Shown here: positions 1-64,000 of the stretch, in pieces | Numbering within the stretch: position 1 is the stretch's first letter | Layout of the letters: every line of letters begins with the position of its first letter | Assembly: GCA_052389315.1 (NCBI GenBank) | Contig: JBQTIE010000017.1 | Location: forward strand, 60,948-124,947 | Direction: 5' to 3' | Source: Acidobacteriota bacterium | GTDB taxonomy: Bacteria > Acidobacteriota > Vicinamibacteria > Vicinamibacterales > UBA2999 | DNA: 64,000 nt | Notes under the pieces: generated by a model | What the model was told of the DNA's origin: nothing | Databases searched by the model: none | Seen by the model: only the letters and a program-made list of their open reading frames with translations | Position numbers and translations under genes: made by a program

Positions 1-1
1 C

Positions 2-229
2 GGCTTCCGCATCCCAGGCAAACGAGCCCTGGCGAATGGCATCGAGAAACCAGAGGTCGCCGGCGGCGATGTGAACGGTGAGGTCCCATGCCGAGCGGGA
101 TTTATCGTCGGGCTTGTAGTCGCGGCGGGCATCCGGTACGGCTGCCAGGACCTTGCAGGTGGCCGGGAATTCGCCCTCCCAGAGGTTGGTCATGAAGGTG
201 ACGAGGAACTTGGCTTGGTCGGCGTTCAC
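2..229 (-). CDS. DinB/YfiT-like family protein, partial (runs off the window edge)
   Basis: Manual translation from GTG at 229, behind an AAGGAGG SD: MNADQAKFLVTFMTNLWEGEFPATCKVLAAVPDARRDYKPDDKSRSAWDLTVHIAAGD... The 'T.KVL.AVP....DYKP..KSRSAWDL..HI' pattern is typical of DinB-like proteins. Not in the ORF track. Confidence 0.75.
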   Translation of the reverse strand, partial: MNADQAKFLVTFMTNLWEGEFPATCKVLAAVPDARRDYKPDDKSRSAWDLTVHIAAGDLWFLDAIRQGSFAWDAEA

Positions 230-296
230 TGGGGCCCTCCTTGTTGAGCGGAACGAAAGCGAAAATATAGCGAAAGCTCACCTCGTCCGCAAGGAC

Positions 297-359
297 TTTT
301 CCACCGCTGGAGTCCGTTTTCCACAATGGGGCCGGGCTTGATTTGATCATTCTGCGTAC
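297..359. repeat. Dispersed intergenic repeat, copy 1 (TTTTCCACAATGGGGCCGGGCTTGATTTGATCATTCTGCGTAC)
   Basis: 317-359 closely matches 54281-54304 and 54314-54354, and also 63801-63836. Confidence 0.75.
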
Positions 360-389
360 CAAGCCCATGCCGGCCGACCCCCCGTGCAA

Positions 390-1550
390 TCAGGACGTCT
401 GCCTCGCCACCCACTCGCGATACAGGGAGTCGGTCACCAGATAGCGCTCGTGATCGCGCTGAACCACATCCAGGCGCTGCAGGGCGGCCAACGCCGACTG
501 GACGCTCGACGGTGCCGCCAGCCGATGTCGCACGCGCACGTCGCCGGAGAGCAGCTCCCGGCCTTCTTCGATGACGACCGCCCGCAGCACCGCCCGCTGC
601 GACAGGGTAAGTCGCTGCCAGGCGTGCTCGAACACGAGCTGCTGCTCGCCGAGCAGCCGCGAGAGCGTTCGATGAAGATCTTCCAGATCCGCCCGTCGCT
701 GCCCTCGTGAGCGCACATCGTCCCAGGTCTCGTGCGCGAGGCGCTGGACGTCGTACGGCACGTTGCCGCCCAGCTCGACCATCGCATCGGCGAGGTCTGC
801 TTCGATCAGCACGCCGCTCGTGGCGAACCGAGACGCGATGAACCCGGCGAAGACGCGCGGGTCGATCTTCTCGAGGCGAACGACCGGGCCGGCCTTGTAG
901 AACGGCCGGCGCGAGACCAGCATCTGCTCCATCAGCGTGGGTTCCGAACCGGCGAACACGTAGCCGACCTCGCGTTGCGTCTGAACCGCGTCCCGAAGCG
1001 CCTGCTCGACGTTCCCGCCGTCGAACGCGGCAATCGCTTGGAACTCGTCGAGGGCAATGGCGACCCGCGTGCGGCGTCGAGCCGCGATGCGGGCCGGAAG
1101 CGCGTACACCTCTGCCGCCAATCGGGCCACTTCACGCGACGAGCGGACGGTGGGGAAGTCGAGGAACAGGCGATTGGCGCCCCGGCCGAGCTGCCCGAAT
1201 CGCACCCGCGGGGTCACGCTCCGAAACAGCTCGGACGCCCATCGCCGGAGCCGGCTGGCCGGCGTGTCGGCCGCGACGAGCGCCTGCGCGTAGGACTCGA
1301 GAAACCCCAGGTAGGAACTCGAGGCCGCGACGGTGACGACGATGGTCAGGATTCCGCGCCTGGAGAGCTCACGCATCACGGACCGGATGAGCGAGGACTT
1401 TCCGTAGCGTCGCGGGGAGATCAGGAAGATCTTCTGCCCGATCGCGAGGTCCTGCGCCAGGCGTCTCCGCTCGTCTTCCCGGTCCGCGAACGCCCCGGCC
1501 GAGACGATTTCGCCGTAGACGAACGGGTTGTCCGGACGTGCCGTCTTCAT
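390..1550 (-). CDS. AAA+ / archaeal-type ATP-binding protein with probable C-terminal winged helix
   Basis: N-terminal NPFVYG...FADRE, Walker A SPRRYGKSS, Walker B IALDEFQ, FAGS motif. Confidence 0.85.
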   Translation of the reverse strand: MKTARPDNPFVYGEIVSAGAFADREDERRRLAQDLAIGQKIFLISPRRYGKSSLIRSVMRELSRRGILTIVVTVAASSSYLGFLESYAQALVAADTPASRLRRWASELFRSVTPRVRFGQLGRGANRLFLDFPTVRSSREVARLAAEVYALPARIAARRRTRVAIALDEFQAIAAFDGGNVEQALRDAVQTQREVGYVFAGSEPTLMEQMLVSRRPFYKAGPVVRLEKIDPRVFAGFIASRFATSGVLIEADLADAMVELGGNVPYDVQRLAHETWDDVRSRGQRRADLEDLHRTLSRLLGEQQLVFEHAWQRLTLSQRAVLRAVVIEEGRELLSGDVRVRHRLAAPSSVQSALAALQRLDVVQRDHERYLVTDSLYREWVARQTS

Positions 1551-1660
1551 TACGCGATCCTGGGTAATGATTATGGTAGATAGCGTAACGCAGGGCCGGG
1601 CAGCTTCAAAGCGGCAAGTTCATCCTGACAGGATGAGAACGGGTGCGCACGAGGGCCTGC

Positions 1661-1966
1661 TCAGCGAACGATCGGCGCAAGCTCGACGGTGGTCCACACC
1701 TTGAGAGGATCGGCGGGCTTCATCCGGGTGTCTCCCGCACCGGGGCCGCCAGGCCCACCACGCCCGCCGCGCCCCATGCCCCCGAGCCTGCCGCCACCGG
1801 TGCCGCCCCCGCCCCCGATGTGCGCCGGTCGGCCTCCCTGGGGCCCATCCGAAGGGAGGGCGGCGACCGCCGGCCCGATCGCGTCTGTTGGTGGCGCCGG
1901 CTCCTCCGGCTTCCAGAACACCAGGAACGCGGATGCCGAACGCGCGCCGGGTTCCGCCGCTCGCAT
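1661..1966 (-). CDS. Gly-rich hypothetical protein, possibly a truncated C-terminal remnant
   Basis: 101-aa ORF with a GGGGG/GRGG linker and a KVWTTVELA ending; no clear SD. Confidence 0.35.
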   Translation of the reverse strand: MRAAEPGARSASAFLVFWKPEEPAPPTDAIGPAVAALPSDGPQGGRPAHIGGGGGTGGGRLGGMGRGGRGGPGGPGAGDTRMKPADPLKVWTTVELAPIVR

Positions 1967-2099
1967 CTAACCAGGCCGGGAAGAAGGTAAAAAGGACGCA
2001 AAGTCTGGCCCGAAACGGCTGGTGTCGAGGTGCGCGCGGACTGCAATACCCGCCTCGTTCGTCACGTATACTCCCAGGGGGCTCACGGCAGGAGGTCTT

Positions 2100-3131
2100 G
2101 TGCGCAACGGTGTTCTAATCGCCCTCGCGGGCGTGGCGGCGTGGTCGGCAGCGATGGTTCTGCCGGCTCAGACCCAGCGCGCGCCCCGCCTGAATCCCGT
2201 GATCGAGCTGCTGACGCAGAAAAAGGCCGTCTTTGGCCTGTATGCGCCCAGCAATCGACGAGGGTTCCGACCCGGTGGTCCGGGTGGGGCCGCTGGCGGT
2301 CCACCGGCGGTTGCGCCAACGCCGGACGTGCCGGCGAAGAGCGGCGCCGAGCTCGCCCGGGAGGCGGTCTCCTACCCGCATAGCGACTTCGTGTTCGACG
2401 GCAGCATGGAAGGCGGACTCGAACGTGCTCTGCCAGCGTTCACCGAACTGGTCCGGGGCATGCAGCAGGCGGGTGCCCTCAACCGTTCGCCGCTTCGGCT
2501 GACCCACCCGTTGATCGTCAAGACGCCCGAGCTGGACGAGGAGACGATCCACGCCGACATCGCGCGTCAGCTGAATCTCGGCGTCAGTGGTTTGATGCTG
2601 CCGAAGGCCGAGAGCGCCGAGCAAGTGCGCCGCGCCATCGCCGCGATGCGATTCACGTCGAAGGGCGGCACGCGCCCCGACGCCGTCGGGTCGGCGCCCG
2701 CCTTCTGGGGCCTGTCGGAAGCCGACTACAAGGTCAAAGCTGACGTCTGGCCGATCAATCCTGACGGCGAGCTGATCAACTGGACGATCATCGAGAGCAA
2801 GGAAGGACTGGCGCGTGTGCGAGAGATCGCGGCAGTCAAGGGCGTTGGCGTGCTGTGGCCCGGGGCGGGTACGCTGCGCGGGCTGTTTTCCACGACAGGC
2901 GAGGCTGGTCAGCGCGTGCTGGACGAGGCGGCGTGGGAAGGGGCGATTCAGCAGGTGCTGGCCGCGTGCAAGGAGTTCAACGTCGCGTGCGGCTTTCCGG
3001 CCACTGCGGCCGACATCGAGCGCCGCATGCATCAAGGATTCAGTGTGTTCGTGATGAACTGGGGTGATGCCGGCTTCAAGGCGCTCGAAATCGGTCGGCG
3101 CGTGGCGAACCGGCCCACGACGCACGAGTAG
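2100..3131 (+). CDS. HpcH/HpaI aldolase/citrate lyase-family protein with signal peptide
   Basis: GGAGG SD then GTG at 2100; hydrophobic signal; 'LNLGVSGLMLPKAESAEQV', 'IIESKEGL...IAAVKGVGVLWPG'. Confidence 0.75.
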   Translation: MRNGVLIALAGVAAWSAAMVLPAQTQRAPRLNPVIELLTQKKAVFGLYAPSNRRGFRPGGPGGAAGGPPAVAPTPDVPAKSGAELAREAVSYPHSDFVFDGSMEGGLERALPAFTELVRGMQQAGALNRSPLRLTHPLIVKTPELDEETIHADIARQLNLGVSGLMLPKAESAEQVRRAIAAMRFTSKGGTRPDAVGSAPAFWGLSEADYKVKADVWPINPDGELINWTIIESKEGLARVREIAAVKGVGVLWPGAGTLRGLFSTTGEAGQRVLDEAAWEGAIQQVLAACKEFNVACGFPATAADIERRMHQGFSVFVMNWGDAGFKALEIGRRVANRPTTHE

Positions 3132-3210
3132 GAATGGCCCGTCATCGTTCGGGTCTGGTCACAATATCGGTGAAGCCCGTCACGTCATGACGGCCATTCG
3201 GGAGAGTCGT

Positions 3211-4029
3211 ATGAAGCCAGGGCACACATATCGTTGCGCGGTTTCGACACTGTTTTTCGTGGTGCTGGCGGCGGCAGCCTACGCGCAGGCGACCCAGGCG
3301 CCCGCCAAGCCCTATGAACCCCAGGTCGGCCAGGCCGGCAAGGACGTCGTGTGGGTTCCCACGCCGCAGGTCCTGGTCGAGAAGATGCTCGACATGGCCA
3401 AGGTCACGGCCAAGGACGTCGTGATGGATCTCGGGTCTGGCGACGGCCGCACGGTGATCACAGCGGCCAAGCGGGGCGCGACGGCGTACGGCGTGGAGTT
3501 CAACCCGGACATGGTGACCCTGTCGCAGCAGAATGCGGCGGCGGCGGGCGTGACCGCCAAGGCGACCTTCATCAAGGGCGATCTCTTCGAGACGGATCTG
3601 TCGAAGGCGCAGGTGATCACCATGTTCCTGCTGCCGTCGATCAACATGACGCTCCGGCCAAAACTGCTGGACCTCAGGCCAGGTACTCGCATCGTGACCA
3701 ACTCGTTCACCATGGAGGATTGGCAGGCCGACGAGTCGGAGACGGTCACGGACGACTGCACGAGCTGGTGCACGGCACACCTGTGGATCGTGCCTGCCAA
3801 GGTCGCGGGTTCGTGGCACATGCCTCAAGGAACGCTGACGCTGTCGCAGGAGTTCCAGATGATCAGCGGCACGCTCGGGTCCATCGCGATTACCGAGGGC
3901 CGCCTGCGCGGCGATCAGATCGAGTTCGGCGTGGGCAACGCACGCTACACGGGGCGTGTCGCCGGCAACTCGATCTCCGGCACGATCGCCGGCGCGACCA
4001 ACGGCACGTGGACGGCCACGCGAAAATAG
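3211..4029 (+). CDS. Class I SAM-dependent methyltransferase with signal peptide and C-terminal beta extension
   Basis: DVVWVPTP, DLGSGDGR motif I, GVEFN; signal ending AAYA-Q. Confidence 0.85.
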   Translation: MKPGHTYRCAVSTLFFVVLAAAAYAQATQAPAKPYEPQVGQAGKDVVWVPTPQVLVEKMLDMAKVTAKDVVMDLGSGDGRTVITAAKRGATAYGVEFNPDMVTLSQQNAAAAGVTAKATFIKGDLFETDLSKAQVITMFLLPSINMTLRPKLLDLRPGTRIVTNSFTMEDWQADESETVTDDCTSWCTAHLWIVPAKVAGSWHMPQGTLTLSQEFQMISGTLGSIAITEGRLRGDQIEFGVGNARYTGRVAGNSISGTIAGATNGTWTATRK

Positions 4030-4108
4030 TCTCGCCGCGCGGTGCGCGCACCAACCTGCCGTCCTGCGGAGACGCCGTGCGCCCCGCGCAGGCGTTCCGC
4101 GAGAGCCG

Positions 4109-5808
4109 ATGAAGTTCATCATCAGCCAGGTGACGTTTCTCGTCACCGATCGGGAGCAGCGGGCGAACGTCCGCGCGCTGCTCAAGTATCTCGCCTTCCT
4201 CGCCGCGCTCGTCACCGCGTACGCGGTGCTGTTCCACGTCATCAAGCAGAACGTTGAAGGGGAGCAGCACTCGTGGGTCACCGGTTTCTACTGGACGCTC
4301 GTGGTGATGACGACGCTCGGGTTCGGCGACATCACGTTCACGAGCGACACGGGCCGGGCCTTCAGCATCGTGGTGCTGCTCTCGGGCGTCGTGTTCCTGC
4401 TGGTGATGCTGCCGTTCCTGTTCATCCGGCTGTTCTATGCGCCCTGGCTCGAAGCGCGCGTCAGGCTGCGCGCACCACGTGAGGTACCGGCGGAGACGGC
4501 CGGGCACGTGATCATCGCCGAGTATGATGACATCGCCGCCGGGCTCATGGATCGCCTTCGGGTGGAATCCATTCCGCACTTCGTCGTCGAACGGGACCCG
4601 GCCGTGGCGGCGCGGTTGGCGGGCGAGGGCGTGGCGGTGGTCACCGGCGACGGCGACAGCCGCGCAACCTACGAGGCCCTGCGCGTCGGCCTTGCCCGCC
4701 TGGTGCTCGCCAACTGCGAAGACACGACGAATACGAACATCACGTTGACCGTGCGGGAAGTCGCGCCGAACATCCCCATCGCGGCCATTGCCGAGGAGGA
4801 GGACTCGATCGACATCCTCGAGCTCGCCGGCGCGAGTACGGTGCTGCCGCTCAAGTCGCAGCTCGGCGAGTATCTGGCCAACCGCGTCGCGGCCGGCCGC
4901 GCCGAGGCTCATGTCATCGGCGGATTCCAGGACCTCAGATTGCCGAGCTCCCCGCGCGGGACACGCCATTTGCGGGCGTCACGGTACGCGACACGCCCCT
5001 CAGACGCCGGACGGGGCTGAACCTGGTGGGGTTCTGGGAGCGGGGGCGCCTGCGTCCGGCCTACCCTCATTCGGCGATTCAACCCGACAGCGTCATCGTG
5101 GTGGCTGGGACGGCGGGTCAGATTCAGGCGCTCAACGAAGTGATCGGCGTCAACAGCACGTCGTCGCTGGTCCTGATCATCGGTGCCGGGAAGGTGGGGC
5201 AGGCCGCCGCACGCGCGCTCCACCGGAAAGGCCTCATCGTGCACGCGCTCGACCGCGACGAGCGCGCCCTCCAGGGTCTCGCGGAGTTCGCCAACGGAAT
5301 CTTCGCCGGCGACGCAGCCGATCGCGAGTTGCTCGATCGCGCCGGCATCCAGCGGGCCGCGTCCGTGCTCCTCACGACCAACGACGATGCGATGAACATC
5401 TATCTCGCGGTGTACTGTCGTCGGTTGAACAAGGACCTGCGCATCGTGAGCCGCATCACGCACGAGCGAAACGTCGAAGCGATCCACCGCGCGGGCGCGG
5501 ACTTCGTGCTGAGCTTCACCACGCTCGGGATAGAAGCGATCCTGTCGCTGCTGAGAGGGCACGAGCCGGTGCTGGTGGGAGAGGGCGTCGAGCTGTACTC
5601 GATTCCGGTGCCGGCGAGCCTGGCCAATGCGCCCCTGCGCGACAGCGGGATCGGATCCCGGACGGGACTCAGCGTCGTGGCCCTGCGCCACGGCGACCAG
5701 TTGGCCGTTCAGCTGACAGCCGAAACCGTTCTCGCGGATGGCGCAGAGCTGCTCGTCCTCGGCAGCCGCGACCAGCGGCGGACCTTCACCGAGGCATTCG
5801 AGGCATGA
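4109..5808 (+). pseudogene. Potassium channel with TrkA-N/TrkA-C (RCK) domains, frameshifted near 4936
   Basis: Pore motif TTLGFGD and RCK motifs (IIGAGKVG). Adding one base at 'GACCTCAGATT' restores D-L-Q-I-A-E-L-P...TGLNLVGFWE and joins ORFs 4109-5020 and 5026-5808. Confidence 0.8.
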
Positions 5809-5957
5809 GGATCTCACGAGGCCCTGCCTCGGACCATCGAGCATGCAACGTACACAGGGCCTCGTTAGCCCTGATCTTGTCTTGCCCGCCTCCGCCGCAG
5901 TCGACTTGACGGAGAACCGTGACTGATCATGTCAACAGTCGGAGCCGTCGAAGGCTC

Positions 5958-8237
5958 CTACGAGGGTGCGGACCAGGACCACGCGATGACGTCCAGGATG
6001 TTCGAGAAGTCGTCCGTCCAGCTCGCGGAGGCTGCGCGTCCGACCCTCCATCGTGGATCCGCGGCGAGCGTGGCCAAGGCATCGGCGCTGGGCGCGATCA
6101 CCAGCCACCGGGAAGCCTCGTCGGCTTGGTCGTCGTCACGCCGCTGTTCGATGACGCTGGCGCCGAGATCCCGCGCCGAGGCCGCCAGCACGCCTTCCAG
6201 GTCGAAGTAGCGGTTCGAGATATGGAAGGCCAGCAGGCCGGCCGGCTTCAGACGCGCGAACGTCATCGCCATGAATTCACGCGTGAGCAGGTGCGCAGGA
6301 ATCGCATCCGAGCTGAACGCATCGACGACGACCAGATCGTAAGAGGCTGAAGACGCCTCTGCCAGCGTGAGGCGGCCGTCCCCGATCACCACGCGGACTT
6401 CAGCCCGTGCATCGCGGAGGTAGGTGAACAGCGCAGGGTCCCTGGCCACTCGCTCCACGAGCGGATCGATCTCGTAGAACGTCCATCGATCGGCGGGGCC
6501 ACCGTAGCAGACGAGCCCACCTGCCCCGAGTCCGATCACCGCCACCGCCGACGCCCTCTCGCCATATGCGGCAAACAGCTGCCCGATCGGACCCGCCCGA
6601 GCGTAGTAGCCCGTCGGGGTGCAGCGCGGATCCGTCAGGCCCTGCCAACCATGCACCGTCGTGCCGTGAAGCAGCTTGCGGGAAGCGGCGGGCGTGTCCT
6701 CAACCACACGAACGACACCGAAGAAGCTGCGGTCGACGAACAACTCACGGCCGCGGTGCTGGACGGGCCACGAGGCGTTGGCGATGGCGACGACGGTGAT
6801 GGCTGCGGCAAACGGCGCTACCCGTGTGGTCAACGCCCAGGGCACCGCGACGACGAGCCAGAAGGCGATTGTCAAGCCCTCGAGCGGCACGCCCCCGCCG
6901 AGGCCCATCGCCCACGACCCCACGATCACGACGAACATGCCGATGGGAAGACCGAGCAGCAGCGCGGGGTGTTCGCGCCGTGCCGGCCACCAGCGTGGCG
7001 ACGGTCGCAGGAAGGCCGCCGCCGCTAGCGCGAGCGGATACTCGACGACGGTCGTGAACACGAATGGCGCGACCAGCGCGGTGAAGACGCCGCCAAGCGC
7101 ACCGCCCAAGGACACCCAGAGATAGAAGCGCGTGACGTCGCCGGACGGCGGCCGACGTTCGGCGAGTTCCCGGTGACAGACCAGCGCCACGGTGGCGAAG
7201 GTGAGCAGGTGGAGACCGAGCCACCACCAGGACGTTCGATTCAACACCAGCGACACGATCGCCCCCACCATCAACAGAGGGGCCAGGCGAGAAGTCCACA
7301 CTCGTGACACCGGCGGAGGCGACGCGAACGCGGCGACGAACGTGAGCAGATAGAGGGCCAGCGGGATGACCCACAGGAGCGGAACCGCCACCACGTCGGT
7401 TGACAGGTGGGTCGTCACGCCGAGCAGCAGGCTCGAGGGCACAAACGCCAGCACCAGCCACGTGGCCTTGTCCCGCCGCGTGATCGGTCTTGTCCCGGCG
7501 CTGCCATCGAGCGGCGGGGTCGGGCTCGTCGGGCGGTTGCCCGGTCCCGACGCAACCACCGTCCAGGCGCACGCGGCGAGCAACGCAGCCAGACACCCGA
7601 AGGCGACAAACCACGACGTACTTTGATCTGCTAACCGCAGGGTACGTTCGACGACGATGGGGTAGCCCAGCAGTCCGACGAGGCTGCCGGCGTTGCTCGC
7701 GGCGTAGAGGAAGTAGGGATCGCGCCCGGACACGAGGGCAAACCATCGTTGCAGCAGCGGGGCTGTGGCGGCGACCGTGACGAACGGCAGGCCCACCGAC
7801 ATCGTCAGCGCGCCGAGCAGCCACCACACCGGTGAGGTGCCGGTCGGGGGCGACCCCCCATGAAGCCGTATGGGCAGCATGAACAGCGTCACGGCCAGCA
7901 GCGTCAGGTGCACGTAGACTTGCGCGTGTCGTCCCACTCGCGTGGAGACGATGTGCGCGTAGGTGTAGCCGAGGAGCAGTGCGATCTGGAAGAACACCAG
8001 GCAGGTGTTCCACGTGGCCGGGCTGCCGCCCAATCGCGGCAGGATCATCTTCGCGAACATGGGCTGCACGACGAACAGCAACGCCGCCGACAACAGCATC
8101 GTCGCGCCGTAGAGCCAGACGAGCGAAGGCCGCCAGGGAGAAGGCCTGGTTGGAGTCCTGCCCGCGATTGCGTGTCCCAGCAATGGAGTGTCCACTCGAG
8201 GAGTCAGCCCCATCGCATTTATCGGCTCGTGCCGCAA
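5958..8237 (-). CDS. Fused MFS-like membrane / spermidine synthase-like methyltransferase
   Basis: LLFVVQPMFAKMILPRLGGSP, PYFLYAASNAGS, LLHGTTVHG, VIGLGAG, FYEIDP, GDGR, VDAFSSDAIPAHLLTRE, WTDDFSN. Start uncertain. Confidence 0.88.
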   Translation of the reverse strand: MRHEPINAMGLTPRVDTPLLGHAIAGRTPTRPSPWRPSLVWLYGATMLLSAALLFVVQPMFAKMILPRLGGSPATWNTCLVFFQIALLLGYTYAHIVSTRVGRHAQVYVHLTLLAVTLFMLPIRLHGGSPPTGTSPVWWLLGALTMSVGLPFVTVAATAPLLQRWFALVSGRDPYFLYAASNAGSLVGLLGYPIVVERTLRLADQSTSWFVAFGCLAALLAACAWTVVASGPGNRPTSPTPPLDGSAGTRPITRRDKATWLVLAFVPSSLLLGVTTHLSTDVVAVPLLWVIPLALYLLTFVAAFASPPPVSRVWTSRLAPLLMVGAIVSLVLNRTSWWWLGLHLLTFATVALVCHRELAERRPPSGDVTRFYLWVSLGGALGGVFTALVAPFVFTTVVEYPLALAAAAFLRPSPRWWPARREHPALLLGLPIGMFVVIVGSWAMGLGGGVPLEGLTIAFWLVVAVPWALTTRVAPFAAAITVVAIANASWPVQHRGRELFVDRSFFGVVRVVEDTPAASRKLLHGTTVHGWQGLTDPRCTPTGYYARAGPIGQLFAAYGERASAVAVIGLGAGGLVCYGGPADRWTFYEIDPLVERVARDPALFTYLRDARAEVRVVIGDGRLTLAEASSASYDLVVVDAFSSDAIPAHLLTREFMAMTFARLKPAGLLAFHISNRYFDLEGVLAASARDLGASVIEQRRDDDQADEASRWLVIAPSADALATLAADPRWRVGRAASASWTDDFSNILDVIAWSWSAPS

Positions 8238-8299
8238 GCGGCGCTATCTCGCGCAACAGTGGTCAACGATCGGTCGGCGGGCTGTTACACTATTCTTTG

Positions 8300-9508
8300 G
8301 TGGACGCAAACACGCCAGCGGCTCTTCCGCCCGCGCCGCGCGAAGTCACGTTGAGCGACGCTATCGCCGCGGGAGCGCCTCCGACGTGGACGGAAGCCGT
8401 TGCGCTCGTGCGCGAGGTCGCGTCGCTGCTCACCCGCGGTGCGGAACCGTTGCACGTCCCGCGGCTATCGCAGATCTCCATCCTGTCCACTGGAGCCGTT
8501 CAGATTTCGGGCGGCCGCGCGCATCCAACGGGACCAGTCGCCGGGTTGGGCGAGTTGATGGGTGCGCTGCTCGAGCCGGCCGGTGTTCCGCCGCCCCTCC
8601 GCGAGGTCGAGCGTCAGGCGCAGGCCGACCCACCCGTGTTCACCTCAGTTCGCGCTCTTCACGCGGCGCTCGAATACTTTGCGCGGCCCGATCCGCCGGG
8701 AGAGCTGGCCAACTACTACCTCCGCGCCGCCCAGGCCATCGACGACGCGGTCAAGAACAAGGCGTTCGAGACGCTCAAGGAGAGGGCCAAGACGGCTGCG
8801 GAGATTGAACGCCCCAAGACCGCGCCCTCGCGGTCGTGGCGCGTGTACTGGATTCTGGCGGCGACCGCCATCGCGGCCACGGCGGTCGTGCTTGCCATGG
8901 TGCGGTACGGGCCACAAGCGACAAGTGCCGTTGGTGGCTCGGCTGACGCCGCCCTCGACGCGCTGAGCGCGACGACGGAGAAGATCACCGCAGCGACGAC
9001 CAATGCGGTGGCGAAGCTGATCGGCGGAGTGCCATCGAACGGGTCGCCGGCCAACGCCAGCCCACCGGCTCCACCGGCGGCGGCGGCGAAGGGTGCGGCG
9101 CGGCCGCCTGCTCGCACGGCCCCGGCGCCCGTGGCTGTGCCCGCGGCATCCTCGCCCGCCGCGGGCGATCCACCGGCATCGGTATCGACGCCGACTCAGG
9201 CTCCGCCCGAGCCCTCGCCTGTGGATCTCGTCGTCTACTCGACGGCGGACAAAGACGTGCGGGAGCCGGTGCTGATCTATCCTCAGCTCCCAGCCACGCC
9301 GCGAATGGCGGCTCCGCCTGGCGAGCGCGGCGAGCTCGAGCTCCTGGTGCTCGAGGACGGCACGGTCGCCGAAGCGCGGTTAATCCCGGCTTCCACTCGC
9401 GTGCAGGATGCGATGCTGGTGTCGGCCGCCAAGGCCTGGCGATTCGAGCCGGCCCAGCGCGACGGGCGGCCCGTGATGTATCGGTTCCGCGTGCCGATCA
9501 CCTGGTAG
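8300..9508 (+). CDS. Membrane protein: N-terminal kinase-C-lobe-like region, TM helix, Pro/Ala linker, C-terminal TonB_C domain
   Basis: C-terminal 'VLEDGTV..ARL...AAKAWRFEPAQRDGRPV' is TonB_C-like; TM at VYWILAATAIAATAVVLAM; extended -10 TGnTACACT (8283-8291) just upstream of GTG 8300. Confidence 0.7.
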   Translation: MDANTPAALPPAPREVTLSDAIAAGAPPTWTEAVALVREVASLLTRGAEPLHVPRLSQISILSTGAVQISGGRAHPTGPVAGLGELMGALLEPAGVPPPLREVERQAQADPPVFTSVRALHAALEYFARPDPPGELANYYLRAAQAIDDAVKNKAFETLKERAKTAAEIERPKTAPSRSWRVYWILAATAIAATAVVLAMVRYGPQATSAVGGSADAALDALSATTEKITAATTNAVAKLIGGVPSNGSPANASPPAPPAAAAKGAARPPARTAPAPVAVPAASSPAAGDPPASVSTPTQAPPEPSPVDLVVYSTADKDVREPVLIYPQLPATPRMAAPPGERGELELLVLEDGTVAEARLIPASTRVQDAMLVSAAKAWRFEPAQRDGRPVMYRFRVPITW

Positions 9509-9545
9509 CACCCGACCTGCACGGCCGCCACACGGCCGAACGCGA

Positions 9546-9950
9546 TCAGGGTCTGGGCGCAGCGACGAGGCGGTCTCCCACCGTGAGACCCGCGTGCTCC
9601 ACGACCCCGCCAGCCGTCTCCAGGATGGCAAAGGCGCGCAGGGCGAACACCAGGCGTCGAGGGGGAACTGCGCCCTTGATCTTGACGACAATCCCGTCGC
9701 GCGAGACGCCGACGATGTCGAGGGGAAATCGCATCCCGAAGGTGTGAATGCCCTGAGTGGGAACGATGACCATCCCCTCGTCCGGCGCGAGCGCGTCTCG
9801 GCCGAGCAGTCCCTTTCGTCGCGCGTGCGAGTCGGAGGCCATCTCCAGTGTGCGGATCAGCCACTGACCTGTGCGCTCGATGCGCAGGCCCCACTGAGCC
9901 GGCTGGGTCAGGACGGGGGTGAGGAAGTGAGCCGAGGCGCCCTGGGCCAC
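9546..9950 (-). CDS. DUF192 family protein
   Basis: 'ASDSHARRKGLLGR..L..DEGMVI....IHTFGMRFPLDIV', 'ILETAGG....GL.VGD'. Confidence 0.88.
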   Translation of the reverse strand: MAQGASAHFLTPVLTQPAQWGLRIERTGQWLIRTLEMASDSHARRKGLLGRDALAPDEGMVIVPTQGIHTFGMRFPLDIVGVSRDGIVVKIKGAVPPRRLVFALRAFAILETAGGVVEHAGLTVGDRLVAAPRP

Positions 9951-9953
9951 GGG

Positions 9954-10118
9954 TCAGCGCAGCGCGTTGCGAACCGTGTCGAGGGTGTCCTGGGCGAGCT
10001 GTTCCATCAGGATCAGTGCACGCTCCGGGCCGCCGAGCGCATAGATCGACAGCACCAGCCCGACGAACAGCGGGATTGCAATCATGAATTTCTCGGTGCC
10101 GCCGCCCCCGATTTTCAT
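9954..10118 (-). CDS. Small single-TM protein (54 aa) in the Tad operon
   Basis: AAAGGAG SD; MKIGGGGTEKFMIAIPLFVGLVLSIYALGGPERALILMEQLAQDTLDTVRNALR; fills the gap between the ATPase and DUF192. Below the ORF-track cutoff. Confidence 0.7.
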   Translation of the reverse strand: MKIGGGGTEKFMIAIPLFVGLVLSIYALGGPERALILMEQLAQDTLDTVRNALR

Positions 10119-10168
10119 GTGCCGTTCGCTCCTTTCGCGTTCGTGCCGTTCAACGCTCGACGAGCACG

Positions 10169-11491
10169 CTAGTTCGTGGGATCGTCCACGAAATAGCTGG
10201 TGCAGGCCGCTTCCAACAACTCGTCGGTGAGGCGACGAGGCTCTCCGCGATAGTCGGCGAGCGACAGGGCCTGATCGATGAGGTCCCGCGGGTGGCAGCC
10301 GCGGGGCAGCAGGGTCCGCGGTTCGTAATAAGTCGCCAGCAGGTGGTCCACGAGCGATCCCTCGAACGGCAGATCACGCTCGTGACAACACCGCTCGAAG
10401 ATCTGTTTGAAGTCGTCGAGCGTGGGGTTCTCGGCGAAGACTTTGTAATGAATCCGGCGGAGGAACGCTTCGTCCACCAGATCGGTCGGCTTGAGGTTGG
10501 TCGCGAAGACGACCAACACCACGAAAGGCACCGGTAGTTTCTGGCCCGTCTGCAGCGTCAGATAATCCACGCGGCTCTCGAGCGGGGTGATCCAGCGGTT
10601 CAGCAGGTCGACTGGCGAGCACTTCTGACGGCCGAAGTCGTCGATGACGAGCACGCCGCCGTTGGCGGTGAGCTGGACCGCGGGCTTGTAGAACTTCGCC
10701 GTCGGGCTGAAGCTCAGCTCCAGCGAGTCGGTGGTCAACTCGCCTCCGACGGTGACCAACGGTCGTCGGCAGTAGACCCAGCGCTGATCGGCCCCCTCTC
10801 CGAGGTCGATGGCATTCTCGTCGACGAACCTGGCGATCGGCTCGTGCACGATGGGGTCGAAGAGCTGGATGATCTGTCCTTCGGCCTCTATCGCATGGGG
10901 CACCGCGATGATGCCGTCCAGCAGGTTGCGGATGGCCTGTGCGATCACCGTCTTTCCGTTGCCCGGCGGGCCGTAGACGAAGAGGGAGTGCGCGCCGTTG
11001 ACGGCTGGTCCCAGCTGATCGAGCACGCGATCGCTCAGCACGAGGTGCCCGAAGGCCTCCTTGACGCGCGGCCGGGTCGCCGTGCGCGGCATCGATCGCG
11101 CGAAATTCCGCATGTAGTCTTCGTAGTGGGAGAACGGCACGGGTGCGACGCCGACGTAATGGCTCTGCTCGAGGTAGAGCAGGGCGCGAGCGCGTCCGGC
11201 GTCGCTGATGCGGTACACGAACGAGGGCCCCCCCAGCACGCCCCCGCCGGTGACCTCGCACAGGTGTGTGAACTTGAGGTGCTGCAACAGCGGCTCGATG
11301 GCGGTGTGACTGAGGCCCAGGCGGCTGGCGAGCAGGCCGCCTGAGATCTCGCCAGAGAAGTGCAGCGTCTTCAGAATCAGCTGCGAGACCAGGTCGATGG
11401 AGAGGCCCGCCTCCTGCAGCGTCTGGGGTTCTCGCCCGACGTTGACGGTTGGACGCGCCTGCGCGGTTCCGGGATGTGTTGCGGTGATCAT
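10169..11491 (-). CDS. Tad-locus-associated AAA+ ATPase
   Basis: Walker A GPPGNGKT, Walker B LVIDDFGRQ, FATN, DEAFLRRI; ATG at 11491 overlaps the upstream stop (ATGA). Confidence 0.88.
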   Translation of the reverse strand: MITATHPGTAQARPTVNVGREPQTLQEAGLSIDLVSQLILKTLHFSGEISGGLLASRLGLSHTAIEPLLQHLKFTHLCEVTGGGVLGGPSFVYRISDAGRARALLYLEQSHYVGVAPVPFSHYEDYMRNFARSMPRTATRPRVKEAFGHLVLSDRVLDQLGPAVNGAHSLFVYGPPGNGKTVIAQAIRNLLDGIIAVPHAIEAEGQIIQLFDPIVHEPIARFVDENAIDLGEGADQRWVYCRRPLVTVGGELTTDSLELSFSPTAKFYKPAVQLTANGGVLVIDDFGRQKCSPVDLLNRWITPLESRVDYLTLQTGQKLPVPFVVLVVFATNLKPTDLVDEAFLRRIHYKVFAENPTLDDFKQIFERCCHERDLPFEGSLVDHLLATYYEPRTLLPRGCHPRDLIDQALSLADYRGEPRRLTDELLEAACTSYFVDDPTN

Positions 11492-12198
11492 CGTCGACCC
11501 TGCCTTGCTTTGAGAAGCCGCAGCGTATTGGCACGCCGGCAGAAACCAATCGCCTCTTTGGTGCGACCGTCCTTCATCGCGAGGACACACAGGTTCTGCC
11601 ACGCGTACCAGGCGGTGGGATCCAGGTTCACAGTCTCTTGAAAAGCGGTCAGCGCTTCAGTCCGGAGTCCAAGGGCGTGGAACAGCGTCCCGAGCGTATG
11701 ACGGGCTGCTGCCGATTGAGGCGCGGCGTGAACGGCACGATACGCGGCGGAGAGGCCGAATTCGGGGAGCCCCCAATCGCGCCACACGCGGGCTGTCGCA
11801 TCGTGCACGGCCGCGCTGTTGGGCGACAGGGCAGCGCCCATCTGGAGGTAGTCGTACGCCCGGTCCAGGATGCCGAGGCGGTGGTAGTCGCGAGCGACGG
11901 CGAGATGGTGTTCGAGTGTCGGGGCCTGCGACAACGCGCCAAGCGACTCACGAAGCCGTGGATTGGTCGCCTCGAGGCTCACCGCCATCGAGGAGTACCG
12001 CGACACGTCCGCGATCGGACGAGCCGCCTCGGGCGTGTCGCGCCGCGCGGCGGCCGCCGCCGGTGGGCCGCCAAGATCCATGGCTGGCGTGCCCTGCTGC
12101 ACGAACAGTCGTGCAAATGCGGGTGGCTGCGCGGTTGCGCACCCACCCAGCGTCACGATCGCCAGGCACAGCGCCGGCAGGCGGCCGGAGCGAACTAC
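11488..12198 (-). CDS. TPR-repeat lipoprotein (TadD-like pilotin candidate); start uncertain
   Basis: Lipobox-like LAIVTLGG-C and TPR-like helices (ARHTLGTLFHALG...A..AFQETVNLDP); lies downstream of tadC. Confidence 0.7.
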   Translation of the reverse strand, partial: VVRSGRLPALCLAIVTLGGCATAQPPAFARLFVQQGTPAMDLGGPPAAAAARRDTPEAARPIADVSRYSSMAVSLEATNPRLRESLGALSQAPTLEHHLAVARDYHRLGILDRAYDYLQMGAALSPNSAAVHDATARVWRDWGLPEFGLSAAYRAVHAAPQSAAARHTLGTLFHALGLRTEALTAFQETVNLDPTAWYAWQNLCVLAMKDGRTKEAIGFCRRANTLRLLKARQGRR

Positions 12199-12290
12199 CC
12201 GTCTTTCCTCATCCGGTCGCTCCGACGCTTGAAATAGAACACGAGCAGCAGCCCTCCCACGACGTACATCGCGATTTGCCACGTTTCCAC
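12195..12290 (-). CDS. Small membrane peptide (31 aa)
   Basis: AGGAGG SD then GTG at 12290: METWQIAMYVVGGLLLVFYFKRRSDRMRKDG; one TM helix with a basic tail. Confidence 0.65.
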   Translation of the reverse strand: METWQIAMYVVGGLLLVFYFKRRSDRMRKDG

Positions 12291-12335
12291 GAGTCCCTCC
12301 TGTTGAATCGAGCCACGCCGACCGCGCCAGCACCT

Positions 12336-13259
12336 CTACCTCGCGCCGAATCCCCAGACGAATTCCCGGAAGATCCGGACCATGGACGGTCCGAGCACCA
12401 CCAGGTAGAACGCCGGGAAGAGGCAAAACACCAGTGGAAACAACAACTTCACCCCGAGTTTTGCCGCCTTCTCCTCCGCCCGCTGCCGCCGCTTGGTGCG
12501 CGACGTCTCGGCGTGGGTCCTCAATGCCTGGCCAATGCTCGTTCCGAACTTATCGGTTTGAACCAGCATGTTGACTAGGGAACGCACGTCCTCCACTTTC
12601 GTTCGGGCGGCAAAATTGCGAAAAGCTTCCAGGCGGGGCTTGCCCGCGCGCGTTTCGGTGGCGATCATCTCCATCTCGCGCGCGAGCGCGGGATAGGCCA
12701 GGGACAGCTCGTCGGCGACCCGCGCGAGCGCCTGGTCGATGCCCGACCCTGACTCGATGCACACGATGAGCAAATCGATCGCATCCGGCAGGCCGTTGCT
12801 GATCTCGCGCTTCCGTCGTTCGATGGCTCGGCCGAGCCAGAGGTCAGGTGTGTAGTAGCCCAGCGCTGCCGCCAAGCCTGCGAAGACGAGGGTCGAAGTG
12901 CTCGTTCCAAAGTAGGAAATCACGAACAGGCCGACGCCAATCGGCAGCGAGATCTGCGCCAGGACGTACATCGTCGCCGGCCAGGCGCCGTAATAGCCGG
13001 CGCCCGCGAGCATCCGCTCGATGCGGCCCATGTCCTTCGGCGACTTGGGGACGAAGGCGCGTACTCGCCGGGCCATGGGCGTCATGGCCTCACCGATGAG
13101 CGAGATGGGCTGATCGAGGGTCGCACCGGCCCCGGGCGCCATGCGTGACAGCCGTCGCTGCGCCACTTGCGGATCGGTGACCGACCACACCAACACGCCG
13201 GTCGCCACCGCCAGGGAAACGAACACGGCACCGAGAAGCAGGACTATCTGAAGGTCCAT
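12336..13259 (-). CDS. tadC: Tad pilus assembly protein TadC (T2SSF family)
   Basis: LPDAIDLLIVCIESG, LVQTDKFGTSIGQALR, RAEEKAAKLGVKLLFPL. Confidence 0.93.
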   Translation of the reverse strand: MDLQIVLLLGAVFVSLAVATGVLVWSVTDPQVAQRRLSRMAPGAGATLDQPISLIGEAMTPMARRVRAFVPKSPKDMGRIERMLAGAGYYGAWPATMYVLAQISLPIGVGLFVISYFGTSTSTLVFAGLAAALGYYTPDLWLGRAIERRKREISNGLPDAIDLLIVCIESGSGIDQALARVADELSLAYPALAREMEMIATETRAGKPRLEAFRNFAARTKVEDVRSLVNMLVQTDKFGTSIGQALRTHAETSRTKRRQRAEEKAAKLGVKLLFPLVFCLFPAFYLVVLGPSMVRIFREFVWGFGAR

Positions 13260-13262
13260 GGC

Positions 13263-14216
13263 TTAGTACTCAATCCTCACCATCCGGGAAATGATGATGG
13301 TCCCCACGATCTGCAGCGTGACGGCCACCATCACGAGCCGGATGCCCAGCGGGTCCTCCCAGAGCGTGCTCATGAAGCTCGGGGAGAGGAGGAACAGGAT
13401 GAGGGCGAGCGTCGGGGCGAGGCACGAAAGCACCCAGGCGCTGATACGGCCGTGCGCCGAGATCACTCGAATCTGGCGCTTCACCTTGAAGCGCTCGCGC
13501 ATGACGTTGGCCAGATTGTCGAGCACTTCCGAGAGATTGCCGCCCGATTCCCGCTGGGTCAGGACTGCGGTCACGAAGAACCGCGCATCGAGGACGGGGA
13601 CCCGTTTGGCCATCCCCCGAAGGGCGTCGGGCAGCGACATCCCGAAGTTCTGCTCGTCGTACACGCGTTTGAACTCGGTGCCCACGGGCTGCGGGATCTC
13701 ATCGGCGGCCATGCCGAGGCCCGTCGTGAACGCGTGGCCGGCTCGAAGGGAGCGGGCGATGAGCTCGACCGCTTCGGGGAACTGCTCCTCGAACAGCCTG
13801 AGTCGCACGCCGCGCTTGTAGCGAACGTACCAGTACGGTGCGATCCCGAACAGCACGGCGAAGAAAGCCGATGCGGCCAGGCGAGCCATCCACCATCCCA
13901 GGACCACCCCGAGCGTAGCGCCGAGCAGCATCATCAGCAGCAACGTGCTGACGGTCAGCCTGAGGCCGGATTCCACGATGAGACGATCGAGGGGAGCGGT
14001 CAAGCGGCCTGATCTGCCGATGAGCGTGCTCAGCCCGGGCACGTGGGTCTGCCCGTCCGCGCTCACGATGGCGACGTTGGCGGTCTTGACCCGGAAGGTC
14101 TTGAGCCGCCCCGTGAGGCGTTCTTTCTCCTGCGTCTCGGGGCGGACGACGAACGCCCAGTAGATGCCCAGGACGGCGGCAATTGAAAGCACGAATGAGG
14201 CGATGGCGAAAATCAC
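13263..14216 (-). CDS. tadB: Tad pilus assembly protein TadB
   Basis: FEEQFPEAVELIARSLRAGH, QRESGGNLSEVL, SAHGRISAWVL. Confidence 0.93.
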   Translation of the reverse strand: MIFAIASFVLSIAAVLGIYWAFVVRPETQEKERLTGRLKTFRVKTANVAIVSADGQTHVPGLSTLIGRSGRLTAPLDRLIVESGLRLTVSTLLLMMLLGATLGVVLGWWMARLAASAFFAVLFGIAPYWYVRYKRGVRLRLFEEQFPEAVELIARSLRAGHAFTTGLGMAADEIPQPVGTEFKRVYDEQNFGMSLPDALRGMAKRVPVLDARFFVTAVLTQRESGGNLSEVLDNLANVMRERFKVKRQIRVISAHGRISAWVLSCLAPTLALILFLLSPSFMSTLWEDPLGIRLVMVAVTLQIVGTIIISRMVRIEY

Positions 14217-14232
14217 TTCGCGCCTCCGTCGG

Positions 14233-15567
<1,335 letters not shown>

Positions 15568-15584
15568 GGCGTGTCGGGGCCTCG

Positions 15585-16730
15585 TTAGCGCTTGCCGGAC
15601 CAGAGGCCCAGCAGCCCCGCACGGGGCGTTTCAGTGGGCCGCGACGGCAAGTCGGCGACGTCCCTGGCGAACTCTTCAAAGCTCGCAGACAGGCTGTTGT
15701 GGTTCTGGAGGATGAGCGGCTCCCCACGGTTGAGCGCGCCGAGCGAGGTCCGATAGTCGCTCGGAAACGCGTACTTCACCGGACCACCCAGCACGCGTTC
15801 CACGTCCTGTCTCGAGATGTCGGACGACGGGTCGAGCCGGCTCAGCGCCAGCTTGACGCGGTGCGGCCCACAGCGCTGGCGCAGCGCGGCGGCAATGCGG
15901 GTGGCGTTGCGCAGCGTCGCGAGCTCCTGGTTGGCGATGATCACGACCGTGGACGCCGCGTCGAGCGCCTCCACCAGCGTGCCGTCCGAGCGTGGACAGT
16001 CGAGGACGACATACCGGTACATCGTGGACGCGAACTCGATGAGGCTGCGGACACGGCTGACGTCGACCGTGCCCATCAGAGCACGGTCAGACGAGGCGAG
16101 CAGATCCGGCCCGGCCTTGGTGGCCGTCACGAGCCCCTTGAAATACGTCTCGTCGAGGCGATGGATGTTCTCGAGCGCATCGAGCACCGAGAACCGCGGC
16201 TCGACACCGAAGTACACCGACGCATCGCCGTGCGTCAGATGGAGATCCATCATCAGCGTGGGCTGGCGCGAGGCCTTCTGCAGCGCCGTGGCCAGATTGA
16301 CGGCCACCGTCGTGCTCCCGAGGCCGCCTTTGGCACCCATGACGCCAATGGTCTTGCCCGCGGCGGTCTTGGCAACCGGCCGAGCCACACGACGAACGGC
16401 GGCGTCGATGTCGGCGCCCGAGAGCGGCTCGCTGACCCACTCGGTCACGCCCAGGCGCATGGCCTCGAGCATCACGGACGGCTCGAGCGCCTTGGCAACG
16501 ATGACCACGCCGCTCCCCGGGAAGTGACGCTTCAGCTGTGCCACCTCACGCGGGAGGCCGCGGAGCGACCGGATGTCGACGAGAAACACGTCCGGCCCCT
16601 TGGCCCCCGCCGTGCTGTGCTGGGCCTCGAGGCCTTCGAACTGCGCAAGGCTCGGCCGATAGCCCTGCTCGCGCAGCATGCGGACGAGCTCTGGCTCGTG
16701 CGATCCGAGAAGCGAAACCGACGGTGTCAT
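15585..16730 (-). CDS. cpaE: CpaE/TadZ pilus localisation protein (receiver-like + MinD-like ATPase)
   Basis: [10 protein letters not shown] in the pseudo-receiver; [16 protein letters not shown]; VVLDCP. Confidence 0.9.
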
Positions 16731-16777
16731 TGTTCTAACCTGCCAACCTGCCCGACCATGACTGTCTTGACCTGCCC

Positions 16778-18106
16778 CTACCTGACCAGCGCAATCGAAA
16801 TCAGAAACGACGTGGCCGGCGTCTGCGACGTCCCCGAGTAGGCCTGCGTGGGGTACGTCATCAACCGGCCGATGACGTCCTGTCCCTTCATCCCCTCGAT
16901 GAAGAAGCCGAGGATCTTCGTGATCAGGATGTCCTGGCGTCCGCTGGCTCTGCCCGAGTCATAAAAATCGACGTCGAAGATAGGAATAGCGACGAGTCGT
17001 GGACTGATGCCGCACGTCCCGGCGGCCATGCACCCGCCCGCAATCGCGCCCTTTCCGCCGTTGGCGGAGGGGTCCCAGGACGCGCCCGGATCCTGGGCGA
17101 TCAAATCGTTGACGCCTTGAGCGGTCGGGCCAATCATGTTGCCCGGCTCGACGGGAACCATGTCGCCGGGACTCCAGATCTGGCTGCTGCACCCGGAGAT
17201 GGCGTTGCGATAGCAGTTCCCGCCCGGGCCGCAAGCGGGGTCGATGACCACCGGGAAGAACCAGCCCGGAGCGATCGACTGCGAAGGGTTGCCGGGCTTG
17301 AGCACGTACTGCCGCCCGTAGTCGCCGCCGTTGGCGAGCGAGTCGGGCGTGAATCCCGTTCCATAGGGCTGTTGGGCCGGCGGCAGGGCCGCTCGTTCGG
17401 ACGGAAACGGATCCGGCACCCGCACGCCTATGGGCGGGATGTAGAGATCCGCCGGGTCGAGAAGCTTGCCCTTGTTCTTGCCGTTCTGGATGTACCGCTC
17501 GAACGTGTCGGCCGCATCCCAGGGCGGCGTGTGCACTTCCAGCCACTTGTCAGCCACCGCCCACGGCTTGACGCAATCGGTCGAGTCTCCGTACAGCACC
17601 TGCGCGGTCGCCGTCGCGCGCACGCCCTGCTCGGTCACGCCGACGAGGTTGCCGAAGAAGGTCGGCAGCGGGATCCCGCCGGCCCGTTGATACCGTGTGC
17701 GAAACACATCTACCTTGATGCACGCGTTGGTGCCGGCGCCCGGCGATCCGGGAGGGCAGGCCGGAAACGTGACGTCCGCCGGCGTCACGTCAGGGGCGAC
17801 ACCCCAGATGAAGTTCTGCGCTGCCACGTTGAGCGCCGATTGCCGTGCGAGTGGCTGATCGTTGATGTCCACAAACGCCATGGACACAGCGCCCGCCATG
17901 GCTGCCGCATCGGCCGAGTTCTGGGCCTGGCGCCGCGCAGCCCACAACACGCCGTAGTCGAGCACCAGCGCGCTGAAGGCCATCAGACCGATCATGGCGA
18001 ACGCGACATGCACGAGGACGGCACCCCGCTGACCGGCGCGCCAGCGACGGACGAAGGGAGACGTCAACCTGAGGACTACGCTGCCGAGTGCATGTTTCAT
18101 GACCAA
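16778..18106 (-). CDS. tadG: TadG-like pseudopilin / pilus tip protein
   Basis: QRGAVLVHVAFAMIGLMAFSALVLDYG...QAQNSADAAAMAGA; Cys-rich C-terminal region. Confidence 0.85.
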   Translation of the reverse strand: MVMKHALGSVVLRLTSPFVRRWRAGQRGAVLVHVAFAMIGLMAFSALVLDYGVLWAARRQAQNSADAAAMAGAVSMAFVDINDQPLARQSALNVAAQNFIWGVAPDVTPADVTFPACPPGSPGAGTNACIKVDVFRTRYQRAGGIPLPTFFGNLVGVTEQGVRATATAQVLYGDSTDCVKPWAVADKWLEVHTPPWDAADTFERYIQNGKNKGKLLDPADLYIPPIGVRVPDPFPSERAALPPAQQPYGTGFTPDSLANGGDYGRQYVLKPGNPSQSIAPGWFFPVVIDPACGPGGNCYRNAISGCSSQIWSPGDMVPVEPGNMIGPTAQGVNDLIAQDPGASWDPSANGGKGAIAGGCMAAGTCGISPRLVAIPIFDVDFYDSGRASGRQDILITKILGFFIEGMKGQDVIGRLMTYPTQAYSGTSQTPATSFLISIALVR

Positions 18107-18124
18107 GACTCCAACGCAGCCGAG

Positions 18125-19582
18125 CTACTGCCTCGGTGGCTTTGCCGGCGGCACGCCCCCTGGTGGGGGTGGCCGCTTCGTCGGATCTGGAGCTACCGGT
18201 GGCGCGTCGATCAAACCGCCCGGTGGTTTCGACGGGTCCTCCCCGTAGTCCATCCGGTTTTCCTCGTCGGTCGGGCTGATGAACGCCCCCGGCCGCGTGG
18301 GGAGCGCCGGCACCTCGTCCGGATCCAGCGGACGCACGAGCCGCGGCGTGATGAGCACCATCAACTCCGTCTGCTCGGCGCGTGCCGACTTGCTCTTGAA
18401 CAAGTTGCCGATGATCGGCAGCCTGCTCAGCACGGGAATCGCCTGCCGGTCGGTCTGCGACAAGTTGTTCAGCAGACCCGCCACGGCAAACGATTGCCCG
18501 TCTCGTAGTTCTACATCAGTTTCAGCCCTTCGTGTGATCAGAGCTGGAATGCGGAATCCACTGAGGATGAGCCCGTTGCTGAAGTCGAGCTGGCTCACCT
18601 CCGGACGAACCTTCAGGCGAATCACGTCTCCGGCGATGGTCGGGCGGAAAGACAGCCGGATGCCGAACTCCTTGAACACGACCGTGACCTGACCCGTGGC
18701 GCCCTGCACGACGGGAATGGGAATCTCGCCACCGGCCAGAAAACTGGCCTCCTGTCCGTTATAGGCGATGAGGTTGGGCTCGGCCAGGCTCTGCAGGAAC
18801 CCGCGCCCCTGCAACGCCTTCATCACGCCGCCGATGCCCTCGTCGCGCTGGAAGAAGAACAGGTTGAGGAAATCGCTGAACACCAGGTCCACGCCGGTGC
18901 CGGATGGGTTGCCTTCGAAATCAGGGGCGGCGAACTGCTGCGTCGACGATCGGGACGTGAAGTTCGCCCGCGTCGTGAAGAGCGTCAGCCCGAGCTCCTG
19001 GAGCGCATTCCGGTTGACTTCGGCGAATCGCACCTGCAGCATCACCTGCTTGCTCGGCGAGCCGCCCGGAAGCTGGAGCATGTTGATCACGTTGCCCTTC
19101 GGCATCGCCGCCTGTGCGATCTCAGCCGCGCGCAACATCACCTCATTGCTCGACACCGCCCCTGACAGAATCACTGCATCGTCGGTCACCGACAGCCGCA
19201 GGTCTTCGCCCGGAAACAGCTGCTGCAGGTTCTGCTGCAGCGTGCTGACGCCGCGATCGACCACGATGTCGTAGTGCCTGCGGATGGAATCGCCCCACAC
19301 GATCAGGCTGACCGTGCCCGCGCCCTTGCCATCCACCAGCACTTCCCGGGGACGCACGACGACGGCGTCGGCGATCTCGGGGTTGGTCACGGCGATGCGC
19401 GTGATGTCGAAGTCGGTGAGCAGGACGGTCGAGCGCCCCGCCGTGAGCAGGACGCGCTCGACGGGATCCTCACCTCCGCCCGGCTGCTGGGCCGACAGAC
19501 CGCGGCCGACCCCACCAAGGAGCGCAATCAACGAGACGCACGCGACGACTGAGACTCGTCGGGGAAGCTGGGCTTGATGCAT
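18125..19582 (-). CDS. cpaC: Tad secretin CpaC/RcpA
   Basis: RIAVTNPEIAD, QVMLQVRFAEV, LAEPNL...GQEASFLAGGEIP, VELRDGQSFAVAGL. Confidence 0.94.
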   Translation of the reverse strand: MHQAQLPRRVSVVACVSLIALLGGVGRGLSAQQPGGGEDPVERVLLTAGRSTVLLTDFDITRIAVTNPEIADAVVVRPREVLVDGKGAGTVSLIVWGDSIRRHYDIVVDRGVSTLQQNLQQLFPGEDLRLSVTDDAVILSGAVSSNEVMLRAAEIAQAAMPKGNVINMLQLPGGSPSKQVMLQVRFAEVNRNALQELGLTLFTTRANFTSRSSTQQFAAPDFEGNPSGTGVDLVFSDFLNLFFFQRDEGIGGVMKALQGRGFLQSLAEPNLIAYNGQEASFLAGGEIPIPVVQGATGQVTVVFKEFGIRLSFRPTIAGDVIRLKVRPEVSQLDFSNGLILSGFRIPALITRRAETDVELRDGQSFAVAGLLNNLSQTDRQAIPVLSRLPIIGNLFKSKSARAEQTELMVLITPRLVRPLDPDEVPALPTRPGAFISPTDEENRMDYGEDPSKPPGGLIDAPPVAPDPTKRPPPPGGVPPAKPPRQ

Positions 19583-20431
19583 TTACTTGACGACCTCCGC
19601 CGTCCGCTTGGCGGCACGAATGGTTTCGACGGTGTATACCGAGGGCGCCGGCGCCGGCGCTTCGCGGGGCCGTTCTGCCCGCGGCACGCCTTGCACGACG
19701 CGTACGACCGGCGGGGGATCCGGCTGTCCCATCAACGACGCCATCCGGATACCCTTGGTCTCCGTCGGATCCTTGTCCAGCGGGTTTCTGAGCGTCAGCA
19801 TGATCTGGCCGACAGACGAGGCCAGGGCGATACGCTCCGCGTCTTCGGGCGTGACCAGCAGCGTAACCACCGTGCTCGGCACGGCGCGGCCGTCCTTGGC
19901 TTGCTCCTGGTCGAACTTGGTGCCGGCCGTCAGCACTTGGACGTGGCTGACCACGACGCGAGACACGCTGTCTTCCTGGCGCGCGATGGTCACGACCACG
20001 TCCACCCGGGTCCCGGGCAAGACGAACCCGGCGACGCCGATGACTTCGTTGACCTTGACCGAGATGGCCCGCATGCCCGTCGAGATGGTCGGCGGCAGCC
20101 CGGCGCCGGCTTCGAGCGGCGCCAGCTTCGTGGCCGTGATCGGCTCGTTTTCCACGACCTCGGCGATGAGTCCCCGATTGGTGACCTCCTCGACGGTGCT
20201 GAACGCGTTCGGGACGGGGCTGCCGGCCGGCCAACCCACGATCTTGACGTCGCTGGCGGTAATCATCGTGCCGAGGGGCAGCGGCCGGGCGGCGACGGTG
20301 ACGAAGTAACTGGCCACTTCGACCTCGCGCACCGGAATGCGCTGAACGGCCCTGTACACCATGTAGCTGGCGCCTCCAGCGACGAGGAGCGCGAGGGCCA
20401 CGACGACAATCGTTCGGGTGTTTCGAGACAT
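19583..20431 (-). CDS. cpaB: Flp pilus assembly protein CpaB/RcpC (SAF domain)
   Basis: GMRAISVKVNEVIGVAGFVLPGTRVDV, VTLLVTPEDAE, LTLRN. Confidence 0.94.
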   Translation of the reverse strand: MSRNTRTIVVVALALLVAGGASYMVYRAVQRIPVREVEVASYFVTVAARPLPLGTMITASDVKIVGWPAGSPVPNAFSTVEEVTNRGLIAEVVENEPITATKLAPLEAGAGLPPTISTGMRAISVKVNEVIGVAGFVLPGTRVDVVVTIARQEDSVSRVVVSHVQVLTAGTKFDQEQAKDGRAVPSTVVTLLVTPEDAERIALASSVGQIMLTLRNPLDKDPTETKGIRMASLMGQPDPPPVVRVVQGVPRAERPREAPAPAPSVYTVETIRAAKRTAEVVK

Positions 20432-20508
20432 AGGCTCTTTCTCTTGTGCTCAGCGCGTCCTTGTGACGTCGCCGCCGCCTCGGGGAGCGCAACGCGACGG
20501 GGCGCAGA

Positions 20509-20970
20509 TCATGATCCGCCTGGCGCCGGCGCCACATGGCTGCGCATCGTCGACCGGGCAGTCAAAGTGACGTTGGGTCCCATGGATCCGCCGAAAATGC
20601 TCATGATTGGACCGACGTATGTATACGTGTACACATTCGTGACCTGCACCTGCACGCCCGGCCACGTGCCCCCTCCTACCCCTGGCAACGCCACAGGCGT
20701 CACGACCGGGTTGACGGCGTTCGGAATCCCACCGTTGGCCGCATACGCCACCACCCGATTCTCCGCGTCTGTGGCGGTGTAACCCGGCAATACCGCGATT
20801 CGCGCACCCTCCATGGCGGCGTTGGTCAGCACGACGTAGCGTTGAAACAAGAACCCGAAATCCACGATCGCGACGAAAACCATGAGCAGCAGGGGGAGCA
20901 CGATCGCAAACTCGACCAGCTCGGCTCCACGCTCAGAGCCCAATGCCCTTCTCCGTCTTACGATCGCCAT
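20509..20970 (-). CDS. tadE: TadE-like pseudopilin
   Basis: SERG|AELVEFAIVLP...DFG......LTNAAMEGAR. Confidence 0.9.
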   Translation of the reverse strand: MAIVRRRRALGSERGAELVEFAIVLPLLLMVFVAIVDFGFLFQRYVVLTNAAMEGARIAVLPGYTATDAENRVVAYAANGGIPNAVNPVVTPVALPGVGGGTWPGVQVQVTNVYTYTYVGPIMSIFGGSMGPNVTLTARSTMRSHVAPAPGGS

Positions 20971-21464
20971 ATCGTCACCAACAGCCCGATGAATATAGGG
21001 ACGGCGTAGGCCAACCGCGGACCGCGCGTCGATTCCAGTGTCAGATCGGGCAATGGCTGAACACCGGTGACGCGCCAAAACATCAAAATCCGATACAAAT
21101 TGCTGAACGCCTGCCTGAGGTAGCCGTGCGACGAGGCGACGATCACCGCGAGCACCCCGCCGGCCACCGCGCCGTACAGCGCAGTCATGACGACCGGTTG
21201 CCAGCCAAGCCAGGCGCCGATGGCCGCCATCAACTTGACATCGCCCGCGCCCATGCCACCGAGTGCGAAAAAGGGGAAGAAGACCGCGCCGCCGACGAGA
21301 AGCCCGAGACTCGCATGACGCCAGCCCTCGCCTTGAGGAAGAAGGCCGTGAACAAGGCACGCCACCGCCAGCGCGCTGAAGGTGAGCACGTTCGGAATCC
21401 GCGCACTGCGCAGGTCAGTGACGCACGCAGCCGCGGCAAACGCCACGGCAGCTGCCTGGATCAA
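20958..21464 (-). CDS. cpaA: Prepilin peptidase CpaA/TadV (A24)
   Basis: TDLRSARIPN, GGMGAGDVKLMAAIG, LAYAVPI; TTG start after GGAGG. Confidence 0.9.
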   Translation of the reverse strand: MIQAAAVAFAAAACVTDLRSARIPNVLTFSALAVACLVHGLLPQGEGWRHASLGLLVGGAVFFPFFALGGMGAGDVKLMAAIGAWLGWQPVVMTALYGAVAGGVLAVIVASSHGYLRQAFSNLYRILMFWRVTGVQPLPDLTLESTRGPRLAYAVPIFIGLLVTIWRS

Positions 21465-21466
21465 CG

Positions 21467-21667
21467 TCAGGAGCCTCCTCCGGGGTCTGGCGGCACCCAC
21501 AGATCCTGGGTCCCTGTATTGAGCCCGTTATAAGCCCCGCCAAGGGACGCAGCAATGAGCGGCCACGAGGCGGCACCTACCACGCCGATGCCGCCGGTCA
21601 GCAGCGCGTACTCGATTAGATCCTGCCCCCGGTCGCACGTGAGCAGTCGTCGAAAGAGTGCGCGCAT
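21467..21667 (-). CDS. flp: Flp family type IVc pilin (second copy)
   Basis: DRG|QDLIEYALL motif. Confidence 0.88.
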   Translation of the reverse strand: MRALFRRLLTCDRGQDLIEYALLTGGIGVVGAASWPLIAASLGGAYNGLNTGTQDLWVPPDPGGGS

Positions 21668-21686
21668 CGGGCCGCCGGGAGGAAAC

Positions 21687-21713
21687 GCCGTCCCCGGGAA
21701 CCCCGGGGACGGC
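21687..21713 (-). terminator. GC-rich hairpin between the two flp genes (attenuator or mRNA stabiliser)
   Basis: 11-bp stem GCCGTCCCCGG/CCGGGGACGGC a few nt after the flp1 stop, followed by a short GTTTCC on the minus strand. Confidence 0.7.
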
Positions 21714-21720
21714 GGAGCCA

Positions 21721-21906
21721 CTACGAAGCGCCCCCAGGCAGCTTCCCAACCTCGGTGTTGAGGTTGGTGTACACACTGTTCAACGTCTGGCCGATCAACG
21801 GCACAGTCGGGATCGTGACCACCGAGATGCCCGCGGCCAGAAGCGCGTACTCGATGATGTCCTGGCCCTTTTCCTCACGAATCAGTCTGCCGAACAGAGC
21901 CTTCAT
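21721..21906 (-). CDS. flp: Flp family type IVc pilin (probable major pilin)
   Basis: MKALFGRLIREEKG|QDIIEYALLAAG; GGAG SD. Confidence 0.92.
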   Translation of the reverse strand: MKALFGRLIREEKGQDIIEYALLAAGISVVTIPTVPLIGQTLNSVYTNLNTEVGKLPGGAS

Positions 21907-22032
21907 TTGGTGCTCCATGTGAATCCGGGAGTCAATGGGATGCTGCTGGGCGCCCCGGTGTCCGTCCAGTAGCGGGGGACGAGCGGCTCTTTCAAGAACC
22001 CTTTGGCGTCTTGTCGGCCGCGACGAGCCTCT

Positions 22033-22061
22033 AATGTAGACTGTCCAGTCGTCCGGCACAA
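22033..22061 (-). promoter_or_regulatory. Putative sigma70-type promoter for flp with an inverted repeat in the spacer
   Basis: Minus strand TTGTGC-17 nt-TACATT; GACTG-TC-CAGTC at 22039-22050. Confidence 0.35.
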
Positions 22062-22364
22062 CTGCCAATGGTAACTTTAAGAGCAATCTTTACTACTTCA
22101 TTCTTGGGACACTTCAGTACTCGATACGACTTTAAAGCTCTTTGTTGCGCTTCACAGCACAGCTCTTCGCGCTGCCACCCTCGCCTGCGAACCGACGAAA
22201 TGCGTAACGTCCGACACCGTTTCGCCGCCCATTGCCGGCCCCCAAGAGGACCGGAATGAAGTCACCGCCATTCCTGATTGCGCGAATTGGGCGCAAAGCC
22301 CCCCTGGCCCTGACCCCTGGCCTGATCAGCTCGACCTGGCGTCGTTCGCCGGCCAATCTCTCGT

Positions 22365-22381
22365 CGCAAGGGCAATGCCAA
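22365..22381 (-). promoter_or_regulatory. Putative sigma54 (-24/-12) promoter facing the tad operon
   Basis: Minus strand TTGGCATTGCCCTTGCG, i.e. GG-N10-GC with TGGCA and TTGC. Confidence 0.55.
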
Positions 22382-22652
22382 GCCGCCGGGCAGAACGACC
22401 GCTCCGGCAGATCTGACGCTCGTCACGACGACTGGGGGGGATCAACCACTCTATAGGAATGCATACAGTCTTTCAATCATCGGCCGACACACAGCAACAA
22501 CGGCCAGCACGTGTAGCGCGTACAATGAAGTGCGCCTGCTCGGCGGCTACAACGCGCGTTCGAGCGTCCTCACTTCAGTGGGGCGCGACCGGTGCCCCCT
22601 CGCGCCGCTTGACTCGTATCGGTCTCGAACCGATAACCTCGACAAGATCGTG

Positions 22653-24623
22653 ATGCCAAGGTCCGCTTCGATTGCTGTCGGGCTGACAGTGCTTGCCGCA
22701 TGGCACGCTCCCGCGTGGGGACGCTTCCCGGCCGCGCAGGTGCCTGCCATCGAGATCACGTCGCCTCACGGCCGCATTGCCACAACCGGCGCGCTGCGCA
22801 TCGTTGCCCAGCTGCGGACTGAAAACCCTGCGACCGCAGCCGTCGTCGCCGTACGCTTCTTCGTAGACGATGCGCTCATCGGTGAAGACGCCGAAGGTCC
22901 CGTCTACGCAGCCGAATGGATGGACAAGAACCCCTTTCTGCCCGCGACGATCCGCGCCGAGGCCATCGGGGACAACGGGGTCATCGGCACCGACACCGTG
23001 ATGCTGCCCGCGATCGAGATCACCGACGAGTCGCGCGTGGCGAGCGTGCTGCTGGACGTTTCGGTACTCGACGAAGAGGGTCAGTACGTCCGCGGCCTGA
23101 CGCGCGATCGCTTCGGTGTCTTCGAAGACGGCACCCCGCAGGCCATCGACCTGATGAACGCGGCGCTCGTGCCCACCACACACACGCTGCTCGTGGATAC
23201 CAGCCAGAGCATGTCGTACCGGTTCGAATTCGTCCGCCGAGCGGCCCGCCGGCTGGGCAGCACCATGAAAGCGGGCGACCAGATGATCGTCCTGCCGTTC
23301 TCGCGGGCCCTGGGCGCCATGACGGGGCCCACGACCGACCTCGAGGCCATCGCCAGCGCCGTGGACACCCTGCAGGCAGGAGGAGGGACGGCCATCGCCG
23401 ACGCCGTGCTCGCGGCCAGCGAACGGTTGGGGCCGGTCGAGGGACGTCAGATCATCGTCCTGCTGACCGATGGCTATGACGAGCACAGCGAGTCGAGGTT
23501 CGACCAGGCCCGGGATGCGGTCCGTCGGCTGCACGGCACGTTGTATACGGTGGGCATCGGCGGGGCCGCTGGGATCTCCATCCGCGGTCGCGATTCGCTC
23601 AAGACGCTGGCGCTCGGGACGGGCGGGCAGGCGTTTTTCCCCTTCCGCGACGAAGAGATCCCCAGCATCCACGACCGCGTGGCTGCCGACGTCGCATCGC
23701 GATACCTCCTGACCTACACCCCAGCCAACCAGTCGCGCGATGGGCTGTGGCGTTCCGTTGAAGTGAAGACGGACGACCCCACCCACAAGATCCTGACTCG
23801 CGAGGGGTACTATGCCGCGGCCCCCATCCCGATTCGCCCGACGCTCGAGTTCACCGCGCGCGACCTCAATCGGCGGCCCATTTCAATCACGGCCTCCGAC
23901 CTCATCGTCTACGAGGACGGCGTCGAGCAGACCGTGACCAGCTTCCAGGAAGCCGTCTCTCCCGTCTCGATGCTGATGGCTCTCGACAAGAGCGGCAGTA
24001 TGCGCCGTGACGAAGAGGCCGTACGCGCGGCCGCCGGTGCGTTCATCGATTCACTGCGCCCGGAGGACGCGCTGGGCGTCGTCGGATTCGCAGACGACGC
24101 GGAGATGCTCGCGGATGTCGCGCCGTATCGCACCTGGTCGCGACACGCCGTCAATCAGTACAGGACGGGCGGCGGAACGGCCCTCTACGACGCCATCGGC
24201 TTGTCGCTCGAGCGGCTGGCCACGGTGAAAGGCCGGCGGGCCATCGTGCTCATGACCGATGGGCGCGACGAGGACAATCCCGGGACGGGCCCGGGAAGCA
24301 CGCTGACGCTCGCCGACATCCTCGAACGGCTGGCACAGACGGACGTGGCGGTTTTTGCGATCGGGCTTGGACCGCGCGTCGATCGCGCCACGCTCGAGAA
24401 GCTGGCCGAAGTCAGCAACGGGGAGGCCTACTTCCCGATGGACGTGACGCTGCTGGCCGACGAATACCGCCGTGTCACGGAGGACTTGAGACGTCGCTAC
24501 CTGGTCGGCTACACGTCGACCAACCCACGTAGCGACGGGCAGTGGCGCACCGTGGAAATGCACTCGCGCACCGACGGCATCGTGTTCACCAGCCGCGGCG
24601 GATACCAGGCGCCGGAAAAGTAG
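22653..24623 (+). CDS. Exported protein with an Ig-like domain and two VWA domains (acidobacterial VWFA-related)
   Basis: Two MIDAS motifs (DTSQSM, DKSGSM), GGTA and LLTDG/LMTDG repeated twice, YLLTYTP/YLVGYTS; signal peptide. Confidence 0.9.
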   Translation: MPRSASIAVGLTVLAAWHAPAWGRFPAAQVPAIEITSPHGRIATTGALRIVAQLRTENPATAAVVAVRFFVDDALIGEDAEGPVYAAEWMDKNPFLPATIRAEAIGDNGVIGTDTVMLPAIEITDESRVASVLLDVSVLDEEGQYVRGLTRDRFGVFEDGTPQAIDLMNAALVPTTHTLLVDTSQSMSYRFEFVRRAARRLGSTMKAGDQMIVLPFSRALGAMTGPTTDLEAIASAVDTLQAGGGTAIADAVLAASERLGPVEGRQIIVLLTDGYDEHSESRFDQARDAVRRLHGTLYTVGIGGAAGISIRGRDSLKTLALGTGGQAFFPFRDEEIPSIHDRVAADVASRYLLTYTPANQSRDGLWRSVEVKTDDPTHKILTREGYYAAAPIPIRPTLEFTARDLNRRPISITASDLIVYEDGVEQTVTSFQEAVSPVSMLMALDKSGSMRRDEEAVRAAAGAFIDSLRPEDALGVVGFADDAEMLADVAPYRTWSRHAVNQYRTGGGTALYDAIGLSLERLATVKGRRAIVLMTDGRDEDNPGTGPGSTLTLADILERLAQTDVAVFAIGLGPRVDRATLEKLAEVSNGEAYFPMDVTLLADEYRRVTEDLRRRYLVGYTSTNPRSDGQWRTVEMHSRTDGIVFTSRGGYQAPEK

Positions 24624-24625
24624 CG

Positions 24626-25492
24626 ATGCCGGACGAGGCGTCCCTGCGCGCGCTCGTGGCGCGCGCGAGAAACGACGACGGCGGGTGGCCTTATTACGCG
24701 GGCCGTCAGAGCCGTCTCGAGCCGACCGCCTGGGCGCTCATCGCACTCAAGGAGCGAGGGGCCGCGCTCGTCCTGCAGCGCTGGCGGTCCCCGGCAGGTC
24801 TGCTCGTCGAGCCGGTCACGGGCAGCGTCAACTACGCCTTCAATGCCCTCGCGGCGCTCGCGCTGCGGTCCATGGCCGAGGCGGGAGACGATCCGGACGC
24901 CACCGCCGCCGACATCGTCCAGGGACTGATCGGGCACAAGGGAGTCGCGGTGCCGGACCATCCGGCGATCCGCCAGGACGCGACTCTTCGAGCCTGGTCC
25001 TGGACCGACGGCACCTTCAGCTGGGTCGAGCCGACGGCCTGGTGCATGCTGGCCGTCAAGAAGATCGCCCCTGTCGATGGGCCGGGACGTCAGCGAACGG
25101 CCGAGGCCGAGCGGATGCTGCGCGACCGTGCCTGCCTGGGAGGCGGGTGGAACTACGGGAACGCCGAGGTCTTCCGTCAAGCGCTGCCCGCGCATGTGCC
25201 GCCCTCCGCGCTCGGCGTCCTGGCCATGCAGGACCAGCTCGGCGACCGTGTCGTTCAGGAGGCCGTCGGGTTCCTGCGCCGGGCGGCGGCGCTCGAAGGT
25301 TCGACGAGCGCGCTCGCCCTGGCGTGGATTGCCCTGAGCGCCGCCAAGGTGACCGCTCCTGACCTCGAAGCGGCGCTGGCCGCGCGCGCCGGCATCACCG
25401 AGCAGTTCGGCAACCTCGCGTCGGCCGCGATGGGCGTGTACGCGCTCGACCATCAACGCCGGCGCGTGCCGCCGTCGGCCTTTGTGGTGTAG
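24626..25492 (+). CDS. Prenyltransferase/squalene-oxidase-repeat (alpha/alpha barrel) protein
   Basis: RNDDGGWPY, SRLEPTAWAL, FSWVEPTAW, GGGWNYGN repeats. Confidence 0.7.
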   Translation: MPDEASLRALVARARNDDGGWPYYAGRQSRLEPTAWALIALKERGAALVLQRWRSPAGLLVEPVTGSVNYAFNALAALALRSMAEAGDDPDATAADIVQGLIGHKGVAVPDHPAIRQDATLRAWSWTDGTFSWVEPTAWCMLAVKKIAPVDGPGRQRTAEAERMLRDRACLGGGWNYGNAEVFRQALPAHVPPSALGVLAMQDQLGDRVVQEAVGFLRRAAALEGSTSALALAWIALSAAKVTAPDLEAALAARAGITEQFGNLASAAMGVYALDHQRRRVPPSAFVV

Positions 25493-25514
25493 CGTGGAGG
25501 GGGACGGCCGCCCG

Positions 25515-26489
25515 ATGACCCCGCTTTCGCGCCGCGAGTTCCTGCTGACGACGGCAAGCGCCGTGGCATGGGGCTGCCGGCCCGCGCCGTATCATGCCGC
25601 GCAGTTTCGCGTCCCGGCCCTCTCTCCGGTGGCGATCCTGCCCGCACCCGCCTACGACGCCGACTTCGCCGACATCATCGGGCGTGGGTTGGCGGAGCTC
25701 GAGCTCGACGTGCGGAACCTGCGCGTCCTCCTCAAGCCCAATCTGGTGGAGTACGAGCCGGGCACCGTCATCAACACCAACGCCGCCGTGGTCGTCGGCG
25801 CGGCAGTGGCGATCAGGCGCGCCGGCGCACGCGAGGTCGTCGTGGCGGAAGGTCCCGGTCATCGCCGCGACCTCGAGTACCTGATGACCAGCACCGGCCT
25901 GTACGATCACCTGCGGGAAGAGCGCATTCCTTTCGTGGATCTGAACCACGACGACGTGCGGCGCGTGACGCTTCGGAGCTGGTTCACAGAACTGCGGGAG
26001 CTGATGCTCCCGGCAGCCGTGGTCGATGCCGATCTCGTGGTGTCGATGCCGAAGCTCAAGACGCACCATTGGGCCGGCATCACGTGCAGCATGAAGAATC
26101 TGTTCGGCGTCGTGCCGGGCGCCGTGTACGGATGGCCGAAGAACCTGCTGCATTTCCGGGGCATCCCGCAGTCAATCCTCGATCTGACGGCGACTATCCA
26201 GCCACGGCTGGCGATTGTCGACGCCGTCGTCGGGATGGAGGGCGACGGTCCGATCATGGGACGGCCGAAAGCCGTGGGCGCCATCGTGATGGGATCGGAC
26301 CCGGTGGCCGTCGACGCCACGGCTGCGCGCGTGATGAAGCTCCGTCCGGATCGCATCCCGTATCTGACCGTTGCGTCTCGGTTCCTGGGCAACCTGGACG
26401 ATTCGCGCATCGAGATGCGCGGGGAATCGGTGGATCGGTTCGCGACCTCCTTCGACGTGCTCGACGATTTCACCCACCTCCGCGGCTGA
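25515..26489 (+). CDS. DUF362 domain protein with Tat/lipoprotein signal
   Basis: SRREFLL...AWGC; VLLKPNLV, SMPKLKTHHWAGITCSMKNLFG, GMEGDGP, DPVAVD. Confidence 0.88.
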   Translation: MTPLSRREFLLTTASAVAWGCRPAPYHAAQFRVPALSPVAILPAPAYDADFADIIGRGLAELELDVRNLRVLLKPNLVEYEPGTVINTNAAVVVGAAVAIRRAGAREVVVAEGPGHRRDLEYLMTSTGLYDHLREERIPFVDLNHDDVRRVTLRSWFTELRELMLPAAVVDADLVVSMPKLKTHHWAGITCSMKNLFGVVPGAVYGWPKNLLHFRGIPQSILDLTATIQPRLAIVDAVVGMEGDGPIMGRPKAVGAIVMGSDPVAVDATAARVMKLRPDRIPYLTVASRFLGNLDDSRIEMRGESVDRFATSFDVLDDFTHLRG

Positions 26490-26593
26490 CCGACTCCGGA
26501 CTGTTTCTCCGGTGCCAGCTCTGGAATCGCAACCGCGTTGGTCGAGACTAGTGTCGGCCTGTCCGCGCCTCCCCTATAATTCCCGAGGTCCTT

Positions 26594-29281
26594 GTGGCCC
26601 TCATCCGTGGCACGAGATTCGGGGTGTTCGAAATCGTCGGCTCGCTCGGCGCTGGCGGCATGGGCGAGGTCTATCGCGCGGCGGATACCAAGCTGAAGCG
26701 CCAGGTCGCCATAAAGATCCTGCCGCCGTTGCTGGCGACTGACCCCGACCGGCTGGCCCGCTTTCAGCGCGAAGCTGAGCTCTTGGCGTCCCTGAATCAT
26801 CCACACATCGCCGCCATCTACGGCCTTGAAGAAGCGGATGGCGTGAAGGGGCTCGTGATGGAGCTCGTCGAGGGAGTCACCCTCGCCGACCGCATTGCGC
26901 AGGGGCCGATTCCGATCGATGAAACGCTGGACATTGCGAAGCAGATCACGGAGGCGCTCGAAGCCGCCCACGAGCAAAGGATCATGCACCGCGATCTCAA
27001 GCCCGCGAATATCAAGCTACGACCCGACGGCACGGTGAAGGTGCTGGACTTCGGCCTCGCGAAGGCTCTGGAACCTGTGGCGGCGAACAGTGAGGACGTG
27101 ACGGCGTCACCAACCATTACGAGCCCCGCCATGACGCACATGGGCATGATTCTCGGCACCGCAGCGTACATGGCGCCGGAGCAGGCGAAAGGGAAGCAGG
27201 TCGACAAGCGAGCTGATATCTGGGCGTTCGGTTGTGTGCTCTACGAGATGCTGACGAGCAGGCGTGCATTTGATGGTGACGACATCACCGACGTGCTCGG
27301 CGCTGTCGCCCGCCTTGAACCAGACTGGGCGGCACTCCCGCCCGAAGTTTCCTCACCAGTTCGAGCGCTTCTCGAAAGTTGCCTCGTCAAGAGTAGTCGT
27401 GAGCGCCTCGCTGATATCTCGACGGCGCGTTTCGTGCTCAGCAATTTGAGGACTCTTACCCACACGCACTCCGTCGAATCAGCCACACCCGGAGTCACTC
27501 CCGCCGGAATAGGCCGACCGACTCATCAGCGCGCAGTTCGCCGCCTGGCGATGGGAGGTGTCATTAGCGCGGGCGTTGCGATCGCCGGATTGCTCGCGTG
27601 GTCCGCGGGCCGGCTCGCGTCGCCCCATCCGCCGGTGCCTGACCTCAGACGGTTCGCCATCACACTGGCCGACGGCGAGCGGATACCCGCGACCGCCCGT
27701 CGCGTCGTGGCGCTCTCGCCTGGCGGCACGCACCTCGCGTACGTCGCGAGCGAACGGCTGAACCTGCGAGCCATGGATCAGCTCGAAGCCACACCGATCC
27801 GCGGGACGGAAGGAGGCCACAGCCCTTTCTTTTCGCCCGACGGCCTGTGGATCGGATTCTGGCAGAATCATCAGCTCCGGAAGGTGTCGGTGACCGGCGG
27901 CGCATCCGTGCCGCTCTGCGACGCAGAGGCGCCCTGGGGCGCAAGCTGGGGCGCGAATGACACCATTCTTTACAGTCAGGGGCCACGGGGGATCTGGCGC
28001 GTGTCGGGACAGGGCGGCACACCCGAGCGACTCATTGCGGTCGATGAGTCGACGCGTGAGTTCGCCTACGGCCCGCAGATCCTGCCTGGTGGCGACGCCG
28101 TGCTCTTCACCGTGGCGACCCCGGCCGGGGATGACGCGCGGGTCGTCGTGCAGTCGCTGGTGAGCCGCACGCGGAAGGTACTGGTCGAGGGAGCGGGCAG
28201 CGGCCGGTTCGTGTCCACCGGGCACCTGATCTACACCCGCGAAGACACACTGTTTGCCGCCCCGTTCGATGTCGGGCAGCTCGAAGTCATCGGCGGCCAG
28301 GTCTCGCTCGTGGAGGGCATCGCGGTCTCAGAGGAAGGCCAGACCGCACACTTCAGCCTGTCCACCGACGGGACGCTGGCGTACGTGCCCGGCACCGAGG
28401 TTGAGCGTACGCTCGTCTGGGTCGATCGGCGCGGCCGCGAGGAAGCCGTACCGGCCCCGCACAAGTCGTATTCCTGGGTGCGTGTGTCGCCCGACGGAAC
28501 ACGGGTCGCGATGGAGGTGCAAGAGCGACGGAACACAGACGTCTGGATCTACGACCTCGCGCGCAATACGTCGACGCGCTTGACCTTCGCGCCCGAGGCG
28601 GACCGCTGTCCGATCTGGACGCCGGACGGCCAGCGGGTTGTTTTCAGGTCAGGATCAGATCTCGCATGGACGGCCGCAAACGGTACGGGAAGGGTCGAGC
28701 GGCTGGCGACGGGCCTCAACGCACCCAGGCCGTATGCGTGGTCCAGCGACGGACAGAGTCTCATCTTCGATCAGGCAGGTGGAAAGAGCGATCTTGTCAT
28801 GCTGCGGTTGGAGGGTGAGCGCAAACTCGAGCCTTTGATGGCCAACGAGCACGATACCACTCGTCCGTCAATCTCGCCGGATGGTCGATGGATCGCGTAT
28901 CGGTCGACCGAGTCCCTGCCAGGTCAGATCTATGTGCAGCCCTTCCCCAACGTGAGCGAAAACCGTTGGCCGGTTTCGACGGCCGGCGGAATGGCTCCGC
29001 TGTGGTCCCGGGACGGCCGGGAACTCTTCTATGACAATGGCAACTTCCTGATGGTCGCACCCGTCGACACCAAGATGTCGTTCAGTTTTAAAACGCCCCG
29101 GGCCTTGTTTCAAGGCGCGTACTTCTACGGAACTGGTTGGGGTGGGCGCGCGTGGGACATTGCCCCTGACGGGCGCTTTCTCATGCTCAAGCAAGGCGCC
29201 TCCACAACGAGCGAGTCCGCTCGGATCATCGTCGTCCTCAACTGGTTCGAGGAGCTAAAGCGCATCGTCTTGACGAGGTGA
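26594..29281 (+). CDS. Hanks-type Ser/Thr kinase with TM helix and TolB-like (PD40) beta-propeller
   Basis: LGAGGMGEVY, VAIK, HRDLKPAN, DFGLAK, GTAAYMAPEQ; repeated SPDG; TATAAT at 26575-26580. Confidence 0.95.
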   Translation: MALIRGTRFGVFEIVGSLGAGGMGEVYRAADTKLKRQVAIKILPPLLATDPDRLARFQREAELLASLNHPHIAAIYGLEEADGVKGLVMELVEGVTLADRIAQGPIPIDETLDIAKQITEALEAAHEQRIMHRDLKPANIKLRPDGTVKVLDFGLAKALEPVAANSEDVTASPTITSPAMTHMGMILGTAAYMAPEQAKGKQVDKRADIWAFGCVLYEMLTSRRAFDGDDITDVLGAVARLEPDWAALPPEVSSPVRALLESCLVKSSRERLADISTARFVLSNLRTLTHTHSVESATPGVTPAGIGRPTHQRAVRRLAMGGVISAGVAIAGLLAWSAGRLASPHPPVPDLRRFAITLADGERIPATARRVVALSPGGTHLAYVASERLNLRAMDQLEATPIRGTEGGHSPFFSPDGLWIGFWQNHQLRKVSVTGGASVPLCDAEAPWGASWGANDTILYSQGPRGIWRVSGQGGTPERLIAVDESTREFAYGPQILPGGDAVLFTVATPAGDDARVVVQSLVSRTRKVLVEGAGSGRFVSTGHLIYTREDTLFAAPFDVGQLEVIGGQVSLVEGIAVSEEGQTAHFSLSTDGTLAYVPGTEVERTLVWVDRRGREEAVPAPHKSYSWVRVSPDGTRVAMEVQERRNTDVWIYDLARNTSTRLTFAPEADRCPIWTPDGQRVVFRSGSDLAWTAANGTGRVERLATGLNAPRPYAWSSDGQSLIFDQAGGKSDLVMLRLEGERKLEPLMANEHDTTRPSISPDGRWIAYRSTESLPGQIYVQPFPNVSENRWPVSTAGGMAPLWSRDGRELFYDNGNFLMVAPVDTKMSFSFKTPRALFQGAYFYGTGWGGRAWDIAPDGRFLMLKQGASTTSESARIIVVLNWFEELKRIVLTR

Positions 29282-29388
29282 CGCGTGCCGAGTTTCTGAA
29301 CTCAGCCCGCGAAGAATGACGAGCATCTGGTGCACCCGAGCGCCTTCGCACCCACGCCACGTGCCCGTCGCGGAAGTAGACTGACTGG

Positions 29389-30438
29389 ATGAGCGCGCCC
29401 TCTCCGCGTACGCACGGCGGCTTTCACGCCGTGCTCGAGCACGACCACCCCTACGTGTTCATCGACTCCTGCATGCAGATCTGGCCGGATGCCGACTTCG
29501 CGGCGGCCCACCGGCACGGCGTCACGGCGTATGGCGTGACGGCGTTCGAGCCACACGACGGCGTGGACGCCGCGCTCGAGCAGCTCATGTTCTGGCACCT
29601 GGTGGCGCGCACCCATCCGAACCTGTCGGTGGCCACGTCCGCCGATGACATCAGAGCCGCCAAACGCGATGGTCGAGCGGCGCTCGTGCTCTTCTCCCAG
29701 GGCGGTGATTTCATCGAACGGAAGCTCCACCGCATCGAGGCGTTCTACCGGTTGGGGCTGCGCGTGCTGATTCCCGCCTACAACCGCACGAATCAGATCT
29801 GCGACGGCATCCTCGACCGGACCGACATGGGGCTCACCCGCTTCGGCCGTCTCGCCGTCGCCGAGTGCAATCGCGTGGGACTCCTGCTGGACTGCACGCA
29901 CATCGGCAAGCGGGCCAGCCTGGAGATCATCGAGCGCAGCAGCCAGCCGGTCATCTTCAGCCACTCCAATCCCAATCGCCTCGCGCCCAACCCGCGCAAC
30001 ATCGACGACGAGCAGATCAAGGCGTGTGCCGCGCGCGGCGGCATCATCGGGCTCGTATCCTGGGGGCCGCTCGTGATGGCCCGTGACCAGCAGACGTGGC
30101 CGACGCTCGCCCAGTTCGTGGACATCGTCGATGACGTGGCGCAGATGCTCGGTGGAGCGACCCAGGTGGGCATCGGCACCGACATGTCGCTCGGGACCTA
30201 TCCGGATCATCGAGCCGACCCGTGGGGCGAGGCCGACTACCCGCAGATCTCGGCGGAGTACGGACGGCACGTGACGGCGGACATCCGGTCGCCGCGCCGC
30301 TCGCTCGACGGTTTTTCCGACTATTCGGAGGTCGTGCGGCTCGCCGAGGCGCTGCTGGCGCGGGGCTTCACCGACCCGGACGTGCGCGGCATCCTGGGGG
30401 AGAACTACCTGCGGGTGTTCGAGCAGGTGTGGCAATAG
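29389..30438 (+). CDS. Membrane dipeptidase (peptidase M19) family protein
   Basis: GLTRFGR....CNRVGLLLDCTH, PVIFSHSN, RNIDDEQIKA, VGIGTD, ILGENYLRVF. Confidence 0.9.
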   Translation: MSAPSPRTHGGFHAVLEHDHPYVFIDSCMQIWPDADFAAAHRHGVTAYGVTAFEPHDGVDAALEQLMFWHLVARTHPNLSVATSADDIRAAKRDGRAALVLFSQGGDFIERKLHRIEAFYRLGLRVLIPAYNRTNQICDGILDRTDMGLTRFGRLAVAECNRVGLLLDCTHIGKRASLEIIERSSQPVIFSHSNPNRLAPNPRNIDDEQIKACAARGGIIGLVSWGPLVMARDQQTWPTLAQFVDIVDDVAQMLGGATQVGIGTDMSLGTYPDHRADPWGEADYPQISAEYGRHVTADIRSPRRSLDGFSDYSEVVRLAEALLARGFTDPDVRGILGENYLRVFEQVWQ

Positions 30439-30439
30439 A

Positions 30440-30746
30440 GCGGCGCTACAGCCCGCCCGTGTGCCTCGGCTGCGAGTCAAAGGTCGTGACGGGAGATCCG
30501 GACCCGAAGCACATTTCAACCTCGTATGTCGAGCGCCAGATGATGCGGAAGCCGATGCACCGGTTCACGCCCCTGACCAACGCGTTCTCGAAGAAGGTCG
30601 AGAACCACGCGGCAGCCGTGGCGCTCTACTTCATGTGGCACGACTTCGGCCGCGTGCAGTAGATGCTGCGCGTCACCCCCGCGATGCAAGCCGGCGTCAC
30701 CGATCACGTGTGGACGATTGAGGAGATCGTCGGCCTGCTCGGCTGA
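30440..30746 (+). mobile_element. IS1-family transposase C-terminal remnant (pseudogene)
   Basis: RYSPPVC...GDPDPKHISTSYVERQ..MR..M.RFT.LTNAFSKKVENHAAAVALYF, internal TAG at 30660-30662, then LRVTPAMQAGVTDHVWTIEEI. Confidence 0.85.
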
Positions 30747-30768
30747 CCCTGCGGTACAATTCGCCCAC

Positions 30769-31563
30769 ATGCCGACCACGGCCACCGCGACACCGCGCCC
30801 GCCTCTGAAGTGGGCTGGCGGTAAACGCTGGCAAGTGCCCCACCTGCTGCCTTTGTGGCATTCACAGGCCCGTCGTCGTCTCGTAGAGCCATTCTGCGGG
30901 GGACTGGCTGTCCCGCTCGGGCTAGTACCTGAACGTGCCGTCCTAAACGATGTCAATCCGCATGTCGTGAACTTCTATCGGTGGTTGAAGCGCGGGCTGG
31001 TGGCCGACGTACCGATGGAGAACGACGAACGGACGTTCTACCGGAACCGGGAACGATTCAACGCCCTACTGAGAGCCGATCAGCACGAGAGTGCCGAGTC
31101 GGCGGGACTGTTTTACTACCTCAATCGCACTGGGTTCAACGGATTATGCCGCTTCAACCGGAGCGGAGAGTTCAATGTCCCCTTCGGGCAGTACAAACGC
31201 ATCAACTACACCCGCGATTTCTCCCCATACCGAGACACTTTCGAGCAGTGGACCTTTACGCTCGGAGACTTCGAGTCGGTCCCGCTGGCAAAGGGCGACT
31301 TCGTCTACGCCGATCCGCCGTACGATGTGGACTTTACGCATTACTCGCAGGGCGGATTTTCGTGGGATGAGCAGGTCCGCACGGCCGAATGGCTCGCCAA
31401 GCATCGCGGCCCTGTTGTGCTATCGAACCAGGCGACCGAGCGGATCGTGCGCCTCTATCGCGAGCTCGGGTACGCATTGACGCTACTCGACGCTCCGCGC
31501 CGGATCAGCTGCACTGGCGACCGGACACCCGCGAAGGAAGTACTTGCCACGCGGAACCTATGA
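30769..31563 (+). CDS. Dam-family (D12 class) N6-adenine DNA methyltransferase
   Basis: PLKWAGGK, EPFCGG, LNDVN, YLNRTGFNGLCRFN, FNVPFG, YADPPY, VLSN. Confidence 0.95.
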   Translation: MPTTATATPRPPLKWAGGKRWQVPHLLPLWHSQARRRLVEPFCGGLAVPLGLVPERAVLNDVNPHVVNFYRWLKRGLVADVPMENDERTFYRNRERFNALLRADQHESAESAGLFYYLNRTGFNGLCRFNRSGEFNVPFGQYKRINYTRDFSPYRDTFEQWTFTLGDFESVPLAKGDFVYADPPYDVDFTHYSQGGFSWDEQVRTAEWLAKHRGPVVLSNQATERIVRLYRELGYALTLLDAPRRISCTGDRTPAKEVLATRNL

Positions 31564-31976
31564 CGCCCCGCAACACGAATACCGGCGGTGTGCTCGAAGC
31601 GATGATCTTGCCCGCCCTCCAACGCGGCGGCTACGCGTGCCAGAAGCAGGTAAAGGTCGGCCAGCGCCACGGTGGCGGAGCCCACAAGGTGGATGCTGTG
31701 GCGACGAAGGAAGGGCGATCTGCTCTGGTCTCCCTGAAATGGCAACAGACAGGTGGCACCGCCGAACAGAAGGTGCCCTTCGAGGTCATGTGCTTAGCGC
31801 AGGCCGTGATGGATGGCCACGCCCACACGGCGTATCTTGTGCTCGGCGGTGACGGTTGGACGCTGCGGGACTACTACGTATCGGGGAAGCTCGCTGAGCA
31901 CCTGACGCACGCCGGTCATGTCAAGGTGGTCGCGCTTGAAGCATTTGTCCGGATGGCCAACAACGGGCAACTCTGA
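31560..31976 (+). CDS. Small PD-(D/E)XK-superfamily nuclease (putative restriction endonuclease), 138 aa
   Basis: TGGVLE...KVDAV...VSLKWQQTGGTAEQKVPFE; ATGA overlap with the methylase. Confidence 0.75.
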   Translation: MTPRNTNTGGVLEAMILPALQRGGYACQKQVKVGQRHGGGAHKVDAVATKEGRSALVSLKWQQTGGTAEQKVPFEVMCLAQAVMDGHAHTAYLVLGGDGWTLRDYYVSGKLAEHLTHAGHVKVVALEAFVRMANNGQL

Positions 31977-32081
31977 TCGGAATCGTGCCGTCGCGAGGCT
32001 CGGCCGTTTCAACCTGACCCACTACCCGGGGGCGGCAGGGTGCGACGGTGGAGAGCGGAGACTGACCGAGGGGAGGTCACG

Positions 32082-32735
32082 ATGTGCGACTTCGGGCACG
32101 AGCATCGGCACGACCATTTCGGGTTTCTCGTGGACGCCCAGGAGATTCGGGCGCTCGTGGCGGAGACCGAACGCCTGATGGAGGCTGTTCAGGACACTGC
32201 CGCGCGGGTGGAAGCGCTCAAGCCGGCCTTCTCCGCGTTGCTGGGCGCAGACGGCTGGCTGCCGGACAAGTACGCCGAGCCGGACTGGCACAGCGGCATG
32301 GGCGGGGGCATCGGCCAGTACGCGCTTTATCGAGCCGCCGATGGTTCGCTTTGCCTCTTCGCACTGGTGATACCCGCGGGAGCCGAGACTCCCGTGCACG
32401 ATCATCTGGCCTGGGGGCTCATCGGCGTCTACCGCGGCCGCCAGGACGAGACGGTGTATCGCCGACTGGACGACGGGGCCGACCAGGCGCGGGCGACGCT
32501 CGAAGTGTCGCGACGCCAGACGGTATCGGCTGGAGAGTTCTACGCGCTCCTGCCTCCGGTCGACGACATTCACTACGTCAAGACCGTCTCTGACATCCCC
32601 TCGATCTCCATTCATCTGCTCGCCAACGACACCGCGTGCGTGTGGCGCCACCGGTTCGATCCGTCGAGTGGCGCCGTCGCCGCGTTTCGATCGGGCTACA
32701 GCAACGCGCCGTGCCTCGATGCGTCAGAGCGGTGA
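32082..32735 (+). CDS. Cysteine dioxygenase-family thiol dioxygenase (cupin)
   Basis: TPVHDHLAWG, DIHYV, SIH; GGAGG SD. Confidence 0.85.
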   Translation: MCDFGHEHRHDHFGFLVDAQEIRALVAETERLMEAVQDTAARVEALKPAFSALLGADGWLPDKYAEPDWHSGMGGGIGQYALYRAADGSLCLFALVIPAGAETPVHDHLAWGLIGVYRGRQDETVYRRLDDGADQARATLEVSRRQTVSAGEFYALLPPVDDIHYVKTVSDIPSISIHLLANDTACVWRHRFDPSSGAVAAFRSGYSNAPCLDASER

Positions 32736-32795
32736 CATGGCTGCGCTCGAGCACGCCGCCTCATGCACCTGAGCCTGACCCACCGAGCACCTGCT

Positions 32796-33620
32796 CTACC
32801 TCTCGCTCCCGAAGGCCTCGCGGAGGCCGTCGCCGACGAGCGAAAAGCTCAGCACCGTGACGGTGATCGCGACACCGGGTGCGATCGCTCCGAGGGGGGC
32901 GGTGCGGAGCAATTCACGCCCCCGACTCAGCATCGCTCCCCATTCAGGATCCGGTGGCTGGACGCCAAGGCCGAGAAAGGACAGCCCGGATGCGATCAGG
33001 ATCGCGGAGCCCAGCATGACCGTCCCATGCGCCACGATGGGCGACAGGCAGTGCGGGAGGAGGTGTTGCACGACGACGCGGGTATCGGATGCGCCGGCCG
33101 CGCGTGCGGCGAGAACGAAATCCCGCGCCGCCACGCTCAAGGCCGCCGCCCGAATGATGCGCGCGAAGATCGGGACCGCAAACACCGCGACGGCGACGAT
33201 CGTGGACGATACGCCGCGCCCGATCACCGTGACGATCGCGATCGCCATCAGCATCTCGGGCAGAGCCAGCAACACATCCACGACCTGACTGATCGCCAGG
33301 TCCGCCAGGCCGCGCAGCCACGCCGCAAACAACCCCAGGACGGCGCCCACGACGAGCCCGGCCAGCGTGCTGAGGACAGCGATGGCCAGGGACACGCGCG
33401 ATCCGGCGATGAGCCGACTCAACGTATCGCGCCCGAGGTGATCGGTGCCGAGGGGATGGGTCCACGACGAGGGCTGGTAATTGGCGGCGAGGTTGACGGC
33501 CAGCGGGTCATGCGGCGCAATCCACGGCGCCAGCACCGCAGCGCTCAGCGCGACGAGCAGGACGCCGGCCGCCATCACCGCCACCCGGTCGCGAGCAAAC
33601 CGTCTGGCCGCGGTCCTCAT
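32796..33620 (-). CDS. Peptide ABC transporter permease (DppC/OppC-like)
   Basis: HPLGTDHLGRD, FVLAARAAGAS, LSFLGLGVQPPDPEWG. Confidence 0.93.
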   Translation of the reverse strand: MRTAARRFARDRVAVMAAGVLLVALSAAVLAPWIAPHDPLAVNLAANYQPSSWTHPLGTDHLGRDTLSRLIAGSRVSLAIAVLSTLAGLVVGAVLGLFAAWLRGLADLAISQVVDVLLALPEMLMAIAIVTVIGRGVSSTIVAVAVFAVPIFARIIRAAALSVAARDFVLAARAAGASDTRVVVQHLLPHCLSPIVAHGTVMLGSAILIASGLSFLGLGVQPPDPEWGAMLSRGRELLRTAPLGAIAPGVAITVTVLSFSLVGDGLREAFGSER

Positions 33621-34549
33621 GTCGTCACGCGGGGATCCAGTGCGGATCCCGCCATGTCGGTCGCGACGTTGACCAGCACGTACAGGGTGGCGACGACGAG
33701 CACCCCGCCCTGAATCATGGGAAAGTCGCGCGCAAGGACGGCGTCCACCATCATGCGGCCCACGCCGGGAATCGAGAACACGCTCTCGACGAGCACGGTG
33801 CCCGCCAGCAGGCCCCCCACGCGCAGTCCAATGAGGCTGACCACGGGGAGCAGGGCGTTCTGAAGCGCATGTCGCACGATCACGGCCCACTTGCCGACGC
33901 CCTTGGCGCGGGCCGCCCGCAGGTACTCCTGCTTCAGCACATCGAGCATGGACGCCCGCGTCATGCGGGCCACCTGCCCTGCGGATTGCAAGCCCAGCGC
34001 CACGGCCGGCAGCACGTAGTGCATCGGCGTGCCCACGCCAATCGAGGGCAGCCAGTTCAGCCCGAGCGAGAACACCAGCATCAGCATCAGTGCCAGCCAG
34101 AACGACGGGGTGGACACCGCGACGAGACTGGCCGCCGTGACCAGTCGATCCACGCTCGTGCGTCGGGTGACCGCCGCGGCGAGGCCTGCCAGGATGCCGA
34201 TCGCCACCGCGATGGTGACGCCCGCCGCCGCGAGGATCGCCGTGTGGGGCAGTCGTTCGCGAATTTCCTGGGCCACCGGGCGGCCGGTACGAATCGAGAC
34301 GCCGAGGTCGCCGTGCGTGGTGCGCCAGACAAAGGTCGCGAACTGCTTGGCCAGGGGTTGGTCGAGCCCGAGGTCCCGCCGAATGCGCTCGACCGTCTCG
34401 GGACTGGCTTCCAGGCCTGCCGCAATCACCGCCGGGTCTCCGGGAATGAGATGCACCAGAGAGAACACCAGCAGCGAGATGCCCGTTAGAACGGGCAGGA
34501 CGCGCGCCAGCGCACCTAGCCCGAGCCGCGCGGACCGACCGGCCAGCAC
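33617..34549 (-). CDS. Peptide ABC transporter permease (DppB/OppB-like)
   Basis: LIPGDPA, LGLDQPL, YLRAARAKG, VESVFSIPGVG. Confidence 0.93.
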   Translation of the reverse strand: MLAGRSARLGLGALARVLPVLTGISLLVFSLVHLIPGDPAVIAAGLEASPETVERIRRDLGLDQPLAKQFATFVWRTTHGDLGVSIRTGRPVAQEIRERLPHTAILAAAGVTIAVAIGILAGLAAAVTRRTSVDRLVTAASLVAVSTPSFWLALMLMLVFSLGLNWLPSIGVGTPMHYVLPAVALGLQSAGQVARMTRASMLDVLKQEYLRAARAKGVGKWAVIVRHALQNALLPVVSLIGLRVGGLLAGTVLVESVFSIPGVGRMMVDAVLARDFPMIQGGVLVVATLYVLVNVATDMAGSALDPRVTT

Positions 34550-34550
34550 G

Positions 34551-36092
34551 TCAATTCGCGACCGCGGCGCGTTCGAAGGTCACGACGCCCAACGGCGAGG
34601 GCCTGACGCCCGTGACGGCCGCTCGCGTCGCCACGATGAAGTAGGTGTCGAACAGCCAGACGGCGCCGGGGTCCTCGAGGTAGACAATCTCCTGCGCGCG
34701 CCGATACAGCGCCTGCCGCTGCTCGGCATTCGTTTCGCGCATGGCCACTTCGATCACGCGATCGAACTCGGCGTTCGAGTAATAGCCGTAGTTGTTCTCG
34801 TTGGTCGGCGCCGAGCGAAAGATAGGACGCAGCCCCCAGTCCGCATCCGCCGTCGACGCGCCGGCGCCCATGATGAAGATCTCCTGCGGGTTCTTCTCCG
34901 GCGGCAGCCCAGCCCAGAACTGCACCATCGTTCCCCAATCGAACACTTCGATGGCGGCGTCGATACCGACCTTCTCGAGGTCCGCGGCCACGGCCTCGGC
35001 CAGCTCGACCCCCATGGGGTAACGCGGCGTCGTCGCGATCTTGGTCCGGAACCCGTTCGGCAGCCCGGCCTCTCGAAGCAGCCGACGCGCCCGCTCCGGG
35101 TCGTAGGGAATCTCGCCGAGGTTGGCGTAGCCTCGCATGATCGGCGTGAGCGCACTCGTGGACGGCCTCGCGAAGCTCGCGACGAGATTGTCGACAATGG
35201 CGCGCCGGTCGATCGCCGAGGATATGGCCTGCCGCACCCTCACGTCGTCGAACGGCTTCTTCGTGAGGTTGAACCGGAACTGCTGGGCGCCGACGCCAGG
35301 CGTGCGGTACACGACGATGCGATCGCTCTTCTCGAGTCGAGGAATGTCGGTGGCCGGCACGCGGCTGATCGCGTCGACGTCGCCGGCTTCCAGGGCCAGC
35401 ACGCGAGCCGCGGCTTCGGGAATCGGCCGATAGACGATGCGAGGGGTAACCCCCGGCGCCCCCCAGTAGCCGTCGAAGCGGTCGAGCACGATCTCCTGGT
35501 CCTTCTTCCACGCCGCCAGGCGGTAGGGCCCCGTGCCCGACACCGTGCCTTCACGCATCCCGAACGACTTGCCATGCGTGGCCGCGGCGGCGGGGCTGAC
35601 GATGGCCGCCGAGACATGGGCCATGGTCGGCTCGAAGGCCCCAAACGCGTACTTGGTCACGAACCTGACCGTTGTCTCGTCGACCGCCTCGACCCGGTCG
35701 ATCATGTTGAACAGCGGGAGGCGCTTGTGGGCCGCGACCGGATCCAGCACACGTGCGAAGTTGGCGCGCACCGCTTCGGCATCGAACGGCGTCCCGTCGT
35801 GGAACCGGACACCCGCACGAAGGTGGAACGTCCACGCGACCCCGTCTTCCGAGACCGACCAGCGCTCGGCCAGGCGCGGCACGATCTTCATCTGCTCGTC
35901 GAACCCGATCAGGGTGTCGTAGAGCATGTGGATCACCTGATCCGATTCGGTGTCGGTCGTGTTGTGCGGATCGAGGGTCGTCGCGTCGGCCGCGGCTGCG
36001 AAGACCAGCTGATTGCGGTGACCTCCGTCCGGGGTCGCGGCGGGCCCGGAACAGGCCATCGTCAGCAGCAAGAGCAGCACCAGGGGAACCAT
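34551..36092 (-). CDS. Peptide ABC transporter substrate-binding lipoprotein (family 5, DppA/GsiB-like)
   Basis: LTMAC lipobox, TLDPH, LAERW, VRFHDGTPFDAEAV, GTGPY. Confidence 0.93.
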   Translation of the reverse strand: MVPLVLLLLLTMACSGPAATPDGGHRNQLVFAAAADATTLDPHNTTDTESDQVIHMLYDTLIGFDEQMKIVPRLAERWSVSEDGVAWTFHLRAGVRFHDGTPFDAEAVRANFARVLDPVAAHKRLPLFNMIDRVEAVDETTVRFVTKYAFGAFEPTMAHVSAAIVSPAAAATHGKSFGMREGTVSGTGPYRLAAWKKDQEIVLDRFDGYWGAPGVTPRIVYRPIPEAAARVLALEAGDVDAISRVPATDIPRLEKSDRIVVYRTPGVGAQQFRFNLTKKPFDDVRVRQAISSAIDRRAIVDNLVASFARPSTSALTPIMRGYANLGEIPYDPERARRLLREAGLPNGFRTKIATTPRYPMGVELAEAVAADLEKVGIDAAIEVFDWGTMVQFWAGLPPEKNPQEIFIMGAGASTADADWGLRPIFRSAPTNENNYGYYSNAEFDRVIEVAMRETNAEQRQALYRRAQEIVYLEDPGAVWLFDTYFIVATRAAVTGVRPSPLGVVTFERAAVAN

Positions 36093-37130
36093 TTACACGC
36101 CTCCGGCCTGAACCCAGGTGGTCCGAGTGTCCTCGAGGTTCGCCACACCAAACGCCCAGCCACCGGGGCGCACCATGTGCGCGCGGCAGCCGTAGAAGAG
36201 CACGCCTCGCCCTGGTGACGAGATTTCCTCGAGCACCTCGAAGCTCATCGGGTCGCTCACGCGAGCCAGCACTTCGCCGGAGGCGACCTCTGTGAATTGC
36301 CGATCGAGCGTGGCGAGAGGCTCGAGGTACCCGCCGACGGTCGGGCCGACGCGCCAGTAGTCGACGAAGTGCAGGTAACGATCGGCGTGCCGTGGCTTCC
36401 CGGCGAGAATGCCCAGCTCCTGCATCACGCCGAGGGTGCCCTCGACGTTTCGGGCGATCCAGCCATCTTCGATCGCGGCGCCGAACCCGAGTCCTCCCAC
36501 CTCGGCGACGACGCCGGGGATGCCGTAGCATTCTCCTGCGTGGCCCAGCGACGTACGCGGTCCGCGCAGACCGCTGAAGATGGTCAGCGCGTGCACCACT
36601 GGAAAGCCATACGCGAGAGCCATCGCCTTGCTGCGTCTTGCAACCTCCGGGTTGGAGTAGTCGGTGACATACGACACGTCGGCCATCGTGGCTCCCCAGT
36701 CGCCGACGTGGTAGTCGATGAGGGCATCGGAGATCGAAAGGACCGCGTCGGAGAGCACACGCGCGATCTGGTTCGAGAGCCATCCGTACGGTCCCCCGAA
36801 CGTGCGATTGGCGTCGGGCTCGTCCGCATTGTCCTGGATGCAACGGCTCGCGGTCAGCATCGCCGGCGGATTGGCCACCGGGATGGCAATCACGCTGCCA
36901 CGCATCGCCGAGGGATCGAGCCGACGCAGGACCTCCCGCAACACGACCGCCGAGAACCACTCGTTGCCGTGCAGCATCGACAGCAGCGTCAGGGTCGGGC
37001 CGTCGCCGAGGCCTGCGACCACGTGCGCGGTGATTTCTACCGGACCGGTCAGATCTCGAGTGACGGGCACGTGAACCAGCTGGGAAGTGCCTGCGGGCAC
37101 ACGGCGCCCGTTGATCAGCACGTCGGACAT
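36093..37130 (-). CDS. Succinylglutamate desuccinylase/aspartoacylase family (M14-like) hydrolase
   Basis: HGNE, IPVANP, DANRTF, IDYH, AEVG; TATAAT 7 nt upstream of ATG. Confidence 0.88.
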   Translation of the reverse strand: MSDVLINGRRVPAGTSQLVHVPVTRDLTGPVEITAHVVAGLGDGPTLTLLSMLHGNEWFSAVVLREVLRRLDPSAMRGSVIAIPVANPPAMLTASRCIQDNADEPDANRTFGGPYGWLSNQIARVLSDAVLSISDALIDYHVGDWGATMADVSYVTDYSNPEVARRSKAMALAYGFPVVHALTIFSGLRGPRTSLGHAGECYGIPGVVAEVGGLGFGAAIEDGWIARNVEGTLGVMQELGILAGKPRHADRYLHFVDYWRVGPTVGGYLEPLATLDRQFTEVASGEVLARVSDPMSFEVLEEISSPGRGVLFYGCRAHMVRPGGWAFGVANLEDTRTTWVQAGGV

Positions 37131-37280
37131 GCCGCGGATTATACGGGGGAGGCGGGTACTGCGGGTGCGTCGGGGCCGGCGCGACGCTCAGCGGCGGTGC
37201 TCCAGGAGTGGGTGATGTCCCTGGCAGGTGGGCCGAAGAACGACGCCCGACGGGACCAACGGAAGTGATAGTGTGCCCTC

Positions 37281-37769
37281 ATGGCCCCTTGCGCCGCCCG
37301 TCCTCTGCGCCTTCTTGCGGGCCCGCTGCTCGTCGGCGCGGTGAGCGTGCTCGCCGCAGGAACCGCCGACGTGCGCGCGGTTGCCCAGGCCAAGCCCGAC
37401 AAGAACTCCGTGGAGCTCGTCGTGCGCGGCTGCCTCAAGGGTCGCGAGCTGACGGCGGAATCGATCTCCGAAAACGCCAGCCTGCCGAGCTTCTCCGAAG
37501 CCGTCTTCCGGTTGTCGGGCAAGGGTGACCTCGACAAGGCCATCAAGCAGGCGAATGGGCGCCTCGTCGAGGTCACGGGACTCGTCAAGAAGAACGCACT
37601 CGCCGAACCCGGTCTCAGGCTCGGGGGCGGCCGCATCGTCATCGGGGGGGGGCCGGTCAGCCGGGATCCCACGCGCAATCCCGCGCGCACGCCGTCCGTG
37701 CGCATCTTCCCGATGCAGGTGACCGCGATCGCGCTCGAACAGGATCCGTGTGCCCCTGGCGAGGCGTGA
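37281..37769 (+). CDS. Exported hypothetical protein
   Basis: Signal-like N-terminus; VRGCL...FRLSG...VEVTG. Confidence 0.65.
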   Translation: MAPCAARPLRLLAGPLLVGAVSVLAAGTADVRAVAQAKPDKNSVELVVRGCLKGRELTAESISENASLPSFSEAVFRLSGKGDLDKAIKQANGRLVEVTGLVKKNALAEPGLRLGGGRIVIGGGPVSRDPTRNPARTPSVRIFPMQVTAIALEQDPCAPGEA

Positions 37770-37817
37770 AGCGGCGCCACGCCGGCTACGAGTCGCGAAC
37801 CGAGCGCTTCGGGGCTC

Positions 37818-39419
37818 TCAGGGCACGGCGACCGTCTCTCCCGGTCGAAGCGGTGTGTGCACGGGCAGCCGGCGTGCGCGCGTCATCTGCTCGAAGCTGT
37901 AACCAAGCGCCAGCAGTCGCGGCTCGCTGAATGCGGGTCCCAGCAGGGACAAGCCGATTGGCAGGTCGTCGCTCGTGAACCCGGCCGGCACGATGAGATC
38001 GGGGAATCCGCTGAGGTTGGCCAGGTTCGAGCCCGACGTGGCGGCGCCCCCGGGAACTTCGGGCGGCGCCGCGAGCAGCGCAGGGCGCCTGGACGCAGTC
38101 GGATAGACGATCGCGTCGAGCTTGTTCGTGGCCAGCACCCCGTCGAGGACGGCCCGAACCAGCGGCAGCGCGTGATCGCGGACGGCCAGGTATCGAGCGT
38201 CCGACGTCGATCCGCTGCCTGACTCGCGCCGCATCAGGCCCCATCGCGCCGGATTTGGTCCCGCGCCATCCTCGCGAAGCGCGTTGATTTCCGTCGCGCG
38301 GGCAATCAGCTGCTCGATGTTCTTGGGATAGCGCGGGCCGGTCGTGGCGAGGTAATCCGCGATCTGCGCCGCGAACTCGGGATACCGAATGGCGTTGTAG
38401 AACTCGCCCTTCACGTCGAGCAGCCATTTCGGCAACTGGACGTCCACCACCGTGGCTCCGCCGCGGCGCATGGTGTCGAGCGAGGCTTCGATCACCCAGT
38501 CCACCTCCGGATCCGCACCGAGAAAGTCTCGCGCAATGCCGATGCGCGCACCCTTGAGAGCATCGGCTTTCAGAAACTTCGTGTAGTCGGTTTCGAATCG
38601 CCCCTCGCTCTTCTTCGTGGCCGCGTCGGCCGGATCGATTCCCGTCATGACCCCCAAGGAGGCCGCCACGTCGTACACGCTTCGCGCCATGGGCCCTGCG
38701 GTGTCGAAGCTGAGAGCAAGCGGGATGATGCCGTCACGGCTGATCAGTCCGTGCGTGGGCTTCAAGCCGACGATGCCGTTGGCCGTGGACGGCCCGCGAA
38801 CGGAGCCGCCGGTATCGGTCCCGAGACCGACGACGGCGAACGAGGCGGCGATGGCCGCTCCCGTGCCCCCCGAAGAGCCAGAGGGCGTGCGCGTCAGGTC
38901 GTGCGGATTCCTGATTTGCCCGCCGAGCGAACTGTGCGCGGCGCCGGAGGCAAACTCCGAGAGGTTGGCCTTGGCCACGATGACGGCCCCGGCGGCGCGG
39001 AGCTTCCTGACGAGAAACGCGTCATCCGGCGGGACCCAGCCCTCGAGCAGCAGCGACCCGCCGGTGGTCGGCATGTCCGCCGTATCGATGTTGTCCTTGA
39101 GGACGATGGGGATGCCGTGCAGCGGTGAGCGGGGGCCCTTGGCCTTGCGCTCCGCGTCCAGCGCGCGAGCCGTGTCGACGGCCTTGGTGTTGATCGTGAT
39201 CACCGACCGCAAGTTCGGCCCCTGATGGTCGTAGGCCTGGATGCGCGACAGGCACATCTGCACCAGACGCTCGGAGGTCAACGTGCCGGCGCTGAATGCG
39301 GCATTGAGGTCCGCGATCGTGGCGGCGTCGAGGTCGAGTGTCTTTCTGGCCGTTGTCGGAGCGGCAACCAGGGCCGTCAGCGCCACGGCGAGCAGCGGGC
39401 GAAGTGCGGAGCGAGGCAT
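37818..39419 (-). CDS. Amidase-signature family amidase with signal peptide
   Basis: LHGIPIVLKDN, SGSSGG, GTDTGGSVRGP. Confidence 0.93.
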   Translation of the reverse strand: MPRSALRPLLAVALTALVAAPTTARKTLDLDAATIADLNAAFSAGTLTSERLVQMCLSRIQAYDHQGPNLRSVITINTKAVDTARALDAERKAKGPRSPLHGIPIVLKDNIDTADMPTTGGSLLLEGWVPPDDAFLVRKLRAAGAVIVAKANLSEFASGAAHSSLGGQIRNPHDLTRTPSGSSGGTGAAIAASFAVVGLGTDTGGSVRGPSTANGIVGLKPTHGLISRDGIIPLALSFDTAGPMARSVYDVAASLGVMTGIDPADAATKKSEGRFETDYTKFLKADALKGARIGIARDFLGADPEVDWVIEASLDTMRRGGATVVDVQLPKWLLDVKGEFYNAIRYPEFAAQIADYLATTGPRYPKNIEQLIARATEINALREDGAGPNPARWGLMRRESGSGSTSDARYLAVRDHALPLVRAVLDGVLATNKLDAIVYPTASRRPALLAAPPEVPGGAATSGSNLANLSGFPDLIVPAGFTSDDLPIGLSLLGPAFSEPRLLALGYSFEQMTRARRLPVHTPLRPGETVAVP

Positions 39420-39592
39420 GGGCGGACTCTAACGTTCCAACGGGGCCGTCGCAACAGAAATCCTGGCCGGTGGTCTGGCCGGCACCGCGACCAGACCCGC
39501 GGCCTACCGGCTGACGCCGAGCTGTCGCGTCGTTGGTCGGCGTCAATCGGCCTGGTGCTGAATCCCCGGGGGAGGGTAGCTGGAGGGCGAGG

Positions 39593-40957
39593 TCACGGGT
39601 CCGAGTTCGATGGGGCTTTCGCCGCCGACGATCGCCCACGCGACAGGCGGTACCCGAGGCCGAGCAGCAGCATCCAGGGAACGCCAGCCAGCAGCGTCGA
39701 CCGAAGGTCGGGAATCCACCACGTGGAGGCGAGGATTGCCGCCACGAGTGCACCGCCCACGACCGAGCCCATCGGTCGAGCCGGCGATCGAAATGCCAGG
39801 TGCGTGACGAAGATCATGAGCCAGACGAACAGCCCGCCAAACAGCGCCACGCCGAAGAACCACACGTAGGCGGAGTCAGGCCACAAGGCGCGCACGACGA
39901 CCGCGGCACCCAGGCCGAGTCCGGAGACCAGCACGGCGTTCACGGGAGCCTCGTCGGTGGTGACCGAGCCGAGGGACGCGGGAACGAACCCCGCGCGCGC
40001 GAGCGAGAACAGCGTGCGCGCGATGAGGTACAGGTTGGCGTTGGCGCTCGAGAGCGCGGCCGTGAGCACGACGAAGTTCATGATTCCGGCGGCGCCGGGG
40101 ATTCCGACGCCCGCCAGCACTTTGACGAAGGGGCTCTCACCGACGCCCAGCTCCGTCCACGGGGTCAGCGCCACCAGCAGCGTCGTCGTCACGATGTAGA
40201 TGCACGAGAGCGCGATCACCATGCGGCGCATCGCGCGCGGGATGGTGTGCGAGGGGTCTGTCGCCTCGCCAGAGGTCACGGCGACGATCTCGACGCCGAT
40301 GAAGGAATAGATCACGAAGCAGCAGCCGAGCCACACGCCGGAGGCGCCAAACGGCATGAATCCGCCGTGCGCGGTGAGGTGTCTCGCACCGGGACTGGCG
40401 TCGCCGGTGAGGCCCAAGACGACGAGCGTCCCGATGCCCACGAAGAGCGCGATGGCGACGACCTTGATCATCACGAGCCAGTACTCGATAGCGCCGAGGC
40501 GGCCAACCGCGCGCGAGTTGACCGCGACCAGGGCGGCGGCGAAGGCCAGTACCCAGACCGCGCCCGGCACCGCTGGAAACCAGAACGCCATGTAGATGGA
40601 GGCTGCGACGAGCTGGCCGCCCGTGGCGATGACTTGCATCAGCCAGTAGCTGACGCGAACCGCATAGCCGGCAAACGGCGAGATGAACATGCCCGCGTAG
40701 ACGCCAAACGCGCCCGCGGTCGGGTGGGCGACCGACATCTCGATCAAGGCGCGCCCGAGCAGCATCGACAGCACCGCAACGATGACGTACGAGAGAACGA
40801 TGGCCGGACCGGCCACGTTGACGGCGAGGCCGCTCGCGAGGAAGAGCCCCGTGCCGATGGCGCCGCCGAGCGCCATCATGGCTTGCTGGGATGCCGAGAG
40901 CTGGCGCGCCAGAACCTGTTCGTTGCTGACGGCCGAAGGCGCCGGGGTGCGGCTCAC
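39593..40957 (-). CDS. APC-family amino acid permease
   Basis: MMALGGAIGTGLF, FSFIGVE-like (YSFIGVE), NFVVLTAALS. Confidence 0.93.
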   Translation of the reverse strand: MSRTPAPSAVSNEQVLARQLSASQQAMMALGGAIGTGLFLASGLAVNVAGPAIVLSYVIVAVLSMLLGRALIEMSVAHPTAGAFGVYAGMFISPFAGYAVRVSYWLMQVIATGGQLVAASIYMAFWFPAVPGAVWVLAFAAALVAVNSRAVGRLGAIEYWLVMIKVVAIALFVGIGTLVVLGLTGDASPGARHLTAHGGFMPFGASGVWLGCCFVIYSFIGVEIVAVTSGEATDPSHTIPRAMRRMVIALSCIYIVTTTLLVALTPWTELGVGESPFVKVLAGVGIPGAAGIMNFVVLTAALSSANANLYLIARTLFSLARAGFVPASLGSVTTDEAPVNAVLVSGLGLGAAVVVRALWPDSAYVWFFGVALFGGLFVWLMIFVTHLAFRSPARPMGSVVGGALVAAILASTWWIPDLRSTLLAGVPWMLLLGLGYRLSRGRSSAAKAPSNSDP

Positions 40958-42147
40958 GTGACCACCGAGCGGGGCGAGGCCTGCGTGTTGTACTCCTTGT
41001 GCGCGACGATCCGCACCATCTCGGCCATGAGGCGGTCGATCTCGTCCTCGCTGTTGTAGAAGTGCGGCGAGATGCGGATGCCGACACCCGGTCGATAGTC
41101 CACGAGGAAGTCGCGGGCCTTGAGCGCGCGCGAGACCGCCAGCGCCTCCGGCGGATTGACGGCGACGGTCCCGGCCAGCCGCTCAGGGTCGCGAGAAGCG
41201 ATCGATCCAAACCCGTGCTGATCGGCGAGCGCGAAGAGGCGCGCGGTCAGCCGTTTGGAGGTCGCACGGATGCGGTCCACACCGACCTGACCGATGATGT
41301 CGAGGCCGGGCAACGCGGCGTAGTAGGCCGGAATGGACGGGGTGCCATTCATCAGCCGCATCCCGTCTGGCCTCGGATGCATGGCGCTGACGTCGAAAGC
41401 AAACGGCGTCCGGTCGGCAAACCAACCCGTGAAGCGAGGCCGGAGCGTCGGCGCGAGATCCGGACGGGTGTACAGAAACGCCGTCCCTGGCCCTCCGCAC
41501 AGCCATTTCAGGCAGCCCCCGACGAAGAAGTCCGGACCAAGCGACGTGACGTCGACAGGGATGATCCCCGCAGACTGGTAGCCGTCCACGAGCACGCGCG
41601 CGCCCACGGCCTGCGCGCGAGCCACCACTGCGGACACGTCCATGATGTACGACGTCTTGAACAGGACGTGCGACAGCGAAACGAAGGCGGTGCGCTCGTT
41701 GATGCTGTCGAGGATACGCTCCGCTCGGACGGTCAGGTCCGTCTCCGCCGGGACGACGTCGACCACGAAGCCCGCGGCCTCGTGCGCGCGGTAGAGATAC
41801 ACGGTTGACGGGAAGTCGGCCGCAAGGCAGACGATGCGGTTGCGGTCGGGGCGAGGAGTGACGGCCGACAGGGCCACCATCGCGGCGGTGGTCACGTTCT
41901 CGTGCATGCTGACGCTGCCGGCGGGCGCGCCGATGATCGCGCCGATGCGGTCGCCGATCTCTCGTGCCATCTCCCACCAGCGTTCCTCCCAGGCCCGCAC
42001 GCCACGGGTGGCCCAGGCGTCGGCGTACGATGCGAGCGACTCGGCGGCTCGTCGGGGCATGGCGCCGAGCGAGTTGCTGATCATGTAGACGGTGCGATCG
42101 AGAATCGGAAACTCGGACCGCCAGCGGGCGAGGTCATCGGGCGGCAT
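40954..42147 (-). CDS. PLP-dependent class V enzyme, kynureninase-like
   Basis: RSEFP, YMISNSLGAMP, DGYQSAG, GGCLKWLCGGPG, RISPHFYN. Confidence 0.88.
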   Translation of the reverse strand: MPPDDLARWRSEFPILDRTVYMISNSLGAMPRRAAESLASYADAWATRGVRAWEERWWEMAREIGDRIGAIIGAPAGSVSMHENVTTAAMVALSAVTPRPDRNRIVCLAADFPSTVYLYRAHEAAGFVVDVVPAETDLTVRAERILDSINERTAFVSLSHVLFKTSYIMDVSAVVARAQAVGARVLVDGYQSAGIIPVDVTSLGPDFFVGGCLKWLCGGPGTAFLYTRPDLAPTLRPRFTGWFADRTPFAFDVSAMHPRPDGMRLMNGTPSIPAYYAALPGLDIIGQVGVDRIRATSKRLTARLFALADQHGFGSIASRDPERLAGTVAVNPPEALAVSRALKARDFLVDYRPGVGIRISPHFYNSEDEIDRLMAEMVRIVAHKEYNTQASPRSVVT

Positions 42148-42225
42148 ACGTATCCCCGGGAGTCTACACTGGCCTTGCGGCTTGACACGGATCGCCTCGA
42201 CGGGGCAACGTGCGGCGTGCTCGAG

Positions 42226-43389
42226 ATGTCGTCCCTGTCGCTCGACCGCTTTCGCGAGCGGTTTCCCCTCCTGGCGCGGCGCGTGTACGTGAACAGCTGC
42301 TCCCAGGGAGCGTTGTCCACCGACGTCGAGGCGGCGCTCGCGGCATACGCGCACTCGTGGCATACCGGCGGCTCGCCATGGGATAGCTGGGTGGAGGAAG
42401 TCGAGCGACTGCGCGTCGCCATGGCGGAGACCGTGGGCGCCCAGCCCGATGAGATTGCCGTGATGCCGAGCGCCTCGGCGGCCATCGCCGCGGTGGCGAC
42501 GGCGCTGCCATTCGACGGGGAGCGCCGAGGTGTCGTGTTGGGCGAGTTCGAGTTTCCAACCCTGGCGCACGTCTGGCTGGCCCAGCAGCGACGAGGCGCG
42601 GCGGTGAGATGGGCGCGCGCCAGCGGCGACGCCCTTCCCATCGGCTCTTATGAGGCGGTCGTGGACGACGGCACCCTGATCGTGCCGGCGACGCACGTGT
42701 GCTTCCGCAACGGATTCCGCCTCGACATCCCACGCCTCGTGGCGCTGTGCCGAGCACGGGGTGCCTACGTGATGCTGGACGATTACCAGCACACCGGCAC
42801 CGCGCCGCTCGACGTGCATGCCCTGGACGTGGACTTCATGGTGACCGGAGCCCTCAAGTACCTGCTCGGACCGGCAGGCGTGGCGTTCCTCTATGTCAAG
42901 CGCGCGCTCATCGGGCGGCTCGAGCCCCTCGTGACCGGCTGGTTCGGGCGTGTCAATCCGTTTGCGTTCAGTGCGGCGCCGCTCGACTGGGCGCCGGACG
43001 CGCGTCGCTTCGAGACCGGCACGCCGCCCGTGCCCAATGCGTTCGCCGCGCACGCGGGGCTGAGGCTGCTGCAGGCGGTCGGTATTCCACGTGTCTGCAG
43101 CCAGGTGGCCGAGTTGACCGCGCGTCTGCTCGACGGCGCGCACGATCGGGGCTTCGCGACGCTCACGCCGGAGCAGCGAGACCGGCGAGGTGCGCTGGCG
43201 GTGATTCGATCCGGCGACGCCGGTGAGCTCGTGCGCAGGCTCGCGGCCAGAGGGGTGATCGCTTCGGCCCGCGGGGAGGGCCTCCGGGTCTCGTTCCACG
43301 GTTACAACACGACCGAAGACGTGGATGCCGTCCTCGCCGCGCTCGAGGCCAACGCGCCGCTGGTTGCCAGGCACCAGTTGAGCGCGTGA
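42226..43389 (+). CDS. PLP-dependent class V aminotransferase/lyase
   Basis: RERFP, YVNSCSQG, DDYQHTG, GALKYLLGPAG, RFETGT, RVSFHGYN. Confidence 0.88.
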   Translation: MSSLSLDRFRERFPLLARRVYVNSCSQGALSTDVEAALAAYAHSWHTGGSPWDSWVEEVERLRVAMAETVGAQPDEIAVMPSASAAIAAVATALPFDGERRGVVLGEFEFPTLAHVWLAQQRRGAAVRWARASGDALPIGSYEAVVDDGTLIVPATHVCFRNGFRLDIPRLVALCRARGAYVMLDDYQHTGTAPLDVHALDVDFMVTGALKYLLGPAGVAFLYVKRALIGRLEPLVTGWFGRVNPFAFSAAPLDWAPDARRFETGTPPVPNAFAAHAGLRLLQAVGIPRVCSQVAELTARLLDGAHDRGFATLTPEQRDRRGALAVIRSGDAGELVRRLAARGVIASARGEGLRVSFHGYNTTEDVDAVLAALEANAPLVARHQLSA

Positions 43390-43557
43390 CGCGCACGGCA
43401 TCTGGTCACGCCGTCGGCCAGGCCTTCTCGCACCCTCGCATCCGTCGCATGGACCGCAGCTGTCGCGTTCCTCCACCTGTCATACCTGTCACACCCGCGT
43501 TCCCTGCCGGCCTCATCCGGTCGGCACGATGTAAGCTCGAGTAGGGGACGAAAGGGC

Positions 43558-45447
43558 ATGCAGACACACACGCTCGAGACGCGAGCCACGGTGGCACGTG
43601 AATACGAAGACGTGGTGACGACAGATGCGATGAGGGCCCTGGAGGCGCTGGCGCCTCTGGACGAGCGTCGCAGAGATCTGATGGGTGGCCGCATCGCCAG
43701 GCGCGCGGCGCGAGCCCGGGCCGGGCAGCGCCTCCAGTTCCTGCCCGCCGACGGCCTCGTGCCCGGGACGAAGATGACCGTGCGGGACGCGCGCGCCGGC
43801 AGATTCGCCGGCAGCGAGATACCACACGATCTGCAACGCCAGTGGATTCAAGGCACCGGCCCCGCCGCTCGCCCAGGGGCGTCGACGGCCCGGAGCCTGC
43901 GCAACATCGCCTACGCGCTGTTGTCGGGCGCCGACGGCTGGATGTTCGACGGCGAGGACGCGCTTGGCCAGGTCTCGACGATGGCGCTCGACAACCAGCG
44001 CAACCTGGCGCTCGCGGTTCACCGCGATCCGCTCTTCCTGCGGACCGCCGAAACCGTGGCCGGCGAGATGAACGCGTGGGCGCAGGCCTTCTTCGGCCAC
44101 CCCATCGTCGACGACTGGGCGCGCCAGCTCGCCTTCACCACGAAGATGTTCCGTGCGCGCGGCCTGCATCTCGATGACCGCCACATCCGCCATTCGAATG
44201 GCACCGGGTTTTCGGCCTCCATCGTCGACGCGACGCTGTATGTCGTGAACAACCAGCGGCGTCTGCGCGAGGCCAACTCGTCTGTGATCTTGTATCTGCC
44301 GAAAATTCAGACGGCCGAAGAGGCCGCGTTCTGGCACGACCTGCTGTCGGTCCTCGAAAGCCATCTGTCGCTACCGATTGGCACGGTGAAAGCCTACGTG
44401 CTCGTCGAGCAGATCGAGGCGTGCTTTCAGTTGATGGAGATTCGTGCGGCCCTGGGATCGCGGTTCGTCGGCTTCAACACGGGGCGGTGGGACTACATCA
44501 ACAGCGTGTCGGACGAGATGTCCTGGGATGCCACCTTCCTCAACCCGAACATCGATGCCATCACGATGACGTACGGCTACATGCGGCACTACGAGGATCG
44601 CGTGCGCCGTGCCGTCAACACGCCCGACGCGCTCGGTCAGTGCGCGCTCTGGCAAGGGGGGATGGAACCCAACATTCCCGTGGGGTCCGAGGCGGGCGTC
44701 GCACACGGCATGAAGCGCGCGATTGCCGGGGCCGAACGCGAGCAGCGCGAGGGCGCGAGCGGCAAGTGGGTGGCCCACTGGAAGATGGTGCATGTCATTC
44801 GGCCCGTGTGGGAGAAAAGCGGAGCCGACAACCAGCTGGGGCGCGCCTTTCCGCCGCTGACCCATACGGACGAGGACGCGGCAAACCTCCTGCTCCTCGA
44901 GCAGGCGCCGCGCACGATTCGCGGGGCAAGGGACCTGCTCAGTGTTGCGCTGCAGTATGGCAACGCCTTCGGTCAAGGCCTGCAGGCCGCGGCGCTCAAG
45001 CCCGCCGACTTCTTCGGCGATGACGCGGTGCTGTACCTGATGGAAGACATGGCGACCGGCGAGATCCGGTTGAGCATCCTCTGGGAGTGGCTGCACAAAA
45101 GGGCGACGTTGACGGCCGGCGATGGCGAGACCGGCGTGGCCGCAGGCGATCGGTTCACGACGACGCTGTTCGAACGCCTGCTGGACGAGGAGTACAGCAA
45201 GCTGCAGCAGGCGGGCGACCGCGACGTCCACGACGTCTCGAAGTCGACGACGTTGCCCATCGCACGGGAGATTGTGGAGAGCTACGTGCGCGATGAGGTC
45301 AAGCTGCCTTGGTACATCGACCTGCTGAACATCAATCTCGACAACCACGACCTGGCCGTCGCGCGCACACGCATTCGCCAGCTGACCGAAGCCTTTCACC
45401 GCGACGGGACGCGAATCACGGAAAACCCAGATTTCGCCCGCGCATGA
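43558..45447 (+). CDS. Malate synthase-family protein
   Basis: WMFDGEDA, LYLPKIQ, GFNTGRWDYINS, QGGM, GKWVAH, LMEDMATGEI. Confidence 0.88.
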   Translation: MQTHTLETRATVAREYEDVVTTDAMRALEALAPLDERRRDLMGGRIARRAARARAGQRLQFLPADGLVPGTKMTVRDARAGRFAGSEIPHDLQRQWIQGTGPAARPGASTARSLRNIAYALLSGADGWMFDGEDALGQVSTMALDNQRNLALAVHRDPLFLRTAETVAGEMNAWAQAFFGHPIVDDWARQLAFTTKMFRARGLHLDDRHIRHSNGTGFSASIVDATLYVVNNQRRLREANSSVILYLPKIQTAEEAAFWHDLLSVLESHLSLPIGTVKAYVLVEQIEACFQLMEIRAALGSRFVGFNTGRWDYINSVSDEMSWDATFLNPNIDAITMTYGYMRHYEDRVRRAVNTPDALGQCALWQGGMEPNIPVGSEAGVAHGMKRAIAGAEREQREGASGKWVAHWKMVHVIRPVWEKSGADNQLGRAFPPLTHTDEDAANLLLLEQAPRTIRGARDLLSVALQYGNAFGQGLQAAALKPADFFGDDAVLYLMEDMATGEIRLSILWEWLHKRATLTAGDGETGVAAGDRFTTTLFERLLDEEYSKLQQAGDRDVHDVSKSTTLPIAREIVESYVRDEVKLPWYIDLLNINLDNHDLAVARTRIRQLTEAFHRDGTRITENPDFARA

Positions 45448-45492
45448 GAGTCGGGCGCACGGGCTGGCCCATGACGCGGCCAGCGAGATCCG

Positions 45493-45903
45493 TCACTTCG
45501 GCGGCGCCTTGCCGAACACCTCGACGATCGTCGCCGTCACCGTCCCCGTGTTCGTGAACGTGTGCCTGGCGCCGCCCTTCAAGTACACCGATTGCCCCTG
45601 TGTGACGGGGATCGGCGTCTCTCCCTCGATGGTCAGCTGCAGCTGACCCGTGATCAGCACGAAGACGTGATAGGTCGCATCGTCATGCGAGTGCATCCGC
45701 CGTGTGGCGCCGGGCTCCGCGTAGTCGCGCAGAACCCGGAATTCTGGCATGTTCATCACCACCAGCGACGAAATCCCCGCGTCCCCGGCGACGGGTTTGG
45801 CCTGTTCGGCCCCGCCAACGGCCTGGGCACGGGCGGGCGTTGCACCAGCCACGGGCACGAGGACCGCCAGGGAGAGCACCAGAGTCTTCAAATGGTTCAC
45901 CAT
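45493..45903 (-). CDS. Exported cupin-domain protein
   Basis: Signal peptide (ARA-Q); MHSH...VLITGQL...GGARHTFTN. Confidence 0.85.
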   Translation of the reverse strand: MVNHLKTLVLSLAVLVPVAGATPARAQAVGGAEQAKPVAGDAGISSLVVMNMPEFRVLRDYAEPGATRRMHSHDDATYHVFVLITGQLQLTIEGETPIPVTQGQSVYLKGGARHTFTNTGTVTATIVEVFGKAPPK

Positions 45904-46041
45904 GTCAGGCCCGCTCCTTGATATCGTTCGCCGACAGCCTAGCAGGACTTGGTCCGGTTTCGACCGGAGACGGGGAATGCGCCTCGAGTGCTGAGTCGTG
46001 AGTGGGGCCCAGGATAGACCGACGACCGACGGAGGATCATC

Positions 46042-46623
46042 ATGGAACAGGTGATTGCCAGACTGCTGGACGAGTTCGAGGACGGCCGGCTCTCGCGGCG
46101 ACAGTTGATTCAGAGCCTGACGATGGCTGCGATCGCGGTGCCGGCCGTGGCCGCTGAGCAAGCGACGTCCCCGCGTGCCGCGAACCCGGCCCCGTGGAAG
46201 ACGGTGTGCCTGGATCACATCTCCTTCGCGGTCACCGACTATAAGAAGAGCGCCGCCTTCTACCAGAACCTGATGGGATGGGAGGTGCGCAACGACAACG
46301 GTACGAATCAGGCCTCACTGACGATCCCGAACGTGGGGAACATCATCATCCGTAACCGGCGGACCCAGGCCGACGCCGCCGGGGGGGCGGCCGCCGGCGC
46401 CCCTGGCGCAGGCGGAGGACGCCCACCAGTGACGGGGGTCATCAACCACGTGTCGTATGGCATTCAGCCCTGGGACACGCAGGCGGTCGAGGCCGAGCTC
46501 AAGCGCCGCGGGCTGAACCCGCGACCCGACATGGTGGGCGAGGACTTCAAGAGCTATCACGTCCTCGATCCCGACGGTTGGGACCTGCAGATCAGCAACG
46601 CCACGGGGTCGACGCGCGGCTGA
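46042..46623 (+). CDS. VOC/glyoxalase family protein with internal Tat-like motif
   Basis: LSRRQLIQSL; LDHISF...FYQNLMG; INHVSY; DPDGWDLQI. Confidence 0.85.
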   Translation: MEQVIARLLDEFEDGRLSRRQLIQSLTMAAIAVPAVAAEQATSPRAANPAPWKTVCLDHISFAVTDYKKSAAFYQNLMGWEVRNDNGTNQASLTIPNVGNIIIRNRRTQADAAGGAAAGAPGAGGGRPPVTGVINHVSYGIQPWDTQAVEAELKRRGLNPRPDMVGEDFKSYHVLDPDGWDLQISNATGSTRG

Positions 46624-46916
46624 GCCGTGTGTCGCTTCTCCCTCGAACCTGTTCGCGCAGAAAAACCGACACCTGCCGATCAAGCTGAACTACCTGCTGA
46701 GGCGAGGGTTCGAGCGAACCGGCGGCTCTTTCGACACGACGGCGAGAACGGCCGGACCGAAAGCCGAGGTTATAAGAGTGGCACGAGAGTATTACAAGCT
46801 CTTATTGGACCCATAACGTGTTCCTGCTTGACCTCGGGCGGCCTCCCAGCGGTAAATGTTGCCCGCGGCTCGGCAAGCTGAAACACAAACCTGATTCGGA
46901 AGGGGAGCTCGGAGTG

Positions 46917-47330
46917 ATGCGCTACGTGTCGGTTGTCCTGCTCGTCGTGTGCGTGTCGGTCGGTGCCACCGGTCACGCGCAAGCCCCTGGGGGAAGCCCC
47001 GAGGGGAAGAAGCTGAAGAACCCAGTCGCGGCGAGCCCGGCATCGGTGGCCGCGGGCCGGAAGACGTTTCAGAAGATGTGTGCGTTCTGCCACGGCAAGG
47101 ATGCTTCCGGTAACGGGCCGATGGTGCCGAAGGGCATGACCGCCCCGTCGAACCTCGTCGACGCGACGTGGGACCGCGGCAGCACGGACGGGGAGATCTT
47201 CATGATCCTTCGCGACGGCGCCGGCCCGAAGTTCGAAATGAAGGGCTTCAAGGAACGCCTGCCCGATGAAGATCTGTGGAACGTCGTCAACTATCTCCGC
47301 AGCCTCGATTCGAAGGCGAAGTCGCAGTAA
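46917..47330 (+). CDS. Monoheme cytochrome c
   Basis: Signal peptide, CAFCH, DGEIF, distal Met (EMKGF), WNVVNYLRSL. Confidence 0.9.
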   Translation: MRYVSVVLLVVCVSVGATGHAQAPGGSPEGKKLKNPVAASPASVAAGRKTFQKMCAFCHGKDASGNGPMVPKGMTAPSNLVDATWDRGSTDGEIFMILRDGAGPKFEMKGFKERLPDEDLWNVVNYLRSLDSKAKSQ

Positions 47331-47333
47331 TCG

Positions 47334-47927
47334 GTGACCCGACGCACATACCGAGCCTGGGTCGTCGTGCTGGTGGCAGGCTCCCATGCCGCCACGCTCG
47401 CCTGCACCATGGTGAACGCGCCACCGGAACCAGACCGTGCAGAGGTCTTCACGCCCGCACACCCTGATGTGGCCTCGGCGGCGCGCGCGTTCCTGGGGAT
47501 GAAGCCTGCGCCCGTGCAGCCCCTCGAGTTTCCCCACGACGTGCACGTCGCTCAAGGGCTCACGTGCACCGACTATTGTCACGAGAGCGCCTCCGAAGGA
47601 CCGGTCGCCGGCCTGCCCAGCCTGAAGACCTGCATGATCTGTCATCAGGCGATCGCGACCGATCGCCCGCGTGTTCAGGAGATGGCGGCGCTCGAAGCCA
47701 AGGGCCTGGATCTGGCGTGGCAGCGCGTGTACGGGTACGCCGCGGAGGCGCATGTCCGGTTCGATCACTCCCCACATATGCGAGCCAAGGTCGAATGCGC
47801 CACCTGTCACGGACCTATCGCCGAGCAGACCGTCGCCCAGCTCAACGTCGAGCTGACGATGGGCTTTTGCGTGACGTGCCACACCGCGCGTCGAGCATCG
47901 AACGACTGCCTGACGTGTCATTACTGA
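47334..47927 (+). CDS. Pentaheme cytochrome c (ActA/QrcA-like)
   Basis: CTDYCH (CX3CH), CMICH, CATCH, CVTCH, CLTCH; FDHSPH; ending CHY. Confidence 0.92.
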   Translation: MTRRTYRAWVVVLVAGSHAATLACTMVNAPPEPDRAEVFTPAHPDVASAARAFLGMKPAPVQPLEFPHDVHVAQGLTCTDYCHESASEGPVAGLPSLKTCMICHQAIATDRPRVQEMAALEAKGLDLAWQRVYGYAAEAHVRFDHSPHMRAKVECATCHGPIAEQTVAQLNVELTMGFCVTCHTARRASNDCLTCHY

Positions 47928-47944
47928 AGCGCTGAGCACCTCCC

Positions 47945-50224
47945 ATGGACCGGCGACGATTCCTCAAGGTAACTGCCATCACCGGCGCCAGTGCCGCCCT
48001 GGCCAGCTGTGGCCATCCCGAACATCAGATCATCCGCTTCATCCCGGATGACGACATCGTCCCCGGAATCGCGACGTGGAAGCCGTCAGTCTGTCCCCTG
48101 TGTCCGGCCGGGTGTGGCCTGCACGTGCGCGTCATGGACGCGGACGTCGATGTGGTACGCAACGGACAGCGTGGGGTGATGCGGGCGATGGTGGCCAAGA
48201 AGCTCGAGGGCCTGCCGGATCATCCCGTGAATCGGGGCGCGCTCTGCGCCCGGGGACAGGCGGCGATCCAGGTGACGTATCACCCGGATCGGCTGCGCCA
48301 CCCGCTCAAGCGATCGGGCCCGCGGGGGAGCGGCCAGTTCGAGGAAGTGACGTGGGAGGTCGCACTCGGCGAACTGACGTCGCGGCTCGACGCGTTGGCC
48401 GATGCTGGCAAGACACAGGGGCTCAGGTATCTGACACGTGCCGGCGGCAGCCAGCGCACGGACCTGGCTGCGATGTTTCTGGCGCGATTCGGGGCTCCGC
48501 CCCCGGTGAGCGTGGCGTTGTTCGACGAGGAGGTGCTCCGCAGGGCCAACGCCCTCAGCTTCGGCGTGGCGCAGCTGCCCACCTTAGACCTGGCCGGCGC
48601 GCGGTTTGTCGTCGCATTCGGGGCGGACTACCTCGGCACGTGGAACTCGCCTGTGGCACAGGCGGCCGCCTACGGCGCGATGCGTCAAGGCGTGCCGGGG
48701 GTGCGCGGCGCCGTGGTGCAGGTCGAGGCACGGATGTCGCAGACCGGGGCGAACGCGGACTGGTGGGTGGCCGCCCGGCCGGGCACGGAAGGGGCCATGG
48801 CCCTGGGTATGGCCCACGTGATCCTGCGCGAGGGGCTCGCACGAGGCGACGCGGCCGGGCGCGCCGGGGCTCTCATCGAGGGATGGGGCGCCGGCCTGCC
48901 CGAGTTTGCGCCGGAGCGCGTCGAGGCGATGACGGGGATCCCTGGGGCGCGCGTCGAGGAGATCGCGCGGGCGTTTGCCGCGAGGCGGCCCGCGGTCGCC
49001 ATCATCGGGGGGCCTGCGCTGGCCCACACGAACGGTCTGGCGCAGGCCTTGGCGGTCAACGCGCTGAACGCGCTGGTTGGCAGCGTCGGCGTGCCCGGCG
49101 GCTTGCAGTTCACGCCCCCGCTCGCGGGAGAAGGGGGCGGAGCCCTCACGCCGTTGCACAGTTTGTCAAAAGGGGTCAGCCCCCTTTTTGACTCGGTCGA
49201 GGTGCTGTTGGTAGACGCGGCCAACCCCGTGTTCCTCTCGCCGGCGGCGTGGGGCGTACGCGACGCGCTCGAAGGCGTGCCGTTCATCGCGAGCTTTGGC
49301 AGCTTTCTCGACGAGACGAGCATCCTCGCGGACCTCGTGCTTCCGGATCATTCGTTCCTCGAATCCTGGGCCGAGGCGCTGCCCGAGTCGGGATCCCTGG
49401 TCGCCGCGGCGTCTTTGGCGCCTCCGGTCATGCGACCGCTTTACTCGACGCGCGCGACGCCCGACGTCCTGCTGGACGTCTCACGACGCCTTCGGCAGCC
49501 GCTCAGTCCACCGCTGCCGTGGCAGCAGTTCGACGAGATGCTGCGGGATCGGTTTGGGAACCTCCCCGCGCAGGCTGACGGCGGCGACGCCTGGGCCGAG
49601 GTGCAGGCGCGCGGCGGCTGGTGGGGTCGGTCGCCGGCCGCTGCTCGGAGCGTTCCCTCCACGCGCTCGGCACTGAGCGGCGTCGATCCCGTGTCCCGCT
49701 CCTCACCCGCACCGTCGCCGGTGCCGTTCACCGAGCCGCGGTTCGACGGAGCGCCCGACGAGTTTCCGTTCCACCTCCTGCCCTATGCGTCGACGACGTT
49801 TTACGACGGCTCGACCGCGCACCTGCCGTGGCTTCAAGAGATGCCCGACCCGATGACCTCTGCGATGTGGAGCAACTGGGTTGAGGTCAACCCGGTGACT
49901 GCCCGGCGGCTGCAGCTGGCGGCTTCCGACATCGTGGAAATCAGCTCGCAGCATGGGTCGGTGCGCGCGCCCGTCGTCATCTCGCCTGGCGTCGCTCCCG
50001 ACGTGATTGCGATGCCGGTCGGGCAGGGCCACGACACGTTCACCCGCTTTGCGAGCGGGCGGGGATCGAACCCCATCGCGATTCTCGCGCCGCTGACCGA
50101 CTCCTCGACCGGCGCGCTTGCCTGGGCTGCGACGCGAGTGCGTCTGACACGCGTGGCCGACGGCGGTGGGGAGTTGACGTTGTTTGCGGGGCATGACGTG
50201 GAGCATCCGCACCAGCATCGGTGA
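47945..50224 (+). CDS. Molybdopterin-oxidoreductase-family subunit (ActB1/QrcB-like), Tat lipoprotein
   Basis: MDRRRFLK...LASC; CPLCPAGC...LCARGQ; DETSILADLVLP; VEVNP C-terminal domain. Confidence 0.9.
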   Translation: MDRRRFLKVTAITGASAALASCGHPEHQIIRFIPDDDIVPGIATWKPSVCPLCPAGCGLHVRVMDADVDVVRNGQRGVMRAMVAKKLEGLPDHPVNRGALCARGQAAIQVTYHPDRLRHPLKRSGPRGSGQFEEVTWEVALGELTSRLDALADAGKTQGLRYLTRAGGSQRTDLAAMFLARFGAPPPVSVALFDEEVLRRANALSFGVAQLPTLDLAGARFVVAFGADYLGTWNSPVAQAAAYGAMRQGVPGVRGAVVQVEARMSQTGANADWWVAARPGTEGAMALGMAHVILREGLARGDAAGRAGALIEGWGAGLPEFAPERVEAMTGIPGARVEEIARAFAARRPAVAIIGGPALAHTNGLAQALAVNALNALVGSVGVPGGLQFTPPLAGEGGGALTPLHSLSKGVSPLFDSVEVLLVDAANPVFLSPAAWGVRDALEGVPFIASFGSFLDETSILADLVLPDHSFLESWAEALPESGSLVAAASLAPPVMRPLYSTRATPDVLLDVSRRLRQPLSPPLPWQQFDEMLRDRFGNLPAQADGGDAWAEVQARGGWWGRSPAAARSVPSTRSALSGVDPVSRSSPAPSPVPFTEPRFDGAPDEFPFHLLPYASTTFYDGSTAHLPWLQEMPDPMTSAMWSNWVEVNPVTARRLQLAASDIVEISSQHGSVRAPVVISPGVAPDVIAMPVGQGHDTFTRFASGRGSNPIAILAPLTDSSTGALAWAATRVRLTRVADGGGELTLFAGHDVEHPHQHR
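49165..49192. repeat. Palindromic element inside a coding sequence (GTCAAAAGGGGTCAGCCCCCTTTTTGAC)
   Basis: Near-perfect inverted repeat, lower in GC than its surroundings, read in frame as SKGVSPLFD. Confidence 0.7.
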
Positions 50225-50952
50225 TGGACATGGAGCAGAACGACACTTCCGCCGCGCCTCGACGTATCCGCTGGGGCATGGTCGTCGACCTTGACCGGTG
50301 CACCGGCTGTGGCGCGTGCGTCACCGCGTGCCACGCGGAGAACAACATCCCGACGGTCGGCCCGGTCGAAGCGGCTCGAGGGCGGGCGATCCACTGGCTG
50401 CGCGTCGAGCGGTATTGGGAGGGCGAGTTTCCGGAGGCGCGATTGAAGTTCAGGCCCGTCATGTGCCAGCACTGCGATCAGGCACCGTGCGAGGCGGTGT
50501 GTCCCACCTACGCAAGCCATCACACGGCCGAAGGACTGAACGCACAGGTCTATAACCGCTGCATCGGCACGCGCTACTGTGCCAACGCCTGTCCGTACAA
50601 CGTGCGGTTCTTCGAGTTCTTCAACCCCCAGTGGGAAAAGCCATTGCACCTGCAGCTCAACCCCGACGTGTCGGTTCGCACGGTCGGCGTGATGGAGAAG
50701 TGCACCTTCTGCGTGCAGCGCATCACGGCGGCCAGGGGGCGCGCGAGGGTCGAAGAGCGATCGCTCGCCGACGGCGACGTGACCCCCGCGTGCGCGCAAG
50801 CCTGCCCGTCTGGAGCCATGGTGTTCGGCGATCTCAACGACCCGGAGAGCCGCGCGGCGCGGCTGTCGAAGTCTCCACGGGGCTCGAAGCTGCTCGAAGA
50901 TCTCGGCACTGCGCCCAAGGTGACGTATTTGTCGAGGCAGACCGAGGGATGA
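50221..50952 (+). CDS. Iron-sulfur subunit (ActB2/QrcC/NrfC-like)
   Basis: CTGCGACVTAC, CQHCDQAPCEAVC, CIGTRYCANAC, EKCTFC...PACAQAC. Confidence 0.93.
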   Translation: MMDMEQNDTSAAPRRIRWGMVVDLDRCTGCGACVTACHAENNIPTVGPVEAARGRAIHWLRVERYWEGEFPEARLKFRPVMCQHCDQAPCEAVCPTYASHHTAEGLNAQVYNRCIGTRYCANACPYNVRFFEFFNPQWEKPLHLQLNPDVSVRTVGVMEKCTFCVQRITAARGRARVEERSLADGDVTPACAQACPSGAMVFGDLNDPESRAARLSKSPRGSKLLEDLGTAPKVTYLSRQTEG

Positions 50953-52304
50953 CGCAGGAGACGAACCGGGCTCTCACCAACGACCTGCTGCGTCCCCTTC
51001 AACGGACGTCGTGGCGGTTCTATGCACTCGTCGCGTCGCTCGGCGCGGTGGTGGCGGTGGGCGCTGCCGCGTGGGCCACGCAGTTGTACCTGGGCTTCGG
51101 CGTGTCCGGGGTGCGTTGGCCGGTGTTTTGGGGGTTCTACGTCACCAACTTCGTGTTCTGGATCGGGATCAGCCACGCGGGCACTCTCATCTCGGCGATT
51201 CTCCGCCTGGTGAACGCCAGGTGGCGCCGCCCCGTGACGCGCTCGGCCGAAGCCATCACCGTGTTCGCGCTGATGATCGGCGCCATGTTTCCGATCATTC
51301 ACCTGGGACGGCCGTGGCTGTTCTTCTGGTTGATGCCGTATCCGAGCGAGCGGCTGATCTGGCCGAACTTCCGCTCACCGCTCGTCTGGGACTTCTTCGC
51401 GATCACCACGTATCTGCTGGGCAGCAGCCTGTTCCTGTTCCTTCCCATGATTCCGGATTTCGCGCTGATCCGTGATCGATCCACCGGCTGGCGGGCACGC
51501 ATCTACGGATGGCTCTCATTGAGATGGCAGGGGACGCCCAAGCAGTGGCACCGTCTGGAGTCGGCGATGCAGATCATGGCGATCGCGATTCTGCCGGTCG
51601 CCGTGTCGGTGCACACCATCGTGTCATTCGACTTCTCGATGGCGCCGGTTCCGATGTGGCACTCGACGATCTTCGGGCCGTACTTCGTCGCTGGCGCCAT
51701 CTTCAGCGGCATTGCGGCCCTCATCATCGCGATGGCGTTCCTCCGCCGGTTCCTTCGTCTCGAGGAGTATCTGCACCCCGTGCATTTCGCGAACCTCGGG
51801 AAGCTCCTGCTGCTGATGAGCCTGCTCTGGGCGTATTTCGTGTTCGCGGAGCGGCTGACGGTGTGGTACGGGAATCGTCCCGAAGAAATGGCCGCCTTCT
51901 GGGCGACTCAGCGCGATGCCTACGCGCCCCTCTACTGGACGATGGTGGTGTGCAACTTCGTGATCCCGCTCGGCATCCTGTCGTTCAGGCGGCTGCGCAC
52001 GATCGGGGGATGTGTCACCGCGTCGCTGACGGTACTCATCGGCATGTGGCTCGAACGCTTCCTGATCATCGTCCCGTCGCTCGCCAACAAACCGCTGCCG
52101 TACACCTGGGGCGCGTATCAGCCGCAGCCGGTGGAGATAGCCGTGACGGCCGCGACCTTCGCGGCGATGGCGCTGCTATTCACGTTGTTCGCCAAGTTCG
52201 TCCCGGTCATCTCCGTGTGGGAGCTCAAGGTCGGCGAGCATCCTCAGCCCGTGGTGACGGCACGTGAGCTTGGCGATCAGCCGCTCTGGAAGGTGCAACC
52301 GTGA
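50949..52304 (+). CDS. NrfD/PsrC-family quinol-binding membrane subunit (ActC-like)
   Basis: NFVFWIGISHAGTLISAIL, HLGRPW, PNFRSPLVWD, WHSTIFGPYFVAGAIFSG, GMWLERF. Confidence 0.93.
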   Translation: MTQETNRALTNDLLRPLQRTSWRFYALVASLGAVVAVGAAAWATQLYLGFGVSGVRWPVFWGFYVTNFVFWIGISHAGTLISAILRLVNARWRRPVTRSAEAITVFALMIGAMFPIIHLGRPWLFFWLMPYPSERLIWPNFRSPLVWDFFAITTYLLGSSLFLFLPMIPDFALIRDRSTGWRARIYGWLSLRWQGTPKQWHRLESAMQIMAIAILPVAVSVHTIVSFDFSMAPVPMWHSTIFGPYFVAGAIFSGIAALIIAMAFLRRFLRLEEYLHPVHFANLGKLLLLMSLLWAYFVFAERLTVWYGNRPEEMAAFWATQRDAYAPLYWTMVVCNFVIPLGILSFRRLRTIGGCVTASLTVLIGMWLERFLIIVPSLANKPLPYTWGAYQPQPVEIAVTAATFAAMALLFTLFAKFVPVISVWELKVGEHPQPVVTARELGDQPLWKVQP

Positions 52305-52828
52305 GCGGCCCAACCAGCGCAGCAGGCCGTGGAACCGTATACGGGCTGTTTGCCGCGCCGGCAGAGGTGCAGCGGGCCGTGGACGGCTTGCGTGCGCTCG
52401 GCCTCAAAGAACGCGAGATCGTGGTGATGTCCGCCGAACCGTTCGAGGAGTACGAGTTCAGCCACCGGGATTCGGCCACCTGGCTTCACTGGATTGCGGG
52501 GATTGGCGGGGTGGTGGGCCTCTCGGCCGCCATTGCGCTCCTTGTCACGACACAGCAGGCGTGGCCGATCGTGACCTCCGGCATGCCCATCGTCGCCTGG
52601 TGGCCGAACCTCATCATCATGTTCGAGCTGACCATGCTCGGAGCCATTCTGTTCACTGTGGTGACGCTGCTGTTCACCGTGGTCATGCCACGACAGCGGT
52701 CCACGTTCTACGATCCCGTCGTATCGGATGGCCACATCGTGGTCGGAGTCGAGAACGCGGCCGATCGCATCCGCGTGGTGGAGGTGCTGTCGGCGGCAGG
52801 AGGCCGCCCGCCGGCGGCCGGCTGGTAG
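52301..52828 (+). CDS. ActD-like (DUF3341) membrane subunit
   Basis: VYGLF, two TM helices, WPIVTSGMP, IMFELTML, YDPVVSDG. Confidence 0.85.
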   Translation: MSGPTSAAGRGTVYGLFAAPAEVQRAVDGLRALGLKEREIVVMSAEPFEEYEFSHRDSATWLHWIAGIGGVVGLSAAIALLVTTQQAWPIVTSGMPIVAWWPNLIIMFELTMLGAILFTVVTLLFTVVMPRQRSTFYDPVVSDGHIVVGVENAADRIRVVEVLSAAGGRPPAAGW

Positions 52829-52879
52829 GTCGGAGAGCGAAGCCGAGCGAGCAACCGAGAGCCGTCAGGCGCCGCCGAT

Positions 52880-54232
52880 TCACGGCAGGGCGGCGCGAAT
52901 CGCGTCGCTGACGATCGCCACCATCCGGTCGATCTGCTCGTCGTCGATCACGAGGGGCGGGGCGAGGCAGATACAGTCCATGGCGACGCGTGTATAAAGG
53001 CCGCGTGCCAGCAGGGCGTCGGTCAGGCGCTGGGTCATCCCCAGCTCCGGCGCGTACAGCTGGCGTGTGGCCTTGTCCGCGACAACCTCGACGCCAGCCA
53101 TCAACCCGAGACCCCTGACGTGGCCCACGCCGTCCATCGACTCGAGCGTGCGCAGGTTCTGGAGAAGGTGCGCACCGCTGCTGGCGGCGCGATCGACGAG
53201 CTGTTCGCGCTCGAGGATCTCGAGGTTTTTCAAGGCAACCGCGCAGCACGTCGCATGTCCAGAATACGTGTAGGCATGCATCCACCGCTTGCCCGGCGGG
53301 ACGCTCATGATCACCTCCCGGACGCGGTCTGAGACCCCGATGCCGCCGAGCGGCACGTAGCCGCTGGTGATGCCCTTGGCGAACTGGACGATGTCAGGCT
53401 CGACGCCGTAGTGTTCGAGGCCAAACCAGCGGCCCGTGCGGCCGAACCCCGTGATGACTTCGTCAGCGATGAACAGGACGTCGTACTGGCTGCAAATCTC
53501 CCGGATTCTCGGGAAATAGTCGGGCGGAGGCACGATGACACCCCCGGCGCCCTGGACCGGTTCGGCGATGAACGCAGCGACTGAGTCGGGGCCCTCGCGA
53601 AGGATGGCCTCCTCGAGGACGTTGGCGGCCGCGATCCCGAGGCTGAGGCGCGGGTCGGTGCCCTCCGGGGGCACGAAGCGGTAGGGATCCGGCGCGGCGA
53701 TGTGGAGAAACCCGGGCGTTCGGGGCTCGAACATCGGCCAGAACGCGGGGAGGCCGGTGGCGCTCATGGCGGCGAGCGTCAGCCCATGGTAGGCCCGGTG
53801 ACGGGAGATGACCTTGACCTTCTCCGGCTTGCCGAGCGCCTTCCAGTAGAACCGTGCCGTCTTGAACGACGACTCGCTGGCTTCGGCGCCACCGCTCGTG
53901 AAGAAGAACGCGTTGATCGACGGGTAGAAGAGCGCGCTGAGCTTTTCGGCGAGCCTGATGGCGGGCTCGTTGGTGGAGCCGGCATACGTCGAGTGGGAGG
54001 CCAGCCGCGCCATCTGTGCGCGGGCGGCGTCGGCCAGCTCTTCGCGCCCATGACCCACGTTCACGTTCCACAAACCGGAGAGGCCGTCGATGTACTCGCC
54101 TCCGTTGGAGTCCTTGATCAGGGCCCCTCGGCCCTCGACCCACAGTCGCGGTGAGGCGGTGGCGGAGGGGTGATGCAGGGGGTGGAGGAGATGCGCCTGG
54201 TCGGCGGCCGTGCGAACGTCGGTGGCGGGCAT
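52880..54232 (-). CDS. Class III (omega-amino acid) aminotransferase
   Basis: YIDGLSGLW, AYHG, AFIAEPVQGAGG, DEVITGFGRTG, AKGITSGY. Confidence 0.94.
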   Translation of the reverse strand: MPATDVRTAADQAHLLHPLHHPSATASPRLWVEGRGALIKDSNGGEYIDGLSGLWNVNVGHGREELADAARAQMARLASHSTYAGSTNEPAIRLAEKLSALFYPSINAFFFTSGGAEASESSFKTARFYWKALGKPEKVKVISRHRAYHGLTLAAMSATGLPAFWPMFEPRTPGFLHIAAPDPYRFVPPEGTDPRLSLGIAAANVLEEAILREGPDSVAAFIAEPVQGAGGVIVPPPDYFPRIREICSQYDVLFIADEVITGFGRTGRWFGLEHYGVEPDIVQFAKGITSGYVPLGGIGVSDRVREVIMSVPPGKRWMHAYTYSGHATCCAVALKNLEILEREQLVDRAASSGAHLLQNLRTLESMDGVGHVRGLGLMAGVEVVADKATRQLYAPELGMTQRLTDALLARGLYTRVAMDCICLAPPLVIDDEQIDRMVAIVSDAIRAALP

Positions 54233-54245
54233 GAGGCGTCCATCG

Positions 54246-54354
54246 TTCCACAAAGGCGGTTTTCCACAAAGGGGCCGGTGTTTTCCACAAAGGGGTCGGG
54301 CTTGGGTTTGCAGTTTTCATCAAGGGGCCGGGCCTGATTGGCAATTCTGCGTAC
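54246..54354. repeat. Tandem cluster of the TTTTCCACAAAGGGG repeat (copy 2 of the dispersed family)
   Basis: Units begin at 54246, 54260, 54281 and a degenerate one at 54314 ending in ATTCTGCGTAC, as at 349-359. Confidence 0.85.
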
Positions 54355-54419
54355 TCACCGGCACGGGCAGGGCGTGAGTCGGGCGGAGTGGAGGTAGACT
54401 CTGCCCACGGAGGGAGCCC

Positions 54420-54869
54420 ATGTCACCTGCCCACGCCAGTCTGGCCGTCGCAACCCTGATCGCTTTGTCCGGGTTTGCCGTGACGAGTCGCGACGCCACG
54501 GTCGCCGCCCAAGGCGGGCCCGGACCGGCCAAGAGCTTCACCAGCCCCTCTGGCACGGTCATGCGCGTTCTCGTCGATGCGGCCTCGCTCGGCGGAAGCG
54601 AAGTGGAGGTTGCGGAGCTGAAGTTTGCTCCGAACAGCGATTCGGGCGACCACCAGCACGGCGTGACCGAGACCTTCTACGTGCTCGAAGGCGAGCTCGA
54701 CCAGGTGATCAATGGCAAGCCCGTGCGGCTCGGCCCCGGCATGGTCGCGAGCATCCGTTCGACGGATCACGTGCAGCACAAGACCGGCCCCAACGGCGCG
54801 CGCGTGCTGGTCATCTGGGCTCCCGGCGGCGAGATTGCCCGTGTCACGGCGAGGTGGCGGTCGCAGTAG
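54420..54869 (+). CDS. Exported cupin-domain protein
   Basis: Signal peptide; HQH..TETFYVLEG; VQH. Confidence 0.85.
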   Translation: MSPAHASLAVATLIALSGFAVTSRDATVAAQGGPGPAKSFTSPSGTVMRVLVDAASLGGSEVEVAELKFAPNSDSGDHQHGVTETFYVLEGELDQVINGKPVRLGPGMVASIRSTDHVQHKTGPNGARVLVIWAPGGEIARVTARWRSQ

Positions 54870-54918
54870 CACGCGCGACCGGCGCTGGTCCGGTTGTCAT
54901 CTGACTGGAGCGACCCTC

Positions 54919-55875
54919 ATGCGCTACTCACTGGCTCGCGCGGCTTTTGTCGCGCTCGTGACACCACTCGCGATCGCTGCCCCTCTCGCGCTCGCGATGC
55001 TGGTCGCCCTGGCGGATTCCTCGCTGCCGCCGCAGAACCCGCCGGCCGGAACAGCCGCCACCACACGCGCCCAGCCAGCCCGCGCGCGCGCGGCGAGCCC
55101 GGACGCGACGCTTCGCGCCGACGCCGCGATGCGCGCCCTCGACCGCTATCTCGAGACGTGGAACTCACGCGATCCGAAGCGGTGGGCCAGCTCACTTCAT
55201 TTCCCGCACGTGCGTCCCGGCCCCGGTGCGTTCGAGCTGTCGTCCACCGCCGAACAGTACGCCGCGGGGGTCAACTTTGCGCAGACGTTGGCCACGGGAT
55301 GGCATCACTCGGAATGGACAGCGCGTCGAGTGCTGCAGGTGGGCGTCGACAAGGTACACGTCGCGGGGGCCTGGCAACGCTACACGGCGGATGATCGGCC
55401 GCTCGTCGGCAGCGTCATCACATATATCGTCACCAACCAGCACGGACGCTGGGGCGTCTTGTCGCGATTCGCGGCGGGACCGACGGGCCTCGACGCCGAA
55501 GCCACCAAGGGCAACAATGCCGCCGCGCTGGCCGCGCTCGACGTGTATGTCAAAGCCTGGAACAGTCACGATCCGGAAACCCTTGCGGCGGCGCTGCATT
55601 TTCCCCATGTGCGGATTGACGGCAACGGTCAGGTCGAACTCGCCTCGTCCACGACAGAGTTCCTCGCGGGTCCCGAGCCCGGGCGCCAGCGGACGTGGTT
55701 CGAGACACGTCTCGATCAGGCCGAGGTGGTGCAGACCAGCGCCAACGGCGTCAACGTGGCCGTCACGTGCAGTCGGCGCGACCGTAAGGGGCAGATCCTT
55801 TCGAGCTTCGAGGCCATCGTCCTCGTTGTCCGGCGAGACAACGCCTGGAAGGTGCAGGCGCTGTCGACGATGTAG
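54919..55875 (+). CDS. Exported protein with two tandem SnoaL/NTF2-like domains
   Basis: Internal duplication: ALDRYLETWNSRD...LHFPHVR and ALDVYVKAWNSHD...LHFPHVR. Confidence 0.7.
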   Translation: MRYSLARAAFVALVTPLAIAAPLALAMLVALADSSLPPQNPPAGTAATTRAQPARARAASPDATLRADAAMRALDRYLETWNSRDPKRWASSLHFPHVRPGPGAFELSSTAEQYAAGVNFAQTLATGWHHSEWTARRVLQVGVDKVHVAGAWQRYTADDRPLVGSVITYIVTNQHGRWGVLSRFAAGPTGLDAEATKGNNAAALAALDVYVKAWNSHDPETLAAALHFPHVRIDGNGQVELASSTTEFLAGPEPGRQRTWFETRLDQAEVVQTSANGVNVAVTCSRRDRKGQILSSFEAIVLVVRRDNAWKVQALSTM

Positions 55876-55924
55876 GCAAGAGCGGGCCCTCGGTGCGTCG
55901 GGCGGGGCAATGCGGTGAGGGGGG

Positions 55925-57007
55925 TTGATGATGACGCCAGTTTCGATGGATTCACCGAGAAGACGACGTCACGTCCACCTCGCGGCCGCCACCGCCATCG
56001 CGGTCGCGTGTGCGGCGGCCTCACTCGACGATCCGCGAGCTGGCGATGATCAGGACGCGGCGCCGGCGGGCGCGCGGACCGCAGCACCACTCCCGGTGCG
56101 CAACGACATCGCGCGCGCGGGTACCGAAATCCTGGTCCTCCGGCATCAGCAACTGAAGAAGGGCGCCCACCCCGACTACTACCGCGCCAGCCGCGAAGGC
56201 GTGTGGCCCTGGTACGAAAAGATCGGCACGCGTATCGTCGGACAGTGGCAGGTCGTCAACCCGACGGGCGCGGGCGCGGGTCTGACGCCAACAGGCGACG
56301 ACGCGTATCGACTGGCGCGGTACGCGAGCTTCGCGCACTGGCAGCAGACGCGAGACGGCGAAAACGCGTCGCTCGGAGGCGATGGTCCTGATCGCGAGAA
56401 GGGACGCGAGTCGGGACGTGAGCGCGTCGGCGTGCAGACCGGGTCGAAAGGCGCGTACTTTCTGGAAGGCGAGACGGCCGTGACGCGCCCGCTGCACATG
56501 CCCGGCCTGGCCGAGCGGTATCGGCGCATCGACGGCGCCGCGAGCGCCTCGGACGACGTGGTGGCGGTGCGCAACAATGCCGCCGAGCCAGGTCGCGAGG
56601 TCATCGAGCTTCGCTACCAGCGCATCGCCAAGGGCGCGTTCGAGCGGTTCGTCAAGCAGACCAGAGACGCGATCTGGCCTTGGGAGGAGAAACTCGGCGC
56701 GCGCCCGATCGGGCAATGGAAGGTGGTATATCCGGCCGCACCCAGCCGCAGCCGCGAGCTGCCGGATGCCGATGAACTGGTCACGATGACGCGATTTGCG
56801 AGCTACGCGCACTGGCAAGCGATGCGCCCCGAGCGCGCCGTGCTGATGGGCGGCAACGGACCTGATTGGCATCAGTGGCGCGCGGTGGTCGCCGCACAGG
56901 CAGCCGTGATTCGCGAAACGTCGATTGAGTTCCTCGAGGGCGAGATGTACCACAGTCCGCCAGTCTTCATGCCAGGGCTCGGCGAGCGTTACGTGCCCGC
57001 CAGGTAG
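55925..57007 (+). CDS. Exported protein with two tandem NIPSNAP-like domains
   Basis: Duplication: VWPWYEKIGTRIVGQW...RYASFAHWQ and IWPWEEKLGARPIGQW...RFASYAHWQ. Confidence 0.65.
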   Translation: MMMTPVSMDSPRRRRHVHLAAATAIAVACAAASLDDPRAGDDQDAAPAGARTAAPLPVRNDIARAGTEILVLRHQQLKKGAHPDYYRASREGVWPWYEKIGTRIVGQWQVVNPTGAGAGLTPTGDDAYRLARYASFAHWQQTRDGENASLGGDGPDREKGRESGRERVGVQTGSKGAYFLEGETAVTRPLHMPGLAERYRRIDGAASASDDVVAVRNNAAEPGREVIELRYQRIAKGAFERFVKQTRDAIWPWEEKLGARPIGQWKVVYPAAPSRSRELPDADELVTMTRFASYAHWQAMRPERAVLMGGNGPDWHQWRAVVAAQAAVIRETSIEFLEGEMYHSPPVFMPGLGERYVPAR

Positions 57008-57013
57008 CAGGCC

Positions 57014-58387
57014 ATGCTCAGCCGGAGGCTGATCGACATGCACACTGACAATCGCTCTGCCGGTCGATGGCTCGACGAATCCTCCTCGGCCCGAGAGACC
57101 CGGCGACGACTCGCGATGGGCCGCAGCGCGTTCCTGCGCCTGTCATCCGCGGCGTGTGCCGGCTGGCTGGTGTCGGACTGGCTGGGTTCTGCCGAATGGC
57201 CACGATCCGCCCAGGCGCAGCAAGGGGCTGACGAGCGCCGCAAGCGCATTGGAAGCGTGATCGCGCAATACGACGCGCAGGGCATTCATCGCACTGCGAC
57301 CGAGACGGACAACGAATCCGGGCGTTGGCTGGCGGATCTCGCGCATCAGGCCGGCGCGGACGCTGCGCTCGAGCCCTTCCCGCTCGCGCGGGTGGACGTG
57401 CGCGCCGCGTACGTCGAGGTTGCCGGTCGTCGCATCGAGGGCATTCCGCTCTTCGACGGCGCCTTCACGGACGATCGCGGAGTAGCCGGCCGACTTGGGA
57501 TGCCCGGCGTGGTAACTGACGGCTCTCGCGGCGGGATTGCGCTCACCGCGGTGGATCAGGCGGGCATTTCGAGCCAGGGGCAATCGATCGCCGAGTTGCG
57601 GCGCAACGTCGCACACGCGGCCATCGTCGTGATCACCAACGGCGGGCAGACCGGCTTGTCGCCAATGAACGCCGCAGCCTTCCTGGAGCCGTTCGGCGTG
57701 CCAACTCTCCAGGTGGGATCCGACCACGCGGACGTGTTGAACGCACAGGCGCGCCGCGGCGGCGACGTGCGCGTGGTCGCCCACGCCGTTCGAACCCCGT
57801 CGACGGCGCACAACGTCGTTGCGCGTGTGTCGGGATCGGATGCTCGTCTGGCGCCCGTCGTCGTCATGACCCCGCGCAGCGGCTGGTTCCACTGCGCGGC
57901 GGAACGTGGTGGCGGGATCGCCTGCTGGCTCGAGGTCATCAGGGCAGTGCACGCGGCGCGACCCGTGCGGACCGTGCGGTTCGTGGCCTCGAGCGGCCAC
58001 GAGCTTGGGCATCTGGGCCTCGACGCGTTCCTCCACCGCAATCAGGAGCTCATCAAGGGCGCTGCGGCGTGGCTGCATTTGGGGGCCAACATCGGGGCCG
58101 CGCGCGGCCGCACGCGACTGCAGGCGTCGGACGACGAGATCGAGGCGTGGGCGCTCGAAGCGCTGAAGGGTGCACGGACCGGTGTGAGCGATCGCGTGCC
58201 ACGCGGGAGGGTCCCCGGCGGTGAAGCGCGCAACATTCACGTGGCGGGCGGACGGTATGTGTCGCTGCTGGGCAACAGCCCGTACTTTCACCACATCGCC
58301 GACCGTTGGCCAGTGTCCGTGGATGCACCGGCGGTGGACCGGTATGCGGCAGCGATGGCGATGCTGGTCACCCGGCTGGGCTCATGA
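57014..58387 (+). CDS. Exported PA-domain / M28-like peptidase homolog
   Basis: GIHRT.T..D, NVVARV.G, VMTPRSGW..CAAERGGG, SGHELGHLG, HLGAN, FH...D. Confidence 0.65.
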   Translation: MLSRRLIDMHTDNRSAGRWLDESSSARETRRRLAMGRSAFLRLSSAACAGWLVSDWLGSAEWPRSAQAQQGADERRKRIGSVIAQYDAQGIHRTATETDNESGRWLADLAHQAGADAALEPFPLARVDVRAAYVEVAGRRIEGIPLFDGAFTDDRGVAGRLGMPGVVTDGSRGGIALTAVDQAGISSQGQSIAELRRNVAHAAIVVITNGGQTGLSPMNAAAFLEPFGVPTLQVGSDHADVLNAQARRGGDVRVVAHAVRTPSTAHNVVARVSGSDARLAPVVVMTPRSGWFHCAAERGGGIACWLEVIRAVHAARPVRTVRFVASSGHELGHLGLDAFLHRNQELIKGAAAWLHLGANIGAARGRTRLQASDDEIEAWALEALKGARTGVSDRVPRGRVPGGEARNIHVAGGRYVSLLGNSPYFHHIADRWPVSVDAPAVDRYAAAMAMLVTRLGS

Positions 58388-58462
58388 TCCGGTGAGGCGT
58401 CAGGTCCCTTTTCAGGGATAATCCCGACGGACCGAAGCGTTTCCGCATTCCCAGGGAGGTCT

Positions 58463-59125
58463 TTGATGATGACCAAGCATGCGATCGCCGTCGCATCCAC
58501 CGCGCTGGCCGTGTGTTGGCCGGAGGTCGCGCTCGCTCAGGCGCCGAAGGCGGCGACCTACATCACGGACGAGCAGGTAAAGCAGATCAACGCTGGCCCT
58601 GGCGTAGACCGGCAGATCGTGAGCACGGACATCGGCAAGCTGAATCTGGCGGTCGGGATCATCCATCGAGGCCGGACGCCCGCACCTGGCGCGGCGGCGG
58701 CCGGCAGCGCGGCAGCCCCGACCCCGGCGCAACCCGCGGCACCGCCAGAACCCTGCGGCGAGCGCTCCGCGACACCTCCGCCCGCGGGGACGGCCAGCGG
58801 CATCGCGCACGACCACCAGACCGAGACCTACATCATCGTCTCTGGCGGCGGGACGCTGGTCACGGGCGGGCGTATCGTCAACGGCCGAAAGTCGGCGCCT
58901 GAGAGTCAGGTGACCCGTGTACTGAACGGGCCGTCGTGCAGCGGGATGATTGCGGGTGCGGACGTGGTGCGTCGCGTCGTCAAGACGGGCGACATCATCA
59001 TCATCCCCGCTGGTGTCCCGCATGGATGGACGGATATCACCGACCACGTGGACTATCTGAGCGTGCGCCCGGATCCGGATCGCGTGCTCCCGTCAGACTA
59101 CGTGAATCCGGCGATCAAGAAGTGA
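58463..59125 (+). CDS. Exported cupin-domain protein with Pro/Ala insert
   Basis: HDHQTETYIIVSGGGTLVTGG, GDIIIIPAGVPHGW. Confidence 0.85.
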   Translation: MMMTKHAIAVASTALAVCWPEVALAQAPKAATYITDEQVKQINAGPGVDRQIVSTDIGKLNLAVGIIHRGRTPAPGAAAAGSAAAPTPAQPAAPPEPCGERSATPPPAGTASGIAHDHQTETYIIVSGGGTLVTGGRIVNGRKSAPESQVTRVLNGPSCSGMIAGADVVRRVVKTGDIIIIPAGVPHGWTDITDHVDYLSVRPDPDRVLPSDYVNPAIKK

Positions 59126-59168
59126 TGCGGGCAAGTGACTTCAGAGTGGGCAGTTCAGGCCCGACGCG

Positions 59169-60383
59169 GTGAGGCGCGCAGGGCCTCGACTCACGGACGT
59201 GCATAGCGCCAGCAACGAAGCTGAGTCGGGCCCCGGCGTCTGGCCGCTGCTACGCGCCGTCCTGGTCTCGGCCGTCGTCATCCTGTCGGCGCCATTCATC
59301 GGACAGTTCCGCGCGTGGCTCGGCGACGCGTTTCCGGGGCGCCTCGTCTTGATCGTGGGAGGCGGGGTGGCGGTCGCGGTGGTCGCGGCGCTGATCGTGG
59401 CGGTGGCGAGGATTCGCAGCCACTACGCGGCACGCTATGGGGCGATTGCAGGAGCGCTGGCGATCGCCACGATCTACGCCAGCGCCGTCGCGACAGGCTG
59501 GCCGGAAGTGGACGTCGTCGAGCGCGTGCATTTCGTCGAGTACGGCCTCATCGGCCTGTTGTTCTACCTCGCCTGGCGCCCTCTTGGCGATCCGTCGATC
59601 ATCGTGCTCCCCATGTTGGCCGGCGTGATGGTCGGCTCCGTCGAAGAATGGTTCCAATGGTTCATCCCGGTGCGCGTGGGCGAAGTCCACGATGTGGCGC
59701 TCGACCTGGTGGCGGTTGGCTGCGGCCTGCTCTTCGTGATGGGCGTTGACCCGCCGACGGTCTTCCGGAGACGACTGTCGGGCGAGTCCCGCGCCTGGCT
59801 TGGGGGCGTAGGCGGGCTCGCCGTGCTGGTGTCTGCGCTGTTCTTCAACGCCGTGCACCTTGGATACGACGTGTCGCGCGACGGCATCACGTTTCGATCG
59901 CACGCCACGGCGGCGCAACTGGACGCCCATGCGGCAGATCGTGCGGCCCGGTGGCGGACCGCTCCGCCGACCACGCTACGCCGCGTGTCCCGCGAGGATC
60001 AATACATGGACGAGGCCGTGTGGCACGTGCGCGCCCGCAACACCGCGCCGGACGCGTGGACGGCGTGGCAGGAGAACCGGATCCTGGAGCTGTTCTATGC
60101 GCCCGTGCTCGACACGCCGTCCTACATTTCGGCGACCGGGCATCGCTGGCCGGCGGAACAACGGAAGAGCATCGAGGCGCAAGTGGTCGGCGTCAACGGT
60201 TCGTATGTGAGCCGTGCCGAGCCCTACCCGGTGTTCGCATGGCCGAAACCCGTGTTCTGGACCGGCGTGTTGTCAGTGATGTCGGGTCTGGTGTGGACAG
60301 CGCTCCGAGAAAGGGGCCCTACGCGGCCTTCACATACACATCCACGGCCCAGGTCCACGTCTGGCTTCGACTCGCCAGCGTAA
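59169..60383 (+). CDS. VanZ-like multi-pass membrane protein
   Basis: ERVHFVEYG, VEEWFQWFIPVRVGEVHDV; several TM helices; start uncertain. Confidence 0.7.
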   Translation: MRRAGPRLTDVHSASNEAESGPGVWPLLRAVLVSAVVILSAPFIGQFRAWLGDAFPGRLVLIVGGGVAVAVVAALIVAVARIRSHYAARYGAIAGALAIATIYASAVATGWPEVDVVERVHFVEYGLIGLLFYLAWRPLGDPSIIVLPMLAGVMVGSVEEWFQWFIPVRVGEVHDVALDLVAVGCGLLFVMGVDPPTVFRRRLSGESRAWLGGVGGLAVLVSALFFNAVHLGYDVSRDGITFRSHATAAQLDAHAADRAARWRTAPPTTLRRVSREDQYMDEAVWHVRARNTAPDAWTAWQENRILELFYAPVLDTPSYISATGHRWPAEQRKSIEAQVVGVNGSYVSRAEPYPVFAWPKPVFWTGVLSVMSGLVWTALRERGPTRPSHTHPRPRSTSGFDSPA

Positions 60384-60972
60384 AACCGGCGTCGCCGACG
60401 ATGGCGGCGAGCGCGCTGGGAGGGTGCAGGTAGGTGCGAAACGGATTGCCCGACAGGTATCGCGTCAGATTCTCCAGCGCGAGGCCGGCACCGACGGTCC
60501 ATCGCGCGCGTGGATAGGAAAGCGCCACGCACCGGCGGGCGAGCCTCACGGCCGCGCGGAGGAGTGGCTCATAGCCCGCATAGCAGCACACGACGCGATC
60601 GAGCGTGACAACGGCGGCAGGGGAGAGACGGCCCGCCACGTCCACGAAGTCGCCCTCGATCCACGTCACGGCGTCCGGAAGGCCGCGGCGCGCGGCCTCC
60701 TCGCGGCCGGCCGCGACATAGGACCGCGACGCATCGACTGCGACGGCGCGGCTCAGTCCTGCCTGAAGCAACTCGAACGACAGCACGCCGACGCCGGCGC
60801 CCACGTCCAGAAGATCGCCGGACGTCACACCTGCGCGCACGATGCCGTCTCGTAATCGGCGCGTCGTGTCGCCCGGGCCGTTGGTCCGATAACTGCGCAA
60901 CTCCTTGGCGGCTCTTTTCGCACTGAACTGCCGGCCTGCACAGCTTTCGAATCCGCAACACGCGCCAGTCAT
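60319..60972 (-). CDS. Class I SAM-dependent methyltransferase with Cys-rich N-terminus
   Basis: MTGACCGFESC; LLDVGAGVG; VDAS; GDFV; DRVVCCY. Confidence 0.85.
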   Translation of the reverse strand: MTGACCGFESCAGRQFSAKRAAKELRSYRTNGPGDTTRRLRDGIVRAGVTSGDLLDVGAGVGVLSFELLQAGLSRAVAVDASRSYVAAGREEAARRGLPDAVTWIEGDFVDVAGRLSPAAVVTLDRVVCCYAGYEPLLRAAVRLARRCVALSYPRARWTVGAGLALENLTRYLSGNPFRTYLHPPSALAAIVGDAGFTLASRSQTWTWAVDVYVKAA

Positions 60973-61076
60973 AAGGAGGGGTTCAGAGGCTCTTGCCCGC
61001 CAACCTCAACCCGGCCTGCCTTCGCTCCACGCCCGCACGAGCTTTGCTCAGGGCCCCGCCTCAACTCTCCTGCGAT

Positions 61077-61859
61077 TCACGGCCTTGTGGCGATCAGGTT
61101 CACCCCGACGACGCCGTACCGGCGGGCCGTCCGCTCCTTCGATGTGCCACCAAACGGGTCGAAGCGATGCGTCAGCGCGACGTTGACGAACCCCACGTGC
61201 TCGAACGCCGGGACCATCTCTGCCTCCAGCAGAGCGCCGGCGATTCAACCCGTCCAGAGGTCGATGTCTGCGCGTGCGTCTTCGGACAGCTCGACGCCCA
61301 GTACGATATCCGCGATCTGCAGTCGGCCGCCGGGGCGGACGATGCGGAAAAGCTCGTCGAGCACGGCGTGCTTGTCGGGCACGAGGTTGACGACGCCGTT
61401 CGAGATGACGACGTCCACCTCCTGGTCTTCGACCGGCAGCGCGGTGGCGTCCGAGCGATGAAGGGCGACGTTCCGCAGGCCGGCTTCGGCGGCCCCGTCA
61501 CGCGCACGAGCGATCATCGCGTCGGTCATGTCGATGCCGATGGCGCGACCGCTGGCGCCGACTCGCCGGGCAGCGATCAGCAGGTCGGTTCCCGCTCCGG
61601 AACCCAGGTCCAACACCGTCGCGCCTTCCTCAACCCTCCGTACCAGGTGAGGGTTGCCGATGCCGGCAAACGAGGCAGTCACTGAATCTGGCAACGCGGC
61701 CAGCTCGGCAGGATCGTAGCCAAGCCGTTCGGCGGCGTACGCCGGGCCGCGATGAAAATGAAACGTCCCGCCAGGGTCTGAGGCAACCCGGGTGTACATC
61801 GCGTGCACGTCGGCGCGAAGGCGTTGAGTGTCGAGATCGACGGGGCAGATGAGCGCCAT
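61077..61859 (-). CDS. ArsM-like SAM-dependent methyltransferase, probable selenoprotein (TGA at 61245-61247 = Sec)
   Basis: VLDLGSGAG, GIDMT, DVVISNGVVNL, LWTG-TGA-IAGALLE; frame stays open for 55 more codons to TGA at 61077-61079; SECIS-like hairpin follows. Confidence 0.85.
61206..61242 (-). promoter_or_regulatory. Bacterial SECIS-like hairpin
   Basis: After UGA-AU: CGCCGG CG CUCUGCU-GGA-GGCAGAG AUGGUC CCGGCG; the G-starting apical loop begins after 17 nt from UGA. Confidence 0.75.
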
Positions 61860-61865
61860 AGGCGG

Positions 61866-61895
61866 ACGTTACGGCCGACCGAATTGATTCGTCAA
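61866..61895 (-). promoter_or_regulatory. Sigma70-type promoter, leaderless start for the Sec methyltransferase
   Basis: TTGACG-18 nt-TAACGT-6 nt-ATG; no SD. Confidence 0.6.
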
Positions 61896-61905
61896 GCCCC
61901 AGGCC

Positions 61906-62952
61906 CTACGGCAGATGTCGTGTGGCTTGGCGGGCGACTGCACCAGGGCGCACGGTTGCGGCCAGAAGCCCCGCCATCGCCAGCGCGACCATGCCCCAGA
62001 TCACCGGCACGGTCGCCGGCAACCGAACGACCCGACGCGGCTCGTCGCGGAGGGCGAACGGCAGCCGCCTCAGCGGTTTCCATGAGCCGAACGAGACGAT
62101 CTTCACGAAGGCCGTGGTCCACGCCGCCGGGTGCGCGAGCCACCGCCGCGACAGCCGTTCTGTCCAGATGACCTGTTCGGTCATGAGCAGATCGTGCCCG
62201 AAGACCAGCCACCGCCAGCAGAACTGCGAGAAGCCTCTGGACGGCAACCCGTGCAGTGCACGCGCGCGAGGCTGACACCACGCAGGGTAGCCCGCGCGCA
62301 GCAGCAGCTCATGGTGCCAGGTGCCGTGTCCTCGGCGTACGGTCATGCCGTCGGGCAAGGGATAACGTTGCAGGATCGCACGCCGAAAGGCGACGGCGTT
62401 GAACAGGTAGCCGCCGCTGCGGTAGAGCGTCCGCCTGTTCGAAAACGGCGGCATGCACCAGGTCAACAGAGTCGCGAGCCCATACAATCCGTTGCCCTCC
62501 ACCGTCGTTTCGCCGGAGACCACGCCGATCTCCGGGCGCTCCATGAAAGGTGTTGTCATCAGTCGGAGCCAGTCGTGACCGTAGCGACAGTCCGAGTCCA
62601 TGAAGAACACCAGCTCTCCGGTGGCTCGCCGGGCTCCCTCCGCCTTCGCGTCGTCATAACTGGACGCGCCGTCGAGCTGTTCGACACGAACCCACGGATA
62701 CGTCTGTCGCAGCGGCTCGACGAGCTCCGCGGGCACGTCTCCGCTGTTGAGCACGATGACTTCCTCGGCCCACTCCAGCGGCACGTCCTGCTGCCTGAGA
62801 TCTCCGAGTGCCTCGAGGATCGCTTCGGGGCCGGCCGCCGCAAGGTTCTCTGTTTCCAAGACGATGGAGAACGTGGGCCAGTCGGCGGGCCGGGCGCGCG
62901 CGTCTGCGCGCTCAGCGACGATGGTGGCTTCGTGCGGAACGGTTACGGTCAT
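61906..62952 (-). CDS. Glycosyltransferase family 2
   Basis: FSIVL, GARRATGELVFFMDSDC, C-terminal hydrophobic helices. Confidence 0.85.
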   Translation of the reverse strand: MTVTVPHEATIVAERADARARPADWPTFSIVLETENLAAAGPEAILEALGDLRQQDVPLEWAEEVIVLNSGDVPAELVEPLRQTYPWVRVEQLDGASSYDDAKAEGARRATGELVFFMDSDCRYGHDWLRLMTTPFMERPEIGVVSGETTVEGNGLYGLATLLTWCMPPFSNRRTLYRSGGYLFNAVAFRRAILQRYPLPDGMTVRRGHGTWHHELLLRAGYPAWCQPRARALHGLPSRGFSQFCWRWLVFGHDLLMTEQVIWTERLSRRWLAHPAAWTTAFVKIVSFGSWKPLRRLPFALRDEPRRVVRLPATVPVIWGMVALAMAGLLAATVRPGAVARQATRHLP

Positions 62953-63830
62953 GATTCGTCTCCGGGGGGTCGAAGCGGATGACGCCGCACGAGGCCCCAC
63001 AGGAATCCCGCGGCCTGGCACTGCTCGCCCAGCCAGAACCACCATCGGTGTGCGGAACGTGAGAAGCGGCCCGAGGCGACCCCAGCAGTCAGCTTGGACC
63101 ACACCGCGCGCGCCCAGTGTGGCTGGTGGCGCTGGCCGTGGCTTCCCCACAAGAGGCTCGAATGGATGGGGGGAGCATCAGGATCGATTCCCTGCAGCCG
63201 AAACAGCATCGCGATGCCGACTCCGCGCCTGAACTGCATGCGGATGAAGGAGGAGCCCGTGACGCGTCTGCGATGCAGCACGGAGACGGGCGTGAACGCT
63301 GCGATGGCGCCGCGCCGGCGGAGGCGCCATGCGAGCTCCCAGTCCTGTGAGACATGGAACGCCTCATTGAAGACGTAGCCATCCTCCGCGGCGCAGCGTT
63401 CGAGCCACTCACGCCGGTAGAGGACGCTGCCGCCCGACCCCACGAAACCGGTCGTGTCAATGGCGTCCTCGATGGGGTACCTACGCAGGCGGCGCAGGTC
63501 CTGCAGCAGGGGGTCTTCTTCGGTGAACATCCCGCCGGCGGTCGCCGCATTGAACCGCTTCAGAGCCAGGACGAGACGTTCGAGCCAGTCTGGCGGTGGC
63601 AGACAATCGTCATCGGTGAAGGCGATCAGGTCGCCGTGCGAGCGGCGGATGCCCTCGTTGCGTGCCCACGCGGACCCTCGCCGGTGTTCGTCGTGGACGA
63701 CGATGATCTCGTCTGGGCGGCGGGTCTGGCGTGCGAGTGCTGCCAGGCACGCCTGGAGCTGCGGGCGTCCGATGGTGGGCACGACAACCGAGATTCGAGA
63801 TTTCCACAAAGGGGTCGGGTCTAATTTCAT
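62949..63830 (-). CDS. Glycosyltransferase family 2
   Basis: ISVVVPT, ARNEGI, IAFTDDDC, QDWELAWR; the nearest ATG (63830) lies inside the repeat element. Confidence 0.88.
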   Translation of the reverse strand: MKLDPTPLWKSRISVVVPTIGRPQLQACLAALARQTRRPDEIIVVHDEHRRGSAWARNEGIRRSHGDLIAFTDDDCLPPPDWLERLVLALKRFNAATAGGMFTEEDPLLQDLRRLRRYPIEDAIDTTGFVGSGGSVLYRREWLERCAAEDGYVFNEAFHVSQDWELAWRLRRRGAIAAFTPVSVLHRRRVTGSSFIRMQFRRGVGIAMLFRLQGIDPDAPPIHSSLLWGSHGQRHQPHWARAVWSKLTAGVASGRFSRSAHRWWFWLGEQCQAAGFLWGLVRRHPLRPPGDES

Positions 63831-63911
63831 TTTCTGCAGCGCCGGTTGGTCGTCGTACGCACAAACAGCAAGGAATTTTCGTGTTCCGTAATGAAGCCCG
63901 GCCCCTTTTTT
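63801..63911. repeat. Dispersed repeat copy 3, as an inverted pair (REPIN/MITE-like)
   Basis: TTTCCACAAAGGGGTCGGGTCT on the left; AAGCCCGGCCCCTTTTTT on the right (reverse complement AAAAAAGGGGCCGGGCTT). Confidence 0.75.
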
Positions 63912-63916
63912 CGTGT

Positions 63917-64000
63917 TCAGTAATTCCACCAGGGCGTCGTCATGCCCTCGGGCTTCTGGCGCATCACATGCACGGCCATCTGTCGGAGGCGCTCGGCGGT
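63917..64000 (-). CDS. C-terminal end of an upstream gene (partial)
   Basis: Open frame ...TAERLRQMAVHVMRQKPEGMTTPWWNY-stop; function not assignable. Confidence 0.45.
   Translation of the reverse strand, partial: TAERLRQMAVHVMRQKPEGMTTPWWNY

Follow-up and report, generated by a model that had tools for sequence, protein, structure and literature searches.

A predicted selenocysteine-containing methyltransferase of the ArsM fold, distinct from canonical arsenite methyltransferases, in an Acidobacteriota genome

In the 64,000 nucleotides of Acidobacteriota DNA analysed here (the window), we find a methyltransferase gene interrupted by an internal TGA, which is very likely a genuine selenoprotein gene of the ArsM fold and not one for a canonical arsenite methyltransferase (estimated probability about 0.85). 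The gene is intact and the internal TGA is not a stop; since this codon encodes selenocysteine (Sec), the methyltransferase is full length. Two features define the gene:

61077..61859, minus strand: methyltransferase coding sequence of 260 residues plus the terminal TGA (61077-61079), with an ATG start at 61857-61859
61245..61247, minus strand: UGA for Sec, residue 205, in the motif W-T-G-U-I-A-G-A-L (UxxG) at the position of ArsM Cys224 (alignment to 4fr0, 4kw7 and 5evj; 69 TGA and 10 TGC/TGT in 79 loci)

Under translation table 11, the open reading frame (61245..61859, minus strand) comprises 204 amino acids with the C-terminus ...DIDLWTG, followed by TGA 61245-61247. The same frame then runs on as IAGALLEAEMVPAFEHVGF...GVNLIATRP for about 56 further open codons up to the second TGA at 61077-61079, giving 260 residues with readthrough. 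A first, sequence-only reading of this DNA had pointed out that the ORF track stops at the internal TGA while the frame continues to 61077, and the sequence bears this out. Full-length homologues align to the 260-residue read-through protein from end to end. Among the best 120 database matches, 112 end exactly at the TGA point (77–78% query coverage, about 204 residues deposited) and eight are full length, with C in four, W in two, G in one and R in one at the Sec site.

For a broader view of this site, species-representative genomes were searched with two branch-specific peptide patterns, which matched at least 604 stretches; at least 590 of them proved to be relatives, of which the best 80 were retained. 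Of these, 79 cover the site, and the codon there is TGA in 69 and TGC or TGT in ten, so that Cys and TGA are paired at this position, as the sequence-only reading had suggested looking for. Such a recurrence of TGA, with the hairpin and an open frame behind it, goes far beyond chance. The downstream frame is open for 55–86 codons in 78 of the 79 site-covering loci, which belong to several phyla; the exception (L068) is frameshifted. In the order to which the window's genome belongs, an orthologue occurs in 11 of 61 genomes (G000 included), each with one in-frame TGA. A quick tree of the sampled sequences suggests Sec as the ancestral and Cys as the derived state in the branch.

These observations bear directly on the possibility that the TGA is a true stop, leaving a 204-residue truncated methyltransferase or a pseudogene with a relic downstream frame. 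Gene callers annotate the locus in just this way, and the 112 short database entries agree with them, but the reading is highly improbable: the downstream codons are open almost throughout the sampled loci, G208, A209 and L210 beyond the Sec site are conserved in 79 of 79 aligned rows, and the C-terminal residues form an ordered helix and strands in the predicted fold. Moreover, a Cys codon occupies the site in ten loci, and the hairpin described below is confined to TGA forms.

A further explanation, that TGC/TGT was misassembled or misread as TGA, or that the TGA stands for Trp or Gly under another genetic code, is extremely improbable. It could draw on the W and G residues seen at the site in three of the full-length database homologues, which may stem from source pipelines translating TGA by codes 4 or 25. 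Against it, contigs of the same study but of other samples (X2 record 12; X3 records 22 and 23) cover codon 61245-61247 with 0 differences and no variant listed, and TGA is found in 69 independent assemblies. Furthermore, this very gene also ends in TGA, the residue aligned with the site is Cys, not Trp, and every part of the Sec machinery is encoded in the genome. A second Sec at the terminal TGA, of the UXPK-star type, was also considered and rejected: the terminal stop varies between TGA, TAA and TAG among orthologues, and neither a conserved tail nor an xPK tail lies beyond it.

Downstream of the Sec codon, the two-stem hairpin with a GGA loop that had been noticed from the sequence was located as follows, and it is conserved in the TGA forms of the relatives:

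61206..61242, minus strand: bacterial SECIS element, with the upper stem at 61218-61234, the loop GGA at 61225-61227 and the lower stem reaching out to 61206-61242 (from fold energies, conservation and covariation)

In the window, the upper stem is 7 bp long (8 bp in most relatives) and folds with –9.6 kcal/mol; with the lower stem included (61206-61242), the hairpin reaches –20.7 kcal/mol. The bSECIS model, as outlined in PMC13188914, specifies a loop of 3–9 nt with G in the first two loop positions, an upper stem of 4–16 bp, a UGA-to-loop distance of 16–37 nt and a minimum free energy of –7.5 kcal/mol or lower. The element in the window, with its 3-nt GGA loop, 7 bp, 17-nt spacing and –9.6 kcal/mol, lies within all of these ranges. 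Across 70 TGA forms, all eight upper-stem pairs are formed in 53 and seven of eight in 14; the ten Cys forms retain 2–7 of the eight, and the hairpin as such is present in TGA forms only. In the covariation analysis, 96.6% of the cells were paired and 0 of 500 shuffles reached the covariation score, a support limited by the coding constraint, with compensatory changes at two of the eight pairs only. As the fold of the 81-nt region was no more stable than that of shuffled sequences (z = –0.94), the case for the SECIS element rests on conservation and covariation.

The genome is also equipped to use such an element. It encodes selA (455 bits), selB (351 bits) and selD (352 bits), each above its family cut-off, as well as a tRNA-Sec with the anticodon TCA, in answer to the call of the sequence-only reading to look for selA, selB, selC and selD. 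The selD gene of this genome itself contains one in-frame TGA. Taken together, the Cys/Sec pairing, the SECIS element and the Sec machinery support the prediction that selenium is incorporated at residue 205. The initial proposal of a Sec-encoding TGA is thus borne out by the Cys/TGA pairing, the conserved and covarying SECIS element, selA, selB, selD and tRNA-Sec, and the other-sample contigs, which read TGA and not TGC or TGT.

The product is predicted to be a class I SAM-dependent methyltransferase of the ArsM fold. An AlphaFold model of the 260 residues reached a pLDDT of 92.9 and a pTM of 0.91, and the C-terminal 56 residues are ordered in it (pLDDT 86–98 for residues 206–260). In a structure search with this model, the 13 best listed PDB matches were all As(III) SAM methyltransferases, either ArsM or AS3MT (e.g., 4fr0, E 6.5e-18, TM 0.72). 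With canonical ArsM and AS3MT (CmArsM 4fr0/4fs8/4kw7, CrArsM 5evj and human AS3MT 8xt7), the window protein shares the fold (TM 0.67–0.72), about 30% identity and the SAM-binding motifs; it lacks, however, the large C-terminal domain found in the eukaryotic ArsM/AS3MT enzymes.

It differs most clearly from these enzymes in its cysteines. CmArsM has four conserved cysteines, Cys44, Cys72, Cys174 and Cys224, and a survey of ArsM sequences required at least three of them (PMC5552862). In HMMER alignments to CmArsM (4fr0/4kw7) and CrArsM (5evj, E 9.4e-25), the TGA codon falls on the position of Cys224 (GEC[LV]xGAL), whereas I67 (GIGNP) takes that of Cys72 (GCGS/GCGNP) and G155 (ISNGV) that of Cys174 (ISNCV). 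The region of Cys44 is replaced by a motif invariant in the branch, HFH(R)G, which reads HFHRG in the window protein. Cys5 (MALICP) is the sole Cys of the 260 residues, and the window protein accordingly falls short of the published three-of-four rule. The replacement of the ArsM Cys motifs by GIGNP and ISNGV, with only an N-terminal Cys left, had been noted before; comparison with the solved structures confirms it, and it holds branch-wide. Over 79 aligned rows, position 67 is never Cys, and G155 is found in 78, H34 in 78, H36 in 77 and Cys5 in 66. The signature of the branch comprises HFH(R)G at residues 34–38, G(V/I)GNP, ISNGV and LW(T/A)(G/A)-U/C-(I/V)(A/G)GAL. Judged from these alignments, the branch keeps just the Cys224 equivalent of ArsM, as Sec, with a Cys usual at residue 5. 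This branch of the ArsM superfamily, to which the gene belongs, is a distinct one, and its distribution is wide and patchy.

Family models place the protein near, and below, the known groups. NF008823 (PRK11873) was its best-scoring model among the matches listed, with 222.5 bits against a cut-off of 263, and among the 25 of 63 NCBIfam matches listed it stayed under every cut-off; these 25 did not include MddA (NF045656). The selenoprotein models ArsM_AhpD_UU (NF041537), ArsM_DUF2284_UU (NF041536) and MTase_UXPK_star (NF047649) gave 219, 207 and 192 bits against cut-offs of 510, 575 and 460, with alignments beginning at residue 8–10 and thus including the HFH(R)G region. A canonical four-cysteine ArsM with all Cys motifs is encoded beside ArsR elsewhere in the same genome; it scored 363.5 bits on NF008823 and, at 184, 168 and 183 bits, lower than the window protein on NF041537, NF041536 and NF047649, respectively. 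When P0024, a natural homologue with Cys, was used to query the ESM Atlas, every cluster found was named either arsenite methyltransferase or simply methyltransferase.

ArsM-type selenoproteins with Sec at UxxG have already been catalogued, since 2007. A table in PMC13188914 lists an 'Arsenite methyltransferase' selenoprotein family (Sec in UxxG, PRK11873/NF008823), which it attributes to Fomenko et al. 2007, Science 315:387, and arsenite methyltransferase selenoproteins are listed in PMC9312934 and PMC2398784 too. As far as these entries describe the family, the window protein shares with it the ArsM fold, Sec at UxxG (here U-I-A-G) as the Cys224 equivalent, a SECIS element directly downstream and Cys homologues. 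Compared by description only, it may differ from the catalogued family: it scores below the NF008823 cut-off and lacks three of the four ArsM cysteines. The models NF041537, NF041536 and NF047649 are attributed in PMC13188914 to Haft and Tolstoy 2025; their members have the methyltransferase domain and Sec at UxxG in common with the window protein, which lacks AhpD, DUF2284, a second Sec or an xPK tail and ends about 56 residues after Sec. It is the stand-alone, single-Sec form. Our literature search found no description of an ArsM-like selenoprotein branch without Cys72 and Cys174, and no substrate assigned to one; Fomenko 2007, Kim 2009 and Haft and Tolstoy 2025 lay outside this search and may bear on the point.

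Upstream and downstream of the gene, two further features are of interest:

61866..61895, minus strand: promoter-like sequence with a –35 element TTGACG (61890-61895), an 18-nt spacer, a –10 element TAACGT (61866-61871) and 6 nt to the ATG, from sequence inspection
60319..60972, minus strand: second SAM methyltransferase, MT2, of 217 aa, starting MTGACCGFESC (Methyltransf_25, 35.9 bits)

A leaderless promoter had been proposed for the gene at the outset. A sigma-70 consensus scan of 60200-62100 detected no promoter; on the other side, the window gene has no Shine-Dalgarno motif, which is present in 64 of 69 orthologues, and the relatives L022 and L034 likewise lack it and have the same geometry (TTGGAC/TTGACG, N17-18, TAGATT, N6, ATG). 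A leaderless start is thus a plausible candidate. The Cys-rich second methyltransferase that had been reported to follow the gene is real: MT2 lies 104 nt downstream on the same strand, and a homologue is found downstream on the same strand in eight of 81 loci, the window included (tblastn). In an alignment of eight homologues, Cys-Cys near the N-terminus is invariant and the motif DRV(I/V)CCY is present, and MT2 is a probable operon partner of the selenoprotein gene.

The genes recurring next to the branch give a weak hint of a sulfur or selenium species as the substrate. Across the 81 loci (tblastn), the recurrent neighbours were MFS transporters (15), GloB/Blh-like MBL proteins (12), MT2 (8), DsrE (7), MddA (5) and SQR-like proteins (3), and at least one of MBL, MddA, DsrE and SQR was found at 24 of them. 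No neighbour family is universal, and the counts are without a background control. Three of the five MddA neighbours scored 332–366 bits against a cut-off of 270, while the MBL and SQR matches stayed under their family cut-offs; the recurrent MBL neighbours are glyoxalase-II/persulfide-dioxygenase-like. The window gene itself is flanked by two GT2 glycosyltransferases and MT2, and MBL, MFS, DsrE, SQR and MddA are absent there. MddA and the Sec gene were not associated among the 61 genomes of the order, in which bona fide MddA occurs in three and the Sec gene in just one of those three; the window's own genome has an MddA-like paralogue at 145 bits only.

In a set of 120 longer relatives, fusions with ars-type domains number 25, each with a Cys at position 72 and another at position 174, and are thus of the canonical type, whereas the seven branch-type fusions (MFS, an ICMT/PEMT-like membrane methyltransferase, a di-iron-like protein and others) include an ars-type domain in 0 of 7. 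The N-terminal domain of one of them, P0192, was considered as a true MddA, which found no support: among the 25 of 29 matches listed, it hit ICMT/LmtA-like models only, at about 38 bits.

On the question of substrate, the gene product could still work as a plain methyltransferase of arsenite or methylarsenite; the branch would then be ArsM with Sec, its metalloid site built from Sec205 and Cys5, perhaps with His34/His36. The best structural and sequence matches, all of them As(III) SAM methyltransferases, the Sec at the arsenic-binding Cys224 position, the name of the catalogued selenoprotein family and ArsR-family HTH genes near at least seven loci speak for it. A two-ligand metalloid site is conceivable, because the metalloid-binding Cys174-Cys224 pair is reported in PMC6138428 to suffice alone for MAs(III) methylation in CmArsM. 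Yet in 78 of 79 rows Gly stands in place of Cys174, one half of this pair, and no row has Cys72; both the three-of-four-Cys rule (PMC5552862) and the NF008823 cut-off exclude the window protein, and a canonical ArsR-ArsM pair already exists in the same genome. In addition, no family of ArsC, ArsB, Acr3 or ArsH had two or more neighbours in batches 1, 2 and 4 of the Pfam tally (batch 3 could hide a two-member family), and the ars-type fusions are all canonical. We regard an enzyme of this kind as rather unlikely. Consistently, the branch without the arsenic-binding cysteines probably does not act on arsenite, to judge by its sequences. The original suggestion of a substrate or mechanism unlike that of ArsM thereby gains support of an indirect kind, from the failed ArsM definition, the separate ArsR-ArsM pair, the missing recurrent ars neighbours and the 0 of 7 ars fusions.

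The likeliest candidate substrate, at somewhat less than even odds, is a reactive species of sulfur or selenium (sulfide, sulfane sulfur, selenide or Se(0)), and arsenite or methylarsenite is the next, with rather low odds. Tentatively, the branch could be no arsenic enzyme but a Sec-dependent methyltransferase for reactive sulfur or selenium derived from the ArsM fold, in which the selenolate takes up sulfane sulfur or Se(0) supplied by DsrE/rhodanese carriers or SQR, SAM methylates the Se-S(e) adduct, and methanethiol or methaneselenol is passed to MddA or MT2. The ArsR-type HTH regulators mentioned above also fit a metalloid role. Among the enzymes known for comparable chemistry, MddA is a membrane protein of the ICMT type and MddH, MddM1 and MddM2 are of the UbiE/UbiG type, none being described with an active-site Cys or Sec in the consulted parts of PMC11445057 and PMC12904073. 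The SAM-dependent methylation of small soft nucleophiles would be the function in common, whereas the window protein probably belongs to none of these families (MddH and MddM compared by description). Bona fide MddA genes adjoin the gene at some loci, and in P0192 an ICMT/PEMT-like membrane methyltransferase is fused to it. Speaking against the S/Se substrate, known H2S/MeSH methyltransferases need no active-site Cys or Sec.

A reaction path for the enzyme can be outlined. SelB and Sec-tRNA(Sec) very likely decode the UGA at codon 205, guided by the SECIS apical loop 17 nt downstream, and the Sec205 selenolate would then lie beside the SAM methyl group, where Cys224 of ArsM holds arsenic. We infer that Sec205 tethers a soft nucleophilic substrate via a Se-X bond, the tethered atom of which would be methylated by SAM. 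The product could be freed either by Cys5 on the flexible N-terminus, a role we infer for this residue, or by an external thiol or thioredoxin-type partner, followed by re-reduction; as 13 of 79 rows have no Cys5, it cannot be an obligatory resolving residue. From a sulfur or selenium species, methanethiol or methaneselenol would result, and a second methylation might be carried out by the downstream MT2 or, in other loci, by MddA.

Public annotation cuts the gene to 204 residues, as seen for 112 of the 120 best database matches, and inventories consequently overlook it or wrongly file it under 'arsenite methyltransferase'. This affects inventories of selenoproteomes and of methyltransferases for Acidobacteriota, Burkholderiales, Binatia, Chloroflexota and others from soil and groundwater, and homology-based arsM surveys could include a branch unable to bind arsenic in the manner of ArsM. 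If the enzyme does act on sulfur or selenium species, the cycling of volatile sulfur and selenium would gain a Sec-dependent enzyme, which would also provide a clean case for the use of Sec over Cys at a substrate-tethering position. The enzyme would then represent an unrecognised and widespread route to volatile sulfur or selenium compounds in soil and groundwater.

On the minus strand, translation with genetic code table 11 gives an ORF that starts with the ATG at 61859 and runs for 204 residues (...DIDLWTG) to a TGA at 61245–61247. Past this codon, the frame continues for 55 further sense codons (IAGALLEAEMVPAFEHVGF...GVNLIATRP) and ends at a TGA at 61077–61079. A previous sequence-only reading had proposed a selenocysteine (Sec) codon followed by a GGA-loop hairpin, and when the sequence was re-read and folded, frame, TGA and hairpin were all in place. 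The features of the locus are as follows:

61245–61247, minus strand: in-frame TGA, assigned as Sec codon from homologue codons, SECIS, Sec machinery and contigs of other samples
61218–61234, minus strand: upper stem of the SECIS, 7 bp with GGA loop, –9.6 kcal/mol
61206–61242, minus strand: hairpin as extended by the lower SECIS stem (folding)
60319–60972, minus strand: MT2, a methyltransferase downstream of the Sec gene

Among the 120 best database matches, 112 stop exactly at this site (77–78% query coverage), and the eight full-length proteins carry C (4), W (2), G (1) or R (1). In species-representative genomes, two peptide patterns specific for this branch matched at least 604 stretches, including at least 590 confirmed relatives. 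The best 80 loci were kept; as one (L097) ends before the site, codons were counted over 79. Here, TGA occurs in 69 and TGC/TGT in 10, i.e., the Cys/TGA pairing anticipated for homologues is present. The frame stays open for 55–86 codons after the site in 78 of the 79 loci. The exception, L068, features a one-base frameshift just past the SECIS (L068:3613-3680), stopping the frame 21 codons after the TGA; misassembly of this MAG is the probable cause.

The hairpin GCUCUGCN-GGA-NGCAGAGC is found in all 70 TGA forms (69 loci and the window), 13–31 nt past the U of UGA, with 8/8 stem pairs in 53, seven in 14, six in two and five in one. The ten Cys forms, in contrast, have 2–7 pairs and use other synonymous codons. 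Of the cells in the 70-sequence alignment, 96.6% are paired; sliding the 3' partners by 1 to 3 columns lowers this to 28–51%. Compensatory changes occur at two pairs (G-C to C-G in 3 sequences; C-G to U-A or A-U in 24), and the covariation score was reached by none of 500 shuffles. The hairpin also fits all four bSECIS model constraints in the passage quoted from PMC13188914: a 3-nt loop starting with G, a 7–8 bp stem, 17 nt spacing and an MFE below –7.5 kcal/mol.

Misassembly of a TGC/TGT codon had been named as a concern; contigs of other samples from the same study (X2 record 12; X3 records 22 and 23) keep the TGA unchanged. Numerous short contigs of other community members stack on 61218–61268, a stretch that covers SECIS, UGA and the DLW codons, and none varies at the codon. 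They align at ≥90% to just this stretch, and the summed depth rises about fivefold there in the metagenome runs, which shows that the nucleotide sequence is conserved among members of the community. Within the reach of sequence analysis, three alternatives can be excluded: a genuine stop codon, an error of assembly and a non-standard genetic code. An orthologue, in each case with one in-frame TGA, is carried by 11 of 61 genomes of the order, the window's own among them; since none was found in the sampled same-genus genome, the Sec gene is accessory.

In agreement with the proposed decoding, the search for sel genes revealed selA, selB, selD and a tRNA-Sec with anticodon TCA in the window's genome. 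Its selD (C325:690-1610, locus L011; 352 bits on TIGR00476) contains one in-frame TGA, and the selenophosphate synthetase is probably itself a selenoprotein.

Upstream of the Sec gene, a consensus scan for a promoter found none. A Shine-Dalgarno motif is missing in the window, its sister locus L022 and L034, which share the layout TTGACG/TTGGAC, N17-18, TA(A/G)(C/A)(G/T)T, N6, ATG; an SD-like motif occurs in 64 of 69 orthologues. From this layout, a leaderless transcript appears plausible. The predicted second Cys-rich methyltransferase is indeed present as MT2, for which no NCBIfam family scored above cut-off. Its family features an invariant N-terminal Cys-Cys, the motif F..K.A..DL..YR.KGPG and a conserved DRV(I/V)CCY, and hence two vicinal cysteine pairs. 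Homologues are located at L080:3786-4499, L082:3761-4447 and L044:3783-4436 as well as in L040, L064, L066 and L024.

The Sec protein is a class I SAM methyltransferase (Pfam Methyltransf_31, 108 bits). The AlphaFold model (39 sequences; pLDDT 92.9, pTM 0.91) places the 55 residues after Sec in a helix and two core strands (pLDDT 86–98), and residues 1–10, including Cys5, alone are less certain (pLDDT 67). All 13 best PDB matches listed are As(III) SAM methyltransferases (CmArsM, CrArsM, human AS3MT), with CmArsM 4fr0 at E 6.5e-18 and TM 0.72. The absence of the usual As-binding cysteines, suspected from the sequence, was borne out by HMMER alignment to the solved structures: Sec lies on Cys224 (CmArsM numbering), Ile67 on Cys72, Gly155 on Cys174, and FHFHRG stands in place of the Cys44 region. 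The loss is branch-wide. Across 79 branch members, position 67 is V, I, T, M or L and never Cys, G155 is kept in 78, and H34, F35, H36, R37 and G38 in 78, 79, 77, 70 and 79, respectively; all 79 have Sec or Cys at position 205, and Cys5 occurs in 66. ArsM proteins are defined by four cysteines with Cys174-Cys224 as metalloid site in the relevant section of PMC6138428, and by at least three of four in the survey rule given in PMC5552862; the Sec protein keeps one of the four positions. It falls under the cut-off of every NCBIfam model, including NF008823 (222.5 bits, cut-off 263), ArsM_AhpD_UU (219, cut-off 510), ArsM_DUF2284_UU (207, cut-off 575) and MTase_UXPK_star (192, cut-off 460), and no second Sec or extra domain was found in it.

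Another contig (C186, locus L102 1007-2340) encodes a canonical ArsM, placed divergently to a likewise canonical ArsR of 140 aa on the minus strand. The 281-aa ArsM (NF008823, 363.5 bits) has the four canonical cysteines, the motifs CC..C, GCGNP, ISNCV and GCVAGAL and the C-terminus CCAPSCCR; together with its ArsR, it forms the actual arsenite methyltransferase module of the genome. The Sec gene is thus a distinct paralogue.

A quick maximum-likelihood tree was computed from 79 branch members, with this ArsM as outgroup and without L068 and L097. In it, the ten Cys forms make up a single group (SH-aLRT 96) that lies within the Sec forms; the sister of the window is L022 (98). Members from different phyla are mixed in the tree, suggesting spread of the branch by transfer. 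An ancestral Sec is only a lead, given the quick tree, the long outgroup branch and a sample of 80 loci, the best out of at least 590.

Both cysteines, at positions 72 and 174, are present in 113 of 120 longer, fused relatives, and all 25 fusions to ArsD, ArsR, Acr3, ArsA, LMW-phosphatase, aquaporin or AhpD belong to these. The seven with the branch signature include none with an ars-type partner; their partners are MFS, an ICMT/PEMT-like membrane methyltransferase, an ExxH protein, DUF2652 with or without ATP-grasp, DUF2064 and a low-complexity tail. P0192 (461 aa), an ICMT/PEMT-like membrane methyltransferase joined to a branch member, ends with ...SLWTG in its deposited form and is therefore cut at the Sec codon, which identifies it by sequence as an unannotated fusion selenoprotein. 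Likewise, the deposited MFS-methyltransferase fusion P0123 (631 aa) is cut at the Sec codon, and at G001:C33:2447-3226 an upstream MFS transporter and a Sec methyltransferase share one open frame without a stop between them.

A tblastn search with reference neighbours over 81 loci (window included) found no universal neighbour of the Sec gene.

Neighbours of the Sec gene, with the number of loci out of 81
MFS transporter: 15
MBL-fold protein (nearest to glyoxalase II and Blh sulfur dioxygenase, with scores under both cut-offs): 12
MT2: 8
DsrE: 7
Cupin: 6
Protein with ExxH motifs, no assigned family: 6
MddA: 5
LysR regulator: 4
SQR-like flavoprotein: 3
1-Cys peroxiredoxin: 3

In 24 of the 81 loci, one or more of MBL, MddA, DsrE and SQR occur; in the window, the gene is flanked only by two GT2 genes upstream and MT2 downstream. 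Three MddA neighbours score 332–366 bits (cut-off 270), two of them directly upstream on the same strand. These bona fide methanethiol S-methyltransferases lie beside Cys forms (L090:995-1765, L075:2129-2890) and a Sec form (L034:1118-2014, minus strand); genome-level co-occurrence of MddA with the Sec gene is absent. The SQR-like flavoprotein L027:1205-2482 scores highest on the NCBIfam model "type III sulfide quinone reductase, selenoprotein subtype" (232 bits, cut-off 525), with a DsrE/TusD-like gene (L027:2498-2860) between it and the Sec methyltransferase; SQR-like genes also occur near the methyltransferase in L025 and L088. The ExxH protein (~315 aa, no Pfam/NCBIfam match; e.g., L093:2027-2971, L087:1964-2920, L095:2028-2969) lies directly upstream of Cys-form members in six loci. 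In P0122, it is joined to such a member and holds two E..H motifs, which makes it look like a di-iron protein. Among 524 ORFs located within 1 kb, Pfam searches counted at least six rhodaneses, at least seven ArsR-type HTH, four beta-eliminating lyases, two class-V aminotransferases and one SBP56; none of ArsC, ArsB, Acr3 and ArsH had two members in batches 1, 2 and 4, and the tally of batch 3 extended as far as families with two members.

ArsM-type selenoproteins with Sec in UxxG are already catalogued in sections of PMC13188914, PMC9312934 and PMC2398784; our literature search found no paper on the cysteine loss or the substrate of this branch. Mechanistically, Sec205 would sit where Cys224 of ArsM holds arsenic, beside the SAM methyl group. 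Its selenolate could tether a soft nucleophile via a Se-X bond (X = S, Se, possibly As), SAM would methylate the tethered X, and the product could be released by Cys5 on the flexible N-terminus or by an external thiol or thioredoxin-type partner. Such a release would parallel the ArsM disulfide cascade, as outlined in part of PMC6138428. Cys5 is missing from 13 of the 79 branch members, which counts against an obligatory role. A redox partner would fit the AhpD fusions that NCBIfam names and a cluster of DsbA-like fusions seen in the ESM Atlas.

The pattern of neighbours and fusions, taken as raw counts without background control, favours a non-arsenic role of this branch and hints at reactive sulfur or selenium as its substrate sphere. 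To sulfur or selenium species as substrates we would assign a probability of roughly 40%; something else altogether is nearly as probable, and arsenicals are somewhat less so.
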